Shown here: positions 1 through 64,000 of the stretch, in pieces
Layout: each line of letters begins with the position of its first letter
Numbering within the stretch: position 1 is the stretch's first letter
Origin: an uncultured Thiomicrospira sp.
GTDB lineage: Bacteria > Pseudomonadota > Gammaproteobacteria > CAKMZV01
NCBI GenBank assembly: GCA_965195345.1
Contig: OZ239628.1
Coordinates: forward strand, 640,001-704,000
Direction of reading: 5' to 3'
Length of the DNA stretch: 64,000 bases
Program-made: the position numbers and the translations under genes
The notes under the pieces: generated by a model
Seen by the model: the letters and a program-made list of their open reading frames with translations, nothing else
Told to the model about the DNA's origin: nothing
The model's database searches: none

Positions 1-399
1 AATAAACTCCATGTTATTATTGTTAGTGACCTCTGCAAGAGGATGGTTTTGATTGGAATCGTTTTCGAAAATGACATCTTTACTTACATCAAGAAAATCC
101 GTCCAAATAGGTGGATCTATTTCAATGGAAATAGCACTATTATCTGAAACGTTTAAATCTTGATATTCGTGATGATTGAGCCACAGCATTTCTTCTGAGA
201 TCAACTCAAAAGGGGATGAGGAAACTGGAGCTAATGGTTTCTCTGATTTAAAACTAGACATATCATATGCTTTGTATACTTCTGCCGTATCTGGCAATAA
301 ATATATTTCATCTTCAAATTGAGATGCAGACGGATTATTCATCATTGACATCAAAGAATCTGGGAATGATAGGTCATTAGCTGGTGTTTTATCGTACAT
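1..399 (-). CDS. Partial ORF (runs off window edge) in the ftsL position; acidic low-complexity N-terminal region, function unknown
   Basis: Hand translation: ATG at 399-397 overlaps the rsmH 3' end by 11 nt; 133 codons with no stop to base 1 (MYDKTPANDLSFPDSLMSMMNNPSASQFEDEIYLLPD...NNNNMEFI). Absent from ORF track because its stop is outside the window. Confidence 0.65.
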   Translation of the reverse strand, partial: MYDKTPANDLSFPDSLMSMMNNPSASQFEDEIYLLPDTAEVYKAYDMSSFKSEKPLAPVSSSPFELISEEMLWLNHHEYQDLNVSDNSAISIEIDPPIWTDFLDVSKDVIFENDSNQNHPLAEVTNNNNMEFI

Positions 400-1321
400 G
401 GCTGGTTTTTGATTGTTTTTCGAAAATGGTTAATTGAGCACTTCGAGCACGTGGGTTAATTAGTAGTTCTTCTTTGCTTGGAGTAACTTTTGTTATTTTT
501 TTCATAACGATTGGCATATCGGGAACAGGAAGTCCACGAGGTATGTCAAAGCGGTTGTTAATCACTTTATGAAAATTTTTCACTATCTTATGTTCAAGTG
601 AATGAAACGAAATGATAGCTAACCGGCCATTGTCTTGTAAAATCTCGTAAGCTTGTTTCAACACAGAATTCAAGGTGTTGATCTCATCGTTCACAGCAAT
701 CCGTAATGCTAAGAATGAACGAGTGGCGGGGTGCTTTTTACGTTCTCTACGTACACAGGTGCTGATCAGATCAGCTAGTTCAAGTGTTGTTTCGAGACCA
801 TTTTTATCTAATGAGTTTTTAATATGCGAAGCGATTTTTCTGGAATGCCTTTCGCCAGCATAATTCCAGAGTGCATCAGCTATTTGTTCCTCGGTATGTT
901 CAATTAACCATTGACGTGCACTTATGCCAGCCTGAGGGTTCATGCGCATATCTAAAGGACCATCTTTTTGAAAAGAAAAACCACGCTGAGGATCATCCAG
1001 TTGAGGGGAAGACACCCCAGCGTCTAAAAGAACACCGCTAACGGTGCTGGCTACACGGTGGCTTTTTGCCACTTCTTCTAATTGTTCAAAGTTGCATTGA
1101 TGAAAGTGAAATCGTTCATCAGACAGAGATTGCTTTTTTGCGGTTTTTGCCGCTTCAGGATCTTGATCAAGTGCAATCAATTTTCCCTTACTATTGAGCA
1201 TTTTTAATATTGCCTTGGAGTGTCCGCCTCGACCATAAGTTACGTCTATATAACACCCGTCTGGCTTAATGTCTAAGTGTGTAATGACTTCAGATACCAT
1301 GATGGGACAATGCTCGCTCAT
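389..1321 (-). CDS. rsmH: 16S rRNA m4C1402 methyltransferase RsmH (MraW)
   Basis: HCPIM, DVTYGRGGHS, DAGVSSPQLD, RGFSF..DGPLDMRM, HPATRSF, ISFHSLE, NPRARSA motifs; follows mraZ. Confidence 0.97.
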   Translation of the reverse strand: MSEHCPIMVSEVITHLDIKPDGCYIDVTYGRGGHSKAILKMLNSKGKLIALDQDPEAAKTAKKQSLSDERFHFHQCNFEQLEEVAKSHRVASTVSGVLLDAGVSSPQLDDPQRGFSFQKDGPLDMRMNPQAGISARQWLIEHTEEQIADALWNYAGERHSRKIASHIKNSLDKNGLETTLELADLISTCVRRERKKHPATRSFLALRIAVNDEINTLNSVLKQAYEILQDNGRLAIISFHSLEHKIVKNFHKVINNRFDIPRGLPVPDMPIVMKKITKVTPSKEELLINPRARSAQLTIFEKQSKTSHVR

Positions 1322-1768
1322 TCATAACTTCAAGTTTGATAATACTTCAGGCAGGACAATATTCGCATCCAATGGCGCCAGTTCATCAGTTCCTGGGGCA
1401 CATAACTCGAAGCTATTTCCCATGCTTTTCATTTCCAATTCATTTGTAATATCTGCGTATTGAAGCAGAGGCGAAGGAACATGAATACGACCCGTGGCAT
1501 CAATTTTTGTTTCAGTGGCATAGCCTATGGTTCGACGCTTTATTTTGCGGACGATAGGATCGCCACTGGGAAGATCAATGAGCCCAGGTAATATTTCTTT
1601 TTGCCAATATGTAAAGGGGTACAAGAGCAATATTCTTTCAAAAATGTCTGCCGTTATCAACAATTTGGATCCTGACTCTTCTATCAAAATTTCTCGATAA
1701 CGGATAGGTACAGAAAAACGCCCTTTATTGTCGAGTTTTATTGAGGTTGGTCCGGGAAAATAATTCAT
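1322..1768 (-). CDS. mraZ: Division/cell wall cluster transcriptional repressor MraZ
   Basis: Two DxxGR repeats (LDNKGRFSVP, IDATGRIHVP), 148 aa, directly upstream of rsmH. Confidence 0.93.
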   Translation of the reverse strand: MNYFPGPTSIKLDNKGRFSVPIRYREILIEESGSKLLITADIFERILLLYPFTYWQKEILPGLIDLPSGDPIVRKIKRRTIGYATETKIDATGRIHVPSPLLQYADITNELEMKSMGNSFELCAPGTDELAPLDANIVLPEVLSNLKL

Positions 1769-1780
1769 TGCACATTGATT

Positions 1781-1810
1781 TTACCACAAATTCCCACAAA
1801 TCAATACAAA
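1781..1810 (-). promoter_or_regulatory. Putative MraZ-binding direct repeats
   Basis: Minus strand TTTGTATTGA-TTTGTGGGAA-TTTGTGGTAA: 10-nt-periodic GTGG-type repeats just upstream of the mraZ start, as is typical of MraZ operators. Confidence 0.65.
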
Positions 1811-2050
1811 ATTGATATTTTATGGATATGGATATGTATTTACAGTGTAAAAAATAAAATTTAAATTCTATTTTTTTGTATAACCTATTGAATTTTATTT
1901 ATATTATTGAGTTTATATCAAGGTGGTAAATTGTGGAATTATCTTTTGAAAAAGCAAATTAATATTTATTGTTAGGTTGTGGCTTTTGTAGGTTAAAAAC
2001 CAGCTACAATCTCGACGCTTGTTTAATTTTTTCAAAAACTTTTTTAATAT

Positions 2051-2641
2051 ATGACTTGGAATAACACCACTTTTTTATTAAGCACACCGACGTTGGATAA
2101 TGTTTGTGCCGATGAAGGAAGTGAAATTGCTTTTGCTGGACGCTCTAATGCTGGCAAGTCCAGTTTGCTCAATGCCTTGTGTAATCGAAAGGTATTAGCG
2201 TTAACATCTAGGACGCCTGGTCGTACAAGGCACTTGGTGTTTTTTGAATGCGATTTAAAGAAACAACATCGATTTGTTGATTTACCAGGGTATGGATTTG
2301 CTAAGGCTTCAAAAAATGAGAGAAAGTTATGGGGAAAACTAATTGGGGATTATTTTGATCAACGAAAATCGCTTCGTGGGATTGTGTTAATTTCTGATGT
2401 TCGCCAACCTTTGAAAGAAACTGATTTTTTGTTGCTTTCTTATATGGAGAAATTACATCTCCCAGTACATATATATTTTTCCAAGTTGGATAAGATAAGT
2501 AAAAATGAGTTATTTAAGCAGAAAAAGCTTATTGAAGAGAGATTGCAAGGTCAGCCTATGTGTACCTTTTCATTTGGTTCTTCGGTTAAGCGATTAGGGT
2601 TGGAGGATGTTACTGCTTGGATAAACTTGTATTTGCGGTAA
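2051..2641 (+). CDS. engB: GTP-binding protein EngB/YihA
   Basis: G1 GRSNAGKS, SRTPGRT, G3 DLPGYG, G4 SKLD. Confidence 0.95.
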   Translation: MTWNNTTFLLSTPTLDNVCADEGSEIAFAGRSNAGKSSLLNALCNRKVLALTSRTPGRTRHLVFFECDLKKQHRFVDLPGYGFAKASKNERKLWGKLIGDYFDQRKSLRGIVLISDVRQPLKETDFLLLSYMEKLHLPVHIYFSKLDKISKNELFKQKKLIEERLQGQPMCTFSFGSSVKRLGLEDVTAWINLYLR

Positions 2642-2644
2642 TTT

Positions 2645-3505
2645 TTGGGAATGAATAAGTTATTGTTGTTGGGTTATATTGACCTATTACGTCTGAATAA
2701 GCCAGTTGGTATTTATCTGCTGTTATGGCCAACGGCATGGGCATTGCTCGTTGCGGCACAAGGTAGTGCTGATTGGACTATTAATATTATCTTTATTATC
2801 GGTGTCGTTGTGATGCGTTCTGCGGGTTGTGTAATTAATGATTATGCAGACAGGCATATTGATCACAAAGTAAATCGAACTAAAACACGCCCCCTTGTTG
2901 ATGGAAGATTAACAGAAGGTCATGCTCTGATTGCTTTTTTCATTTTGACCTTACTGGCTCTATTGTTAGTGTTGCAGTTAAACTTAAATACAATTTTGCT
3001 TGCATTTGGTGGACTACTGTTGACTCTGATCTATCCTTTTACTAAACGTTGGTTTTGGTATCCACAATTCTTTCTTGGTTTGGCTTTTAGTTGGGCTATT
3101 CCTATGGCATTTATGGCGTACCAACAAGAATTGCCATGGGCGTGTTGGGCGTTGTACTTTTTGAATTTACTGTGGGTGGTAGCCTACGATACTATATATG
3201 CTTTAGGCGATTTAGAAGAAGACATTGTTGCGGGTATTAAATCGACAGCCCGATTATTTGGCACCTTTGCGCATTATGCTGTCATAACGTTGTTGGTTTT
3301 TTTTCTACTAGGGTTTGCTGTATTTGCATGGCAGCAAAACGTCAATTCTTTATTTATCCCTTTTTGGATTTTCGCTTGGGTTTTGTTTGCACACCAAATA
3401 AGGCTTATGTTGTGTCGAACGCCTGAGAAATATTTACAAGCGTTTAAGGACAGTCATTGGATGGGTCTAAGCCTTTTAATAGGCTTGTTGGTTTCAACAC
3501 AGTAA
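2645..3505 (+). CDS. ubiA: 4-hydroxybenzoate polyprenyltransferase (start may be ATG 2651)
   Basis: RLNKPVG..LLLWP, MRSAGCVINDYADRHID, RTKTRPL, YDTIYA..D..ED...GIKSTA. Confidence 0.95.
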   Translation: MGMNKLLLLGYIDLLRLNKPVGIYLLLWPTAWALLVAAQGSADWTINIIFIIGVVVMRSAGCVINDYADRHIDHKVNRTKTRPLVDGRLTEGHALIAFFILTLLALLLVLQLNLNTILLAFGGLLLTLIYPFTKRWFWYPQFFLGLAFSWAIPMAFMAYQQELPWACWALYFLNLLWVVAYDTIYALGDLEEDIVAGIKSTARLFGTFAHYAVITLLVFFLLGFAVFAWQQNVNSLFIPFWIFAWVLFAHQIRLMLCRTPEKYLQAFKDSHWMGLSLLIGLLVSTQ

Positions 3506-3581
3506 GCCCTTAATATAGCAAGAGTGCTATTCATGCTATGATGCACGTAATCTTATAAGAGTGTGCTAAGCAAACGTGGAC

Positions 3582-4205
3582 CTATTTTGGTTGTTTAAGT
3601 AGCCAATCCACTAATCGAAATAATTGAGCGTTTCCACCAGCTTGATTAACTGAAGTCAAGTATTTCCCATTTACCAAAATATTTGGGACGCCAGATATTT
3701 GAGATTGTGTACTTAATTTTCTTGCTTTTTCAACGAGATTGCTGACAGTGAATCCTTTGTATATGTCTTCGAATTTTTTTTGGGAAATGCCAGCTGTTGC
3801 AAATAATCTAATTAAATCTTCTGATGATTTCAATCCCTTGCCTTTATGGATTTCGTTAAATATTTTATCGTGAAGCTGCTGCTCTACATTTAAGGTTTTG
3901 GCAGTATAGTAAAGTCTTGCAGACCAATCCCAACGCTTATTTGCGAAAGTAGCCGGTATAGGGTAGAAAGCAACGTTAGAAGGTTTTTTTCTTAACCAAA
4001 TTTTTATGTAAGGCTCGAGCTTGAAACAGTGAGGACAGCCATAATAAAAGAACTCAACAACTTCTGGACTTTTGCCATCACCTACATAGAGTGGTTTGTC
4101 AAGAATTTCAAAGTGTTCATATTCTTCCCAAGGTTCGGCTATAGCAATATTAAATATTGTGAGAGCGGTACTAAGAATAATGAGTTTTAAAACATTTTGT
4201 AACAT
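3582..4205 (-). CDS. dsbA: Periplasmic thiol:disulfide oxidoreductase DsbA
   Basis: Signal peptide, EFFYYGCPHC active site, cis-Pro loop GVP, VNGKY. Confidence 0.92.
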   Translation of the reverse strand: MLQNVLKLIILSTALTIFNIAIAEPWEEYEHFEILDKPLYVGDGKSPEVVEFFYYGCPHCFKLEPYIKIWLRKKPSNVAFYPIPATFANKRWDWSARLYYTAKTLNVEQQLHDKIFNEIHKGKGLKSSEDLIRLFATAGISQKKFEDIYKGFTVSNLVEKARKLSTQSQISGVPNILVNGKYLTSVNQAGGNAQLFRLVDWLLKQPK

Positions 4206-5363
4206 CTAAAGTTCTCCGTAAGAATGTAATCCTGATAAAAACATATTTACTCCTATAAAAGCAAATAAAGTAACGAATAATCCAACAATAGCCCACCAAG
4301 CCATAAGCGCTCCACGCATGCCCTTGCTAAGGTGCAAATGAAGCCATGCGGCATAATTTAACCACACAATCAGTGCCCAGGTTTCTTTAGGGTCCCAAGA
4401 CCAATACCCTCCCCACGCTTCGGCTGCCCACATTGCGCCCAATACCGTAGCGATGGTAAAAAATGCAAATCCTAAAGCAATCGACTTATACATTAAATCA
4501 TGCATAAGATGTAACGATGGTAAGCGCTGCAACCACTGAGACTGCGGGTTATTTCTTTCCATGCGATCTACGATTAACCAAGCAACAGCAACCATAGCCG
4601 AAATAGCAAAGCAACCATAGCCAATGAAATTCGCAGGGACGTGAATTTTCATCCAATAAGAGTTTAGAGCAGGGACTAAAGGTTGAATGATATGTGCTTC
4701 ACGCTCAAAAGTGTACCATAGCAAGAATGCAACGGCAGATGCAATAATTAGAGAAACAAAAAAACCTAAACGGTAGGTGTTATATTTACGCTGGTAGTGT
4801 AGATATATAAGAGCCGTAATCAAACAGAAAAGAATAAATACTTCATATAAACTGCTTACTGGGATATGACCGATTTGCACATCAATCAAATAGGATTCGT
4901 GCCAACGTACCAGTAAACCATTCATCCCCATAGCGGTTGCACACCAAAGCATTGCAGTTGCTGTTTGGTCGGCAAATCGAGAATCCTTTAATAACCCAAT
5001 TAGGTATGTGAAGCAACCGATAACATACAAAACACTCATCCACATTACTGAAGACTGGCTAGCTAGAAAGTATTTTAGAAAAAACGATTCAGTTGCAAGA
5101 TCCAACTTTCCGTCATATAAATTAATACTAATAAGGGCTATAGCACCAACGGATATTACAAAATTCCGCAATGATTTTTCTTTATGGCCAATATATCCAA
5201 TAATTAAGGTAGTTCCTATGAATATGCCTACTTCATAGGTGTCCATTTGATTGTAATATTGCATTAATCCCAAAAAAAATGCGATAGACAGGATGCTAAA
5301 CCATAGTAGGCTTTGCCACATTTCTAAAAAATTGGGAAATTTAGTGAGAATTTTATTGTTCAT
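4206..5363 (-). CDS. ccsA: System II cytochrome c synthase, CcsA/ResC (WWD domain)
   Basis: WAAEAWGGYWSWDPKETW, PALNSYWMKIHV, C-terminal GLHSY; multiple TM segments. Confidence 0.95.
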   Translation of the reverse strand: MNNKILTKFPNFLEMWQSLLWFSILSIAFFLGLMQYYNQMDTYEVGIFIGTTLIIGYIGHKEKSLRNFVISVGAIALISINLYDGKLDLATESFFLKYFLASQSSVMWMSVLYVIGCFTYLIGLLKDSRFADQTATAMLWCATAMGMNGLLVRWHESYLIDVQIGHIPVSSLYEVFILFCLITALIYLHYQRKYNTYRLGFFVSLIIASAVAFLLWYTFEREAHIIQPLVPALNSYWMKIHVPANFIGYGCFAISAMVAVAWLIVDRMERNNPQSQWLQRLPSLHLMHDLMYKSIALGFAFFTIATVLGAMWAAEAWGGYWSWDPKETWALIVWLNYAAWLHLHLSKGMRGALMAWWAIVGLFVTLFAFIGVNMFLSGLHSYGEL

Positions 5364-7273
5364 TTTTTGTTTTTAAACCAAGTGCGTATAATATCAAATT
5401 CTTGCTGTTTTTCCAAGCGATTTTTTATGCCTTCTATAGCAAATATTGAATAATCAGGCTTTAATATCATCCAAAAACGAGCGCGGCGGACATAAAATAA
5501 AATGAAAACCCCTAAAATTAGCATGATGCATCCAATGTATACGATGGGTTTTCCAGGAGCTCTCGTCATTTGTAACCCTGAGGATTGAATCTGTTTAAAG
5601 GACTTAAGTTGTAGAAAAACAGGATCAGGGTAATAAGATAGTACTGAAATTGCAAAAATAGCATCGTCAAAAAATAAAGAGTCTTCTTCGCTTAACTCGA
5701 GGGCGAATATATTTTCATGCTCTTGTAATGTTTGAATAAAAATGCTACTAAGAGATAGTTTTAATAAGTCTAATACGGTAGTTTCTATTTGTTGGCGCCT
5801 CGTTTGATCTGGGAGTGCGTCGAGATAACTTTGGATGCCTGTAAATCCGCTGCGGGCAAAAACCTGCACTAAATTCATTACAAACTGTTGTTGTTTCCTT
5901 AATTCGGGGTCAGTGACGCTTTCGTCAATGAAATGTGTTCTCAAATAGTTGTCGTTTCGAAGTCGGTGCAAAAAATGCATAAACCGATTCGGAGAGTACT
6001 TTTTGTCTGCTGGGATGTATAAGTATTGAAAAGGATCACTTAGCTGTTGTCGTACACCGCTAAGGAAAAACCGTCGCCCTTCGCGCTCAATGGGTAGCAT
6101 GAAGTTTTCATACTCTCTTGCTTGTCCGTCCGGACTTCTCAACTTAAAGCGAAAACTTGGTCCATTGTTATGCGTTTTATTTCCATCGATACCCCCTTGG
6201 ATATTCAATAATCGAAAATCATCCATTTCTAAAGTTAATCGGGTGCCGTCGAGTGGTTCCTCTTCATGCACAGCTATTTTTAAGGAACCTGTGGCTTCAG
6301 TAACTAAGCTCCAAATTTTAAGATCTATCAATGAACCCCCATCGCCAAAGCTGGATTGATATATTGCAATGCCATCAACAATTAATGGTTCGTTTACTCC
6401 GATAGTTGCTGTCGAACGTAGTTGCTTTTTAAGGTCATACACTTCCAATTTGCTTTTAAAAGCTTTGGGTTGACCTGTTGGATAGTATTCAACATTAAAG
6501 TCTTTGACTTTAATATGAAAGGGCAATTTTTGGACAAAATAGCCATCTTTCCAAGGCAGGAAAAGTACGTTAGCAGAACGCCCTTCTGGAATATCAACGC
6601 TACCTCGAAATGCCATGTTGTCACTATTAATCCAAGCAGAGTCAGCAATTTCATCGAGTGGTAGATTGCGAGTCTCGGCGACTAATTGACCAGTTAATGC
6701 TTTCCATTTTGTAGGGATAGCACTATCGTATATAGCTCCAAGGCAAATAACTACAACACCCAAATGAGTAAGAAAGTAACCAATGCGGTTGTAGCGTCCT
6801 TTGACGGCGCTCAAATATTGGATGTTGTCGCCTTGCTTTAGGCGTGTTTTGTAGCCGCTCTTCGTTAGCTTTTTAGTATAGAAATCAACGCTTTGTTGCA
6901 TTCCAAAACTTTCATTGTGCCAGCGCATCGTGCGCAATTGATCAATTGATCGGTTTTGATTGGAAATACGCATTTCACGAAGAAATGTAAAACTATTGCG
7001 TTTGATGCACAGTGTTGTGGATAAAATCAAAAAGGCAAGAACGGTAAAAAACCACCATGCACTGTACACATCGTAAAGACCCAATAGTTTGTAAACTTCA
7101 AACCAAAAGGGACCAAACTTTAATGAATAGTCTGACCATGGTTCATTCTGTTTAATGAAAGTACCAATAGTTGACGCCACTGCAAGCATTACTAGCAATG
7201 TTATAGCTAAATCCATGGAACCTATAAAGGCGGATAAGCGTTGTTTCATTGAATGGAAGGAAATGTGATTCAT
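5360..7273 (-). CDS. resB: System II cytochrome c biogenesis protein CcsB/ResB
   Basis: ASTIGTFIKQN, YSAWWF, GYFLTHLG, VNEPL...IYQSSFGDG, SGLQMTRAPG; overlaps ccsA by 4 nt. Confidence 0.93.
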   Translation of the reverse strand: MNHISFHSMKQRLSAFIGSMDLAITLLVMLAVASTIGTFIKQNEPWSDYSLKFGPFWFEVYKLLGLYDVYSAWWFFTVLAFLILSTTLCIKRNSFTFLREMRISNQNRSIDQLRTMRWHNESFGMQQSVDFYTKKLTKSGYKTRLKQGDNIQYLSAVKGRYNRIGYFLTHLGVVVICLGAIYDSAIPTKWKALTGQLVAETRNLPLDEIADSAWINSDNMAFRGSVDIPEGRSANVLFLPWKDGYFVQKLPFHIKVKDFNVEYYPTGQPKAFKSKLEVYDLKKQLRSTATIGVNEPLIVDGIAIYQSSFGDGGSLIDLKIWSLVTEATGSLKIAVHEEEPLDGTRLTLEMDDFRLLNIQGGIDGNKTHNNGPSFRFKLRSPDGQAREYENFMLPIEREGRRFFLSGVRQQLSDPFQYLYIPADKKYSPNRFMHFLHRLRNDNYLRTHFIDESVTDPELRKQQQFVMNLVQVFARSGFTGIQSYLDALPDQTRRQQIETTVLDLLKLSLSSIFIQTLQEHENIFALELSEEDSLFFDDAIFAISVLSYYPDPVFLQLKSFKQIQSSGLQMTRAPGKPIVYIGCIMLILGVFILFYVRRARFWMILKPDYSIFAIEGIKNRLEKQQEFDIIRTWFKNKK

Positions 7274-7438
7274 ATGCTTTTTAATACATTATCAAGTGTT
7301 TAGGTCGTTCACTAAGTCATTTCGAATTAGCTCATTTACGAAGCAGTGAGGATTTTTTTGCAAATAGTGTGCAATAAAAATCACATGCTCTGCTTGGGGA
7401 AACAAATGGTTTTTATTTGTCAATTTAGTGGGAATTAG

Positions 7439-8872
7439 TCATTCGTAGCGCTGATCTGTCAGTGTATTTAAGAATGCAACCAGTGCATCTATTTGAGTAT
7501 CCGTTAAATTTCTCATGCCTAATCGCGTGTTGTCTACTGAAGCGGGAAATTCTGGGTTACCCCAAGGCTGTCCTGTTTCTGGATTATTTGGAATTCGATT
7601 GCGAGCAGCAGTGCCAGCATTCACATAAAATTGTATTACTGTACGCAAGCTTACAAACACACCGTTGTGCATGAACGGAGCAGTCACAGCTACATTTCGT
7701 AATGAAGGTGTTTTGAATCGTCCATCCAGATTCACATTGTTTAAAGTAGCGCCAACGCCTCTATCGGAAATGGCAGCAGGGTTAGCATTAGTTAGGGTGC
7801 TGTTGGTGGGTAAGCCAATATTGCGGTAGTTAAAGTTGGAGAAAGCTTGTTGTGGCGTGTTGGCATTGCTTTGCTCTGCAATATGACAACGTCTACAGCT
7901 GGTGGCATTTCCAAAAAATAAATTTCTTCCTTCTATCTCTTGCGCTGTAAGGGTTGCAGCTCCAGTTAAAGAGCGATCAAACTTAGAATCAAATGTGGAA
8001 AATTGCGTACTTTGACGCTCAAAATCCGCTATGACGGATGTTACTGCATTTAATGCTGTTAGTGTGCTGTCTAGGACAGTACTACCAAAATGTTCCCTAA
8101 GGTTGTTTACATAAATACTGTTTTCGTTGATTCGCGCAACAATCTCTTGCACATTAGGTAATTGCAATTCCACACTATTTGTAAAAGGCCCTGCTGCTTG
8201 GGCTTCTAAAGTGGCTGAACGACCATCCCAAAATTGTCCACCTTGAGGGTTATTGCCATTATTACTGAAAGCTGGAATTAGGTTTGCGTAATTTATGGAT
8301 GGACTGTTTCGTGTGCCTAAAGCTACACCATCTTGACCTATTGACACGGCTTTACCGATCACAGAATCGGTTCGAGTGTCAGAAAAAGCATGGTTTGCAT
8401 CGTGACAAGTAGCGCATGACTGCGTGCGATCGCGTGAGAAATTCACATCATTGAAAATCATTTCTCCTAAAACTGCACGAGATAGGATTAGGCTTGAGGA
8501 GGAGTTAACCGTAACATTGATAGTGTCAGTGCTGGTTATATTTCCATCGCTAACAACGAGCTGTATGTTGTAAGAACCAGATATATTTGGAGTAAACGAG
8601 GTATTTAGTGAAGTTGCATTATTCAGATTTACTACGCTTCCAGTAGGAGTGGAAATGAATGCCCAAGAATAAGTAAGTGTATCGCCATCAGGATCAGTGC
8701 TTAATGAGGCTGACAAAGTGATGGTTGCGCCCACGGTGGAACTTTGATCAAGACCTGCATTTGCAACAGGGGATTGGTTGCCGGTAGAAGTATTAGGCTG
8801 TTCGTTGCCTGTGTTGTTACCACAACCTGTTAAAAATATACAAATAAGTGTTGCTAAACTAAAATGACGCAT
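7439..8872 (-). CDS. Lipoprotein di-haem cytochrome c peroxidase (CcP/MauG family) with N-terminal PKD/Ig-like domain
   Basis: Lipobox FLTGC; PVANAG..DPDGDTLTYSW; haem motifs CATCH and CRRCH; RNSPS, QFWDGR, FKTPSLRNVAVTAPFMHNG. Confidence 0.88.
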   Translation of the reverse strand: MRHFSLATLICIFLTGCGNNTGNEQPNTSTGNQSPVANAGLDQSSTVGATITLSASLSTDPDGDTLTYSWAFISTPTGSVVNLNNATSLNTSFTPNISGSYNIQLVVSDGNITSTDTINVTVNSSSSLILSRAVLGEMIFNDVNFSRDRTQSCATCHDANHAFSDTRTDSVIGKAVSIGQDGVALGTRNSPSINYANLIPAFSNNGNNPQGGQFWDGRSATLEAQAAGPFTNSVELQLPNVQEIVARINENSIYVNNLREHFGSTVLDSTLTALNAVTSVIADFERQSTQFSTFDSKFDRSLTGAATLTAQEIEGRNLFFGNATSCRRCHIAEQSNANTPQQAFSNFNYRNIGLPTNSTLTNANPAAISDRGVGATLNNVNLDGRFKTPSLRNVAVTAPFMHNGVFVSLRTVIQFYVNAGTAARNRIPNNPETGQPWGNPEFPASVDNTRLGMRNLTDTQIDALVAFLNTLTDQRYE

Positions 8873-9069
8873 CCTATGTATTTTACCCGATTAATTTTTG
8901 CCAAATCATTTACCAAGGCAATAAAATGAATAATCCAGTTGTAACTGCTGAGTGTATAGTCTTATTCTCATAGGCATGTTTTGCTTATGAAAAGATCAGG
9001 TACTATGCATAATGAAGGGTGTCACAAGATTAAAGTTAGCAAAACTACCGTTGACTTTATGTAATTTAC

Positions 9070-9098
9070 TTGACATTTCAAGGTTTTTGGGTTATCTT
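9070..9098 (+). promoter_or_regulatory. Putative sigma70 promoter for hfq
   Basis: TTGACA (9070-9075), 17-nt spacer, TATCTT (9093-9098), about 85 nt upstream of hfq. Confidence 0.6.
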
Positions 9099-9181
9099 CT
9101 ATAGGTTTAGGTTCGGCATGATTAGAGTACGTTGCATGCTGTTTAACAAAAATAAATTAAAAATAAGAAAAAATGTAGCCT

Positions 9182-9412
9182 ATGTCTAAAAATAATCTAC
9201 AAGATGAGTTTTTGAATGCTTTGCGGGTGGAAAAAATACTGGTGTCTGTTTATTTGGTAAATGGTATAAAATTGCAAGGGAGAGTGGCTCGTTTTGACGC
9301 TTTTGTTATTTCCCTTGAAAACAATATTGTGCAACTCATCTATAAGCACGCTATTTCATCAATTGTGCCTTCTCGAAACCCATCAATCTCAACGCCAAAA
9401 GCATCTTCGTAA
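9182..9412 (+). CDS. hfq: RNA chaperone Hfq (short C-terminal tail)
   Basis: [34 protein letters not shown]. Confidence 0.97.
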
Positions 9413-9444
9413 AAAAAGAACTGAACGATTACCTATTTAATTAA

Positions 9445-10752
9445 GTGAGTAATAATGAAATTTTCGGGCGCATCACAGCACCCGAGGAATTTGAAAAGGC
9501 TGTTATTGTTCATGTTGAATTTTCAAACAAACTCCAAGACGCCTCGCTTGAAGAACTCCAAGAATTAAGCTACAGCGCAGGTGCGCGTAGTGTTCATGTG
9601 GCGAAGTTTAACAATACGGCCATAGAAGCTAAATACTTTGTTGGTAGTGGCCAATTAGAGCAAATTAATCAAGCAGCTAAAAGTGCAGAGGCAGACGTTG
9701 TAATATTCAATCATAATCTATCGCCCTCTCAAGAAAGAAATATAAGTAAACAACTCAATCGTAAGGTGATTGATCGAGTAAGGTTAATTCTCGATATATT
9801 TGCTTTAAGAGCAAGAACATATGAAGGGAAGTTGCAGGTTGAATTGGCACAGCTCAAGCATATGTCTACTCGATTGACTGGAGGGTGGACGCATTTAGAA
9901 AGACAAAAAGGTGGGATAGGCTTGCGCGGGCCAGGGGAAACACAACTTGAAAGTGACCGGCGTATAATTCAACAAAGGATGAAGTCGATTCGTCAACGCC
10001 TGCTCAAAGTACGTAAGCAGCGGAGTCTTGGACGCAACGCAAGAACGCGAAATGACTTGCCGACAATAGTAATGGTAGGGTATACGAACGCAGGGAAATC
10101 TACGTTGTTTAATCAATTGACATCTGCTGGAGTTTATCAAGCAGATCAGCTCTTTGCAACGCTTGATACCACGTTAAGACGCATACAAATTGCGGGCATT
10201 GGAGCATGTGTTTTGGCTGATACAGTTGGATTTATTCGTCACCTGCCACACGAATTAGTAGATGCATTCAGAGCGACACTTGAGGAAGTAACCGAAGCGG
10301 ATCTTTTGCTGCATGTTATCGATTCAAGCGATGAGCAATACGATGAAAAAATGAGCGCGGTTAATGTGCTTTTAGAAAGTATAGATGCTGATAAAATACC
10401 TGTTGTTGAAGTTTTTAACAAAAGTGATTTAATACAAAGTCGACCCGAAAGTAATCAAAAATGTGATATATACCAACAAGTATATGTTTCAGCATTGGAG
10501 TCTTCGGGTATGAATGAGTTGTTAAAATGTATAGGGAATGTACTGAGGGGAGAACGATGCAGGGTTCTAATTGATTTGCATGGAGATTATGGCAAATTGC
10601 GTTCACAACTGTACTCTTTTGGAGAAGTGATCTCGGAATCATGCTTAGACGACGGTGCGGTGCAGATGGAAATGCGCATTAGTCATCAAGAAAAAAACCG
10701 ATTAAAGCAGTTTTCACCCGCAGTGATGACGTTTAAAGAGATGGAAAATTAA
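9445..10752 (+). CDS. hflX: Ribosome rescue GTPase HflX
   Basis: LSPSQERN, EGKLQVELAQL, GPGETQLESDRR, GYTNAGKST, DTVGF, NKSD. Confidence 0.97.
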   Translation: MSNNEIFGRITAPEEFEKAVIVHVEFSNKLQDASLEELQELSYSAGARSVHVAKFNNTAIEAKYFVGSGQLEQINQAAKSAEADVVIFNHNLSPSQERNISKQLNRKVIDRVRLILDIFALRARTYEGKLQVELAQLKHMSTRLTGGWTHLERQKGGIGLRGPGETQLESDRRIIQQRMKSIRQRLLKVRKQRSLGRNARTRNDLPTIVMVGYTNAGKSTLFNQLTSAGVYQADQLFATLDTTLRRIQIAGIGACVLADTVGFIRHLPHELVDAFRATLEEVTEADLLLHVIDSSDEQYDEKMSAVNVLLESIDADKIPVVEVFNKSDLIQSRPESNQKCDIYQQVYVSALESSGMNELLKCIGNVLRGERCRVLIDLHGDYGKLRSQLYSFGEVISESCLDDGAVQMEMRISHQEKNRLKQFSPAVMTFKEMEN

Positions 10753-10776
10753 GATTAATTCGTACAAGGATCTATC

Positions 10777-13437
10777 ATGAATGAATTTATAGATAAAGAC
10801 CCTCTGGGCACGAAAGAATGGCAAGAAGCATTTGAAGCAGTTCTTGAGTTTGAAGGGACAGAAAAAGGACACCACTTATTGCAGAAGTTGATTGATCAGG
10901 CTCGAATGAAAGGGCTTGATCTGCCATACAGTGCCACCACAGATTATTTAAATACTATTCCTGTGTCACAGCAGGCTTATGCACCCTCAGGGATGGATAT
11001 TGAACGTAAGCTTCGTTCAATCGTTCGTTGGAATGCAGTCGCTATGGTGGTGAAAACGAATCGAAAATATTCGGAATTAGGTGGGCATCTTGCCAGTTAC
11101 TCTTCCAGCGCTACACTCTATGAAGTGGGCTTCAACCATTTCTACAAAGGACACGATCGAAAGAATTCCGATGGCGGTGATATGGTCTTTTTTCAAGGGC
11201 ACTCGTCTCCAGGGATATACTCTAGAGCGTATCTTGAAAGTCGTCTGAGTGAAGAAGATATCACTAATTTTCGCCAAGAAGTAGATGGCAAAGGTGTGTC
11301 GTCGTATCCTCATCCATGGTTGATGCCCGGATTTTGGGAATTTCCTACAGTTTCGATGGGACTTGGTCCAATCATGGCTATCTATCAAGCTCGATTTATG
11401 AAATACATGGAGGATAGAGGTTTAATAAGAGAAGAACAGCGCAACGTTTGGGCATACCTTGGTGATGGAGAAATGGATGAACCCGAGTCTTTGGGTGCTA
11501 TTCAATTAGCGTCAAGAGAAAGCCTTGGAAATTTGATTTTTGTTATCAACTGTAACTTACAACGTTTGGACGGTCCTGTCCGTGGTAACGGGAAAATAAT
11601 TCAAGAACTTGAAGGCAATTTTCGCGGTGCAGGATGGAATGTTATAAAAGTTATCTGGGGTTCAGATTGGGATGCTTTACTTGAGCGCGATAAAAGTGGC
11701 ATGTTGGTGAAACGCATGATGGAAGTGGTTGATGGAGATTATCAAACTTATAAAGCAAAAGGAGGGGCTTACATACGGGAACATTTTTTCGGCAAGTACC
11801 CTGAAACTTTGGACTTAGTTAAGGATTTATCAGACGATGATATATATCGTTTAAACAGAGGAGGGCATGATCCTCGCAAAATATATGCAGCCTACAAACG
11901 CGCCGTAGAAACAACGGATCAGCCAACTGTTATTCTGGCTAAAACTATTAAAGGGTACGGGATGAAGGGATCGGCTGAGGGCGCAAATACTGCGCATCAG
12001 ACTAAGAAACTTGATGAAGGTGCTTTGCGAATATTCCGAGATCGCTTCAGTATTCCTATATCCAATGAAATGCTCAACGAACTACCATTCTATAAGCCAT
12101 CAGAAAACTCTGAAGAAATGAAGTATCTGCATGAGCGGCGCAAAGAGCTTGGTGGCGTCTTACCCAATCGCAGGATACTTAAAGAAAAAATAGATATGCC
12201 TGCTTTTTCTGTATTCAAGTCGCTCTGTGAAGATACGGGCGAGCGTGAAATGTCTACTACCATGGTCTTTGTTCGATTTTTATCCATCGCTTTGCGTGAT
12301 AAAAATATAAAGGATCGTCTCGTTCCTATTGTGCCAGATGAAGCGCGTACTTTTGGTATGGAAGGATTATTTAGACAGCTTGGAATCTATGCTCCAGAGG
12401 GTCAAAAGTATACCCCTGAAGATTCTGACCAAATGATGTGGTACAAAGAAGCGGCAAATGGACAAATATTGGAAGAGGGAATTAATGAAGCAGGGGCAAT
12501 GTGTTCATGGATTGCCGCAGCCACCTCGTATGTAAATCATGCCAAAGTTATGATTCCTTTCTACATTTACTACTCAATGTTCGGGTATCAGCGAGTGGGC
12601 GATTTAGTTTGGGCTGCTGGAGATATGCAGGCTAAAGGTTTCTTAATGGGAGGTACGGCTGGAAGGACAACGCTCGCAGGCGAAGGTTTACAGCATCAAG
12701 ATGGACATCACATGCTAATGTTTGGCAATGTGCCAAACTGTAGGAGTTATGATCCTACGTTCTCCTATGAATTAGTTGTTATTATGCAAGATGGGTTGGA
12801 GCGGATGTATACGCGGCATGAAAATTGCTTTTATTACTTAGCTGTAATGAATGAAAACTATTCACATCCTGCTATGCCTAAAGATTGTGCCGAAGGGATT
12901 ATTAAAGGAATGTATTCATTCAAAAAAGGAGCAAAAAGTGCAAAGCGCGTTCAACTTATAGGGTCGGGTACTATATTTCGTGAAGCAATTGCTGCTGCAG
13001 AACTGTTGAAAAAGGATTTTGCTGTTGAATCAGATTTGTGGAGCGCACCAAGTTTTAATGAACTTCGTAAAGATGGATACGAATGTGAGCGTATTAATCG
13101 TTTGCACCCTGATAAGAAGCCTTTGGTGCCTTATGTGACGCAATGTTTTTCTGGTAGTGAAGGACCGGTTATTGCTGCAACGGATTACGTTCGTCAATAT
13201 GCTGACCAAATTCGCTCATGGATTCCAAACTCCTATACCGTATTGGGCACAGATGGCTACGGACGCTCAGATACGAGGAAAAAACTACGTCATTTCTTTG
13301 AAGTTGATCGCTATTGGATTGTGGTTGCGGCTCTAAAGGCATTGATGGATGAAGGCAGAGTGGATGCTAAAGTAGTGAAGAGCGCGATTAAAAAGTACAA
13401 AATTGATAGTGATAAGCCTAACCCATTGAACGTTTGA
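10777..13437 (+). CDS. aceE: Pyruvate dehydrogenase E1 (homodimeric type)
   Basis: SSYPHP, FPTVSMGLGP, ThDP motif GDGEMDEPES...NCN, GEGLQHQDG, LGTDGYGRSD. Confidence 0.98.
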   Translation: MNEFIDKDPLGTKEWQEAFEAVLEFEGTEKGHHLLQKLIDQARMKGLDLPYSATTDYLNTIPVSQQAYAPSGMDIERKLRSIVRWNAVAMVVKTNRKYSELGGHLASYSSSATLYEVGFNHFYKGHDRKNSDGGDMVFFQGHSSPGIYSRAYLESRLSEEDITNFRQEVDGKGVSSYPHPWLMPGFWEFPTVSMGLGPIMAIYQARFMKYMEDRGLIREEQRNVWAYLGDGEMDEPESLGAIQLASRESLGNLIFVINCNLQRLDGPVRGNGKIIQELEGNFRGAGWNVIKVIWGSDWDALLERDKSGMLVKRMMEVVDGDYQTYKAKGGAYIREHFFGKYPETLDLVKDLSDDDIYRLNRGGHDPRKIYAAYKRAVETTDQPTVILAKTIKGYGMKGSAEGANTAHQTKKLDEGALRIFRDRFSIPISNEMLNELPFYKPSENSEEMKYLHERRKELGGVLPNRRILKEKIDMPAFSVFKSLCEDTGEREMSTTMVFVRFLSIALRDKNIKDRLVPIVPDEARTFGMEGLFRQLGIYAPEGQKYTPEDSDQMMWYKEAANGQILEEGINEAGAMCSWIAAATSYVNHAKVMIPFYIYYSMFGYQRVGDLVWAAGDMQAKGFLMGGTAGRTTLAGEGLQHQDGHHMLMFGNVPNCRSYDPTFSYELVVIMQDGLERMYTRHENCFYYLAVMNENYSHPAMPKDCAEGIIKGMYSFKKGAKSAKRVQLIGSGTIFREAIAAAELLKKDFAVESDLWSAPSFNELRKDGYECERINRLHPDKKPLVPYVTQCFSGSEGPVIAATDYVRQYADQIRSWIPNSYTVLGTDGYGRSDTRKKLRHFFEVDRYWIVVAALKALMDEGRVDAKVVKSAIKKYKIDSDKPNPLNV

Positions 13438-13447
13438 GGACAAAGTA

Positions 13448-14785
13448 ATGGCAATTCAAGAAATTAAAATTCCAGATATAGGTGACTTCAATGATGTGGA
13501 AATTATTGAAGTTTTAATTCAAGTAGGGGATTCAGTCAATAAAGACGATTCTTTAATAACATTAGAGAGCGATAAAGCCAGCATGGAAATTCCATCGCCT
13601 GTTAGCGGTGTTATCAAGGAAATGACCGTTAAGCTTGGAGATCGTGTTTCTAAAGGCACATTGATAGCACAGATTGAAGCGAGTGAAGAGAGTGCTGCTG
13701 CTTCCTCTAAAGAAAGCGTGCCTGAAATGTCTGCGGAAGGAGAAGACCCAAAAGCGGATGTTGCTAAGGAAGCGCCTCAGTTGCAGAGTGCAGAGCAAAA
13801 TAATTCAGCGCCTTTATTAACAACAACCAATGCGGTTGAAGTTGAAACGGGTACGCATTCAAATGCAGTTGTCCCTGACAATAGACCGGCGACTTCAGCC
13901 CTATATCACGCCAGTCCTAAAGTTCGTCGTCTTGCTTCATCATTAGGCGTGGATTTGGCCAATCCCAAAGGAACTGGTCCGAACGGACGCATCAAAGAAC
14001 AAGATGTGCGCGATTATGTGAAATCTGCTTTGAGTGGGCAGAGTCAATCAGGGATGGGCATTCCGACTATTCCTGAAATAGATTTTTCCCAATTTGGAGA
14101 AATTGAGGAAGTACAACTATCGCGTATTAAAAAACTATCAGGGAAACACTTAAAATCTTGCTGGCTAAACGTACCACACGTAACCCAATGCGTTGATGCT
14201 GATATTACTGATTTAGAAGCATTTAGACAAACAATGAAAGTAACAGCCGAAAAAGCTGGTGTGCGTTTGACACCTTTAGCTATTATTATTAAGGCAGTCG
14301 CGGCGGCATTAAAAGAAAATCCTATTCTCAATGCCTCTCTCAAAGGGGACAATCTTATTATGAAAAAATACTTTCATATAGGTATTGCGGTGGATACGCC
14401 TAATGGATTGGTTGTGCCAGTTATCCGAAATGTAGACAGCAAAGGAGTGCTTGAGTTAGCTGGTGAAATGGCTGATGTTAGCGTAAGAGCCCGTGATGGG
14501 AAACTTACTCCTACTGATTTGAGCGGAGCAGGGTTTTCTGTTTCCAGTTTAGGAGGTATTGGAGGAAGTTACTTTACGCCTATTGTCAATGCCCCTGAAG
14601 TTGGTATTCTTGGAGTAGGTCGTTCTTCAATGCAGCCCGTTTGGGATGGTGCCTCTTTTCAACCACGACTTATGTTGCCATTGTCTATTTCCTATGACCA
14701 TCGCGTGGTTGACGGTGCACAAGGAGCACGATTTGCCGTATCGATGAGCAAGTATTTGAGCGATATACGCACTCTCGTTTTATAA
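13448..14785 (+). CDS. aceF: Pyruvate dehydrogenase E2 dihydrolipoyl acetyltransferase, single lipoyl domain
   Basis: Lipoyl ESDKASME, E3-binding ASPKVRRLA...GTGPNGRI, catalytic DHRVVDG. Confidence 0.97.
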   Translation: MAIQEIKIPDIGDFNDVEIIEVLIQVGDSVNKDDSLITLESDKASMEIPSPVSGVIKEMTVKLGDRVSKGTLIAQIEASEESAAASSKESVPEMSAEGEDPKADVAKEAPQLQSAEQNNSAPLLTTTNAVEVETGTHSNAVVPDNRPATSALYHASPKVRRLASSLGVDLANPKGTGPNGRIKEQDVRDYVKSALSGQSQSGMGIPTIPEIDFSQFGEIEEVQLSRIKKLSGKHLKSCWLNVPHVTQCVDADITDLEAFRQTMKVTAEKAGVRLTPLAIIIKAVAAALKENPILNASLKGDNLIMKKYFHIGIAVDTPNGLVVPVIRNVDSKGVLELAGEMADVSVRARDGKLTPTDLSGAGFSVSSLGGIGGSYFTPIVNAPEVGILGVGRSSMQPVWDGASFQPRLMLPLSISYDHRVVDGAQGARFAVSMSKYLSDIRTLVL

Positions 14786-14818
14786 GCATTAGAAATTGAA
14801 ATCAATTGAGGTGAATTA

Positions 14819-16582
14819 GTGAGCATTGATAAGATATATATTCCAGATATCGGTGACTTTAGCGAAGTTGAAATTATTGAAGTTTTGATCGCTGAAGGAG
14901 ACAAAGTTGAAGAAGGACAGTCACTTATCACATTAGAAAGTGATAAAGCCAGTATGGAAATCCCGACACCAAAGGAAGGGGTTGTTAAAAGTTTAAAGGT
15001 AAAACTTGGTGATAAAGTGTCGAAAGATAGTTTGATTTTGGAATTAGAAACTGCCGATGTTGAAAGTAAAGGGGGTGAGGGTGCGGATTTAAAAGATTCT
15101 TCTACTGCTAAACAAGAAACTAATCAGACAGCTGAAGTCGATACTGAAAGTAATTTAGAACGTGCGGATAAATCCGATAATGTTTACGATGTTGCTGTAT
15201 TGGGAAGCGGACCTGGTGGTTATACGGCTGCTTTTCGTGCGGCGGATCTTGGATTAAAAGTTGCTTTGATTGAGCGTTTTCCTATCATTGGTGGAGTGTG
15301 CTTGAATGTCGGCTGTATACCTTCTAAAGCGTTGTTACATATGGCACAAGTGGTGTGTGAAGCCAAAGAAATGTCTGAGAATGGTGTTGACTTTGGAAAA
15401 CCAAAGTTGAGTTTTGATCAAATGCGAGGCTTTAAAAATAAAGTAATCAATAAACTTACCGGTGGTTTACAAGCGCTTGCAAAGCAACGTAAAGTTGATG
15501 TTATCGAGGGTTATGGCAAGTTCATAGATGCTCATACCATTGTTGTTGAGGGAGAGAAAAATAAAGAAATTCATTTTAAAAATGCAATTGTGGCAGCTGG
15601 TTCACGAGTACAAAAAATGGACGTTTATCCGTGGCAGGATGAACGCATTATGGATTCCACAGATGCGCTTGAGTTAGAGAAATTCCCCAAAAAACTATTA
15701 GTTGTTGGAGCAGGCATTATTGGTTTAGAGATGGCAACAGTTTATGAGTCGTTTGGCAGTGAAGTAACAGTGACAGTGCGCTCTCAAAATATATTCAGTG
15801 GAGCTGCTGATAAAGACATTGTTAACCCTTTACTCAAACGCATGAAAAAGCGCATTGATCTTCAGTTTGGCACAGTGGTAAAAGCAGTTGATGCCACAGG
15901 TAAGCGTCTTAAAGTGACGCTAGAAGATGACAAAGGTGAGCGCAGCGAAACATTTGATAAGATATTAGTGGCGACTGGACGTATAGCAAATGGGTTGGTT
16001 ATTGATTCAGAAAAGGCTGGAGTGGTAGTTAATGAGAATGGTGTTATTCCAGTTGATCATCAAATGAGGACTAATGTTGCTCATATTTTTGCTATAGGCG
16101 ATATTGTTCCTGGTCCTATGTTAGCGCATAAAGCAACTCACGAAGGGAAAGTAGCTGCTGAAGTTATAGCTGGTCTTAAATCTGGATTCAATGCAATGAC
16201 TATACCGTCAGTAGCATATACTAATCCTGAAGTAGCTTGGATGGGTAAGACAGAAACAGAATGCAAAAAAGAAGGAATTGAATACACCAAGGGTGCGTTT
16301 CCTTGGGCTGCCAGTGGGCGCAGTTTGAGTATTAATAATACAGATGGATTGACGAAGCTACTGTTCGATAAAAAAACAGGTCGTCTGCTTGGAGCAGGCA
16401 TAGTTGGCCCTAATGCGGGAGAGCTAATTGCTGAGGCGGTGGTGTCGATGGAAATGGGTGCAACTGCAGAGGATATTGGGCTTAGCATTCATCCACATCC
16501 CACACTTTCTGAAACGCTTTGCTTTGCTGCTGAAATGGCTGAAGGGACTATTACAGATTTGATGCCTCCTAGAAAACGTTGA
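14819..16582 (+). CDS. lpdA: Dihydrolipoyl dehydrogenase E3 with N-terminal lipoyl domain; atypical nucleotide-binding fingerprint
   Basis: Lipoyl ESDKASME, GSGPGGY, GGVCLNVGCIPSK, HPHPTLSE; GAGIIG...VTVTVRS replaces the usual GGGIIG...VVE. Confidence 0.96.
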   Translation: MSIDKIYIPDIGDFSEVEIIEVLIAEGDKVEEGQSLITLESDKASMEIPTPKEGVVKSLKVKLGDKVSKDSLILELETADVESKGGEGADLKDSSTAKQETNQTAEVDTESNLERADKSDNVYDVAVLGSGPGGYTAAFRAADLGLKVALIERFPIIGGVCLNVGCIPSKALLHMAQVVCEAKEMSENGVDFGKPKLSFDQMRGFKNKVINKLTGGLQALAKQRKVDVIEGYGKFIDAHTIVVEGEKNKEIHFKNAIVAAGSRVQKMDVYPWQDERIMDSTDALELEKFPKKLLVVGAGIIGLEMATVYESFGSEVTVTVRSQNIFSGAADKDIVNPLLKRMKKRIDLQFGTVVKAVDATGKRLKVTLEDDKGERSETFDKILVATGRIANGLVIDSEKAGVVVNENGVIPVDHQMRTNVAHIFAIGDIVPGPMLAHKATHEGKVAAEVIAGLKSGFNAMTIPSVAYTNPEVAWMGKTETECKKEGIEYTKGAFPWAASGRSLSINNTDGLTKLLFDKKTGRLLGAGIVGPNAGELIAEAVVSMEMGATAEDIGLSIHPHPTLSETLCFAAEMAEGTITDLMPPRKR

Positions 16583-16607
16583 TTTAATATGAAAAGATGA
16601 GGACTGT

Positions 16608-16647
16608 ATTGACTATTTGGTTGTTTTTTTAATAGTCGGTGTTTTTT
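16608..16647 (+). terminator. Possible intrinsic terminator after lpdA
   Basis: ATTGACTATT / AATAGTCGGT stem (two G-U pairs) followed by GTTTTTT. Confidence 0.4.
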
Positions 16648-16784
16648 AGTTTAATACTTCACATTTAGTATCAATAAGGGGAATGTCTTTGCTTCGCATT
16701 ACAAGCATATTAGTAATACCTATATATGAGTGTTGAGGTAGCAACAGTAACCTCATTACCAATCATTCGAAATGAGATAGATAG

Positions 16785-19700
16785 ATGTCAACGTCATTTG
16801 ATCCCATCCACACACCGTTAATAGCAAGAGGTTTTAATCTAGTTGAAGCCAGCGCAGGCAGTGGTAAAACTTTCTCTATTGCGTTTATTGCAATGCGTTT
16901 GATCGTTGAAAAAGCAGTTCCTTTAGAAAAAATTCTAATAACTACGTTTACACGATTGGCGGCGGCAGAAATGACAGAGCGTATTTTTAGTATGCTGAAA
17001 AAAGCCGATGCATTGTATTTAAAGGCAACACCCCCTGAAGGAGATGATCTTGTTGAACAGTGGGTGGCAAATCACTGGAATGATGAATTTCGTTTTCGGA
17101 TTACAAGTGGTCTTACTCAATTTAACAAGTTGGCAATTCAAACAAATGACAGCTTGTTTCAAAAATTAACAAATCAACAAGCACTTGAGTTGAACGCCCC
17201 AATCGAAGCGGGTGAACAGATTGATGAAAGGACAATATTTTATCGACAGCTACGTACTTTTTGGTTAGAAGCATTATCGGATTGTTCAAAGACATTAAAA
17301 CCACGATTTTTAAACCGTTTTCCATTACCTGAAAATCTGAATAGGTTTGTTAAGGTTGAGCATCTACGAGGCGTAAAAATTCCATCAGTGGCTCTAAAAA
17401 AGGAATTAACAAAATTTACAGACGCTATTGATGCAGTTGAAAGCTTAGCACAGACTAAGATGGCACAGTTTATTAATATTTTTGATGATGCTTTAAAAGA
17501 TGGTTGTATTAAAAAGCCTTCTATAGGTGGTGTGCATTGGTCTTTGGGGCTTTTAAAAGAATCACCTGTTGATGCAATACTAAGTTTAGAAAACGATTTG
17601 GAAAATTATTTTATGAGTAAAGTTCCTGTCAAATGCAAAGATGGAATTTGCAGTAAGCTACAAACGTTTGAGCCATTATTTTATGCTTGCAATAAGTTAG
17701 TTGCCCAAGAGGGGAAATATTTTCAAGCATTTTTATATCATGCACAAACGTTAGTCAACCAAAGGACATTGGCAGAAATTGAAGCGCATTCCGGTTGGAG
17801 TTATGACGGTATTTTGTACCAATTAGAAGCGAGTGTTTTAAAGGGGTCCGTGCACGGGACTTTCGATGCAGTATTGGTTGATGAATTTCAAGATACCAAT
17901 CATGCGCAGTGGAACGTATTGTGTTCTTTGCTTTCTGATACAGGATTTGGATATTTAATTGGCGATCCCAAACAAGCAATCTATCGTTTTCGAAAAGCCG
18001 ATTTAAATACGTATTTTAGTGCTGCTCAAGTGTGCAAGAATCAATATACGCTTGATTTTAACTGGCGTTCAACGCCTATTTTAGTGAATGCAGTTAATTG
18101 TCTGTTTAATAGAGAAAATGTTTTTCTTGAAGAAAAAATGTATTTTTCACCAGCACAGACCGCATTAGCAGAAGCTGATAACAGCGTCGCTCAATTCGTC
18201 ACACTGGATAGTGCAGACGAAACAGATACAGCTCAAGCTTGTGTGAATAAGATACATGATGTTATCAAAGATGGATTTTCCCCCAATCAGATTATGGTAT
18301 TAGTGAATACTAATGCACAGGCGGAAATGATTGAACACTTATTGTTAGATGATGGTGTGCCGGCAACCATTAGAAAGATGAGTAAGGACACGAATTTTTT
18401 GGTTAATTGTGTCAAATATTTCGTAGAAGCATTGAAAAAACCTCAAGATGAGGCATTACAAAAACGGTATTTGCTGGCATTTTTAAATTTAGATATAAAT
18501 ACAGCGTTGAATCACCCAAATATTTCTGAGACATTACAATCGCTTAGAGATAAGTGGTTTTATATTGGTCCGCTTGGGATTTTAAAACACATCGTCCTAA
18601 ATAGCAAAATACGGAGTAATTGGCAGGAAGTCGGTCAAAAATCTGCTTTTTCTGGTTTGCTACTTGTGATGGAAAAGCTGCAGGAATTCTGGTCGGAATA
18701 TCCTTCCTTTAAGTATGTCGATGCCATTGTTGAGGAATGGGAATATGCTATTGAGAAAGAAAGCATAGTATTAACCGAATTGCCGAATGCTGTTCGGATA
18801 CTAACCACATTTACGTCTAAAGGCTTGGAGTCTGAAGTTGTGCTTTGTCCGTTCATTCTTACAAAAGAGAGCATATACAAGAACGATCACTTGAATTTGT
18901 TGAAAGAAGGGGGATTTCAATTAGTTTATGGGAGTGATTATGAAGATTGTCAAATTCAAAAAGAAGCCCACTTTGAAGCAGAACTTCGGCGGTTCTTGTA
19001 CGTGGCGCTTACGCGTGCCTCGAAACAACTTTTTGTATTCACAAACAAAAAGTTGTGCGTACTAAGAAGAATGTTGTACTCCCCTGTTAAATCAAATAAG
19101 CCAGCAGAACAAAAAAAAGAATTATTCACTAAACTTCAATTAGATGCAGAGCAGCTTGGTTGGACGGTATCCGAAGGGGATTACCTTAGCAAAAAGTCTA
19201 AACAGGAAGATGAAAATCAGGAAGTCAGAGTCGATACACTATCGAGAAGAAGAGCTTTGATTGGTATAAGCAGTTTCTCAAGGCTTTTAAAACAGAAAAG
19301 TGTCATTGAAATGGTGGAAGATCGCTTGGGTGAAGTAGAGGAATCTCATACAGATTATACTGAAATAAAACTCACCCCAGGTGCGGCTAGCGGAGAAGCG
19401 GTGCATCAATGTTTGCAAAAATTATTAGAAAATAAATCCCTGCAGAAAGAAGTTTCACAAACCCAATCCCTTCATCCATTTTGGGCGGATCAACTGAAAG
19501 CACAAGGGTTATCGGATGAGGCGAGCGAAGAATTATACGTGTGCGTGATGGCAGCATTGAATAATAAAATTGAACCTCTTGGAAACAAAACATTGGGACA
19601 CTTCGAAACATCGGCTATTCAATGTGAAATGAAATTTAATATGCATTTAAAGCACAGCCTTGAAGTGGCAATGTTGAATGACTTGCTAAAAAAGCATGCG

Positions 19701-20090
19701 CATTTGAAAAAACAATGGATGCTTAGTGAAATGCCTAAACAGGTAATCCCTTCAGGTATGTTCACAGGGTTTATCGATCTAACGCTGTGCAATGATGAAC
19801 GTTATTGGATTATTGACTATAAGAGTAACTACTTAGAAAATTACTCACCTGCTAATATTCAGCAAGCGATGGAAAAGCATGGTTACGGTTGGCAAGCAAG
19901 TTTTTATATGCTCGCTCTGCATCGATATTTATCGAGGTTGCTACCCAACTACTCATTGTATGATCAGTTGGGTGGTGCACTTTATTTGTTTGTACGAGGC
20001 ATGGTAGATCCAAGTAGTACGCAAAATGGGATTTGTCAATTAGGACCATCGCTTGAATGGATTGAAATTCTTGATGAGATCATAGAGTAA
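16785..20090 (+). CDS. recB: RecB-like SF1 helicase-nuclease
   Basis: EASAGSGKT, TFTRLAAAEM, VDEFQDT, IGDPKQAIYRFR, NWRS, YVALTRA; C-terminal nuclease GEAVH..GFIDL..IDYKSN..Y..Q..Y, GGALYLFVRG. Confidence 0.85.
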   Translation: MSTSFDPIHTPLIARGFNLVEASAGSGKTFSIAFIAMRLIVEKAVPLEKILITTFTRLAAAEMTERIFSMLKKADALYLKATPPEGDDLVEQWVANHWNDEFRFRITSGLTQFNKLAIQTNDSLFQKLTNQQALELNAPIEAGEQIDERTIFYRQLRTFWLEALSDCSKTLKPRFLNRFPLPENLNRFVKVEHLRGVKIPSVALKKELTKFTDAIDAVESLAQTKMAQFINIFDDALKDGCIKKPSIGGVHWSLGLLKESPVDAILSLENDLENYFMSKVPVKCKDGICSKLQTFEPLFYACNKLVAQEGKYFQAFLYHAQTLVNQRTLAEIEAHSGWSYDGILYQLEASVLKGSVHGTFDAVLVDEFQDTNHAQWNVLCSLLSDTGFGYLIGDPKQAIYRFRKADLNTYFSAAQVCKNQYTLDFNWRSTPILVNAVNCLFNRENVFLEEKMYFSPAQTALAEADNSVAQFVTLDSADETDTAQACVNKIHDVIKDGFSPNQIMVLVNTNAQAEMIEHLLLDDGVPATIRKMSKDTNFLVNCVKYFVEALKKPQDEALQKRYLLAFLNLDINTALNHPNISETLQSLRDKWFYIGPLGILKHIVLNSKIRSNWQEVGQKSAFSGLLLVMEKLQEFWSEYPSFKYVDAIVEEWEYAIEKESIVLTELPNAVRILTTFTSKGLESEVVLCPFILTKESIYKNDHLNLLKEGGFQLVYGSDYEDCQIQKEAHFEAELRRFLYVALTRASKQLFVFTNKKLCVLRRMLYSPVKSNKPAEQKKELFTKLQLDAEQLGWTVSEGDYLSKKSKQEDENQEVRVDTLSRRRALIGISSFSRLLKQKSVIEMVEDRLGEVEESHTDYTEIKLTPGAASGEAVHQCLQKLLENKSLQKEVSQTQSLHPFWADQLKAQGLSDEASEELYVCVMAALNNKIEPLGNKTLGHFETSAIQCEMKFNMHLKHSLEVAMLNDLLKKHAHLKKQWMLSEMPKQVIPSGMFTGFIDLTLCNDERYWIIDYKSNYLENYSPANIQQAMEKHGYGWQASFYMLALHRYLSRLLPNYSLYDQLGGALYLFVRGMVDPSSTQNGICQLGPSLEWIEILDEIIE

Positions 20091-21901
20091 TGCTTTTTGA
20101 AATTATTGATAAATCGATAGAAACTCAACAAATTCCTAAATTGGCGGGTGTCTACCAATTTTTAGATGAAAATAAAAAAACGCTTTACGTCGGAAAAGCT
20201 CGGCAACTACGCAATCGAGTACAGTCCTATTTTAGGACGCAATCTCAACCCATCAAAACATTAGCACTGATGCGTGCCGCACGCTCAATACAGATCACAG
20301 TGACGCATAATGAAGATGAAGCGCTTATTCTCGAAAATAATTTGATAAAAGAGCATCACCCACGATACAACATTTTATTTCGTGATGATAAATCGTATCC
20401 GTACATTTTTTTATCAAGTCATCCTTTTCCAAAACTGGGTTTTTATCGAGGATCACAAAAGGAAAAAGGTGAGTATTTTGGACCTTTCCCAAACACTGGC
20501 GCAGTGCATAAAAGTTTGCGTTTGATTCAAAAAATATTCCCGATTAGACAGTGCGAAGATAGTGTTTTTTCTAACCGTACTCGTGCATGTTTACAGTATC
20601 AAATAAAAAGGTGCAGTGGTCCTTGCGTTGGTCATATTAGTGCAGAAGAATATAATCAGGATGTGATGCATACCAGTGCATTTTTTCGAGGTGAAGAGCA
20701 AAATATAACCACTCACCTTCAAGAGCAGATGCGCCAAGCCAGCGAAATGCTTGAGTTTGAAAAAGCAGCGAGACTACGTGATCAAATTATCACTTTACGC
20801 CAGGTGCAGGACACGCAATCCGTTGAAGGAGCAAACACAAAAGTAAACCTCGATGTGGTGGTATTGGTGCAACAATCAGCACTGAGCATGGTGTACCTAT
20901 CTTTTGTTAGACATGGAAAGTATTTAGGAGGGAAGCACATCGTTGCAAAGCATAGTGAGTTCTCGAATGAGTCAGAAATTCTTGCTCAATTTCTAATGCA
21001 ACATTACAACGATAAGCCAGCACCTCAAGAAATAATTACCTCGCATCTAGTAAAAAATAAAAACGCAATAGAATCAGTGCTAAGTAGGCAAGGATCAACA
21101 CGCATAAAATCGCAAGTGCGCTCTGATAGAGCTCGATGGTTAAAACTTGCGCAAGACAATGCTGAACTTTCGATGAAACAAATGCTTCAAGAACAACAAG
21201 GGAGTGATGATAGATTAGACAAATTAACGTCAATCTTAAAAATGCCAGAGCGACCAAAACGCATTGAGTGTTTTGATGTTAGTCATACTCAAGGTGATTT
21301 CACACGTGCTTCTTGTGTTGTTTTTGAAAACGCTCGTCCACATACTGCAGATTACCGTCAATTTAAAATTGAAGGTCTGCAAAAAGGAGATGATTACGCT
21401 GCCATGAAGCAGGTTTTAGAACGACGTTATGCGCGTCTGTTGAAAGAAGATGCTGTTATGCCTGATTTAATCGTGATCGATGGTGGTAAAGGACAAGTAA
21501 ATATTGCAAAAAGCGTTATGGAAGAATTTGGATTACAAAACATATTATTATTGGGTATTTCCAAAGGAAAAGCCAGAAAATCGGGGGATGAAAAGTTTGT
21601 ACTTGCGTGGTCTAATGAAGAATTAGACATTGAACCGTTCTCACCAGCCTTTCATTTATTGCAACACATCCGCGACGAAGCACATCGTTTTGCTATTACT
21701 GGGCATCGTAAAAAGAGGCAGCAAGCAATGAAGGACTCTAAGCTGGAGCAAATTCCAGGAGTTGGTGCAAAAACAAGACAGAAAATTGTTGCCCACTTTG
21801 GAGGTGTAAAGGCGGTTGAGAATTCATCAGTCAGTGAATTAAAGAAAGTATCAGGAATCAGCAAAAATATCGCACAAAAGATTTATGACTTCTTTCATTA
21901 A
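20090..21901 (+). CDS. uvrC: Excinuclease ABC subunit C
   Basis: GIY-YIG (GVY..YVGKA..LRNRVQSYF), Cys cluster, FEKAARLRD, RIECFDVSH, DGGKGQ, RDEAHRFA, HhH IPGVG. Confidence 0.97.
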   Translation: MLFEIIDKSIETQQIPKLAGVYQFLDENKKTLYVGKARQLRNRVQSYFRTQSQPIKTLALMRAARSIQITVTHNEDEALILENNLIKEHHPRYNILFRDDKSYPYIFLSSHPFPKLGFYRGSQKEKGEYFGPFPNTGAVHKSLRLIQKIFPIRQCEDSVFSNRTRACLQYQIKRCSGPCVGHISAEEYNQDVMHTSAFFRGEEQNITTHLQEQMRQASEMLEFEKAARLRDQIITLRQVQDTQSVEGANTKVNLDVVVLVQQSALSMVYLSFVRHGKYLGGKHIVAKHSEFSNESEILAQFLMQHYNDKPAPQEIITSHLVKNKNAIESVLSRQGSTRIKSQVRSDRARWLKLAQDNAELSMKQMLQEQQGSDDRLDKLTSILKMPERPKRIECFDVSHTQGDFTRASCVVFENARPHTADYRQFKIEGLQKGDDYAAMKQVLERRYARLLKEDAVMPDLIVIDGGKGQVNIAKSVMEEFGLQNILLLGISKGKARKSGDEKFVLAWSNEELDIEPFSPAFHLLQHIRDEAHRFAITGHRKKRQQAMKDSKLEQIPGVGAKTRQKIVAHFGGVKAVENSSVSELKKVSGISKNIAQKIYDFFH

Positions 21902-21940
21902 AATTCATTGGCGTTTTAATGACGCGCAAGCAAGTTCAAA

Positions 21941-22159
21941 TTATTCTTTATCTTCTGAAGTTTCGCTAGGATTGTCAAGACGCTTTCTCAATGCCTTTTC
22001 AACTTCATCAAGGCGATCCTTACAGGTAGCATAAGCCTTCGTGGCTTGTTCAACCATAGGGATTAACTCATCCACATCCACCATCTCATCACTTTGCAAT
22101 TTATTGGCAATGTTCTCAAGTATCTGATAGTTTTCTTTATAGGATTGCTTTTCACTCAT
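21941..22159 (-). CDS. xseB: Exodeoxyribonuclease VII small subunit (divergent)
   Basis: 72-aa helical protein with SY....LE.I...L....D.DE.......A...C..RL..VE pattern. Confidence 0.7.
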   Translation of the reverse strand: MSEKQSYKENYQILENIANKLQSDEMVDVDELIPMVEQATKAYATCKDRLDEVEKALRKRLDNPSETSEDKE

Positions 22160-22579
22160 GTGGCAATATTATATGCGACTCCTTCCGACTTATAAATAAT
22201 TCGAGTCAACTTAATTAAGATATTACAAGCAAGTTGTATTGAAAGTTCTGAAGGGCTGTATCGTTTGGCTTGATGAGTGCAGAGGTTATTTTTCGGTCAA
22301 AACAAGAATGTCTTGTTTAAAATGTATCGTGCTTGCTGATTGTTGCTAAAAACGGAGTTGTTGATTGTTGTATTGGGTAAAATATAGATGTATAAAATTT
22401 CATTTTTCAATTATTTTTTAGTGTTTAAGAAACAAGATACTAGTTGTTAATTAGAATTCATTAGATGATGATTTTATAAGGTTACTTATTTAACTGAAAT
22501 TGCCTCACACTACAACCTTACGCTTGTAATTTTGTTTGATAATGTCTCATGTCGAGAGGATAACGCAATTTACTAATCA

Positions 22580-23881
22580 ATGTCGATGGAAAAATCAATG
22601 AATATAGATATGAACAATAAAAGCCATTCAATATGTGTTTTGGGGTTGGGTTATGTGGGACTGCCATTGGCTGTTAGCTTTGCTGAAGCAGGTTATACGG
22701 TCTATGGACTTGATGTAAATGAAAAAAGGCTTGCTGAATTAAAGAATAACATTGATAGAACAGAAGAAATAACTTCGGTAAGACTTGAAAAAGTTAGTCA
22801 AAAAATACACTATGTTGGCGCAATTAAGGCGGGTGCATGCAGAATATATATAGTGACTGTTCCAACTCCAGTAGATATCAATAACGAACCCAATCTACAA
22901 CCTCTAGAAAAAGCATCCAAGATGATTGGAGAAACTTTAAGGCGAGGAGATTTGGTTATTTATGAGTCCACAGTATACCCAGGTGTCACTGAAGACTTTT
23001 GTGTGCCAATATTAGAGAAAGAATCAAATTTGACTTTTAATGAAGATTTTTTTATTGGTTATTCGCCAGAAAGAATGAACCCCGGAGACAAGGAACGCTC
23101 GCTTGAGAAAATTACAAAGGTAACGTCAGGATCAACGCCTGAAACGGCTCAAATAGTTGATGATTTGTACCGAAAAATTATCAAAGCGGGTACTGTGAAA
23201 GCTTCGAGCATCAAAGTAGCAGAAACGGCTAAAGTAATTGAAAACACGCAACGGGATGTCAATATCGCGTTGATGAATGAATTGGCAATGATATGCCATC
23301 AAATGAACGTCGATGTAAGTGAAGTCATTGACGCAGCCGCAAGTAAGTGGAATTTCATGAAGTTTACGCCTGGTCTGGTAGGTGGGCATTGTATCGGTGT
23401 GGATCCTTACTATTTAACTTTCAAAGCTCAAAATCTTGGCTATCAACCTAACCTTATCTTAGCGGCACGCCAAATTAATAGCCGCATGGGGAAATACATA
23501 GCTGAGAAAACCATTCAAGAAATGATAAAAGCAGGACATGCTATAAAGGGGAGTAAATGCTTGATTATGGGTTTGACATTTAAAGAAAATTGTCCTGACT
23601 TACGTAATTCTCGGGTATTTGACATAATCCAAACGATGCAGGAATATGGCGTGGATGTGGTCGCATATGACCCTTGGGTTGATTTTACCGAAGAGCAGTT
23701 GAATCTAAACTACACACAAGATCCTCTTCAAGAGAAACAAAAATATCATAGCGTCATCGTTGCAGTTGGGCATGATGTTTTCAAAGGTTACTCCGATAAG
23801 GATTATGAAAAAATCAGTTTACAAAATCCAATAGTAATAGATGTAAAAAATATCGTTGCCAATCCGACATGGCGACTTTAG
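22580..23881 (+). CDS. UDP-N-acetylhexosamine 6-dehydrogenase (WbpO/TviB family)
   Basis: GLGYVGLPLA, VPTP, YESTVYPG, YSPER.NPGD, KVIENTQRDVNIA, GGHCIGVDPYYL, TFKENCPDLRNS. Confidence 0.92.
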   Translation: MSMEKSMNIDMNNKSHSICVLGLGYVGLPLAVSFAEAGYTVYGLDVNEKRLAELKNNIDRTEEITSVRLEKVSQKIHYVGAIKAGACRIYIVTVPTPVDINNEPNLQPLEKASKMIGETLRRGDLVIYESTVYPGVTEDFCVPILEKESNLTFNEDFFIGYSPERMNPGDKERSLEKITKVTSGSTPETAQIVDDLYRKIIKAGTVKASSIKVAETAKVIENTQRDVNIALMNELAMICHQMNVDVSEVIDAAASKWNFMKFTPGLVGGHCIGVDPYYLTFKAQNLGYQPNLILAARQINSRMGKYIAEKTIQEMIKAGHAIKGSKCLIMGLTFKENCPDLRNSRVFDIIQTMQEYGVDVVAYDPWVDFTEEQLNLNYTQDPLQEKQKYHSVIVAVGHDVFKGYSDKDYEKISLQNPIVIDVKNIVANPTWRL

Positions 23882-24066
23882 TCTATGCGTTTCTCTAACG
23901 CAAGTGTGCTGAAAAAAATATGCTATTTAAGAACTATAGGGCTTGCCGTTAAGTTGGTTTAAATGGATTTGACGGTATCAACTTTAGACTAAAGATATTA
24001 TAAATTCTTTTTTTCTATCATTATCTTCATAAATTAGGCTTTATCATAGAGTATTCTTTTATGAAG

Positions 24067-25137
24067 TTAGTGCTTGTTCCACGTGTCAAGATACTGTTTG
24101 GCTACTTTAATGTGACCATGAACATTTTCTGCAAATAAACGGCTTTGGTATCCCATTTCTTGAATTTCTGATCTTTTTTCAAGTAACTTTTCGACTTCTT
24201 TTACTATACTTGCTGCATTGGGTTGAAGATTAATCACTGGAGAAGAGTTGATTTTAAGACTTTGAAAAGCCTCTGGTTCCGCACCTCCCATAACAATTTT
24301 TCCCATTGCGAGAGCATATACCCCGTTCATACCCGTTGAGTAACCATACATTTGATCGACCACCACATTGGTTTTTTTCATAATTTCAAGGTATTCTTTT
24401 AACGGTAATTGCCCGTCAGTAATGAGTTCTAAATCGTTAGGATATTTTTTCTTAAGAGCCGCAAAGGCTTCTTCAACATGGCGCGTTCCTTTAGATCCAT
24501 AGCGATTCAGACCGTGAAAGATGGTTATTTTTTTTCCACATATATTATCGGTATATTCAATTTTTTCAATATTAATGGGAAAAGGAATTGTCTCTAATCT
24601 TTTAGGACAATTGAGGTAGCTTACTTCATACTCATATACAGTAGGAATGATACCGTTAGACTTTTCAAGCAATCTCTTATTAAATGAAAATGCAGCAGGG
24701 CTGTTCATGTAATAGTAAGGGGATTTATTGTCGTATTTTAAAAAATCTTCAATGTGACAGTACCGCACCATTTTTCTTCCATATTTCCAGTAATAAGCGT
24801 CGTCACCCGCTCCTAAAAGGAAAAATTTATTATTATTTTTAATGATGTTGTCATAGAAAAGACGATTCAAGGAAAAATAATGTCCGTAAATAACAAAAGG
24901 ATTAATCAATTGAACGACATCAAAATTCTTCAATTTTGGAAGTGACAAAAAAGGTTTTAATTTTCTATCTAACACCCCCAAAAAAGAAGGGAAGGATGAG
25001 CCGAAACTAATATCTGTTGTAATCTTTTTATAGCCATCTGAAGTGCCTGCTATAACTGCATAATGACCTAAAGATTGCAGCCCTTCTTTTAAATTTTTAT
25101 GAAGGGCGCTAAACTCGCCCAATAATAAAATCTTCAT
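24067..25137 (-). CDS. Glycosyltransferase (GT-B fold)
   Basis: MKILLLGEFS..H..LKEGL, SKGT, VVVDQMYGYSTGMNG..ALAMGK; last gene of sugar cluster. Confidence 0.75.
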   Translation of the reverse strand: MKILLLGEFSALHKNLKEGLQSLGHYAVIAGTSDGYKKITTDISFGSSFPSFLGVLDRKLKPFLSLPKLKNFDVVQLINPFVIYGHYFSLNRLFYDNIIKNNNKFFLLGAGDDAYYWKYGRKMVRYCHIEDFLKYDNKSPYYYMNSPAAFSFNKRLLEKSNGIIPTVYEYEVSYLNCPKRLETIPFPINIEKIEYTDNICGKKITIFHGLNRYGSKGTRHVEEAFAALKKKYPNDLELITDGQLPLKEYLEIMKKTNVVVDQMYGYSTGMNGVYALAMGKIVMGGAEPEAFQSLKINSSPVINLQPNAASIVKEVEKLLEKRSEIQEMGYQSRLFAENVHGHIKVAKQYLDTWNKH

Positions 25138-25180
25138 ATAACGATTGCTGATATAAGTTTTAAGCTACAGCAAAAAATCA

Positions 25181-26425
25181 TTAAATCCAATGCTTTCGAG
25201 TTACGAAGATCATTGTAATTAAGTACATGAAATAGTTTAATGCAAAAGCATAAGTTATTCCAATTAGTCCATGGCTGTTTATGAAAATAAATCCAAGCAT
25301 AACGAAATTAATGCTAAAAATTATTTCTGTAACAATGAATACTTTTGCCATTGCCTTTGCTATCATCAAATAAGACAATAAAAACGCAGAAATTTTTATA
25401 ACGTCACCTATGAGCTGCCATAAAAAAAGTTCTTTAATTGGTAGAAATTCTTCTGTGAATAAAAGTATTATAATGTAATCTTTCAGCATATAAATCATAA
25501 TCGATAGAATGGCTACTAAGGGCAGTAAAATCTGGTAGCCTTTCAACAGCTCTTGTCGCAATTCTGCTTTATTTGTTATCTCAGATAGCCTTGGCAAGTA
25601 ATAAATACTGATCGTAGAAACTATAACCAACAGATACATTGAAGAGATATGCCAGATGGCTTGCCAATATCCTGCTTGATTCCAATCCAAAGAACCGCCA
25701 ATATGGTTGCGTAATAAAAGCTGAGAGATAGGGGCTGCAATCGCTGAAACTAGAGCCATTAAGGCAAATTTTGCTAGCTTCTTAGCCTCAGGTGAGTCAA
25801 ACCTCTTGCGAAAATTCGATAACGTTATGATTGGATGTTTTCTAAGCATCCATAAGACTATCAAGAAAATAATTGATTGGTTGGTTGCTAATGCAAGTAA
25901 AGCGCCGTCCAAGCCGAACCAAACAATTAATGAAGTAGTGAATATTAGTCCATAGGCACTTTGAACGATGCTAATTTTGACCCAGGTTTTGACTTCTTTT
26001 AAACCATTGATTATTGCAAGTAAAAAACTGTTTATCGCAAATAAGACAACCGTGAATCCGAATACTACAAATATGTATTGATACTCTTCATTTTTCAAAA
26101 AACGAATGGAGGCTTCATTTGAAAAAGTAACTACCACTATCCCAACAAAAAAAGAAGCACTTAAAATAATTTTGCTGGCGGTGCTAAAAAGTAATGGAAT
26201 ATGGTCGCTTTCTTTACCATATTCAGCCGTGTATTTCGTCACCCCGCTGTTAATTGCACCTTGAGCCATCGTCATAACTAATTCCATGAAATTTTGAAAT
26301 TGGCCGATAAGCGCAAGACCTGAGGGTCCGATATAAATTGAAATTGCCTTATTAATAGCCAAGCCAGTCACCATTTTGATCGCTGTTGCAATAAAGCTTA
26401 AAAAAGATGTTTTAACGAGTGTCAC
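25181..26425 (-). CDS. wzx: O-antigen/oligosaccharide flippase (WzxE-like)
   Basis: Polytopic membrane protein, GPSGLALIGQFQN, GVTKYTAE, YYLPRLS, QLIGDVIK. Confidence 0.9.
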   Translation of the reverse strand: MTLVKTSFLSFIATAIKMVTGLAINKAISIYIGPSGLALIGQFQNFMELVMTMAQGAINSGVTKYTAEYGKESDHIPLLFSTASKIILSASFFVGIVVVTFSNEASIRFLKNEEYQYIFVVFGFTVVLFAINSFLLAIINGLKEVKTWVKISIVQSAYGLIFTTSLIVWFGLDGALLALATNQSIIFLIVLWMLRKHPIITLSNFRKRFDSPEAKKLAKFALMALVSAIAAPISQLLLRNHIGGSLDWNQAGYWQAIWHISSMYLLVIVSTISIYYLPRLSEITNKAELRQELLKGYQILLPLVAILSIMIYMLKDYIIILLFTEEFLPIKELFLWQLIGDVIKISAFLLSYLMIAKAMAKVFIVTEIIFSINFVMLGFIFINSHGLIGITYAFALNYFMYLITMIFVTRKHWI

Positions 26426-27544
26426 TTAAAATTCGTTGATGACTGTAATAACCTTTGATATCTCTTGGTCATTCATTACAGGGCTAATTGGTAAGCTTAG
26501 TATTTCTCTATGGATTTTTTCGGTTAAGGGGTAGCAAGTTGCATCAAGTAATGTCTCGTAGGCTTTTTGCTGATGCGGTGCTATAGGATAATGGATGAGT
26601 GTTTGAATGCCTTGGGATTCTAAATATAATTGCAATTTTTCGCGCTCTTTAACTCGAATAGGATACACGTGAAAAACGTGGTGTGAAAGATTTTCAATTT
26701 CTGATGTCGAAGCTTTAATAGGGACGATTATTTTAGGATTACTAATACCCTTTGTATATGCAATTGCAATTTTTTGGCGACGTTCTATTTCACCATTGAG
26801 GTACTTTAGCTTTACGCGTAAAAAAGCAGCTTGCATTTCATCTAACCGACTATTAGTTCCTTGATAAATATTTTCATATTTTTTGTGGCTGCCATAATTC
26901 CCTAATGCACGAATTATTTGTGCCAATTCGCTGTGATTGGTGGTTACTGCCCCAGCATCTCCAAGTGCACCTAAATTTTTACTGGGGAAGAAACTAAACC
27001 CCGATGCATCTCCCCAGTTTCCTGCTTTACATCCATCTATATTCGCGCCATGGGCTTGCGCAGAGTCCTCAATTACTAAAAGGTTATGCTCTTTTGCAAT
27101 CGCTATAATACGAGGCATATCTGCGAGTTGTCCGTATAAATGAACGGCTAAAATGGCTTTTGTTTTAGAAGTGATTGCTTTTTCTAATAAAGTTGATGAT
27201 AGGTTATAAGTTTGCTCGTCTGGTTCAACTAAAATTGGTTTTAGTCGGTTTTCGGTAATCGCCAAGATACTTGCAATATAGGTGTTTGCAGGAACAATGA
27301 CTTCATCTTCTTCTTTAAGCACACCCAGTTCCTTATATGCTCGAAGAATTAAAGTGAGTGCATCCAGTCCATTAGCTACACCAACACAATGTTGCGTTTC
27401 ACAAAAAGAGGCAAATTCTCTTTCAAATAATGCCAATTGCTGTCCTCGAATATACCAACCTGAGTCAATTACAGAAAGAGCCGCTTGTGCCAACTCGCTG
27501 CGGTACTGAGAATTAAGTGCTTTTAAATCTAAGTATGAAATCAT
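26426..27544 (-). CDS. fdtB: dTDP-3-amino-3,6-dideoxyhexose transaminase (FdtB/QdtB, DegT family)
   Basis: [27 protein letters not shown] lysine in [23 protein letters not shown]; clustered with fdtA. Confidence 0.85.
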
Positions 27545-28488
27545 TGTATTTTTATTTCATAAAAATCATGAACGTATGCTCGAGCACCAAAACCTTCTTT
27601 CTGACTAATTAAACCAGTATTTAAGTAACGTCCTTCTTGCTCGTTTGAAATGCCAAAATCAAAATAGTCTTTTTCTTTATACTCTTTTTTCAGAAGATGA
27701 TCAAATAATAAATCTAATGCACCTAAATCACGTCCTTCAAGGCTACTAGCTATATATTGCGCATGTGCAACCTCATCGGTTTCATAGATAACAATACCCG
27801 CAAGTACTTTTCCACCATCTTGTGAGTGTGTAGTAAAACATTTTATGTTTTTTGGGAATTTTGATTTTAGAGTTTCTATTTCACAAAGACTGTGTACAGG
27901 TTTTATGCCATGTTGCTCCTGTAAAACGTCTATTAATAAAGTCCAAAAGCTTGTCAAATCATCACTTTGTTGGACGATTATTTTTTCTTTTAATGCTTTT
28001 TGAATTTTTCTTTTTCGTAGTTTTTTATACGTCAGAGGAACTGTTTGCTTAATCGTAGTGCTGACATCTCTCCTGAATAATACAGCATTTAATAGAAACA
28101 GAGCATACAAATCTTCTTGAGCAGGATAGCGTGTGTAAAAATCAGGCAATCTCTTATAGACAAATTTTTTAATGCCACCCTTTCTTAAGAATTCAATAAG
28201 GTTAAGAAAAATTTGATGTACTAAGTCCGTTGTCGTTTCATTTGAAACAACTAATCCACCAAAAGTTAATCCTTGGTGGCTATGCACCACATTGTCAGTT
28301 ATATTTGCAGGCAAAATGGCAATTAATGTGTTTTTTTGGTCATAGAACATTAACGAAAAGTCTTCAAATCGGTCACTATGGTATTCGATATAATCACGAT
28401 TGAACATAAAGTGACCGTTTCTTGCCTCCTGTACAAAAAAATTCCAGTCTTGAAAATTAATTTTTGAATATTTATGTATATTTATCAT
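27541..28488 (-). CDS. FemAB-like double-GNAT acyltransferase
   Basis: [38 protein letters not shown]....[14 protein letters not shown]. Confidence 0.7.
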
Positions 28489-28492
28489 ATTG

Positions 28493-29410
28493 TCAAACTA
28501 ATTCCGCATATCCGAAACCTGTTTCACCATTATTATTCCCGTTATAAAACATAAATGTTTTACCATTAACCTCAATAATGGACGGGTAGCAAATCATTTC
28601 TGAATCCCAGCCAGTTTCTGATACATCAAATGGCTCTGAAAAATCTCTATCCCACGAATAGCCATCATCAGAAACTGCATAATTAATTCGATACATTTTG
28701 TCTTTATATCTGGTAGAAAAATACATGTGGTATTTTCCGTTCCTTTTAAAAACCCATGGTCTGGCCACAGCAAACTCGCCCATATCTTCTCTTGGTTCAA
28801 GGCAACAGATATTATTTTTCATATCCCAAGATAAACCATCTGTGGATTCCGCATAACCAATATGATAATCCATGAAATACTTGCCTTCAACTTTTATCCA
28901 TTTGGTCGAATACCAGTGCCACATTTTATAAACGCCATTCTCAAAAATAACACAGGGAGCTCCTTGAGAAACAGCCCGTCCTTTGATTCTTGGCAAAATT
29001 GGAGCATCACCGTATCTTTGAAATTCCCCTAAATCTTTGCTAATGGCCAGTCCTGCAAACAACATATAAGGTGTTCGAAATGTTCTCTGAAATCCTACTG
29101 TGTAGAGATAATAAGAGTTTTTCATTTTAACTATGCAAGAAGGGACAACTCCACAGTCATCAAAAAGGCCTGCTTTTCCAATATCCAGAACAAACTTGTC
29201 ATATTCAGACCTAATATGTTTTGGATTATTAGCATCCACATCAATGTATGAGATTCTTCCAAAATTATCATTATCAGTGGTGCCAAAAAAAATTCGGATT
29301 ATCTGTTGTTGCTCAATAAAAATAGGTGTAGGTAAAATTGCATATTTTTGATTCCAAAACTTAGTCTTCGAAGGGGCATATATAAGTCCTTTTTTCTTCC
29401 ATTTCATCAT
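28493..29410 (-). CDS. Five-bladed beta-propeller protein (GH32/43/130-like)
   Basis: Repeated blades: FDDCGV.P, IGYAESTDGLSW, INYAVSDDGYSW, WDSEMICYP, MFYNGN...TGFGYA. Confidence 0.65.
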   Translation of the reverse strand: MMKWKKKGLIYAPSKTKFWNQKYAILPTPIFIEQQQIIRIFFGTTDNDNFGRISYIDVDANNPKHIRSEYDKFVLDIGKAGLFDDCGVVPSCIVKMKNSYYLYTVGFQRTFRTPYMLFAGLAISKDLGEFQRYGDAPILPRIKGRAVSQGAPCVIFENGVYKMWHWYSTKWIKVEGKYFMDYHIGYAESTDGLSWDMKNNICCLEPREDMGEFAVARPWVFKRNGKYHMYFSTRYKDKMYRINYAVSDDGYSWDRDFSEPFDVSETGWDSEMICYPSIIEVNGKTFMFYNGNNNGETGFGYAELV

Positions 29411-30084
29411 TTTTTAATCCTGAATAATTTATGGGTGTCAACTCTTGATAAGTCGGTCTGTTTTTCTTGGAAAAAGCTTTTTTCTTCAGTATTTTTTTGA
29501 ATCAAAGCGTGTGCGCCTATAAAATTATCTTGGGCAATTTGGACTTGATCTTCTACTGTGCAATTTACGCCCAAAAAACATGATTTTCCTATGACACAAA
29601 AGCCTGAGATCACGCAATGGGAAGAAATGAAGCAGTGATCTTCAATGATACTGCGGTGACCTACATGGTTGCCGCTCCAGAGCACTACGTTATTCCTGAT
29701 TTTAACAAAAGGTTGTATAGTATTGTCTTCAAGAATAAAGCAGTTTTCCCCTATTTCAACATTATTCCATATGAATGCTCGTGAGCTGATGTATGTTGCA
29801 AACGAATACCCGCTTTCCTTCAGCTGAAGATAAAGATGAGTTCTGTTGCGATTCAACTTGCCTGAGCTTATCGCAACAAATAAGATAAAATCTTTGGGAG
29901 GAAAATGCTTTTCTATTTCTTCAATTGGGACCACAGGAAGAGTAAGTAAAGAGTCCTCAATTATGTGGGAACGATTAACTGTGAAAGCAACGACCTCATA
30001 GTTGGAATCATGCGTAAAGTACTCATAGGCCAACAACGCGGTTTCTCCAGTGCCTACAATGATGAGTTTTTTATTTTTTCCCAT
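29407..30084 (-). CDS. Hexapeptide-repeat sugar acyltransferase (NeuD/PglD-like)
   Basis: N-terminal IIVGTG domain plus left-handed beta-helix repeats (IGENCFI, WSGNHVGH, IGKSCFLG). Confidence 0.85.
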   Translation of the reverse strand: MGKNKKLIIVGTGETALLAYEYFTHDSNYEVVAFTVNRSHIIEDSLLTLPVVPIEEIEKHFPPKDFILFVAISSGKLNRNRTHLYLQLKESGYSFATYISSRAFIWNNVEIGENCFILEDNTIQPFVKIRNNVVLWSGNHVGHRSIIEDHCFISSHCVISGFCVIGKSCFLGVNCTVEDQVQIAQDNFIGAHALIQKNTEEKSFFQEKQTDLSRVDTHKLFRIKK

Positions 30085-30489
30085 TTAAACAATTCCTTTT
30101 ATTTTTAAAAAATCTCGATAATTACGAACATAATCAGACTCATCATAATATTCGCTTGCCAAAGTAAGTAGAATACAGTTTTTTGATAAATCATGCATTT
30201 CATGCCATATTAAATCTTCAATCAATAAACCAGTGGCAGGGTCATTTAAAACAATTTCTTCTCTATGTGTGGCATCATCCAACACAATTCGACAGCTCCC
30301 TGAAATACAAATAATGACTTGTTTTGTTTTCTTGTGGGCATGAAATCCTCTTGGTAGATCAGGAGTTGTATTATAAATATAATAGATTCTTTTGATTTCA
30401 AAGGGAATGTTTTTTGAACTTTCTAATGCAATTAGAGACCCTCTGTCATCTCCTCTGTTATCAAAATAATATTTTTTCACTATGCTCAT
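30085..30489 (-). CDS. fdtA: dTDP-4-keto-6-deoxyglucose 3,4-ketoisomerase (FdtA/QdtA cupin)
   Basis: [38 protein letters not shown]. Confidence 0.92.
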
Positions 30490-31358
30490 AAATTTTCTTT
30501 GATTAGGCTTTCTAAATACTTCCCATAACTACTTTTTGTTAAAGTGCTCGCTGTCTGTAGGACTTGCTTGTCCGTTATCCAGCCATTACGCCACGCAATT
30601 TCTTCTAAACAGGCTATTTTATAGCCTTGACGTTTTTCAATAGTTTCAACAAACATAGATGCTTCCAGCAAGGATTCATGAGTGCCAGTGTCTAGCCAAG
30701 CAAATCCTCGACCTAATATTTCTACATCCATGTTTCCTTTTGCCAAATACGCCTGATTAATGGAGGTAATCTCCAACTCTCCTCTGCTTGAGGGCTCCAC
30801 TTGCTTTGCTAAACGAATAACTTCATTACCATAGAAATAGAGGCCTGTTATTGCAAAGTGCGATTTTGGAGAAGAAGGTTTCTCTTCAATCGAGAGGGCT
30901 TTTTTATTTTTATCAAATTCCACAATACCAAAATGCTTAGGTTCTTTAACTTGATAAGCAAATACGGTTGCTCTACTTGGCTTATTAGCTGCATTCTGCA
31001 ATTTATCCGTGAACCCTTGTCCCCAGAAAACATTATCACCAAGTATCAAACACACACTATCTTGACCAATAAATTCTTCACCTATTATGAATGCTTGTGC
31101 TAGTCCATCGGGGCTTGGTTGTATGGCGTAGGATAGTTGAACACCAAACTCCGAACCGTTTCCCAGCACACTCTTAAAACTTTCCTGAGCTTCTGGTGTG
31201 GTGATAATTAGAATGTCACGAATACCTGCCAGCATCAGTACGGACAGAGGATAATATATCATGGGTTTGTCGTAAATGGGAACGAGTTGCTTAGATACTC
31301 CTTTGGTTATCGGATAGAGCCTTGAACCCGTCCCTCCTGCTAAAACGATGCCTTTCAT
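30486..31358 (-). CDS. rfbA: Glucose-1-phosphate thymidylyltransferase
   Basis: [46 protein letters not shown]. Confidence 0.97.
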
Positions 31359-31360
31359 TT

Positions 31361-32470
31361 TTAAGATGTCCTTCTTTTCTGTAACTGATTACGGATTGAA
31401 ACTTGGTTACACCAATTGATGTTATCAAGATACCAGAGTATGGTTTTTTCGATGCCTGACTCAAATGTCTCTTGTGGTTGCCAACCCAATTCATTTTTAA
31501 TCTTATTAGCATCTATAGCATAGCGCATGTCGTGTCCTGGACGATCCTTAACAAAAGTTATCTTTTGCATGTAAGAACCTTCTTTTGAGGGTTTTAGGGT
31601 ATCCAGTTTAGCACAAATAGTTTCAACGACTTCTATGTTTCGTTTTTCATTATGCCCGCCGATATTATAATCCTCTCCAATTTTTCCACGATCCAATACT
31701 AACTTCAACGCATTTGCGTGGTCTTCAACATACAGCCAATCACGAATTTGATTTCCTTTTCCATATACAGGAAGACATTCACCTTTGAGAGCATTTAGTA
31801 TGGTCAATGGAATAAGTTTTTCTGGGAATTGATACGGGCCATAATTATTAGAGCAATTTGTTATTATTATTGGCAGCCCATACGTACGATGCCATGCACG
31901 AACTAAGTGATCAGAGCTGGCTTTAGATGCAGAATATGGAGAACTGGGAGCATAGGGAGATTGTTCAGTAAATAGAGGAAGAAGTTTTCCTTTTTTTTGT
32001 TCGTAGTTGGGTTGATCGTCTGGATGAGGTAGATCACCATAAACTTCATCCGTTGAAACATGATGGAAACGAAAATTAGCTTGCTTATCACCTTCTAACT
32101 GATCCCAATATATCCGTGCTTGTTCTAATAGAGTATGTGTGCCGACAATATTAGTTTGGATGAAAACGCTGGAGTTATTTATTGAACGATCAACATGTGA
32201 CTCTGCTGCCAAATGCATTATCAGGTTGGGTTGGTACTTTTTGAATACCCTTTGTAAAGCGTGTGCGTCACAAATATCTATTTGCTCAAAAGCATAACGA
32301 GCATTATTTTTTACGGATTCTATAGAATCTAAATGACCTGCATAAGTTAATTTATCAACGTTAACAACTGCATAGTTAGTGTCATGGATTAAATGTCGCA
32401 CGAGAGCAGAACCTATAAATCCTGCGCCACCAGTTACTAATATAGTTGATTTTGGATTGCTACTATTCAT
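31361..32470 (-). CDS. rfbB: dTDP-glucose 4,6-dehydratase
   Basis: [49 protein letters not shown]. Confidence 0.97.
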
Positions 32471-32550
32471 TTCTTAATAGGCTCTTTTCAATAGACTCGA
32501 ACCGTTTAACGGTGGTATTAGATGACAACTCTTGGAAAACACAAGTAGAT

Positions 32551-33573
32551 CTAAAGGGAATAATAATTTTTGAACCACTCGACAAAGTTTTTAACACCTA
32601 ACTCAACCGTGGTAGAAGGTTTGTAACCCGTTGCTTTTTCTAAAGCAGAGGTGTCTGCATAAGAATTAGGGACATCACCCGGTTGTAAGGGTAAGAGATT
32701 TTTTATAGCACGCTTTCCTACTTCATTTTCAATCGCTTCGATGTAGGCGATTAGATTTACGGGATTATTGTTCCCTATGTTGTACAGACGGAAAGGAGCA
32801 TTGCTTGTTGATGGGTTAGGCGCATCGCTATTCCATTTAGGGTCTGAAGTTGCTACAAGGTCGCTGCTTCGTATGACGCCTTCTACAATATCATCAATGT
32901 ATGTGAAATCACGTAAATGATGACCATTATTATGCACATTGATTGGTTTCCCTTCAAGGATGTTTTTGGTAAACAAGAATAACGCCATGTCTGGGCGTCC
33001 CCATGGGCCGTAAACGGTAAAGAAACGCAAACCTGTGCTGGGTAGCTTAAATAAGTTAGCATAGCTATGTGCCATCAGTTCATTGGATCTTTTGGTTGCC
33101 GCATACAGTTGTAGAGGGTGATTAACTCCATGTTGCTCACTAAAAGGCATTGTTGTATTCGCCCCATAAACACTGCTCGAACTAGCATAAGTCAAATGCT
33201 CAATATCAAAATGCCTGCAGGCTTCTAAAATATTAATGAATCCATTAATATTACTTTCAATATATGAGTGAGGATGCGTAATTGAATGCCTAACACCCGC
33301 TTGTGCCGCTAAATGAATGACGCGATCAAATTTTTGCTCTGAGAAAGATTTATTGACAAGTGCTTGATCGGCTAAATTCCCTTTTATGAATTCGTAGTGA
33401 CCTTCTGAGATTTGTGCAAAACTTTCTAAGTCTTGCAAACGTGCTTCTTTGAGATTCACATCATAATAATCATTAACACTATCGAAACCAACAACTTCAT
33501 CGCCTCTTTTTAAAAGCGTTTTAGCAACATGATAGCCGATAAAACCAGCGGTTCCAGTAACGAGAATTTTCAT
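32551..33573 (-). CDS. UDP-glucuronate 4-epimerase-like extended SDR
   Basis: [51 protein letters not shown]. Confidence 0.9.
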
Positions 33574-33649
33574 ATGAGGGTATCCCTATCTATTTGTTTT
33601 TAGCTGAGTATGCGAAGAAACGAGTTAATGCACGTTGTCTATTTTTTAG

Positions 33650-34741
33650 CTAGTGTGCGCCTTTGTTTTCAGCTACACAATTGTAATAGTTCTCTATATC
33701 TATAATCAGTTTATTTTTATCGGCATGCTTTTTGACGAGATCAAGCGCATTACTTCCCATTTCGTATAATTTTTCTGGATTGCTCAACATTTTTATAGCT
33801 TTGTCGGCTAACATTTTTTCATCAGAAATAGAGAAAACATCTCCAGAAAATTCATGCTTCGCCCATTGAGGATTGTCGCCAAAATCGGTTGTTAAAATGG
33901 CTGTTCCGCATGCCATAGCTTCTAACATCGCATTACTTATACCGTCTGATTTTGCAGTGGAAACATATAACCATGCCGATGACATGAGTTCTGCTGTTTT
34001 TTGTTGAGAGACTTCACCCACAAAGGTGACGTTTTTTTCGACTTTTAAATCTATAACCATCTGTTCCAACATCATTCTTTGCGGTCCGTCACCGGCAATA
34101 ATAAATTGCGCATTCTGGAATTTGGTTAATATAAAGGGAACGGCTTTTATTAAGGTTTCAACATCATAAATTGGTTCTAAACTTCGCACACTCAATAAAG
34201 TTGGTTGTTTCTGTGTAGCACGGCATGGGGAAAAAAGGTTTAAATCAATGCCTCTCAAAATGACGCGCACCTTGTTCATGTCGATTTTCATCTTCATTAA
34301 TGGCTCTTTTAGATGCTCTGAAGTAATCAATATAGAGTGCGCTTTTTTCAAAGATTGTTGTGATAAAAGACGGAAAAGAAAATTTTTCCGAAATCGAAAT
34401 AAATCACAACCCATTGGATTTACTATGATTGGAATACCTTTGCTAAAAAAGCATGCCACATGCGCATGATAACCTACCCAAAAAACATGAAGTAAGTCAT
34501 ATTTTTTAAGCGCAAGTGTTTTTTTTATTAGTCGAACGAATTTGATGTAATTGATTACCTGTCCAATCATCCCACTCCATTCCGCCTTTTCAAACAATCC
34601 TATTTGATGTGTCTCTTGTGGTAGATCTATATTACCTGCTCCTAATTGCAAGTAATCCACCTCCAATTTTTTTTTATCTAATCGGTGAACTAATCGGCTT
34701 ATATGAATGCTGGGTGCTCCAATTATTAAAATTTTTTTCAT
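33650..34741 (-). CDS. Glycosyltransferase family 4
   Basis: SVRSLEPIY, IAGDGP, SDGISNAMLEAMACG. Confidence 0.88.
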   Translation of the reverse strand: MKKILIIGAPSIHISRLVHRLDKKKLEVDYLQLGAGNIDLPQETHQIGLFEKAEWSGMIGQVINYIKFVRLIKKTLALKKYDLLHVFWVGYHAHVACFFSKGIPIIVNPMGCDLFRFRKNFLFRLLSQQSLKKAHSILITSEHLKEPLMKMKIDMNKVRVILRGIDLNLFSPCRATQKQPTLLSVRSLEPIYDVETLIKAVPFILTKFQNAQFIIAGDGPQRMMLEQMVIDLKVEKNVTFVGEVSQQKTAELMSSAWLYVSTAKSDGISNAMLEAMACGTAILTTDFGDNPQWAKHEFSGDVFSISDEKMLADKAIKMLSNPEKLYEMGSNALDLVKKHADKNKLIIDIENYYNCVAENKGAH

Positions 34742-36654
34742 TTTTTTACAGCTTCATTAGATCGTCGGTTGTACCATTTTTGGAACATGCTTAAAGTCCA
34801 TATGTGTTCCCCCCAGCTTTGTCCACGCAAGTGCAGTTTCCACAACCTATTGACATTTTCGCCATCTAAATAAGGATTGTCCTGCATCTCCTTTACCAAA
34901 GTAGTTATTCTCTCTCTCAAGGGGCCACGCAACCATTCATCAACGGGAATGCCAAAGCCTTGTTTCTCTCTTTCTAGCAGATGGGAGGGAATGAATTTAT
35001 GCGCCAATTTTCGAAAAATCCATTTTCCATTATTGTGTTTTAATTTAAGGTTTGAATCTATTTGCCATGCCAGTTCAACCATTCGTCGGTCAAGCAGAGG
35101 AATGCGTACTTCTAAGCTATGGTGCATTGCAGCTCTATCTACTTTAGTCAGAATGTCTCCGGGTAAATAACTTAGTTGATCATATAACAAAAAACGCTCT
35201 AACGTGTTGAGCGTTCCGTTTGTTTTATTGACACGACGTTCGGCAAAAGATTCTTCATACTGTGCGTTATTAGCTTTTACGATACTGTTTTTTAATGCAA
35301 AGTGTGAGAAATATTGTGAACGGATGGTGGTGAAATTCTTGATGGAATTGTCTGTACCCACTAGCTCTAAAATTTTAGCAAATTTGTTTATTTTTTTAGA
35401 ATACAAATGTCGAGATAGAGGTTTAGACCATTTATGGATTCCTTTGATGTGAAAAGGAATGAACTGTAAAGATCGGATTGCAGTAGGGTATCTAGGATAG
35501 CCTGCAAAAAGCTCATCGCCTCCATCACCAGAGAGACTCACAGTAACCTGTTCACGCGCGCACTGAGATAGCAAAAGCGTTGGTAATTGTGAGGAGTCTG
35601 CAAACGGTTCGTCGTATACGGAATCGAGTGTATCAAACAAGCCAATGGCATCTTCAATACTGAGTATTCTCTCATGATGATCGGTTTTTAAATAATCAGC
35701 AACCTTACGAGCATGTTCTGCCTCATTGAATTCATCTTCTTTAAATCCAATAGAAAAAGTTTTCACTTGTGATTGCGATATTTTTTGCATGAAAGCAACA
35801 ACTACCGATGAATCATATCCGCCAGATAGAAAAGATCCAATAGGTACATCAGAGATCATCTGTTCAGCAATGACTTCTTCGAGTGTTTTCTCTAAACGGA
35901 TTAAAGCCGTATTTGCATCCGTTATGATGGCATTTTTACGCGTGAGGATTTTATCCAGTTCAGTCCAATAATAGCAAGGTTCGATGTTCTTTTTCTGTTT
36001 TAAATTTTCATACGTCCATTCGATAAAATGAGCAGGGGGCAGGTTCTTAATTCCGTTGTATATGGATTTATCAGTCGGAACATTGCAAAACTCTAAATAT
36101 TCAGAGAGTGCCATTGTATCGATGCTTGCTTGCCAATTAGGGTGTACACATAATGCATCAAGTTCTGAAGCAAATAGCAAAGCGTTGCCTTGCCAACCGT
36201 AATACAACGGTTTTTCTCCCATACGATCGCGCGCCAAAATCAATTTTTTTTCTGATGTGTCCCATATAGCAAAAGCAAACATGCCAGAAACCAGTTCTAA
36301 GGATTTTCTAATGCCATAATATGCGATACATTCCACAAGAACTTCAACATCTGAGGTTGTTTTCCATTTAATAGATGTTTTTTCAGCAAGCTTTTTCTTC
36401 AGTGTTTTGAAATTATAAATCTCACCATTAAAGATAATGACCCAGCGACCACATTGAGAGAACATTGGTTGGTTAGAGCGACTTTCAGGGTCAATAACTG
36501 CCAAGCGACGATGACCGAAAGCCACACTATTGTCTAACCATGATCCGCCCGAATCGGGCCCGCGATGAACAAGAGCATCCATCATAGAATTGATGGTTTT
36601 ACTCCTCAAGTTTGAATCAGTGTTCTCCTGAAAAAAACCTACTAACCCACACAT
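34738..36654 (-). CDS. asnB: AsnB-family glutamine-dependent amidotransferase (probably polysaccharide amidation, WbpS-like)
   Basis: N-terminal MCG, HRGPD, FNGEIYN, RDRMGEKPLYY, FLSGGYDSS, DEPFADSS, LSGDGGDELFAGY; strong RBS GGAGG; located in sugar cluster. Confidence 0.9.
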   Translation of the reverse strand: MCGLVGFFQENTDSNLRSKTINSMMDALVHRGPDSGGSWLDNSVAFGHRRLAVIDPESRSNQPMFSQCGRWVIIFNGEIYNFKTLKKKLAEKTSIKWKTTSDVEVLVECIAYYGIRKSLELVSGMFAFAIWDTSEKKLILARDRMGEKPLYYGWQGNALLFASELDALCVHPNWQASIDTMALSEYLEFCNVPTDKSIYNGIKNLPPAHFIEWTYENLKQKKNIEPCYYWTELDKILTRKNAIITDANTALIRLEKTLEEVIAEQMISDVPIGSFLSGGYDSSVVVAFMQKISQSQVKTFSIGFKEDEFNEAEHARKVADYLKTDHHERILSIEDAIGLFDTLDSVYDEPFADSSQLPTLLLSQCAREQVTVSLSGDGGDELFAGYPRYPTAIRSLQFIPFHIKGIHKWSKPLSRHLYSKKINKFAKILELVGTDNSIKNFTTIRSQYFSHFALKNSIVKANNAQYEESFAERRVNKTNGTLNTLERFLLYDQLSYLPGDILTKVDRAAMHHSLEVRIPLLDRRMVELAWQIDSNLKLKHNNGKWIFRKLAHKFIPSHLLEREKQGFGIPVDEWLRGPLRERITTLVKEMQDNPYLDGENVNRLWKLHLRGQSWGEHIWTLSMFQKWYNRRSNEAVKK

Positions 36655-36944
36655 TCTCTCCTCCCTTTATAAGTTGGGAAAAATCCAAATTTTGAGAGGA
36701 AGTACATCAATGCGTTATTTGAGTCAAATTAGTCAGATTTAAAATGTTTTTGAAAGGCTGGTCACAATGCTTTAATTGCTGCTTCTATCTGCCTTTACTT
36801 AAGGGCAATCAAACAAAAGATATTATAGCCATTAGTTGAATTATCCACTATAGCATAACAGTCGACATGCTTTTCTGATGAGCTACGTGTTATTATGAAA
36901 TCCTGTTTTTCATATAATATTATGCTTTTTATAGCAGATTTAGC

Positions 36945-36968
36945 AAGCGATTTTAAAATTAATCGCTT
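36945..36968. promoter_or_regulatory. Perfect 8-bp inverted repeat, candidate operator
   Basis: AAGCGATT-N8-AATCGCTT about 60 nt upstream of the TRAP operon. Confidence 0.4.
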
Positions 36969-37028
36969 TTATAAAGTCATTAAAGTATACTGTTTCTTTT
37001 TCAAAGAGTTAATGATGAGAGGTTAGAT

Positions 37029-38105
37029 ATGAAACTATTGAGGTTATTGAAAAGAATGCGTTATATTTTTTTGCTATCTTGCGTTTTTTCTATGATGGCA
37101 CCTGCTGTACTAGCTAAGAAAGTATTGCTGAAAACGCCTGTAGTCTTTCCTACATCACTGCCAGCCTTGGGCTCGCCTATATTGGAAGTGGCTAGAAAAT
37201 TAAATGCCATTTCAGGTGGTGATATAAAGATGAAGATTTATGAACCCAAGAAGCTCGTTGCGCCCTTCGAAATTCTTGATGCGGTGTCTAAAAACAAGAT
37301 TAATTCAGGTTATTCTATTGCTGGATACTGGACGGGGAAAATCCCCGCTGCTCCATTGTTCTCAGCTGTTCCTTTTGGTCCAGAGGCAGGTGAGTATATG
37401 GCGTGGATGTATCATGGTGGTGGGCTTGAACTGTATCAAGAAATGTATGATACATATGGCTATAACGTAAAAGTAATTCCTTGCGCGATCATTCCACCAG
37501 AGACGTCTGGTTGGTTTGGCAAAGAAATCAACTCGACGAAGGATCTTGAGGGTCTAAAAATGCGCTTCTTTGGGTTGGGCGGTAAAGTAATGCAAAAATT
37601 AGGCGTGTCGACATCTTTATTGCCAGGGGCTGAAATTTTTCCAGCTTTGGAAAAAGGTGCCATTGATGCGACTGAGTTTTCTTTACCTGCTGTAGATAAA
37701 AGACTGGGTTTTCACAAATTGGTTAAACATAATTATTTTCCCGGCTGGCATCAGCAAACGACACTAGCAGAATTATTGATAAACAAAAGCGTATGGAAGT
37801 CAATGGACACACGTCAGCAAACTATAATTACTACAGTTTGTGAGGCAAGTTTAATGCGTTCCTATGCGGAAGGAGAAGCAGGACAGTTTGAAGCGATGCA
37901 AGAGAATGTGAATAAAAATGGTGTTACTTTGCATTATTGGTCGGATGAGATGCTTGATGCTTTCCGTGCAGCATGGAAAGATGTATTGAAAGAGCAAGTA
38001 TCAAATGACAAATTCTTTGCGAAAGTCTGGGATAGTATGAGTTCTTTCCACGATGGGTACAGTGTCTGGCAAAAATACGGATTCTTACCTCGCAAAGCAA
38101 ATTAA
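37029..38105 (+). CDS. TRAP transporter solute-binding protein (DctP, TakP/alpha-keto-acid-like subfamily)
   Basis: Signal peptide, GYWTGK.PAAPLFSAVPFG, GWFGKEINS..DLEGLKMRFFGLGG, ALEKGAIDATEF, YFPGWHQ. Confidence 0.88.
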   Translation: MKLLRLLKRMRYIFLLSCVFSMMAPAVLAKKVLLKTPVVFPTSLPALGSPILEVARKLNAISGGDIKMKIYEPKKLVAPFEILDAVSKNKINSGYSIAGYWTGKIPAAPLFSAVPFGPEAGEYMAWMYHGGGLELYQEMYDTYGYNVKVIPCAIIPPETSGWFGKEINSTKDLEGLKMRFFGLGGKVMQKLGVSTSLLPGAEIFPALEKGAIDATEFSLPAVDKRLGFHKLVKHNYFPGWHQQTTLAELLINKSVWKSMDTRQQTIITTVCEASLMRSYAEGEAGQFEAMQENVNKNGVTLHYWSDEMLDAFRAAWKDVLKEQVSNDKFFAKVWDSMSSFHDGYSVWQKYGFLPRKAN

Positions 38106-38177
38106 TCGGAGTGTAATAGATAAAATACAGTGGGTAATATAACATTGCTCACTGCTCTTAAAGCGCATGAATAGCAC

Positions 38178-38681
38178 ATGAAAAGAGTAAGTGATTGGCT
38201 TGACCAATTGATAGTCAAAACGTGTCTGATTGGAGCGGTCTTAATCCCTGTATTGATGGGGGTCATTGTTTTGCAGGTCGTGTTGCGTTATGGTTTTTCA
38301 TCGGGTATAGCCGCATTAGAAGAGTTGCAGTGGCATTTATATGGTGCTGCCATCATGATGGGTTTGTCTTACTCACATATAAAAAAATCGATGATACGCG
38401 TTGATTTGATTTATTCCAAATTAAGTATGCGTAAAAAAGCAATCATTGATGTGACGGGAACAATCGTATTGTTGATCCCATTTTTGTTTGTGGTGCTTGA
38501 TCATTCAATTGAGTTTTTCCATGATTCTTGGCGACTTAATGAGCGATCTGATTCACCAGAAGGTCTTCCTTTTCGCTGGATTATTAAAGGTGTTATGCCC
38601 GTCAGTATTATGCTACTGATCTTGGCAAGCGTTTCCAGTGTATTGAGAGATTTCAGCTATCTGAGAAATAATGGAAATTAA
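38178..38681 (+). CDS. TRAP transporter small permease DctQ
   Basis: Four TM, VVLRY, ELQWHLY, IRVDL, ERS.SP.GLP.RW. Confidence 0.88.
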   Translation: MKRVSDWLDQLIVKTCLIGAVLIPVLMGVIVLQVVLRYGFSSGIAALEELQWHLYGAAIMMGLSYSHIKKSMIRVDLIYSKLSMRKKAIIDVTGTIVLLIPFLFVVLDHSIEFFHDSWRLNERSDSPEGLPFRWIIKGVMPVSIMLLILASVSSVLRDFSYLRNNGN

Positions 38682-40056
38682 CGAAATTTTAGTGTTGCTT
38701 ATATTTGTAAGCTTCATTATCTTACTTTTAACGGGATTTCCTGTAGCTTATATTCTGGGAGGATTATCTGTCATTTTCACCATATTAGGTTTTTTGTCTG
38801 ATACCTATTTTGATACGCTAACAGGGCTGGACTACACGACGCTTGGTTTGGTGGTAAACCGCATCTATAAAATTATGGATAACTGGGTGCTGGTTGCTCT
38901 GCCGATGTTTATATTTATGGGATGCATGCTTGATACATCTGGTGTTGCTGAACGAATGATGCTGGCAACACAGAAGGTTTTTGGAAACTTAAGGGGCGGG
39001 CTAACTCTCACGGTAGTTTTCATTGGTATTATTTTGGCAGCTTCAACTGGAATTATTGGGGCATCTGTGGTGCTTTTGGGTCTACTTTCACTGCCCGCTA
39101 TGCTCAAGCAAAAATGCAATCCTTCAGTTGCACTTGGAACGATTGCTAGCGCTGGAACGCTCGGTATACTACTTCCACCAAGCATTATGCTAGTCATAAT
39201 GGGGGATCAATTAGCGCTGTCGGTAGGTGATTTATTTATGGGAGCAGTATTTCCGGGATTGTTGATAGGATCTTTATATATTATTTATCTCATATTTCTT
39301 GGAATTATTAAACCTGAATTGTTGCCCATTCCTAAATCGCAAGGGAAAGTCAATCTGGCGATTGTTTTAGAGTTCATACAATCAGCAATGCCTCCAATAC
39401 TATTAATATTATTGGTTCTAGGGTCGATATTTGCTGGGATAGCAACCCCTACAGAAGCCAGTGGGCTTGGAGCGTTGGCGGCAACTTTGATGGCATTGGC
39501 GAATCGCAAACTGAATTGGAAGCAATTTAAAAAAGTCACATTCGATACTTTTAATACTACCGCCTATATATTTATGATTTTTATAGGAGCAACGTGCTTT
39601 GCTTTAGTGGTACGTGAATTGGGTGGCGATGAGTTGATTTCATCAGGATTAACCGCTTTACCTTTTGGCGACTATGGCATTATCATAGCAATATTGCTAT
39701 TCGTTTTTCTTCTCGGTTTTTTACTTGATTGGATAGAAATTACTTTGATTTTTCTGCCGCTACTTGCACCAATTATTGCTGAGTTAAATATTCCTATAGA
39801 TGGGTACGGGGTGGTTGATAATCCAGAGCTTATATGGATGGTTATGCTAATTGCAGTGACGCTACAAACTTCTTTTTTAACGCCTCCAGTGGGTTTTGCT
39901 ATTTTTTACCTAAAAGGTGTTTGTCCGCCACAAATAGAACTTAAACAAATATACAAAGGCGTTATTCCTTTTGTTATCTTGCAAATTATTGGTTTGATTT
40001 TTGTGTTTTTATTTCCCCAGCTGGTGCTATATCTGCCCTCTGTTGCTTATCAATAA
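38671..40056 (+). CDS. TRAP transporter large permease DctM
   Basis: GFPVAY, ALPMFIFMG, GTLGILLPPSI, GIATPTEA, QTSFLTPPVG. Confidence 0.92.
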   Translation: MEINEILVLLIFVSFIILLLTGFPVAYILGGLSVIFTILGFLSDTYFDTLTGLDYTTLGLVVNRIYKIMDNWVLVALPMFIFMGCMLDTSGVAERMMLATQKVFGNLRGGLTLTVVFIGIILAASTGIIGASVVLLGLLSLPAMLKQKCNPSVALGTIASAGTLGILLPPSIMLVIMGDQLALSVGDLFMGAVFPGLLIGSLYIIYLIFLGIIKPELLPIPKSQGKVNLAIVLEFIQSAMPPILLILLVLGSIFAGIATPTEASGLGALAATLMALANRKLNWKQFKKVTFDTFNTTAYIFMIFIGATCFALVVRELGGDELISSGLTALPFGDYGIIIAILLFVFLLGFLLDWIEITLIFLPLLAPIIAELNIPIDGYGVVDNPELIWMVMLIAVTLQTSFLTPPVGFAIFYLKGVCPPQIELKQIYKGVIPFVILQIIGLIFVFLFPQLVLYLPSVAYQ

Positions 40057-40093
40057 TTTAATCCCATAATGTATTGTTGTGCACACTCTTATT

Positions 40094-40145
40094 GAGCAAT
40101 GATACTGTTTGGTGGACTAAAAAGCCCCCTAAAGTACCATTGCTC
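40094..40145. terminator. Hairpin between convergent dctM and htpG
   Basis: GAGCAATGATACT...AGTACCATTGCTC (12 of 13 complementary) with an imperfect inner stem. Confidence 0.5.
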
Positions 40146-40160
40146 GAGCATATACTCCAA

Positions 40161-42035
40161 TTATGTCAGCTTGCTTAGCAAATTGTTCAAACGTGTGACG
40201 AACAAACCAGGCTCACTTAATTGTGCCCCTTCAGCCAGAAGAGCTTGATCCAACAACACATTGGCCCAGTCTTTAAAGGAGTCATCGCCAGTATGTTCAG
40301 ACATATATTGCAACAAGTTATGTTCAGGGTTAATTTCTAAAATGGGTTTAATCTCACTCATTTCTTGTCCCATTTGCTTCAACATTTGTTGCATGTGATG
40401 ACTCATTTCACCACTTTCAGAAATAACACATGCAGGATATTGTCGAAGCCGTTTTGAAATTTGAACTTTTTTAACTCTATCGTTTAAAGATTCGGAAATA
40501 GCATCCAACAATCCTTGGTGCGCTTCATTGGCAGCGTCATTTTCCTTGTCTCCATCTTCTCCTTCTTGATCCTCTTTCTTTTCACCGGGTAGCTGAAGAT
40601 TAGCTTGATTTATAGAAACTAATGTTTTTCCTTCAAACTCGGTCAAATGAGAAGTGAGCCACTCATCAATTTTATCGCTCAATAAAAGGACATCAATATT
40701 ACGTTCTTTAAAAATATCAAGGTGTGGACTTCCCTTGGCAGCCGACAAAGATTCAGCGCACAAGTAGTAGATTGTATCTTGTTCTTCAATCATGTTTTCA
40801 ACGTACGATGCCAATGATAACTCAGAGTGTTGAACACTATCAAAACGCAGTATTTTGGCGATTTTTTGTTTGTTGTCAGCATCTTCTACAATGCCTTCTT
40901 TGAGTACCTTGCCAAATTCTGATATCAATTTTTTAAAGTCTTCTGGTTTGTTTTTTGCTAAGGATTCTATAGTATCAAGGACTTTTTTTACTATGCCTGC
41001 GCGGATGCGCTTGATGACACGATTGTCTTGCAGTATTTCACGAGAAACGTTTAGGGGTAAATCAGGACAGTCAACAATACCGCGAACAAAACGCAGATAG
41101 TTTGGCAAAAGATGCTCGGTGTCTTCCATGATAAATACGCGCTTAATATAGAGTTTCAAACCTTGGCGACGTTCGCGCTCATACAAATCAAACTGAGCAT
41201 GTTTAGGGATAAAGAGCAATGAAGTATATTCGGTAGTTCCTTCAACATGGTTGTGTGTCCAGACGAGGGGGTCGTCCCAGTCGGTCGCAACCATTTTGTA
41301 AAAAGATTGATAGTCTTCTTCCTTTATTTTTTTAGGGTTTTGAGTCCATAATGCATCAGCCTTATTGACAGTTTCCAGTGTTTTTAAATCTTCTTCTTTT
41401 TCAGGCAAACGTACAGGGAAAGTAATGTGTTCTGAATAACGATGCACCAAATTTTTAAGCGTAGATAGTTCAAGAAATTCTTTGCAATCCTCTTTCAAAG
41501 TAAGAATAATAGAAGTACCTTTACTTGCTTGGTCAATGGTTTGGATGGTAAAGTTTCCATCGCCTTTTGAGATCCAACGTACGCCGTTTTCTTTGTCATC
41601 GCCTGCGCGTCTTGTGAGTAACTCAACCTTTTCTGCAACCATAAAAGCGGAATAGAATCCCACCCCAAATTGGCCGATCAAATTAGAACTTTTGGCATCT
41701 TCTATTTTGAGATTTTCTAAAAAAGTTTTCGTTCCTGAGTTGGCGATCGTTCCTATATTGGCAATTACTTCTTTTTCGTTCATGCCAATGCCATTATCAA
41801 CAATCGTTAAAGTGTTATCCTCTTTGTTGGGAATAATTTCTATGCGCAAGTCGCTATCATTCTCATTTAAATCAGAATTTGATAGTGCTGAGAAGCGCAA
41901 TTTATCTAAAGCATCTGATCCGTTTGATATTAATTCCCGTAGAAAAATTTCACGGTTGCTGTAGAGCGAATTTATCATCAAATTTAGTAATTGGCTGACT
42001 TCGGTTTTGAAAGTATGTTTCTTTGCTTTACCCAT
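40161..42035 (-). CDS. htpG: Molecular chaperone HtpG (Hsp90)
   Basis: LYSNREIFLRELISNGSDA, DNGIGM, IGQFGVGFYS, LPLNVSREILQ. Confidence 0.98.
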   Translation of the reverse strand: MGKAKKHTFKTEVSQLLNLMINSLYSNREIFLRELISNGSDALDKLRFSALSNSDLNENDSDLRIEIIPNKEDNTLTIVDNGIGMNEKEVIANIGTIANSGTKTFLENLKIEDAKSSNLIGQFGVGFYSAFMVAEKVELLTRRAGDDKENGVRWISKGDGNFTIQTIDQASKGTSIILTLKEDCKEFLELSTLKNLVHRYSEHITFPVRLPEKEEDLKTLETVNKADALWTQNPKKIKEEDYQSFYKMVATDWDDPLVWTHNHVEGTTEYTSLLFIPKHAQFDLYERERRQGLKLYIKRVFIMEDTEHLLPNYLRFVRGIVDCPDLPLNVSREILQDNRVIKRIRAGIVKKVLDTIESLAKNKPEDFKKLISEFGKVLKEGIVEDADNKQKIAKILRFDSVQHSELSLASYVENMIEEQDTIYYLCAESLSAAKGSPHLDIFKERNIDVLLLSDKIDEWLTSHLTEFEGKTLVSINQANLQLPGEKKEDQEGEDGDKENDAANEAHQGLLDAISESLNDRVKKVQISKRLRQYPACVISESGEMSHHMQQMLKQMGQEMSEIKPILEINPEHNLLQYMSEHTGDDSFKDWANVLLDQALLAEGAQLSEPGLFVTRLNNLLSKLT

Positions 42036-42138
42036 TATTGCTACTCCATCGGTTAATTCTTTTAATTGACTGTTAAAATGCTTAAGTATTATTTTTTAAA
42101 CAGGACACAATTTTTGAATCCTATTTAACTTAGTCTTA

Positions 42139-42166
42139 ATATAGGAACGATTTTTTTATCTTCAAG
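42139..42166 (-). promoter_or_regulatory. Putative sigma32 (RpoH) promoter for htpG
   Basis: Minus strand CTTGAA-N14-TCCTATAT versus consensus CTTGAA-N13-17-CCCCATAT, about 100 nt upstream of htpG. Confidence 0.7.
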
Positions 42167-42171
42167 TCATA

Positions 42172-42993
42172 ATGATGGTATTTCTACAACGAATTATTCC
42201 AAAACGCGCTTTAACCCGTTTAGTTGGCGCTATTGCAGTGAATCAGAATGTCTGGTTTAAAAACGCACTTATACGTATTGCTATGCGTTATTATCGAATT
42301 TCTTTGATTGAGGCTAAGATACAAGATATTAAAGAGTTTGATCATTTCAATGCGTTCTTTACCCGTGCTTTAAAACCAACAGCACGGCCTATAAATAATG
42401 AATCTAACTCTATCATTTCTCCAGCAGATGGGTTTATTAGCGAACAAGGGGATATTCAACAAGGGCAGTTATTGCAAGCAAAAGGGCGCAGTTATGAGTT
42501 GAGCGTTTTTTTAGGGAGAGATGTTGGACACTTTAAAAACGGCAGTTATTCAACGATCTATCTGTCACCAAGTGATTACCACCGAGTGCACATGCCTATT
42601 GACGGTGAGCTATTAGACGCGCGCTATATTCCTGGCACGCTTTTTGCTGTGAACCTTGCTACATGTCGAGGGATTGATAATCTTTTTGGTCGCAATGAAC
42701 GTCTTGTAGCACGATTTAAGACTGATATAGGAGAAGTTTTTGTTGTTTTTGTTGCTGCCTTAATGGTTGCAGGTATAGAAACAGTATGGCATCAGAACAA
42801 AAAAAGTATAAAAGCGCATGATCAATTATTCATGCCAGAAAAGCCATTACGTTTTTCTAAAGGCGATGAAATAGGGCGTTTTTGTTTTGGATCAACCGTA
42901 GTTTTAATAGCTCCTGAAGGGAGCTTGCAATGGAGCAATTCCTCGGATACGCCTATTAGAATGGGTGAAAAACTTGCTACTGTTCAAATATAA
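42172..42993 (+). CDS. psd: Phosphatidylserine decarboxylase proenzyme
   Basis: FNAFFTRALK, SPADG, QAKG, IYLSPSDYHRVHMP, RNER, cleavage motif FGSTV. Confidence 0.95.
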   Translation: MMVFLQRIIPKRALTRLVGAIAVNQNVWFKNALIRIAMRYYRISLIEAKIQDIKEFDHFNAFFTRALKPTARPINNESNSIISPADGFISEQGDIQQGQLLQAKGRSYELSVFLGRDVGHFKNGSYSTIYLSPSDYHRVHMPIDGELLDARYIPGTLFAVNLATCRGIDNLFGRNERLVARFKTDIGEVFVVFVAALMVAGIETVWHQNKKSIKAHDQLFMPEKPLRFSKGDEIGRFCFGSTVVLIAPEGSLQWSNSSDTPIRMGEKLATVQI

Positions 42994-43666
42994 ATTCAAA
43001 GTCGATAGTTCGACTGACTTTTAGCAACAGTAATTGATCCGCCCCAGCAACGCCTTCTGTCTCGTTATATACGTACGAAATCGTCGCTATCGCTGCTCCA
43101 AATACGTCATAGTCATAGCCTATCCGTAAGTACTGATTGTCAGTATCAATTGTGGCATTAGTATCATTATATCCAACGTCCAATTTAAACATCAGCACCT
43201 TTGCGCCAAAGGAGATGTGGCGATATTCGGCAGTGTCATTGTTGCGTGCTCTTTCTTTTTGTCCCAAGTCAATGTTTAGATTGAAAAATGAAAAGCCGGT
43301 TTTTAGATTGAGCTCAACAGAGGGGTTATCAAATCTAGATGAAGTATAAGAAAAGTGTTGTCCACCTACAGCAAAGGACCAATCTTCAAAGCTTTTTTCA
43401 TAGCCTAAAAAGAACCTTCTTTCTAACCCTATAGCTACACTCGACAGATATCCGCCTACATAAATTCCGGTGTCAGAGTCATAATTGCCTCCTGCTCTTA
43501 CAGAGGGAGCCGATTGAATATTGTCACCTAAAGAACTACGAGAGAGACCTCTGAATTCATATAAACTATGCAACTCACCCGTTAAAGTAGACTTTGCTTG
43601 CATTTGTGTGGCAAAGCCCATCAATAAAAAAAACATTGAAACTCTAAAAAACATCATTATCTCCAA
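42977..43666 (-). CDS. Putative outer-membrane beta-barrel protein (TorF/Gcw_chp-like)
   Basis: Signal peptide, S.YEFRGLS, PSVRAGGNY..DTGIYVG, alternating aromatic strands. Confidence 0.6.
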   Translation of the reverse strand: MEIMMFFRVSMFFLLMGFATQMQAKSTLTGELHSLYEFRGLSRSSLGDNIQSAPSVRAGGNYDSDTGIYVGGYLSSVAIGLERRFFLGYEKSFEDWSFAVGGQHFSYTSSRFDNPSVELNLKTGFSFFNLNIDLGQKERARNNDTAEYRHISFGAKVLMFKLDVGYNDTNATIDTDNQYLRIGYDYDVFGAAIATISYVYNETEGVAGADQLLLLKVSRTIDFEFIFEQ

Positions 43667-44346
43667 GTAAGAAAAGAAGTGGGGTTATTGTTTATTAATT
43701 CTTTAAACTGCTTTCTCGGTATGCTCACGCCACCAAGCAGCATCAAGTGCGGTGATTCAACTTGACCATCGACACAACTCCAATTATATCGTTGGGCTAA
43801 GTGCATGAGTGCTTGGAAAGCAACTTTTGACCCACCACTTTTTAGAGATACCATTGACTCACCAAAAAACATATTTCCAATGCCGATGCCGTAAATACCT
43901 CCGACCAAAGAGTCTTGCCATACTTCGATGCTATGCGCCCACCCTTTTATGTGTAGGTCTGTATAGATTTCGATGAATTTTTTTGAAATCCAACTGACAT
44001 TATCTTGAATCAAGTGGTTTTGCGAGGGCGCACGAGTTGCGCAGTGATGAATGACGCTTTCAAAAGAAGCATTTACTTTAATCTGATATTCGCCTAAATT
44101 CTTCACGGCGCGTTTGATTGTTTGATTACTACTCCATTGTTCGGGGAAAAAAACAAGCCTTGGATCAGGGCTAAACCAATAGGTTAAGCCGTGTTGCTCA
44201 TGCCATGGGAAAATCCCTTGTTGATATGCTGCAAGTGTACGAACAACTGTCATACTTTGACTAACAGCCACAAGACCTTCAGGATTTGCCTGCTCAATAG
44301 AAGGAAAAAGTTCTTCCGATAGATTGTTTGATAAGTACGGAATCAA
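43657..44346 (-). CDS. aat: Leucyl/phenylalanyl-tRNA-protein transferase
   Basis: GLVAV, AYQQGIFPW, WFSPDPR, AHSIEVW, GGIYG, FFGESM, SKVAF. Confidence 0.93.
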   Translation of the reverse strand: MIPYLSNNLSEELFPSIEQANPEGLVAVSQSMTVVRTLAAYQQGIFPWHEQHGLTYWFSPDPRLVFFPEQWSSNQTIKRAVKNLGEYQIKVNASFESVIHHCATRAPSQNHLIQDNVSWISKKFIEIYTDLHIKGWAHSIEVWQDSLVGGIYGIGIGNMFFGESMVSLKSGGSKVAFQALMHLAQRYNWSCVDGQVESPHLMLLGGVSIPRKQFKELINNNPTSFLTWR

Positions 44347-44351
44347 AGAGC

Positions 44352-45921
<1,570 letters not shown>

Positions 45922-46133
45922 AACTTGTACTCATAAATTAGATGGGTTTTTGCATGAATATTTTTATACATATTGTTCTTATTGTGATGCAATTTTTGTG
46001 ACGAATAGTTATTAAACGGCATTGGTAAAAAATACCGATTAAACAACAAAAAAAACGTCACTTAGAGCAAAATTATCGTATTCCATAATCAATTGATAGG
46101 AATGCGTTAATACGTAAGCATCGGACTTTTTCC

Positions 46134-47453
46134 TTAGAAATCGGGATTTAACCCAATTGGAAAATTTGATAGTTTTTCATAGCCGTTATCTGTGATGAGT
46201 ATTTGTTCCTCGAGCTTGACCCCTTCACCACCTGATTTACGACCGATATAGCTCTCTACACAAAGTACCATGCCTGATTCTATAGTACCATCATAACCGT
46301 GTTCTTCCCACAAATCAGGGAAGGTAATGGAAGGGTATTCATCGCATAAACCCACGCCATGGACAAGTAATCCATACCGTCTAAACGTATTTGGACAAAT
46401 AGTGTGGGCTTTATGGGAATACTCTTTAAAGCTCATCCCAGGTTGTAATATTTCGGTATTTTTGTTAATTTGTTCGAGTGCTCGATCGTATAAGTCTTGT
46501 TGCTCTTGGGTTGGAGTGGTTCTATCAACAAGCCAAGACCTTGAGATGTCAACGCAAATTCCATAAGATCCGATTAGATCTGTATCAAAGGAGAGCATTT
46601 CACCTTTTTGAATTGGACGACTTGAAGATTCTTGAAACCAAGGATTAGTGCGCGGACCACAAGCCAGAATGCGAGTTTCGATCCATTCGCCACCGCGCTT
46701 TATATTTTCCGCATGCAAAATAGACCACAGATGATTTTCTGACATGCCTGAAGACATTTGGTCATACATTATGCGCATACTGTTCTCACATGCATCTATT
46801 GCACAGCGCATCGCCTTAATTTCTTCTTCCGATTTAATGACACGAGCAAGCTCCATAATTTGTTCACCATTGTGTAATTCAATGCCAGCTGCTTCCAATA
46901 AATGCGTGCCTTCGGGATTAAGTTTATCCACCGCTAAACGGCGATTCCCAGCGCCGTATTGATTGACTAAGTCGATAATCTCAAGTGACCAACGTTTGGA
47001 AAAGCGTTCCGTTTCGCAGCCAGAAGAAAAATAAAACCAAGGTTTTGCAGTACGAATTTCATCAATAAAAGGGTTATGGCTACTAAGATGTTCGCAGTCG
47101 TGATAGTCAAAAATGATTGCTGGACCATCAGCTGTTATAAAACAATATCGAGCGGTGTTATGCGCTGTCCATAGTTGCATGTTGGTGGAGTCGGTGCTAT
47201 AACGAACGTGCAGCGGGTCATACAATAATATGCCCATTAAATCGTGTTTGTGTAATTGTTCCCTTATTCTGTTGATTCGATACTCTTGTATCTTATTCAT
47301 TTCAGGAAGCGGAAGTCCTTTTTTTTGCCATTCGTTTATTGCAAGAGAACCAGGACCCAACACATGCATGTTGAGGGCGCGATCATAATCGTAAGGTAAC
47401 TTTGGTAATTGTCGATGCCCAATTTTGCTTAGATGGCGGTGTTCGTGCCTCAT
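46134..47453 (-). CDS. dddP: DMSP lyase DddP-like (M24 metallopeptidase fold)
   Basis: DPL.VRYSTDSTNMQLW, GGEWIETR, GPRTNPWFQE, FDTDLIG.YG.CVDISRSW, YG..VHGVGLCDEYP, LCVE, KLEEQILIT, matching roseobacter DddP motifs as I recall them. Confidence 0.82.
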   Translation of the reverse strand: MRHEHRHLSKIGHRQLPKLPYDYDRALNMHVLGPGSLAINEWQKKGLPLPEMNKIQEYRINRIREQLHKHDLMGILLYDPLHVRYSTDSTNMQLWTAHNTARYCFITADGPAIIFDYHDCEHLSSHNPFIDEIRTAKPWFYFSSGCETERFSKRWSLEIIDLVNQYGAGNRRLAVDKLNPEGTHLLEAAGIELHNGEQIMELARVIKSEEEIKAMRCAIDACENSMRIMYDQMSSGMSENHLWSILHAENIKRGGEWIETRILACGPRTNPWFQESSSRPIQKGEMLSFDTDLIGSYGICVDISRSWLVDRTTPTQEQQDLYDRALEQINKNTEILQPGMSFKEYSHKAHTICPNTFRRYGLLVHGVGLCDEYPSITFPDLWEEHGYDGTIESGMVLCVESYIGRKSGGEGVKLEEQILITDNGYEKLSNFPIGLNPDF

Positions 47454-47759
47454 TTAGGCAAAAGAATGCAAACAATCTTGCAAATCAGATACCCGAGCAT
47501 TTTCAATTTTTATTCCTTCGGATTGTAATAATTCTATTTTCTTCTTTTGACCGAGTGCATACTCGCCAACATCACCATTCTTTCGCACAACGCGGTGACA
47601 GGGTATTGTTATCAGTTTCTCGTTTTTTGCCATTGCGCTTCCAACAGCTCTATGAGCTGTTGAGTTAAGTGCTCTGGCAATTTCAGAATATGTTGTTACT
47701 TTTCCTTTCGGGATTTTTTTCAGCAAGTCGTAGCACCGCTGATCAAATTTAGCAGGCAT
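47454..47759 (-). CDS. Single-domain O6-alkylguanine-DNA alkyltransferase (MGMT family)
   Basis: IPKGKVTTYSEIA, RAVGSAM, active-site PCHRVV, K..LL.SEG. Confidence 0.88.
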   Translation of the reverse strand: MPAKFDQRCYDLLKKIPKGKVTTYSEIARALNSTAHRAVGSAMAKNEKLITIPCHRVVRKNGDVGEYALGQKKKIELLQSEGIKIENARVSDLQDCLHSFA

Positions 47760-47770
47760 AATTTCCCCCC

Positions 47771-48505
47771 TTAAAGTGGATTAGTCGGTTGATAACTATC
47801 GCAAAAATTGCGCACGAATTGAGCAAAAATTGCGCCCTCATTTGGTAGATTAACTGTATTCATTGCATCGGTATAAGTGGTTTCATTAAAACGATCTTTA
47901 ATAATGGGAAGCAGTGTCTGGAAGTACTCATTCGAAAACTCGGGATGACCTTGAATAGTAAGGATGTGATTACTGATAGTAAGTACTTCGTTTGGACAAA
48001 GATCATCACCGCTAATTACTGTACTATTTGGAGGAGGAATAGTTACTTGATCTTGATGAATATGTACTATATTTAAAGCACTCTTTTCATCGCCTAACCA
48101 AGGTTGATTCTTATCTAATTCAATATTACGCACACCTAAAACCCAGCCATTTTTTGAACATTCAACTTTGCCGCCCAATGCTTTGGCAATGACTTGATGT
48201 CCAAAACAAAACCCCACCAGTAGTTTTTTTGTTGCGTGTGCTTTTTGAATAAAGCGCTCAAGTTCGCGAATCCACTCGAAATCATCGTATGCAGCATGAA
48301 CACTACCCGTAATAAAGTACAGGTCAAATTCCTCGACGTGCTCAGGGAACTCATTTTCTGAAGTGCGAAATATTTTGAAATCCGCTTCAGGGAAAAACGG
48401 CTTGAAGAAAAGCAAATATTTAATGCCGTCGTTGGGGAAGTCAGGCTCTAACTCTTCGCGGTCTTTGTTGCAATTTAGTATGGCTATGGAACGTATGTGC
48501 ATCAA
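47771..48505 (-). CDS. Stand-alone class I glutamine amidotransferase
   Basis: ITGS, nucleophile GFCFGHQ, HQDQV, QGHPEF. Confidence 0.9.
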   Translation of the reverse strand: MMHIRSIAILNCNKDREELEPDFPNDGIKYLLFFKPFFPEADFKIFRTSENEFPEHVEEFDLYFITGSVHAAYDDFEWIRELERFIQKAHATKKLLVGFCFGHQVIAKALGGKVECSKNGWVLGVRNIELDKNQPWLGDEKSALNIVHIHQDQVTIPPPNSTVISGDDLCPNEVLTISNHILTIQGHPEFSNEYFQTLLPIIKDRFNETTYTDAMNTVNLPNEGAIFAQFVRNFCDSYQPTNPL

Positions 48506-48622
48506 ATTGATTATAAAACGCAGTTAAAGAAATAGCAATAGTTGATATCATCGTACCCACATTAAAAAGATTGCCGCATTTTCGACTTGATAAGGAGCTG
48601 TTAACGTATCGTTAAAGTAGTA

Positions 48623-50086
48623 TCAAATTGCTTGGATGGCTTTACCAACATAATCAGGTTTTGGTAGGTTATTTGCTTGCTGGTAAATCGTTTCAAGGCA
48701 ATTGTAAATATGCTTCTTAAATACACAAGCCTTGCTTTGTTGCGTATCAACGTGCAATAGCATTTGTTCGGCAGTAGCAAGTTGATTGTTGTGAGAATAC
48801 ATCTCATGGCACAGCCATATTCGTTTATTGTCAATCCCCAGTAATTGTGTTGTCACATGCAATGAATCGCCAAGTTTACAATCTTTCAGGTGGCGTAAAT
48901 GCGTTTCAACAGTATAGACAGAAAAGCCATTGTTTAAATAATCAGCATCAACACCTATCCGTTCAAGGAATGCATCGGTAGTGTATCCAAATACCTCTAA
49001 ATATGAACTTTCAGTCATGTGCTGGTTGTAATCGATGTATGAAGGTTTGACAAAGCTTTTATACAATTGCAATGGGTATTCATCTGTATTAAGGTGCGGT
49101 TTTTCTTGGGTAGGTGGTTCTGTGTTCAAGAATTTTCCAGCGCCCCAATTATTCTTTTTGAGCACTTTGAGAAAGCCAATAATGTTTTCATCGCGAATTC
49201 GCTCAAGTTGTTCAATAGAGTACTCGCCAGATTGCATATCCGATTGTTCAACAATGGTTTCTATTAACGATTCATCAAGATTAGGAACATTCATCAACTT
49301 TGTCCATTCAAATCCAAGTGCAGGACCAAATTGAGCAAGGAAATGACGCATGCCAGCCGTACCTCCTGCAATTCGGTAAGTTTCGAACAAACCCATTTGA
49401 GCCCAACGCAACCCAAAGCCATAAGTAATGGCATTGTCAAGTTCCTCAGTTGTGGTGATACCATCTTTAATTAGCCATAAAGACTCGCGCCAAACAGCTT
49501 CAAGAAGGCGGTCAGCTATGTGTGCAGGAATTTCCTTGCGCAATAGTAGGGGATACATTTGGATTGATTTAAATAGTGAAATGGCTTGTTCAGTGAGTTC
49601 TTTATTGTTGACGGGTGAGGTAACTACCTCGACTAACGGTAATAAATATACGGGATTGAACGGATGCGCAACGATTACGCGTTCAGGGTTTTTTAGTTGA
49701 TGTTGTAATTCCGAAGGCATAAACCCAGATGTTGAAGAACCAATGATTGCATTCTTAGGGGCTGATTCTTCTATTTGTTTATAAACTTTGGCTTTTATTT
49801 CAAGATTTTCAGGCACATTTTCTTGGATGTAGTGTGCATTTTGGACCGCTTTATCTAAAGTATCTACTATATATAGGCGCCCCTCTGGCTTATCCATCGA
49901 AAGAGATTTGTAAGCATGACGAGCGTTAAAACACATGCGATTGATGTTTTCTTCAGTGTTTTTTATCGGATCGTATAAATGGATATCGTAGCCATTGAGC
50001 AAAAAGCGCGTTGCCCAACCCGCTCCTATGACACCACCACCAATTATTGCTATATTATGTATACTCATATCTATAAACCCATGCAA
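48623..50086 (-). CDS. lcdH: L-carnitine 3-dehydrogenase fused to betainyl-CoA thioesterase (start may be 50068)
   Basis: GGGVIGAGW, QENVPE, SSTSG, HPFNPVYLLPLVE, GLRWAQMG.F..YRIAGG..GMRHF..QFGPAL; C-terminal hot-dog domain IDYNQHM, YTVETH, EQMLLHVD. Confidence 0.88.
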   Translation of the reverse strand: MHGFIDMSIHNIAIIGGGVIGAGWATRFLLNGYDIHLYDPIKNTEENINRMCFNARHAYKSLSMDKPEGRLYIVDTLDKAVQNAHYIQENVPENLEIKAKVYKQIEESAPKNAIIGSSTSGFMPSELQHQLKNPERVIVAHPFNPVYLLPLVEVVTSPVNNKELTEQAISLFKSIQMYPLLLRKEIPAHIADRLLEAVWRESLWLIKDGITTTEELDNAITYGFGLRWAQMGLFETYRIAGGTAGMRHFLAQFGPALGFEWTKLMNVPNLDESLIETIVEQSDMQSGEYSIEQLERIRDENIIGFLKVLKKNNWGAGKFLNTEPPTQEKPHLNTDEYPLQLYKSFVKPSYIDYNQHMTESSYLEVFGYTTDAFLERIGVDADYLNNGFSVYTVETHLRHLKDCKLGDSLHVTTQLLGIDNKRIWLCHEMYSHNNQLATAEQMLLHVDTQQSKACVFKKHIYNCLETIYQQANNLPKPDYVGKAIQAI

Positions 50087-50263
50087 AATGCATTATCAGA
50101 AAAATTATAGGAAGCGTCTTTGTGATAAAGACCCGATGTATTTTATCTTGTCCTAATTTATTGTGTGTGCGTTCAAAATAATTTTTTCTAGCTTAATGTT
50201 CCCTATTCAATCGGGGGGGTATAATGCCCGTTTTGAATGTACCCCAAAAATCCCACATAACGA

Positions 50264-53173
50264 ATGAATTTTTTCCAACGTATTGCCAACAGGCATTTTG
50301 AATCAATTGGTGTTGAATTAACCAGTTTTAGTCATCAATTAACGGGCGCAGTTCATCACCACTTTGCGTGTGATGATGAAGAAAATGTCTTCATGGTTGC
50401 TTTTCGAACCGTTCCCGAAGACTCGAGTGGCGTTGCTCATATTTTGGAGCATACGGTGTTGTGTGGCAGTGCTCGTTACCCAGTGAGAGATCCATTTTTC
50501 TTAATGACGAGACGCTCTTTGAATACCTTTATGAACGCATTCACTGCGAGTGATTGGACTGCATATCCTTTTGCCACGTGCAATCGTATAGATTTTTTTA
50601 ATCTGCTTGATGTGTACCTTGATGCGGCATTTTTTCCCAATATTGAAGCGTTAGATTTTGCTCAAGAGGGTTGGCGATACGATTTTGTTGATTCTGGAAA
50701 TATCGACTCAGACCTTATGTACAAAGGGGTCGTTTTCAATGAAATGAAAGGAGCAATGAGTACACAATCACGTATTCTCTGGCATAAATTATGTGCGCAC
50801 GTTTATCCCAATGTGACCTATCATCACAATAGTGGTGGTGATCCAGAAGACATCCCCAAACTGACGTGGGAACAATTAAAAGACTTTCATAAAAAGCATT
50901 ACCATCCTTCAAACGCTATATTTCTTACTTATGGTAATTTGGATGCAGAAACGTTACAAAAGGAATTTGAAGAAAAGGTGCTTTCGCAATTTCAACGAAC
51001 AGCTCCTGTGCCACTGGTTGCACTTGAAAAACCATTATCATCAGCATTATCTATTGAAGAAGAGTATGCATTGGATGAAGAAAAAATGGCAGCGCGAACG
51101 CACATTGTTGTCAGTTGGTTGTGGGGAGAGAGTTCTGATATAAAAAACGTATTGCGTGCACATTTGCTTAGTGGAGTATTATTTGATAATGGTGCAGCCC
51201 CGTTAAGAGAGGTTTTAGAGACGACAGAATTAGGCAAATCGCTCTCTCCAATTTGCGGGCTCGAAGATGAGCACAGACAAATGCAGTTTACACTTGGTCT
51301 CGAAGGAAGCGAAACACAGTATGCTGAAAAAGTAGAGCAGCTGATTCTGAATGCTCTAGAAGATATTGCTAACAATGGAGTTAACCAACACTTAGTCGAA
51401 GCCGTGTTGCATCAGCTGGAATTAGGTCAGCGGTCGATGGACTCAGGTGGTTATCCTTACGGACTAAGCCTCATAATGTCTGCTTTAACTGCAGCTATAC
51501 ATGGTGGTGACGTTGGAGATCGAGTAGATATTGACACCGCATTAAAGCATTTAAGGGAAGAATGTTCGAATCATGATTTTGTGCCTAATTTGATAAGAGA
51601 GTGGTTGTTAGAAAACACTCATCGAGTCACTTTAACTTTAAAACCAAATAACAAATTAAACGCACAGCAAGAGCAGGCTGAGAAGCAACGATTGCATGAA
51701 GCGCTTTTGGAAATGAGTGTAGAAGAAAAGAATAATATCGTTGAATTTAATTCTGTACTTGAAAAACATCAAATTGAAGAACAAGATAGCACATTGCTGC
51801 CCAAGGTTGGCATTGAGGATGTCAAAGAAAGGTTAGACGCGCCTGTAAAATACGCGCATGGCATTACACCTTTTGCATACACTTCCTACAAAGCAAGAAC
51901 AAATGGCTTGATATATGCTAATGCTTGGTTTGATTTGCCAAAATTAGATGCTAATGAACTTTCTTTATTACCTCTACTCGCAGGAATGATCGGAGAATTG
52001 GGTTCTGGTGGGCGTAATTATTTGCAGACTCAGGAGGCACAAGCGTTGTACACAGGAGGTATAGGTGCAAGCGTTTCTTTATCTGCACAAATAAGCGATG
52101 TGAATCACAATTGGGCACGGTTTGGTATTGGGGGGAAAGGGTTGGACCGCAATTTACAATCGTTTATGGACTTGTTGAGTGATACGCTTTGGAATGTTCG
52201 ATTTGACGAGCACCAGCGTATACTTGAATTACTGACACAGTGCCGCTATCAGATAGAGCAAGGTGTTGTGCAGCAAGGACATTTGCTTGCAATGAATGCG
52301 GCTTCAAGTCATTTCAATGCAATAGCGGGACAAAATTATAATTGGGGCGGTTTAAAAGGAATACAGCGCACTATACAGTATCAGAAAAAATTTGAAAAGC
52401 ACGGTGTTGCTGATTTCTCTGAGGATTTAAAAAAACTATATAGCCAAATAAATACAATAAAACCTGAATGGTTGTTGATCGGAGATGAAAAAGGAGTGGA
52501 TGATTTACAACAACAAATGACAACGTTCTCAGGAAAAGGTATCGAAAGTAAGCGCGAAAATTTCCTTAATCCTATTGAACATCAATCAGTCAATTTGGCG
52601 TGGAGCGTTTTTTCAAAAGTAAATTACTGCGCACATGCATATCCCGCTGTGCCTTCTGGGCATCAAGATGCACCAGTTTTATCGGTACTTGCTAATTTTT
52701 TACGCAATGGTTATCTACATACTGCTATACGCGAACAAGGAGGAGCATACGGAGGCGGTGCTCAATATGACTCTGAAAGTGCCAGTTTTCGTTTTTTCTC
52801 CTATAGAGACCCAAGATTGGAAGAAACATTGGCCGATTTCCGCCATTCTATACATTGGTTGTTTGATGCCAGCCATAATGAGGAAGCCTTGGAACAGGCT
52901 ATATTGAATGTGGTGTCAAAAATTGATGCTCCATCTAGCCCAGCTGGCGAAGTTAAAAAGTCCTTCTTTAGCTCTCTTGACGGTAGAACGCTTGCAATAC
53001 GCGAGAAATATCGTCAACAGGTTTTGAATACCACCTTAGATGATTTGCAAAGAGTAGCGAATAATTATTTAAAAGAAGAGCCTTCAAGTACGGTAGTCTG
53101 TTCAAAAAAAACCGCTGAAAATTTATCTGACAAAGGATTCGTTCATGAATCTATCAACGAAGAAAACAATTAA
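50264..53173 (+). CDS. M16C (presequence protease-like) metallopeptidase
   Basis: GVAHILEHTVLCGS.RYPVRDPFF, TFMNAFT, GVVFNEMKG, IREQGGAYG, SYRDP. Confidence 0.93.
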   Translation: MNFFQRIANRHFESIGVELTSFSHQLTGAVHHHFACDDEENVFMVAFRTVPEDSSGVAHILEHTVLCGSARYPVRDPFFLMTRRSLNTFMNAFTASDWTAYPFATCNRIDFFNLLDVYLDAAFFPNIEALDFAQEGWRYDFVDSGNIDSDLMYKGVVFNEMKGAMSTQSRILWHKLCAHVYPNVTYHHNSGGDPEDIPKLTWEQLKDFHKKHYHPSNAIFLTYGNLDAETLQKEFEEKVLSQFQRTAPVPLVALEKPLSSALSIEEEYALDEEKMAARTHIVVSWLWGESSDIKNVLRAHLLSGVLFDNGAAPLREVLETTELGKSLSPICGLEDEHRQMQFTLGLEGSETQYAEKVEQLILNALEDIANNGVNQHLVEAVLHQLELGQRSMDSGGYPYGLSLIMSALTAAIHGGDVGDRVDIDTALKHLREECSNHDFVPNLIREWLLENTHRVTLTLKPNNKLNAQQEQAEKQRLHEALLEMSVEEKNNIVEFNSVLEKHQIEEQDSTLLPKVGIEDVKERLDAPVKYAHGITPFAYTSYKARTNGLIYANAWFDLPKLDANELSLLPLLAGMIGELGSGGRNYLQTQEAQALYTGGIGASVSLSAQISDVNHNWARFGIGGKGLDRNLQSFMDLLSDTLWNVRFDEHQRILELLTQCRYQIEQGVVQQGHLLAMNAASSHFNAIAGQNYNWGGLKGIQRTIQYQKKFEKHGVADFSEDLKKLYSQINTIKPEWLLIGDEKGVDDLQQQMTTFSGKGIESKRENFLNPIEHQSVNLAWSVFSKVNYCAHAYPAVPSGHQDAPVLSVLANFLRNGYLHTAIREQGGAYGGGAQYDSESASFRFFSYRDPRLEETLADFRHSIHWLFDASHNEEALEQAILNVVSKIDAPSSPAGEVKKSFFSSLDGRTLAIREKYRQQVLNTTLDDLQRVANNYLKEEPSSTVVCSKKTAENLSDKGFVHESINEENN

Positions 53174-53185
53174 AAGAGGGAGATT

Positions 53186-54031
53186 ATGAGTGCTCAAATA
53201 TTAGACGGAAAACTGGTGCGCGATTGCTTACTGAGTCAGTTGAAACAATCTATTGATGCCGCAATTAGCATTGGCAAGAAAGCACCTGGATTAGCCGTTA
53301 TTTTAGTTGGCGAAGACCCTGCGTCGAATGTTTATGTTGGTAGTAAAACGCGGACATGTGAGGCGATTGGTATTCGCTCATTTTCCCATCAATTGCCTGC
53401 TGAAACAACCGAAAAAGCGTTGCTTAAATTGATAGATGAATTGAATGAAAATGATGATGTGCATGGCATTCTCGTGCAACTGCCTCTTCCTGAACATATT
53501 AATTCTGATCAAGTGATTGAGCGCATTAAATACACTAAAGATGTGGATGGTTTTTTGCCTGCTAATATTGGCGCATTGGCTATTGATAGATCAGTGTTAT
53601 CGCCATGCACGCCTAAAGGAGTGATGACTTTGCTCAATCATTACAAAATTGACTTAGTAGGAAAAGAAGCGGTGGTTGTCGGTGCTTCACGCATTGTTGG
53701 GCGCCCTATGGCGTTGGAATTAGTTAATGCTCGTGCCACGGTCTCTATCTGTAGAAGTTCAACGCGTGATTTGAGAGGTCATGTAGCCCGTTCTGATATT
53801 GTTATAGCTGCGGCTGGAGTCCCAGAAATGGTTAAAGGCGATTGGATTAAGGAGGGAGCGGTTGTGATTGACGTAGGGATTCATAGGAGAGCGGATGGGA
53901 AATTGTGTGGCGATGTGGAATTCTCTGTGGCGAAGGACAGAGCCTCTTGGATTAGCCCCGTTCCGGGCGGCGTTGGTCCAATGACTATAGCTACTTTAAT
54001 GGAAAATACAGTTAAGGCGGCAGGGCTTTAA
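53186..54031 (+). CDS. folD: Bifunctional methylene-THF dehydrogenase/cyclohydrolase
   Basis: PGLAVILVG..PAS..YV, GILVQLPLP, KDVDGF, PCTPKG, PVPGGVGPMTIA. Confidence 0.97.
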   Translation: MSAQILDGKLVRDCLLSQLKQSIDAAISIGKKAPGLAVILVGEDPASNVYVGSKTRTCEAIGIRSFSHQLPAETTEKALLKLIDELNENDDVHGILVQLPLPEHINSDQVIERIKYTKDVDGFLPANIGALAIDRSVLSPCTPKGVMTLLNHYKIDLVGKEAVVVGASRIVGRPMALELVNARATVSICRSSTRDLRGHVARSDIVIAAAGVPEMVKGDWIKEGAVVIDVGIHRRADGKLCGDVEFSVAKDRASWISPVPGGVGPMTIATLMENTVKAAGL

Positions 54032-54139
54032 TTTCTTTTCTTATTTTAAACTCATAAAAATACCCATGCAAGATGGGAACGCATTTTAATCAATCTGCGT
54101 TATAAGTAGAACGAATTCAATATTTTTTAATATAAGAGA

Positions 54140-55570
54140 ATGTTTTTTATAATTAAGTTGCATCCAGAAATAATTGTTAAAAGTCGATCGGTACGTTGGC
54201 GATGGATTAAGCGGTTGAATCAAAATATTTTGAAAGTGCTAAGAGATGTTGATGAGGATGTTACAGCGCGTTATTTTTGGGATAAAATTGAACTGAATTG
54301 CAGTGCAAAAAAATACGATTCTTGTAAAAAACGTTTGCAAGATATTCCAGGGATAAATAGTATTTTAGAGGCAGAGTCATTCAATTTGCCCTTAGACGAT
54401 GGCATTGCTTTCATCTGCGAAAAAGCCGTTAAATATTATGCTGAGAAGATTAAGAATCGCTCGTTTGTGGTGCGCGTGAAGCGCGTAGGTAGTCATGATT
54501 TTTCTTCTGTTGATGCGGAGCGTGAAGTAGGGCATGCGCTTTTAGAAGCACAACCTTCTGCACGTGTCAATTTAAAAAATGCCGAAGTAACACTGCGTTT
54601 TGAAATTATTCAAGATGTATTGCATCTGATACACAGCAAGGTTCCTGGTATAGGTGGTTTTCCTCTTGGTTCACAAGATCCTGTGCTGTCATTGATTTCA
54701 GGAGGATTTGATTCTCCGGTCGCGGCGCAAGCATGCATAAATCGAGGAAGTATTGTTCATTTCTTATTTTTCAATTTTGGTGGTAATGCACATAAAGTAG
54801 GTGTTCAGCAGGTCGCTTTTTATCTGTGGCAAAGGTACGCAAGTAGTCATCAAACTTTTTTCTACACCGTAGATTTAGAAGGATTATTAGCGCAATTAGC
54901 CAAGCGAGAAGATCAATCAGCCAATGGTGTAATACTTAAAAGAGCAATGCTTAAAATTGCCTTTGCGTTAAGTTCTAAATTAAAGATAAAAGCCGTGGTG
55001 ACGGGCGAGAGCGTTGCACAAGTATCATCACAGACATTGTCTAACTTAGCAACGATTGATAAAGCATTTGCAGGATTGGTCTTGCGTCCGCTGATTGTGT
55101 CGGATAAAAGCACCATTATTGAGCAGGCTGAGAAAATTGGAACAGCCGTATTTGCTAGAAGTATGCCAGAATATTGTGGAGCAATTTCCAGTAAGCCCAG
55201 CGTTAGTGTTAGTATAAAACAAGCAACAAAACTTGAATTCCTTTTGGACGATCAATGGTTTGATGAAGCATTAGAAAGTCTTGAACGTGTACGTGTGAGT
55301 GATATCATTGAGCAGGTCAATGCACAACCGCCTATTGAAGTAATCGATTCTCCAGATGGCGTAGAAATAATTGATATTCGAGTGATTAAACAACCAATCA
55401 AGGCAGCAACACATCATATCCCTTTTTACGATTTGAACAGTCTCTTTAAAAAGCTTGATCAAGGAAAACGCTACGCTTTGTATTGTGAAAAAGGCGTTAT
55501 GAGTCAACTACACGCTGCGTATTTAAAAGAACGAGGTATGCAGAATGTTTGCGTTTATCGACCCAAATAG
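54140..55570 (+). CDS. thiI: tRNA 4-thiouridine synthase with rhodanese domain
   Basis: PEI.VKS, THUMP domain, PP-loop SGGFDS, QVSSQTL.NL, PEYCG, rhodanese YCEKG.MS. Confidence 0.95.
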   Translation: MFFIIKLHPEIIVKSRSVRWRWIKRLNQNILKVLRDVDEDVTARYFWDKIELNCSAKKYDSCKKRLQDIPGINSILEAESFNLPLDDGIAFICEKAVKYYAEKIKNRSFVVRVKRVGSHDFSSVDAEREVGHALLEAQPSARVNLKNAEVTLRFEIIQDVLHLIHSKVPGIGGFPLGSQDPVLSLISGGFDSPVAAQACINRGSIVHFLFFNFGGNAHKVGVQQVAFYLWQRYASSHQTFFYTVDLEGLLAQLAKREDQSANGVILKRAMLKIAFALSSKLKIKAVVTGESVAQVSSQTLSNLATIDKAFAGLVLRPLIVSDKSTIIEQAEKIGTAVFARSMPEYCGAISSKPSVSVSIKQATKLEFLLDDQWFDEALESLERVRVSDIIEQVNAQPPIEVIDSPDGVEIIDIRVIKQPIKAATHHIPFYDLNSLFKKLDQGKRYALYCEKGVMSQLHAAYLKERGMQNVCVYRPK

Positions 55571-55583
55571 CCTGTATTTTTTC

Positions 55584-55612
55584 AACGTAGTTGCGTTAAA
55601 CGCAACTACGTT
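55584..55612. terminator. Bidirectional terminator hairpin between thiI and pstS
   Basis: Perfect 13-bp stem AACGTAGTTGCGT-TAA-ACGCAACTACGTT followed by a T run. Confidence 0.75.
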
Positions 55613-55622
55613 TTTAAGAAAG

Positions 55623-56594
55623 TTATTGAATCTTTTTTAGATACTTTTGAGCCACTTTGTTTGGCAGAGGAATATAACCATCTTTAACAACTATTTCTTG
55701 TCCTGTTTTGGAAAGGATCATACGGAAAAATTCCAACATTTTAGGTTCAAGTGCTTTGTTTGGGGCTTTATTGATATAGACATAGAGAAAACGTGCTAAT
55801 GGATATTTCCCTGAAATTGCGTTTTTAGCAGTTGCTTTGACAAAGGGGCGTCCTGTTTTTTTGCTTATAGGTAGTGCGTGAACGCCAGCTGTAATATAAC
55901 CAATGCCTGAATAACCTATGCTATTAACGGAGGCACTAACTGATTGTACAACCGAAGCAGAACCGGGTTGTTCATTTACATTGTTCTTAAAATCGCCTTT
56001 GCACAGTGCTTTATTTTTGAAATAACCGTAAGTTCCCGATACAGAGTTTCTTCCAAATATTTGGATACGTTGGTTGCCAAGAGCACCGGAAATACCAAGA
56101 TCGCTCCATTTTATAATTTCGCTTTTGTTGCCACATTTGAGTGTGCTGGAAAATATAGCATCGACTTGAGGAATGGTTAAGCCTTTTATAGGATTGTCTT
56201 TATTAACAAACACTGCCAATGCGTCTATGGCCACGGGAATAGCTAATGCTTTGTAACCGTGTTGTTTTTCAAACGTTGCGGACTCCCTTGATTTCATTTT
56301 ACGACTCATTGGACCAAGATTAGATGTTCCTTCTGTTAAAGCAGGGGGTGCGGTGGATGATCCAGCAGCTTGGATTTGAATGGATACGCTCGGATAAAGG
56401 CGTTTGAATTCTTCGCTCCACAAAGTCATTAAATTAGCTAAAGTGTCTGAGCCTACACTTGAAATTTTCCCTGAAACACCTTGAGTTTTTTGATATTCAG
56501 GTAGATCAGGGTCAACGCTTGGTGCTGAAAAAGACTTAGAGGATAGCATTGTTAAAGATAAAACAAAAAACAAGATAGTAAATAATTTATTCAT
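55623..56594 (-). CDS. pstS: Phosphate ABC transporter binding protein
   Basis: [48 protein letters not shown]. Confidence 0.93.
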
Positions 56595-56728
56595 AATAGT
56601 TAATAGTTAAATGTACGATGTTCTTTTGAGCGGTTTTTTTAGGTGTTAGGGAGTTATAAAATAAAGTCTCACATGATAGTCTCCTAAGTATTGGGTAAAT
56701 AAAAATTGTTAACTCTGATATTAATCAT

Positions 56729-57385
56729 TCATGCTTTATAGAAACTTCCAGTTTCCATATAAATCATTTGCTCACAAATGTTTCGAATATGATCGCTAAT
56801 TCTTTCAAGTCCTTTAATTGCCCATAAATAAGCAATATTTTGCTCGCGGTGATCAGGATAATTTTGTATCACATCAAGAACTTCATCCAATGCTTTATCG
56901 TATCTTTGATGCAATGATAAATCAGCTTCAAGAATTTGTCGGGCACGCACAATGTCTTGCTCCCCTAATGCTTTGAGCATATTTTGAAAGACTGAGTGGA
57001 TGCGGTTTGCTATTTTTAATAAAGGGATGCGTGCTGCATAATCGGTATCGGCACTCGCTAATGTTGCCACGGCAAGTTTTTCAGCTTCGTCTCCAATGCG
57101 TTCTAAGTCGTTGCTCATTTTTAAAATTGATATGGGAATGCGCAGATCAGAAGCAACTGGCTGATAAGTGGCAATTACCGCAAAACACAGCTCATTGATT
57201 TCGACTTCCAATTGATTGATTTTTTTATCGGTGTGGATCGTTTTAGTTGCGACCTCTTCGTTGGTTTTATCAAATGATTCGATTGCAGCGGACAACTGTT
57301 TATCGACATTAGAAGCCATTTTAAGCATTACAGCTACGAGATTTTTTAATTCTTTATCAAAGTTTTTTAAGATGTGCGTATTCAT
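56729..57385 (-). CDS. phoU: Phosphate signalling protein PhoU
   Basis: D..IN..E, QPVASDLR, DLERIGDE, LERISDH..NICE. Confidence 0.95.
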   Translation of the reverse strand: MNTHILKNFDKELKNLVAVMLKMASNVDKQLSAAIESFDKTNEEVATKTIHTDKKINQLEVEINELCFAVIATYQPVASDLRIPISILKMSNDLERIGDEAEKLAVATLASADTDYAARIPLLKIANRIHSVFQNMLKALGEQDIVRARQILEADLSLHQRYDKALDEVLDVIQNYPDHREQNIAYLWAIKGLERISDHIRNICEQMIYMETGSFYKA

Positions 57386-57388
57386 TTT

Positions 57389-58213
57389 TTATCCAAAACG
57401 ACCGGTAATATAGTCGTGCGTTTGTTGAACTTTAGGGTTGGTAAATAGATTGGAGGTGTCGCTGAACTCAATTAATTCTCCAAGATACATAAAGGCGGTG
57501 AAATTTGATATTCTTGCCGCTTGTTGCATATTATGAGTTACGATTAAAATAGTATAGTCACTGCATAATTGAAAAATTAACTCCTCTATTTTTAGTGTGG
57601 ATATTGGATCAAGGGCGGAAGTAGGTTCATCAAGCAGTAAAATTTTTGGTTTGATTGCTATTGCTCGTGCAATAACTAATCTTTGCTGCTGTCCTCCTGA
57701 TATTCCTAATGCGCTATCATGCAATCTGTTGTGTACTTCGCCCCATAGACCAGAAGCTTTTAAAGCCCACTCAACAGTATCAGCAAGGACCCTTTTGTTT
57801 TTTTCTCCTTGTAAGCGTAAGCCATACGCTACATTCTCAAAAATACTCTTGGGAAAAGGATTAGGTTTTTGAAACACCATTCCTACAGTCCGCCTAAGGT
57901 CAGCTACGTTCAATTCGGGAGCATAGATGCTGTTGTTTTCTAATAATATATCGCCTTTCACATATATTGAATCAATCAGATCATTCATGCGATTGAAGCA
58001 ACGTAGTAAGGTTGATTTCCCGCAACCACTTGGACCTATGAATGCAGTTACTTTATTCTTTGAAATGTCCATGTTTACATTTTTCAAAGCTTGGCTTTGT
58101 CCATAGAATAAGCTCCAATCACAGACTTGCAGAATGGAATCGTTTGATTCAATATTATTTTCAGTTGTATTGTTATCAGGGGTCATTTTTTGCTTATTTG
58201 GTGAACTCTTCAT
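57389..58213 (-). CDS. pstB: Phosphate ABC transporter ATPase
   Basis: [56 protein letters not shown]. Confidence 0.97.
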
Positions 58214-59835
58214 TCTAAAGATTTGTATTTTTCGCGCAACCGATTACGTATTGTTATCGCAGTTATATTCAAAGCTACGATGATAATGATAAGCAACAAA
58301 GCGGTAGCATAGACCAGTGGCCTTGCCGCTTCTACATTAGGACTTTGAAATCCCACATCAAAAATATGAAAGCCCAAATGCATGAATTGCCTGTCCAAAT
58401 GGACATAAGGGGCAACATTATCCACTGCCAAATCAGGTGCGAGTTTAACAACACCTACCAGCATTAACGGTGCGACCTCTCCTGCTGCACGTGCGATTGC
58501 TAATATTAAACCAGTCATGATTGCAGGGCTGGTCATCGGTAAAATTGTTCTCATTAACGTTTCAAATTTGGTAGCGCCTAGTGCCAAGCTGCCTTCACGA
58601 ATTGACGAAGGGATACGCGAAAGCCCTTCTTCGGTTGCGACGATGACAACAGGAAGCGTTAACAATGATAAAGTAAGTGATGCCCATAGTATCCCTGGAG
58701 AGCCGAATGTAGGGGAAGGCAGTAAGTGAGGATAGACCAACGAATCAATACTGCCACCAATAAAATAGACAAAGAAGCCCAAACCAAAAACGCCATAAAC
58801 GATCGAAGGGACTCCAGCAAGATTGTTGACAGAAATTCTGATAATTCGAACAATGAGACCCTGCTTGGCGTACTCACGTAAGTAAATGGCAGCCATGACT
58901 CCAAATGGCGTTACGAAAATAGTCATTAAAAAAACCATAATGACTGTGCCAAAAATAGCAGGAAAAACGCCTCCTTCCACGTTGGCTTCTCGAGGGGGTT
59001 CGCTAACAAACTCCCAAATTTTGCTGAAGTAAAATAAGCCTTTATCAAGCACACTCATATTATTTGGGAAATAAATACGCACTACTTGCTCAAATGGCAG
59101 TGATGCGCTTATTCCATCTGCTGTTTCTACGCTTAATGTGCCGATATCTTTCAGTTTTTTTCTCAGTATTTGTAGGTTGGAATTTAGCTGAGTATATTCA
59201 GCCTGTAAACGTTCTTTTTCTGCTAAATAAAGGACGGATTCTTGTTTGTTCCATGAATTTTTGAAACGTAATTTTTTGGCGTTTTCTTCTAAATTCTGTA
59301 AAGATTTATTAACTTGATTAATCGCGTTATTTTCAATGTGATGTATTTTCTTTTGTAAAGCCATACTGGCATTTAAAGCATAGTCAAGATTGATTATGTC
59401 ATTGCCTGAAAAAGTCTTTTCTTTCCATGTAAACTGTTGAATGAAAACATAAGCATTACCCCATTCAAGTCGCTCAATTACTGCAATGTTTTTTGGCTTT
59501 TCTATCGTGCCGATGGTTTCCTCATGAAGCCATTTGAAATCCAATCCGTAGTGTTCGCGATTTCCTATTTTGAATAATATTTGAATAACGTCTTTGTTGT
59601 TCTTAAGCGATTTTTCAGTTTCAATTTTTTCTCCAGCCAATGTTTTACTAATATCTCCTTTAGTATAGTGTACTTGTACTACGTCTTTAGGCCAAAAGTA
59701 AGCCAATCCACGGACTGTGATTAATAACAGCAATCCAATCACCAAAATTAATGAAATAGCAATAGCGGCAGCATTTAACCACACCCAGTGTTCTCCATCA
59801 GCACGCCATTTGCGAAATGAGATGCGATTATTCAT
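58210..59835 (-). CDS. pstA: Phosphate ABC transporter permease PstA (long form)
   Basis: [46 protein letters not shown]. Confidence 0.95.
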
Positions 59836-62045
59836 AGCGACCCGTACTTTTTACGCAATCTTTGCCGAATAATTTCAGCACCAGTATTGAATACGAAAGT
59901 GAAGGCAAATAAGACAATGGCAGCTAAAAATAATATGCGATAGTGCGAGCTACCATGCTCAGACTCAGGCATTTCAACAGCCAAATTGGCCGCGAGTGTA
60001 CGCATTCCTTCAAAGATATTGAAGTCCATGATAGGCGTGTTACCAGTAGCCATAAGCACAATCATTGTCTCGCCCACTGCACGACCGAAACCAATCATTA
60101 CTCCAGAAAAAATTCCTGGACTGGCTGTTGGTATGACAACACCAGTTAAAGTTTGCCAAGGAGATGCTCCTAAAGCCAATGATCCGTTGACGAGGTGTTT
60201 TGGTACTGAAAAAATAGCATCTTCAGCGATTGAAAAAATGGTTGGTATGACTGCAAAGCCCATCGCAATACCAACAATTAAGGCATTGCGTTGGTCGTAA
60301 GTAATGCCGAGGTCTTGGGATATATAGAAACGCAAGTCGCCATTAAAAAAAATGTTTTCTATTGGAGTGGCTATTTGAAAAGCTATCCAAGTAGTTACGA
60401 TGATTACAGGAATAACAAGGATTACTCTTCTTTCAACGCCAAAGCGATTTTGCCAGTTATGTGGTGCTTTACTCCAAATCCAACCAAAAATTAAAACGGC
60501 AATAGGAACGAGGTAAAGCGTTGAGAAAATCTCGCCAAGATTGTTTTCAATAAATGGAGATAACCATAAACCAGCTAAGAACCCAAGGATAACGGTTGGT
60601 AGGGCCTCCATGACTTCTATGGTTGGCTTAACGGCTTGACGCATACCTGAAGACATGAAAAATGCAGTGTAAATTGCACCCATTAATGCCAATGGCATTG
60701 CAATGAGCATTGCATAAAACGCTGCCTTTAGCGTGCCAAATGTGAGCGGAGTAAGGCTAAATTTTGGTTCAAAATCTTGATTTGCTGCAGAGGATTGCCA
60801 TACATACTCAGGTTTTTTATAACCTTCATAATGAACTTTTTGCCACAAAGATTTCCAATTGACTTCAGGGTATTCATTGTCTAAGTTGAATACTAAAGTG
60901 GTTTTTGCATCTGAGACCAATAAAGCATCGCCACGAGGAGAAAATTTCAACTGAGTAAATTGAGGGTCAACCGATTGTTGAAGAATGGGGGTATTCGTCG
61001 GGGCATAATAGATGCCAATGCGTCCAACCGAATCTAGGGCCGCAAAAACTTTTCGTTGTTGCTCACTTGCTAAAGCACGAATGGGTTCATCGCCTAATTT
61101 TGTTTTATGAATTTGTTGCCATTGATCATTGACAAGAAACATGCGAGTAATATAACCATCAACATCGCCAATTAATATGGATACCTCACCAAGCAACCAT
61201 TCAGAAACAGTAATCTCTGTGCCATGATTAGTAATTATAGGTTTGCTCTCATCGTTGAATAGAGGATAGGCTGCAATACGGCCGTCGCGCGCTATTGCCA
61301 ATAACCAGCGTCCATCATTGCTAATATGAAGATTATAATCATCAATAGCTTTATTTGAGAAAGCCTCACCGTCTGTCTGCAGCGGTTCGATTGATTCTTC
61401 CTCAAGCACTGTGCCTTCTCCACCTAGTGATTCTGTTTTATTAAAACGTGCTAAGAATAATCCACTTTCGTTTTTAAATGCGATTAAAAACTCGCCCTCG
61501 GCATCACGAGCTGCTATTTTTTCAATAGGAGAAGCACTGACTTCAAGCAATTCTAAATCTTCTGAAAATGCAGGAGTTACATTGGGGGTGACGGTACGTT
61601 TGTTGTCAGTGTAGTTTAATTTAAACTCATGTTGAATGAGTGCAACTTCACCACTTTCTAAACCCCAAGCGTAGGATGGTGGCGTGTTTGAAAAGCGTGT
61701 AAATTGCGTTATATCAAGTAAGGAGAAGTTTTGATTTTTTCTTTTATTATTGTCAAAACTTGCGTGCACAACTTGCCCATTTTTTGAAACAAAAGAGCGT
61801 GTTTCAAGATATTCGTCGGCTACAAAGTAAAGATAATTTTCAGGGGTGCTTGATATTTTCTTAGAAGTAACGCTGGCTGATTGAAAAAAGGGGGCGACTA
61901 CAGAAAGAAAATAACCCACGATTAAAACAATAGAGAGAATGACGCATATACCACCTAAGGTGATAACGTAGCGAGCCGCGTGATCCTTTAAGGTTCTAAT
62001 TTTAATGGCCAGATTTTGCGTTCGGGTTTTTGCCGAATTGAGCAT
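59832..62045 (-). CDS. pstC: Phosphate ABC transporter permease PstC with large periplasmic propeller-like domain
   Basis: WQSS, FGTLKA, KPTIEVMEALPTVILG, SLALGA, GRAVGETM, NLAVEMPE. Confidence 0.93.
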   Translation of the reverse strand: MLNSAKTRTQNLAIKIRTLKDHAARYVITLGGICVILSIVLIVGYFLSVVAPFFQSASVTSKKISSTPENYLYFVADEYLETRSFVSKNGQVVHASFDNNKRKNQNFSLLDITQFTRFSNTPPSYAWGLESGEVALIQHEFKLNYTDNKRTVTPNVTPAFSEDLELLEVSASPIEKIAARDAEGEFLIAFKNESGLFLARFNKTESLGGEGTVLEEESIEPLQTDGEAFSNKAIDDYNLHISNDGRWLLAIARDGRIAAYPLFNDESKPIITNHGTEITVSEWLLGEVSILIGDVDGYITRMFLVNDQWQQIHKTKLGDEPIRALASEQQRKVFAALDSVGRIGIYYAPTNTPILQQSVDPQFTQLKFSPRGDALLVSDAKTTLVFNLDNEYPEVNWKSLWQKVHYEGYKKPEYVWQSSAANQDFEPKFSLTPLTFGTLKAAFYAMLIAMPLALMGAIYTAFFMSSGMRQAVKPTIEVMEALPTVILGFLAGLWLSPFIENNLGEIFSTLYLVPIAVLIFGWIWSKAPHNWQNRFGVERRVILVIPVIIVTTWIAFQIATPIENIFFNGDLRFYISQDLGITYDQRNALIVGIAMGFAVIPTIFSIAEDAIFSVPKHLVNGSLALGASPWQTLTGVVIPTASPGIFSGVMIGFGRAVGETMIVLMATGNTPIMDFNIFEGMRTLAANLAVEMPESEHGSSHYRILFLAAIVLFAFTFVFNTGAEIIRQRLRKKYGSL

Positions 62046-62111
62046 GTGGTTCCTAGAGTATTTCGCTACCTTTTAGACCATCTAACTTTAAAAGCGGGTG
62101 CATTATATACT

Positions 62112-62588
62112 ATGCTATTTTTTAATCTTTAAAATAAGTCATTATTTTTTATTGGTAATAAGGTTATTCTATCAAAGAGTCAAAAAGAAGCAGAGAAGCT
62201 GATTAAAGACATTAGGACTCAACCTCTCGTCGATATGCAAATGGCTCTGTCTCAAGTAAAAGCGGTTGTGACATCAATAGTTGTTCTTCGGTTGAATGCA
62301 TTGGCTCTTGCGGCAGTACGTTGATCAAAAGTCCGCATGATATATGTTGACTCTAAGGTTGCCAAATACAACAAGGAAGCGACCAAGATACAGGACTGGG
62401 TTTCGGACACATGGTCCGCTATCGAAACAATCAATCAAACTTTAAAATCCACATCTAAACTTAGCCAGCTTGAAAAGGCGAATTATCCAAAATTGAAACC
62501 ACAATCATTACTAATTAATCTAATGCTGCTGTTAATTCGGGCACTGCTTCAAACAAATCAGCGCATAAGCCATAATCCGCTATATTGA
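62112..62588 (+). pseudogene. Possible decayed gene remnant (one frame broken by two stops)
   Basis: ATG 62112, TAA after six codons, open stretch to TGA 62322-62324, then in frame with track ORF 62337..62588. Confidence 0.3.
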
Positions 62589-63447
62589 AAATAGGAGCCT
62601 CCTCATCCAAATTGATAGCAACAACAATTTTGCTGTCCTTCATTCCAGCCAAATGCTGTATTGCTCCAGAAATCCCTATGGCAAAATATATATCGGGCGC
62701 CACAACTTTTCCAGTTTGACCCACTTGAAAATTGTTTGATATATAGCCTGCATCAACGGCAGCACGTGAAGCGCCTACAGCGGCTTGTAATTTGTCGGCA
62801 AGTTTAAATAAAATGTCAAAGTTTTCTGCACTTCCAACACCTCGCCCACCAGACACAACAACTCTTGCGCTGGTTAATTCAGGACGTTCGGATACCTTCA
62901 CATCAAGGCTAATAAATGAACTTAGATTAGACGCTTTGTCAAACGTTACATCTTCAACAGCGCAAGTATTGCCACCATCACTGGCAGGTTCAAATGAAGT
63001 GGGACGTACGGTGATGCATTTCAAAGCATCGTTACTGCGCACTTTGAGTAATGCATTACCTGCATAAATTGGGCGAATAAAAGTATCTTGTGCTACAACT
63101 TCGATGATATCGGAAATTTGCTGTGTATCAAGCAACGCTGACGCTCGGGGCATAAAATCTTTGCCAAAAGCGGTTGCAGGTACAATCATATGAGCGTATT
63201 TATTTGAAAGTTGTACAAGCAGATTAGCATAATTTTCAGCGAGAGGCTGAGAAAACACATCGTCTTCAACCTTTAAAACTTTGCGAATGCCGTCAACTTT
63301 AGATGCATCTTCCACCGCTTCAGCGCACGCGTTACCAGCAATTAGAAGATCAATATCCGAGCCTATCTGTTTTGCAGCAGTAATAGTTGAACGCGTTGCC
63401 TGTGAAATGCTTTTGTGATTGTGTTCTGCAATTACAAGGGTAGTCAT
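62515..63447 (-). CDS. etfA: Electron transfer flavoprotein alpha subunit
   Basis: RPIYAGN, RPELTSARVVVSGGRG, GASRAAVDAG, QVGQTGK, GISGAIQHLAGM. Confidence 0.97.
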   Translation of the reverse strand: MTTLVIAEHNHKSISQATRSTITAAKQIGSDIDLLIAGNACAEAVEDASKVDGIRKVLKVEDDVFSQPLAENYANLLVQLSNKYAHMIVPATAFGKDFMPRASALLDTQQISDIIEVVAQDTFIRPIYAGNALLKVRSNDALKCITVRPTSFEPASDGGNTCAVEDVTFDKASNLSSFISLDVKVSERPELTSARVVVSGGRGVGSAENFDILFKLADKLQAAVGASRAAVDAGYISNNFQVGQTGKVVAPDIYFAIGISGAIQHLAGMKDSKIVVAINLDEEAPIFNIADYGLCADLFEAVPELTAALD

Positions 63448-64000
63448 TTAAATTACCTTCTCTGTGTTTTTAAGTTTATCTAATAATTCTGCTACACTGG
63501 AAACCATGACACCTTTACTTCGTGCTGAAGGTTCAGAGACATGCAAAGTTTCAAGGCGAGGAGACGTATCCAATCCCAAGGAATCCAATTCGATGATTTC
63601 AAGCGGTTTCTTCTTTGCTTTCATTATGTTGGGAAGAGAAGGATAGCGTGGTTCGTTCAATCGTAGATCGCAAGTTATAACGGCGGGGCTTTGTAATTGA
63701 ATGGTCATCAAGCCGTCATCGGTCTCACGAGTAACAATAAGGTTATCTCCATCGATTTTCAATTCGGATGCAAAAGTTCCTTGAGGACGATTAAGTAAAG
63801 CCGCAAGCATTTGACCCGTTTGATTACTATCATCATCAATTGCCTGTTTACCAAGCAAAACCAAATCAAACCCTTTGTCTTCAGTAATTTTCTTCAAAAC
63901 TTTTGCAACGGCTAAAGGTTCTAAAACAGAATCTGTGTTGACATGTATAGCATTATCCAGTCCCATGGCAAGCCCTGTGCGTAAGGTTTCTTGCGATTTA
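63448..64000 (-). CDS. etfB: Electron transfer flavoprotein beta subunit (5' end outside window)
   Basis: Frame stays open to the edge (KSQETLRTGLAMG...); GKQAIDDD..QTGQM, DLRLNEPRY.SLPNIMKAKKKP. Confidence 0.95.
   Translation of the reverse strand, partial: KSQETLRTGLAMGLDNAIHVNTDSVLEPLAVAKVLKKITEDKGFDLVLLGKQAIDDDSNQTGQMLAALLNRPQGTFASELKIDGDNLIVTRETDDGLMTIQLQSPAVITCDLRLNEPRYPSLPNIMKAKKKPLEIIELDSLGLDTSPRLETLHVSEPSARSKGVMVSSVAELLDKLKNTEKVI

What the first reader, a model, noticed from the sequence alone, without database searches (positions are those of the whole stretch)
15707..15817. PDH E3 subunit with an NADP-type fingerprint: candidate natural NADP-dependent pyruvate dehydrogenase complex
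Seen: the second Rossmann fold of LpdA reads GAGIIGLEMATVYESFGSEVTVTVRSQNIFSGAADKD (V320-R321-S322, GTG CGC TCT at 15776-15784). The gene follows aceE-aceF, with intact CLNVGC and HPTLSE motifs and a lipoyl domain. Established: NAD-specific E3 enzymes have an acidic residue here (E. coli GGGIIGLEMG...DVVEMFDQVIPAADKD, Glu203) that binds the adenosine ribose hydroxyls and excludes 2'-phosphate. NADPH-linked family members have Val-Arg or Ala-Arg (glutathione reductase LFVRK, high-Mr thioredoxin reductase VMVRS, mercuric reductase ARS). From memory, E203V and M204R are among the substitutions used to engineer NADP-specific E. coli E3. Spacing from the first Gly (+23) places V320 exactly at Glu203, and a one-residue insertion follows. 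Inference: this PDH may yield NADPH or use both cofactors, re-routing pyruvate oxidation to anabolic reductant. Caveat: the second Arg (P210R equivalent) and the GxGxxA change are absent.
Basis: partly seen in the sequence, partly recalled or inferred. Interest (0 to 1): 0.85.

Follow-up and report, generated by a model that had tools for sequence, protein, structure and literature searches.

The report
Pyruvate dehydrogenase E3 with NADP-type pocket
The last enzyme of this bacterium's pyruvate dehydrogenase complex has lost the residue that normally restricts it to NAD+ and gained an arginine beside it, so the complex probably can make NADPH, which is not known for a natural complex but still needs an enzyme assay.

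Summary
lpdA (14819-16582) follows aceE and aceF and reads V320-R321-S322 where E. coli E3 has Glu-Met-Phe, followed by a one-residue insertion. It is not an assembly error: contigs of 4 runs (2 samples, 1 study) agree, and related genomes share the trait.

The trait defines a clade. Of the 120 nearest protein clusters, the window's own and 6 others (65-69% identical) have x-Arg-Ser/Gly. The other 113 have Glu.

The genome holds no Glu-type E3. Its second lpd, in the suc cluster outside the window, has Lys-x-Arg at the same site.

In E. coli, removing this Glu alone turns an NAD-only E3 into a dual NAD/NADP enzyme (PMC8406311, passages read).

My best reading, at 0.65, is an E3 that accepts NADP+ at least as well as NAD+. 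This is not proven. The second Arg and GxGxxA are absent. PntAB, NADP-Icd and a malic enzyme are present. The lack of zwf does not track the trait.

Six literature searches found no natural NADP-linked PDH complex. This scan noted a similar E3 earlier in unrelated sediment bacteria (e1-5251300).

The parts
10777..13437 (+). aceE, the homodimeric-type E1 of pyruvate dehydrogenase (886 aa)
   Evidence: TIGR00759 scores 1452 bits against a cut-off of 860. ORF.
13448..14785 (+). aceF, the E2 acetyltransferase (445 aa). It has one lipoyl domain, a subunit-binding domain and a catalytic domain with DHRxxDG.
   Evidence: TIGR01348 scores 536 bits, just under its cut-off of 552, and matches profile positions 155-587 only. 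Translation.
14808..14821 (+). Shine-Dalgarno-like GAGGTGA (14808-14814) and the GTG start codon of lpdA (14819-14821)
   Evidence: Read directly from the sequence.
14819..16582 (+). lpdA, a lipoyl-domain-fused dihydrolipoyl dehydrogenase (E3, 587 aa)
   Evidence: TIGR01350 scores 486 bits against a cut-off of 408.8. Full-length match to the N. gonorrhoeae lipoyl-fused E3 5u25, E = 1e-166. AlphaFold2 model has mean pLDDT 88.7. Foldseek gives TM 0.97 and rmsd 1.2 to E. coli E3.
14819..15058 (+). N-terminal lipoyl domain of LpdA (residues 1 to about 80, lipoyl-lysine motif DKA), followed by a disordered linker (residues 81-112)
   Evidence: Beta strands at residues 2-78 and pLDDT below 50 for 81-112. 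PF00364 is precomputed on the identical protein P0004.
15299..15316 (+). Redox-active disulfide CLNVGC (C161-C166)
   Evidence: Translation. Each of the six residues (C161-C166) is at least 90% conserved in the alignment of 33 sequences.
15692..15802 (+). Beta-alpha-beta NAD(P)-binding unit. Strand 292-296, GAGIIG 297-302, helix 300-311, strand 315-320, then the remodelled loop 321-328.
   Evidence: DSSP on the model gives E292-296, H300-311 and E315-320, so V320 is the last residue of beta-2. Alignment.
15776..15784 (+). V320-R321-S322 (GTG CGC TCT), in place of the Glu-Met/Leu-x of NAD-specific E3
   Evidence: Contigs of 4 runs are identical here. Ser is encoded by TCT here but by AGC/AGT in the same-genus genomes.
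16496..16513 (+). HPTLSE, the C-terminal His-Glu catalytic dyad (H560, E565)
   Evidence: Translation. H560 and E565 are invariant in 33 sequences.

Best explanation
This is the E3 (dihydrolipoyl dehydrogenase) of an aceE-aceF-lpdA pyruvate dehydrogenase complex. It re-oxidises the dihydrolipoyl groups of E2, and probably of its own N-terminal lipoyl domain, through the Cys161/Cys166 disulfide and FAD, and passes the electrons to a nicotinamide cofactor.

Its cofactor pocket has changed. The carboxylate at the end of beta-2, which in NAD-specific E3 holds the adenosine ribose hydroxyls and repels a 2'-phosphate, is replaced by Val. The next residue is Arg. The acidic residue three places on is Gln. 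The following loop has lost its Pro and gained one residue.

I infer that the enzyme accepts NADP+ at least about as well as NAD+ (dual or NADP-preferring), so that pyruvate oxidation can yield NADPH.

Shown: identity as E3, the residue mapping, conservation within a clade, and the absence of any Glu-type E3 in the genome. Inferred: binding of the 2'-phosphate by R321 and S322, the kinetic preference, and the physiological role.
For: 1. Residue mapping. The alignment to E. coli 4jdr is ungapped up to the site. In the AlphaFold2 model, V320 ends beta-2 of the beta-alpha-beta unit, with pLDDT of 90 or more there. The fold is that of E. coli E3, TM 0.97.

2. Experiment on the same residue in E. 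coli Lpd (PMC8406311, passages and Table 3 read).
- Wild type has kcat/KM 830 s-1 mM-1 with NAD+ and no activity with NADP+.
- E205G gives 12.8 with NAD+ and 7.8 with NADP+. E205A gives 5.4 and 6.5.
- These single changes let the PDH and OGDH complexes supply NADPH in vivo.
- The same paper states that E205V plus four further changes gave a 100-fold NADP+ preference.
- The review table of PMC5817062 lists those five as E205V, M206R, F207K, D208H and P212R.
- The window has the first two exactly. It also changes the other three positions, to Ser, Gln and Ser/Gly plus an insertion.

3. Conservation.
- x-Arg-Ser/Gly plus the insertion occurs in the window's own protein and in 6 of the other 119 nearest clusters. 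The remaining 113 have Glu.
- It is present in both same-genus genomes and in one further genus of the family.
- These rows form one clade, with SH-aLRT 91 for the 7 rows and 98 for the inner 5.
- aceF-lpd synteny is kept in those genomes.

4. A second, independent loss in the same genome.
- The sucB-linked lpd (39% identical) has Lys-Met-Arg at the site, aligned without gaps to Pseudomonas 5u8u.
- The same-genus genomes have Lys-Ala-Arg-Lys there.
- The only other paralogue found is glutathione reductase. No Glu-type E3 was found in a 99.7% complete, single-contig genome.

5. zwf and gnd were not found.
Against: - No enzyme data exist for this protein or any clade member.
- The second Arg of the NADPH fingerprint is absent. 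This is the R204 position of E. coli glutathione reductase and the P212R change of the engineered E3. The window has Ser/Gly there.
- The dinucleotide motif is still GxGxxG (GAGIIG), not GxGxxA.
- Other NADPH sources are present: NADP-type Icd (764 bits), PntA and PntB, and a MaeB-like 746-residue open frame. There is no obvious NADPH shortage to explain.
- Lack of zwf does not track the trait. It was not found in 25 of 41 relatives searched, most of which have Glu-type E3, and the Arg-clade genome G004 has zwf.
- The cell has complex I and an Mdh with the NAD-type Asp. Strictly NADP-linked PDH and OGDH would leave little direct NADH for respiration.
- A pocket that binds NADP need not turn it over. 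One abstract seen in a search listing reports NADP acting as an inhibitor of an NAD enzyme (PMC4495429).
Confidence: 0.65

Rival explanations
1. The enzyme is still physiologically an NAD+ enzyme. The loss of the Glu is compensated elsewhere or merely lowers affinity for NAD(H), for example to relieve the NADH inhibition typical of E3. NADP+ is a poor or irrelevant substrate.
For: - The second Arg and GxGxxA of true NADPH enzymes are missing.
- PntAB, NADP-Icd and a MaeB-like enzyme already supply NADPH.
- Complex I is present and needs NADH.
- There is no correlation with loss of zwf.
- In E. coli the single Glu mutants kept some NAD+ activity, 5-13 s-1 mM-1.
Against: - In E. coli, removing this Glu cut NAD+ efficiency 65- to 150-fold and opened NADP+ use. 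A neighbouring Arg adds positive charge exactly where a 2'-phosphate would lie.
- Two paralogues, 39% identical to each other, both replaced the Glu with basic solutions, Val-Arg and Lys-x-Arg. That is hard to explain without selection on the phosphate site.
Confidence: 0.28
2. The protein has left the PDH complex and become an NADPH-driven reductase of lipoyl or other disulfides, an antioxidant role that uses its own lipoyl domain.
For: - It has an NADPH-like pocket and carries its own lipoyl domain.
- High cellular NADPH/NADP+ ratios favour the reductive direction (established knowledge).
Against: - It sits 33 bases after aceF, and this synteny is conserved in G001, G002 and G004.
- In G004, no other E3 was found with the lpd2 query.
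- The lipoyl fusion is shared by 100 or more Glu-type relatives, so it is not linked to the pocket change.
- It scores as an equivalog of lipoamide dehydrogenase.
Confidence: 0.05
3. Sequencing or assembly error, or a strain-specific neutral variant.
For: None found. One low-depth contig of run X3 has an extra A at 15688, outside the codons in question.
Against: - Contigs of 4 runs are identical over 15776-15784, the deepest at depth 33.
- The trait is present in independent genomes at 65-70% identity, with different codons for the Ser.
Confidence: 0.01

Closest known systems
E. coli dihydrolipoyl dehydrogenase Lpd (PDB 4JDR) and its NADP-using variants: engineered E205V/M206R/F207K/D208H/P212R (Bocanegra 1993, seen only as cited in PMC5817062 and PMC8406311) and laboratory-evolved E205G/E205A (PMC8406311)
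   Same: Same enzyme family, fold (TM 0.97) and operon place. About 55% identical over the E3 part. The window naturally carries the first two engineered changes (Val, Arg) at the same positions and also alters the other three positions.
   Different: - It is natural and conserved in a clade.
- It has Ser, Gln and Ser/Gly plus a one-residue insertion where the engineered enzyme has Lys, His and Arg.
- It carries an N-terminal lipoyl domain.
- Its cofactor preference has not been measured.
Lipoyl-domain-fused E3 of Neisseria (P64k; PDB 1OJT, 1BHY, 5U25)
   Same: Same architecture: lipoyl domain, linker, E3. The full-length alignment covers residues 5-586 at E = 1e-166.
   Different: The Neisseria protein has the ordinary Val-Glu-Met at the site (alignment). 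The window has Val-Arg-Ser plus the insertion.
NADPH-binding fingerprint of glutathione reductase and relatives (E. coli GR V197-R198-K199-H200...R204, listed in PMC5817062; the genome's own GR paralogue reads Ile-Arg-Lys-Asp)
   Same: A hydrophobic residue at the end of beta-2, followed directly by Arg.
   Different: There is no second Arg six to seven residues later, and the motif is GxGxxG rather than GxGxxA. The rest of the protein is a true E3, not a GR. It scores 273 bits against a GR cut-off of 480.
NADP-type E3 in a PDH operon of anaerobic sediment bacteria, noted earlier by this scan (e1-5251300, e1-5251301)
   Same: The same idea: a natural E3 in a PDH operon carrying the engineered NADP-type residues.
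   Different: A different genome and lineage. I did not see or test that sequence. Here the second E3 of the same genome has also lost the Glu.

Membership tests
Dihydrolipoyl dehydrogenase, E3 (EC 1.8.1.4; NCBIfam TIGR01350) | Scores above the curated cut-off of the equivalog model | tested here: met
   486 bits against a cut-off of 408.8. The next models (MerA, SthA, GR) all fall below their own cut-offs.
Dihydrolipoyl dehydrogenase, E3 (EC 1.8.1.4; NCBIfam TIGR01350) | Redox-active disulfide CxxxxC in the FAD domain and His-Glu dyad (HPxxxE) near the C-terminus | tested here: met
   CLNVGC at 161-166 and HPTLSE at 560-565. Both are conserved in 33 aligned sequences.
Dihydrolipoyl dehydrogenase, E3 (EC 1.8.1.4; NCBIfam TIGR01350) | E3 fold | tested here: met
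   AlphaFold2 mean pLDDT 88.7. Best PDB matches are E. coli E3 9h2i, 4jq9 and 4jdr, TM 0.97 and rmsd 1.2.
Dihydrolipoyl dehydrogenase, E3 (EC 1.8.1.4; NCBIfam TIGR01350) | Encoded with E1 and E2 of a 2-oxoacid dehydrogenase complex | tested here: met
   aceE, aceF and lpdA are separated by gaps of 10 and 33 bases. aceF-lpd synteny is kept in G001, G002 and G004.
Dihydrolipoyl dehydrogenase, E3 (EC 1.8.1.4; NCBIfam TIGR01350) | Acidic residue at the end of beta-2 of the NAD domain (the NAD+ specificity of EC 1.8.1.4) | tested here: not met
   Val320 stands in place of Glu. This does not remove it from the protein family, but it does question the NAD+ part of the EC definition.
NADP(H)-specific class I pyridine-nucleotide disulfide oxidoreductase pocket (GR, TrxR, MerA type) | No acidic residue at the end of beta-2, and Arg as the next residue | tested here: met
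   V320 and R321. The genome's own GR has Ile-Arg.
NADP(H)-specific class I pyridine-nucleotide disulfide oxidoreductase pocket (GR, TrxR, MerA type) | Second Arg six to seven residues later (R204 of E. coli GR; P212R of the engineered E3) | tested here: not met
   Ser327/Gly328 in the window. No clade member has Arg there. One (P0008) has Arg three residues after the first Arg, and one (P0011) has Arg-Arg.
NADP(H)-specific class I pyridine-nucleotide disulfide oxidoreductase pocket (GR, TrxR, MerA type) | GxGxxA dinucleotide motif | tested here: not met
The motif is GAGIIG. It is also present in the Glu-type relatives, so it says nothing.
NADP(H)-specific class I pyridine-nucleotide disulfide oxidoreductase pocket (GR, TrxR, MerA type) | Measured preference for NADP(H) | not testable with these tools
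   Needs purified enzyme.
Lipoyl-domain-fused E3 (Neisseria P64k type) | N-terminal lipoyl domain with the lipoyl-lysine motif, a flexible linker, then a complete E3 | tested here: met
   DKA at residues 42-44. A beta domain spans residues 2-78 and a disordered linker spans 81-112. Full-length match to 5u25.

The most novel reading that the evidence does not exclude
In this lineage both 2-oxoacid dehydrogenase complexes, PDH with Val-Arg-Ser and OGDH with Lys-x-Arg, are truly NADP-linked. Together with NADP-Icd, the oxidation of pyruvate through the TCA cycle would then deliver mostly NADPH. The proton-translocating transhydrogenase PntAB, found in all 4 Arg-clade genomes searched, would run from NADPH to NAD+ to feed complex I and act as an extra energy-coupling site. 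This would be an NADPH-centred aerobic central metabolism.
Probability: 0.12. Interest if true: 0.85.

Novelty: new variant of a known kind. Interest (0 to 1): 0.62.

Why it matters
Textbooks treat the pyruvate and 2-oxoglutarate dehydrogenase complexes as strictly NAD+-linked. NADP-using versions are known only from protein engineering and laboratory evolution.

A natural clade would show three things:
- The cofactor output of these central complexes is evolvable in the wild.
- Flux models and genome-scale reconstructions of such bacteria would need changing.
- Metabolic engineering would gain a ready-made, evolution-polished NADPH-producing E3.

The case is unusually testable. The gene is ordinary to express, and a stringent E. 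coli selection strain already exists (PMC8406311). Back-mutations of two residues would give a clean answer.

Tried and rejected
- **Assembly error:** rejected.
- **A Glu-type second lpd as back-up:** searched with P0001 in the whole genome. Only lpd2 (Lys-Met-Arg) and a glutathione reductase were found.
- **Link between the trait and loss of zwf or pntAB:** none. zwf was found in 16 of 41 genomes searched and PntB in 25 of 41. G004 (Arg type) has both. G013 (Asn-Arg-Gly) has neither. G035 (Ala-Arg-Gly) has zwf but no PntB. Kin are not independent, so I ran no statistics.
- **Genome-wide NADP wiring:** Mdh keeps the NAD-type Asp, so not all TCA dehydrogenases are changed.
- **A named or characterised organism with the trait:** The search for related loci in genome contigs returned 72 loci, none from the Arg clade. 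The listing of cluster members gave no names. The neighbours of G013's Asn-Arg-Gly E3 are all Glu-type, 105 of the other 105, so that one is a singleton.
- **Clade-specific sites:** 15 sites were found and 11 lie between residues 275 and 374, in the NAD domain. The alignment of that call placed the insertion inconsistently, and several sites lie in a surface beta-meander, so I give it little weight.
- **Literature:** six searches found no natural NADP-linked PDH complex or E3-family enzyme. Hits for 'NADP-dependent pyruvate dehydrogenase' that I opened cite the engineered complex. Two further hits, on Euglena and on ciliate hydrogenosomes, I saw as listings only and, from memory, take to refer to the unrelated pyruvate:NADP+ oxidoreductase.
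- **Recalled but not found:** I recall NADP(H)-using lipoamide dehydrogenases in glycine-fermenting anaerobes (Dietrichs and Andreesen, about 1990). I could not find or read those papers here. Subscription journals are mostly outside the library, and supplements were closed.
- **Expression:** no RNA holder is listed among the sequencing runs.
- **Docking:** Complex prediction and ligand docking were not used. The tools return no ligand geometry, so they could not discriminate NAD from NADP.
Full report
**Observation**

The ORF at 14819-16582 (+) starts at a GTG four bases after a GAGGTGA Shine-Dalgarno-like site. It encodes 587 residues. Residues 297-333 read GAGIIGLEMATVYESFGSEVTVTVRSQNIFSGAADKD, exactly at 15707-15817. 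V320-R321-S322 are GTG CGC TCT at 15776-15784.

The gene follows aceE (10777-13437; TIGR00759, 1452 bits) and aceF (13448-14785; TIGR01348, 536 bits, just below its cut-off because it has only one lipoyl domain). The gaps are 10 and 33 bases. hflX lies upstream and a recB-like gene downstream.

**What the protein is**

It scores as an equivalog of dihydrolipoyl dehydrogenase: TIGR01350, 486 bits against a cut-off of 408.8. All rival family models fall below their own cut-offs.

It aligns over its full length with the lipoyl-domain-fused E3 of Neisseria gonorrhoeae (5u25, E = 1e-166). Over the E3 part it aligns with E. coli Lpd (4jdr, E = 4.5e-160).

An AlphaFold2 model built on 33 aligned sequences has mean pLDDT 88.7. 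It shows a lipoyl beta domain (residues 2-78), a disordered linker (81-112) and a complete E3. Foldseek places the model on E. coli E3 with TM 0.97 and rmsd 1.2.

The redox disulfide CLNVGC (161-166) and the HPTLSE His-Glu dyad (560-565) are intact.

**The site**

The alignment to E. coli E3 is ungapped from GxGxxG to the site:
- V320 pairs with the Glu of VVEMFDQVI.
- R321 pairs with the Met, S322 with the Phe and Q323 with the Asp.
- E. coli needs a one-residue gap before PAADKD.

In the model the strand 315-320 ends at V320. This is therefore the classic last residue of beta-2 in the beta-alpha-beta dinucleotide fold.

The four solved NAD-type E3 sequences printed all have Glu there. They are from E. 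coli, N. gonorrhoeae and two Pseudomonas species.

A 33-sequence alignment shows what the clade changes:
- The ordinary pattern Glu-[Leu/Met/Phe]-x-[Asp]-x-[Leu/Ile]-[Ile/Met]-Pro-Gly becomes [Val/Ile/Arg]-Arg-[Ser/Gly]-x-x-[Ile/Leu/Met]-Phe-[Ser/Gly]-[Gly/Ala] plus one extra residue.
- All five positions that were engineered in E. coli are therefore altered, two of them to the very same residues.
- In the window the loop charge goes from two acidic residues to one basic residue.

**Is it real, and how rare is it**

Contigs of four public runs cover 15776-15784 without a difference. These runs come from 2 samples of 1 study, and the deepest (depth 33) may be the source. One low-depth contig has an extra A at 15688, outside the site.

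How the site reads in each sample of sequences:

| Sample | Size | Acidic at the site | Other |
|---|---|---|---|
| Nearest 90%-identity clusters | 120 | 113 Glu | the window's own protein; 6 with x-Arg-Ser/Gly plus the insertion |
| 50%-identity representatives from 1.8 billion proteins | 150 | 132 Glu, 3 Asp | 8 not matched by my pattern; 7 read otherwise |
| Loci from other phyla | 72 | 66 Glu | 6 showed no motif |

- The 6 Arg-type clusters are P0005, P0006, P0007 and P0009 (Ala-Val-Arg-Ser), P0008 (Ala-Ile-Arg-Ser) and P0011 (Ala-Arg-Arg-Gly). They are 65-69% identical to the window's protein.
- Of the 7 representatives that read otherwise, 2 look frameshifted and 1 is really Glu after an insertion. 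The other 4, at 37-43% identity, are Ala, Tyr-Arg-Gly, His-Arg-Ser and Gly-Arg-Ser.

**Phylogeny**

I searched 40 related genomes and fetched the 29 best E3 loci:
- Both same-genus genomes (G001, G002) have Val-Arg-Ser.
- One other genus of the family (G004) has Arg-Arg-Gly.
- A third genus of the family (G003) has an ordinary Val-Glu-Leu E3, only 50% identical.

In a 53-row maximum-likelihood tree (IQ-TREE quick, LG+G4), the 7 Arg-type rows form one clade. SH-aLRT is 91 for the clade and 98 for the inner five rows. The clade is sister to all 43 Glu-type PDH-type E3 sampled.

Because the clade sits next to the root, the tree alone does not give polarity. The outgroup and nearly all other E3 have Glu, so loss of Glu is the parsimonious reading.

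The Ser codon is TCT in the window but AGC/AGT in G001 and G002. aceF-lpd synteny is kept in G001, G002 and G004.

**The rest of the genome**

The genome is one contig of 1.92 Mb and 99.7% complete. It holds three members of this flavoprotein family:
- This lpdA.
- A second lpd in a sucB-lpd-sucC cluster, about 30 kb before the window.
- A glutathione reductase (NF004776, 550 bits).

The second lpd (481 aa; TIGR01350, 518 bits) aligns without gaps to Pseudomonas LpdG. It reads Ile-Lys-Met-Arg where LpdG has Leu-Glu-Ala-Leu. The same-genus genomes read Tyr-Lys-Ala-Arg-Lys there. G003 reads Phe-His-Pro-Ser.

Among the 120 nearest clusters of lpd2, 111 have Glu and 7 have Lys-x-Arg. One has Asn and one has Gly. 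A FastTree tree needs at least 3 changes of state.

So two paralogues, 39% identical to each other, have each replaced the Glu by a basic solution in the same lineage. No Glu-type E3 is left in the genome.

Elsewhere:
- G004 and G013 each have a single E3, and it lacks the Glu (Arg-Arg-Gly; Asn-Arg-Gly).
- G035's best E3 reads Ala-Arg-Gly.
- G013's variant is a singleton among Glu-type neighbours: the other 105 of 106 new proteins have Glu.

**Metabolic context**

| Gene or function | Result in this genome |
|---|---|
| zwf, gnd, monomeric IDH | not found |
| NADP-type Icd | present (NF005425, 764 bits) |
| PntA and PntB | present |
| MaeB-like open frame (746 residues) | present |
| Complex I (NuoD) | present |
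| NqrA | not found |
| Mdh | keeps the NAD-type Asp (VVMFDV) |

Across the 41 genomes searched, zwf was found in 16 and PntB in 25. The Arg-clade genome G004 has zwf. All four Arg-clade genomes have PntB.

The trait is therefore not a simple repair for a missing oxidative pentose-phosphate pathway.

**What is known**

PMC8406311 (passages and Table 3 read) reports the following:
- An E. coli NADPH auxotroph repeatedly evolved Lpd E205G or E205A. This is the same Glu under their numbering.
- Wild-type Lpd had kcat/KM 830 s-1 mM-1 for NAD+ and no activity with NADP+.
- The mutants had 5.4-12.8 for NAD+ and 6.5-10.6 for NADP+. This was enough for PDH and OGDH to supply NADPH in vivo.
- E205V plus four further changes gave a 100-fold NADP+ preference.

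The review PMC5817062 (table passages read) lists those five changes as E205V, M206R, F207K, D208H and P212R. It lists the reverse set for E. coli glutathione reductase as V197E, R198M, K199F, H200D and R204P, together with A179G and A183G.

Six full-text searches produced no natural NADP-linked PDH complex or E3. The library lacks most subscription journals, and supplements were closed. From memory only, NADP(H)-using lipoamide dehydrogenases were reported around 1990 from glycine-fermenting anaerobes. I could not read those papers.

This scan has noted a similar NADP-type E3 in a PDH operon of anaerobic sediment bacteria (e1-5251300 and e1-5251301). I did not test that note.

**Reading**

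The best-supported mechanism is an E3 whose adenosine pocket no longer excludes the 2'-phosphate of NADP+ and probably attracts it, through R321 and perhaps the S322 hydroxyl. PDH would then reduce NADP+ as well as NAD+, or in preference to it.

I put 0.65 on a kcat/KM ratio (NADP+ over NAD+) of about 0.5 or more. Dual specificity seems physiologically more comfortable than strict NADP dependence. Complex I and an NAD-type Mdh are present, and the second Arg of true NADPH enzymes is missing.

The main rival, at 0.28, is an enzyme that still works with NAD+ in vivo, with the change tuning NAD(H) affinity or NADH inhibition. Neo-functionalisation away from PDH (0.05) and error (0.01) are unlikely.

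**Novelty**

The family, fold and chemistry are ordinary. What is unusual is a natural, conserved variant at the one residue that fixes cofactor choice, present in both E3 paralogues of a lineage. It is a new variant of a known kind, and it is directly testable with standard enzymology.

Noticed in passing
outside the window: G000:C1:609372-610781 (-), = L002:1459-2904 (-): The genome's second E3 (sucB-lpd-sucC cluster, 481 aa) also lacks the specificity Glu. It reads Ile-Lys-Met-Arg where Pseudomonas LpdG has Leu-Glu-Ala-Leu. Same-genus genomes read Lys-Ala-Arg-Lys. Of its 120 nearest clusters, 7 share Lys-x-Arg.
   Followed up: yes
L111:4995-6467 (-) (G013); L112 / L120 (G035); L110 (G003): There are other, apparently independent losses of the Glu in gammaproteobacterial E3. 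G013's aceEF-linked, unfused E3 reads Leu-Asn-Arg-Gly, a singleton among Glu-type neighbours, and G013 has neither zwf nor PntB. G035's sucB-linked E3 reads Leu-Ala-Arg-Gly. G003's sucB-linked E3 reads Phe-His-Pro-Ser, while its PDH E3 keeps Glu.
   Followed up: partly
window 15854-15940 (LpdA residues 346-374): The clade also differs from 113 Glu-type relatives at positions that are otherwise nearly invariant in the beta-meander of the NAD domain (for example Gly363 to Arg and Gly370 to Asp). The alignment there is uncertain and the meaning is unknown.
   Followed up: partly
window 13448-14785: AceF has a single lipoyl domain. It matches only positions 155-587 of the three-lipoyl-domain model and scores just under the cut-off, while the E3 carries an extra lipoyl domain of its own.
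   Followed up: no
window 7439-8872 (-): A 477-aa ORF weakly resembles MbnH/MauG-type di-heme peroxidases (162 bits against a cut-off of 363). Its N-terminal stretch (residues 22-124) matches part of a myxosortase-dependent M36 metallopeptidase model.
   Followed up: no
window 16785-20090 (+): A RecB-like helicase-nuclease (1101 aa) scores well below the RecB equivalog cut-off (443 against 696 bits), so it is a divergent RecB or AddA-like protein.
   Followed up: no
window 15688: One low-depth contig (depth 6) of run X3 carries an extra A after 15688, which would shift the lpdA frame. The other three runs do not show it, so it is probably an assembly error in that contig.
   Followed up: no
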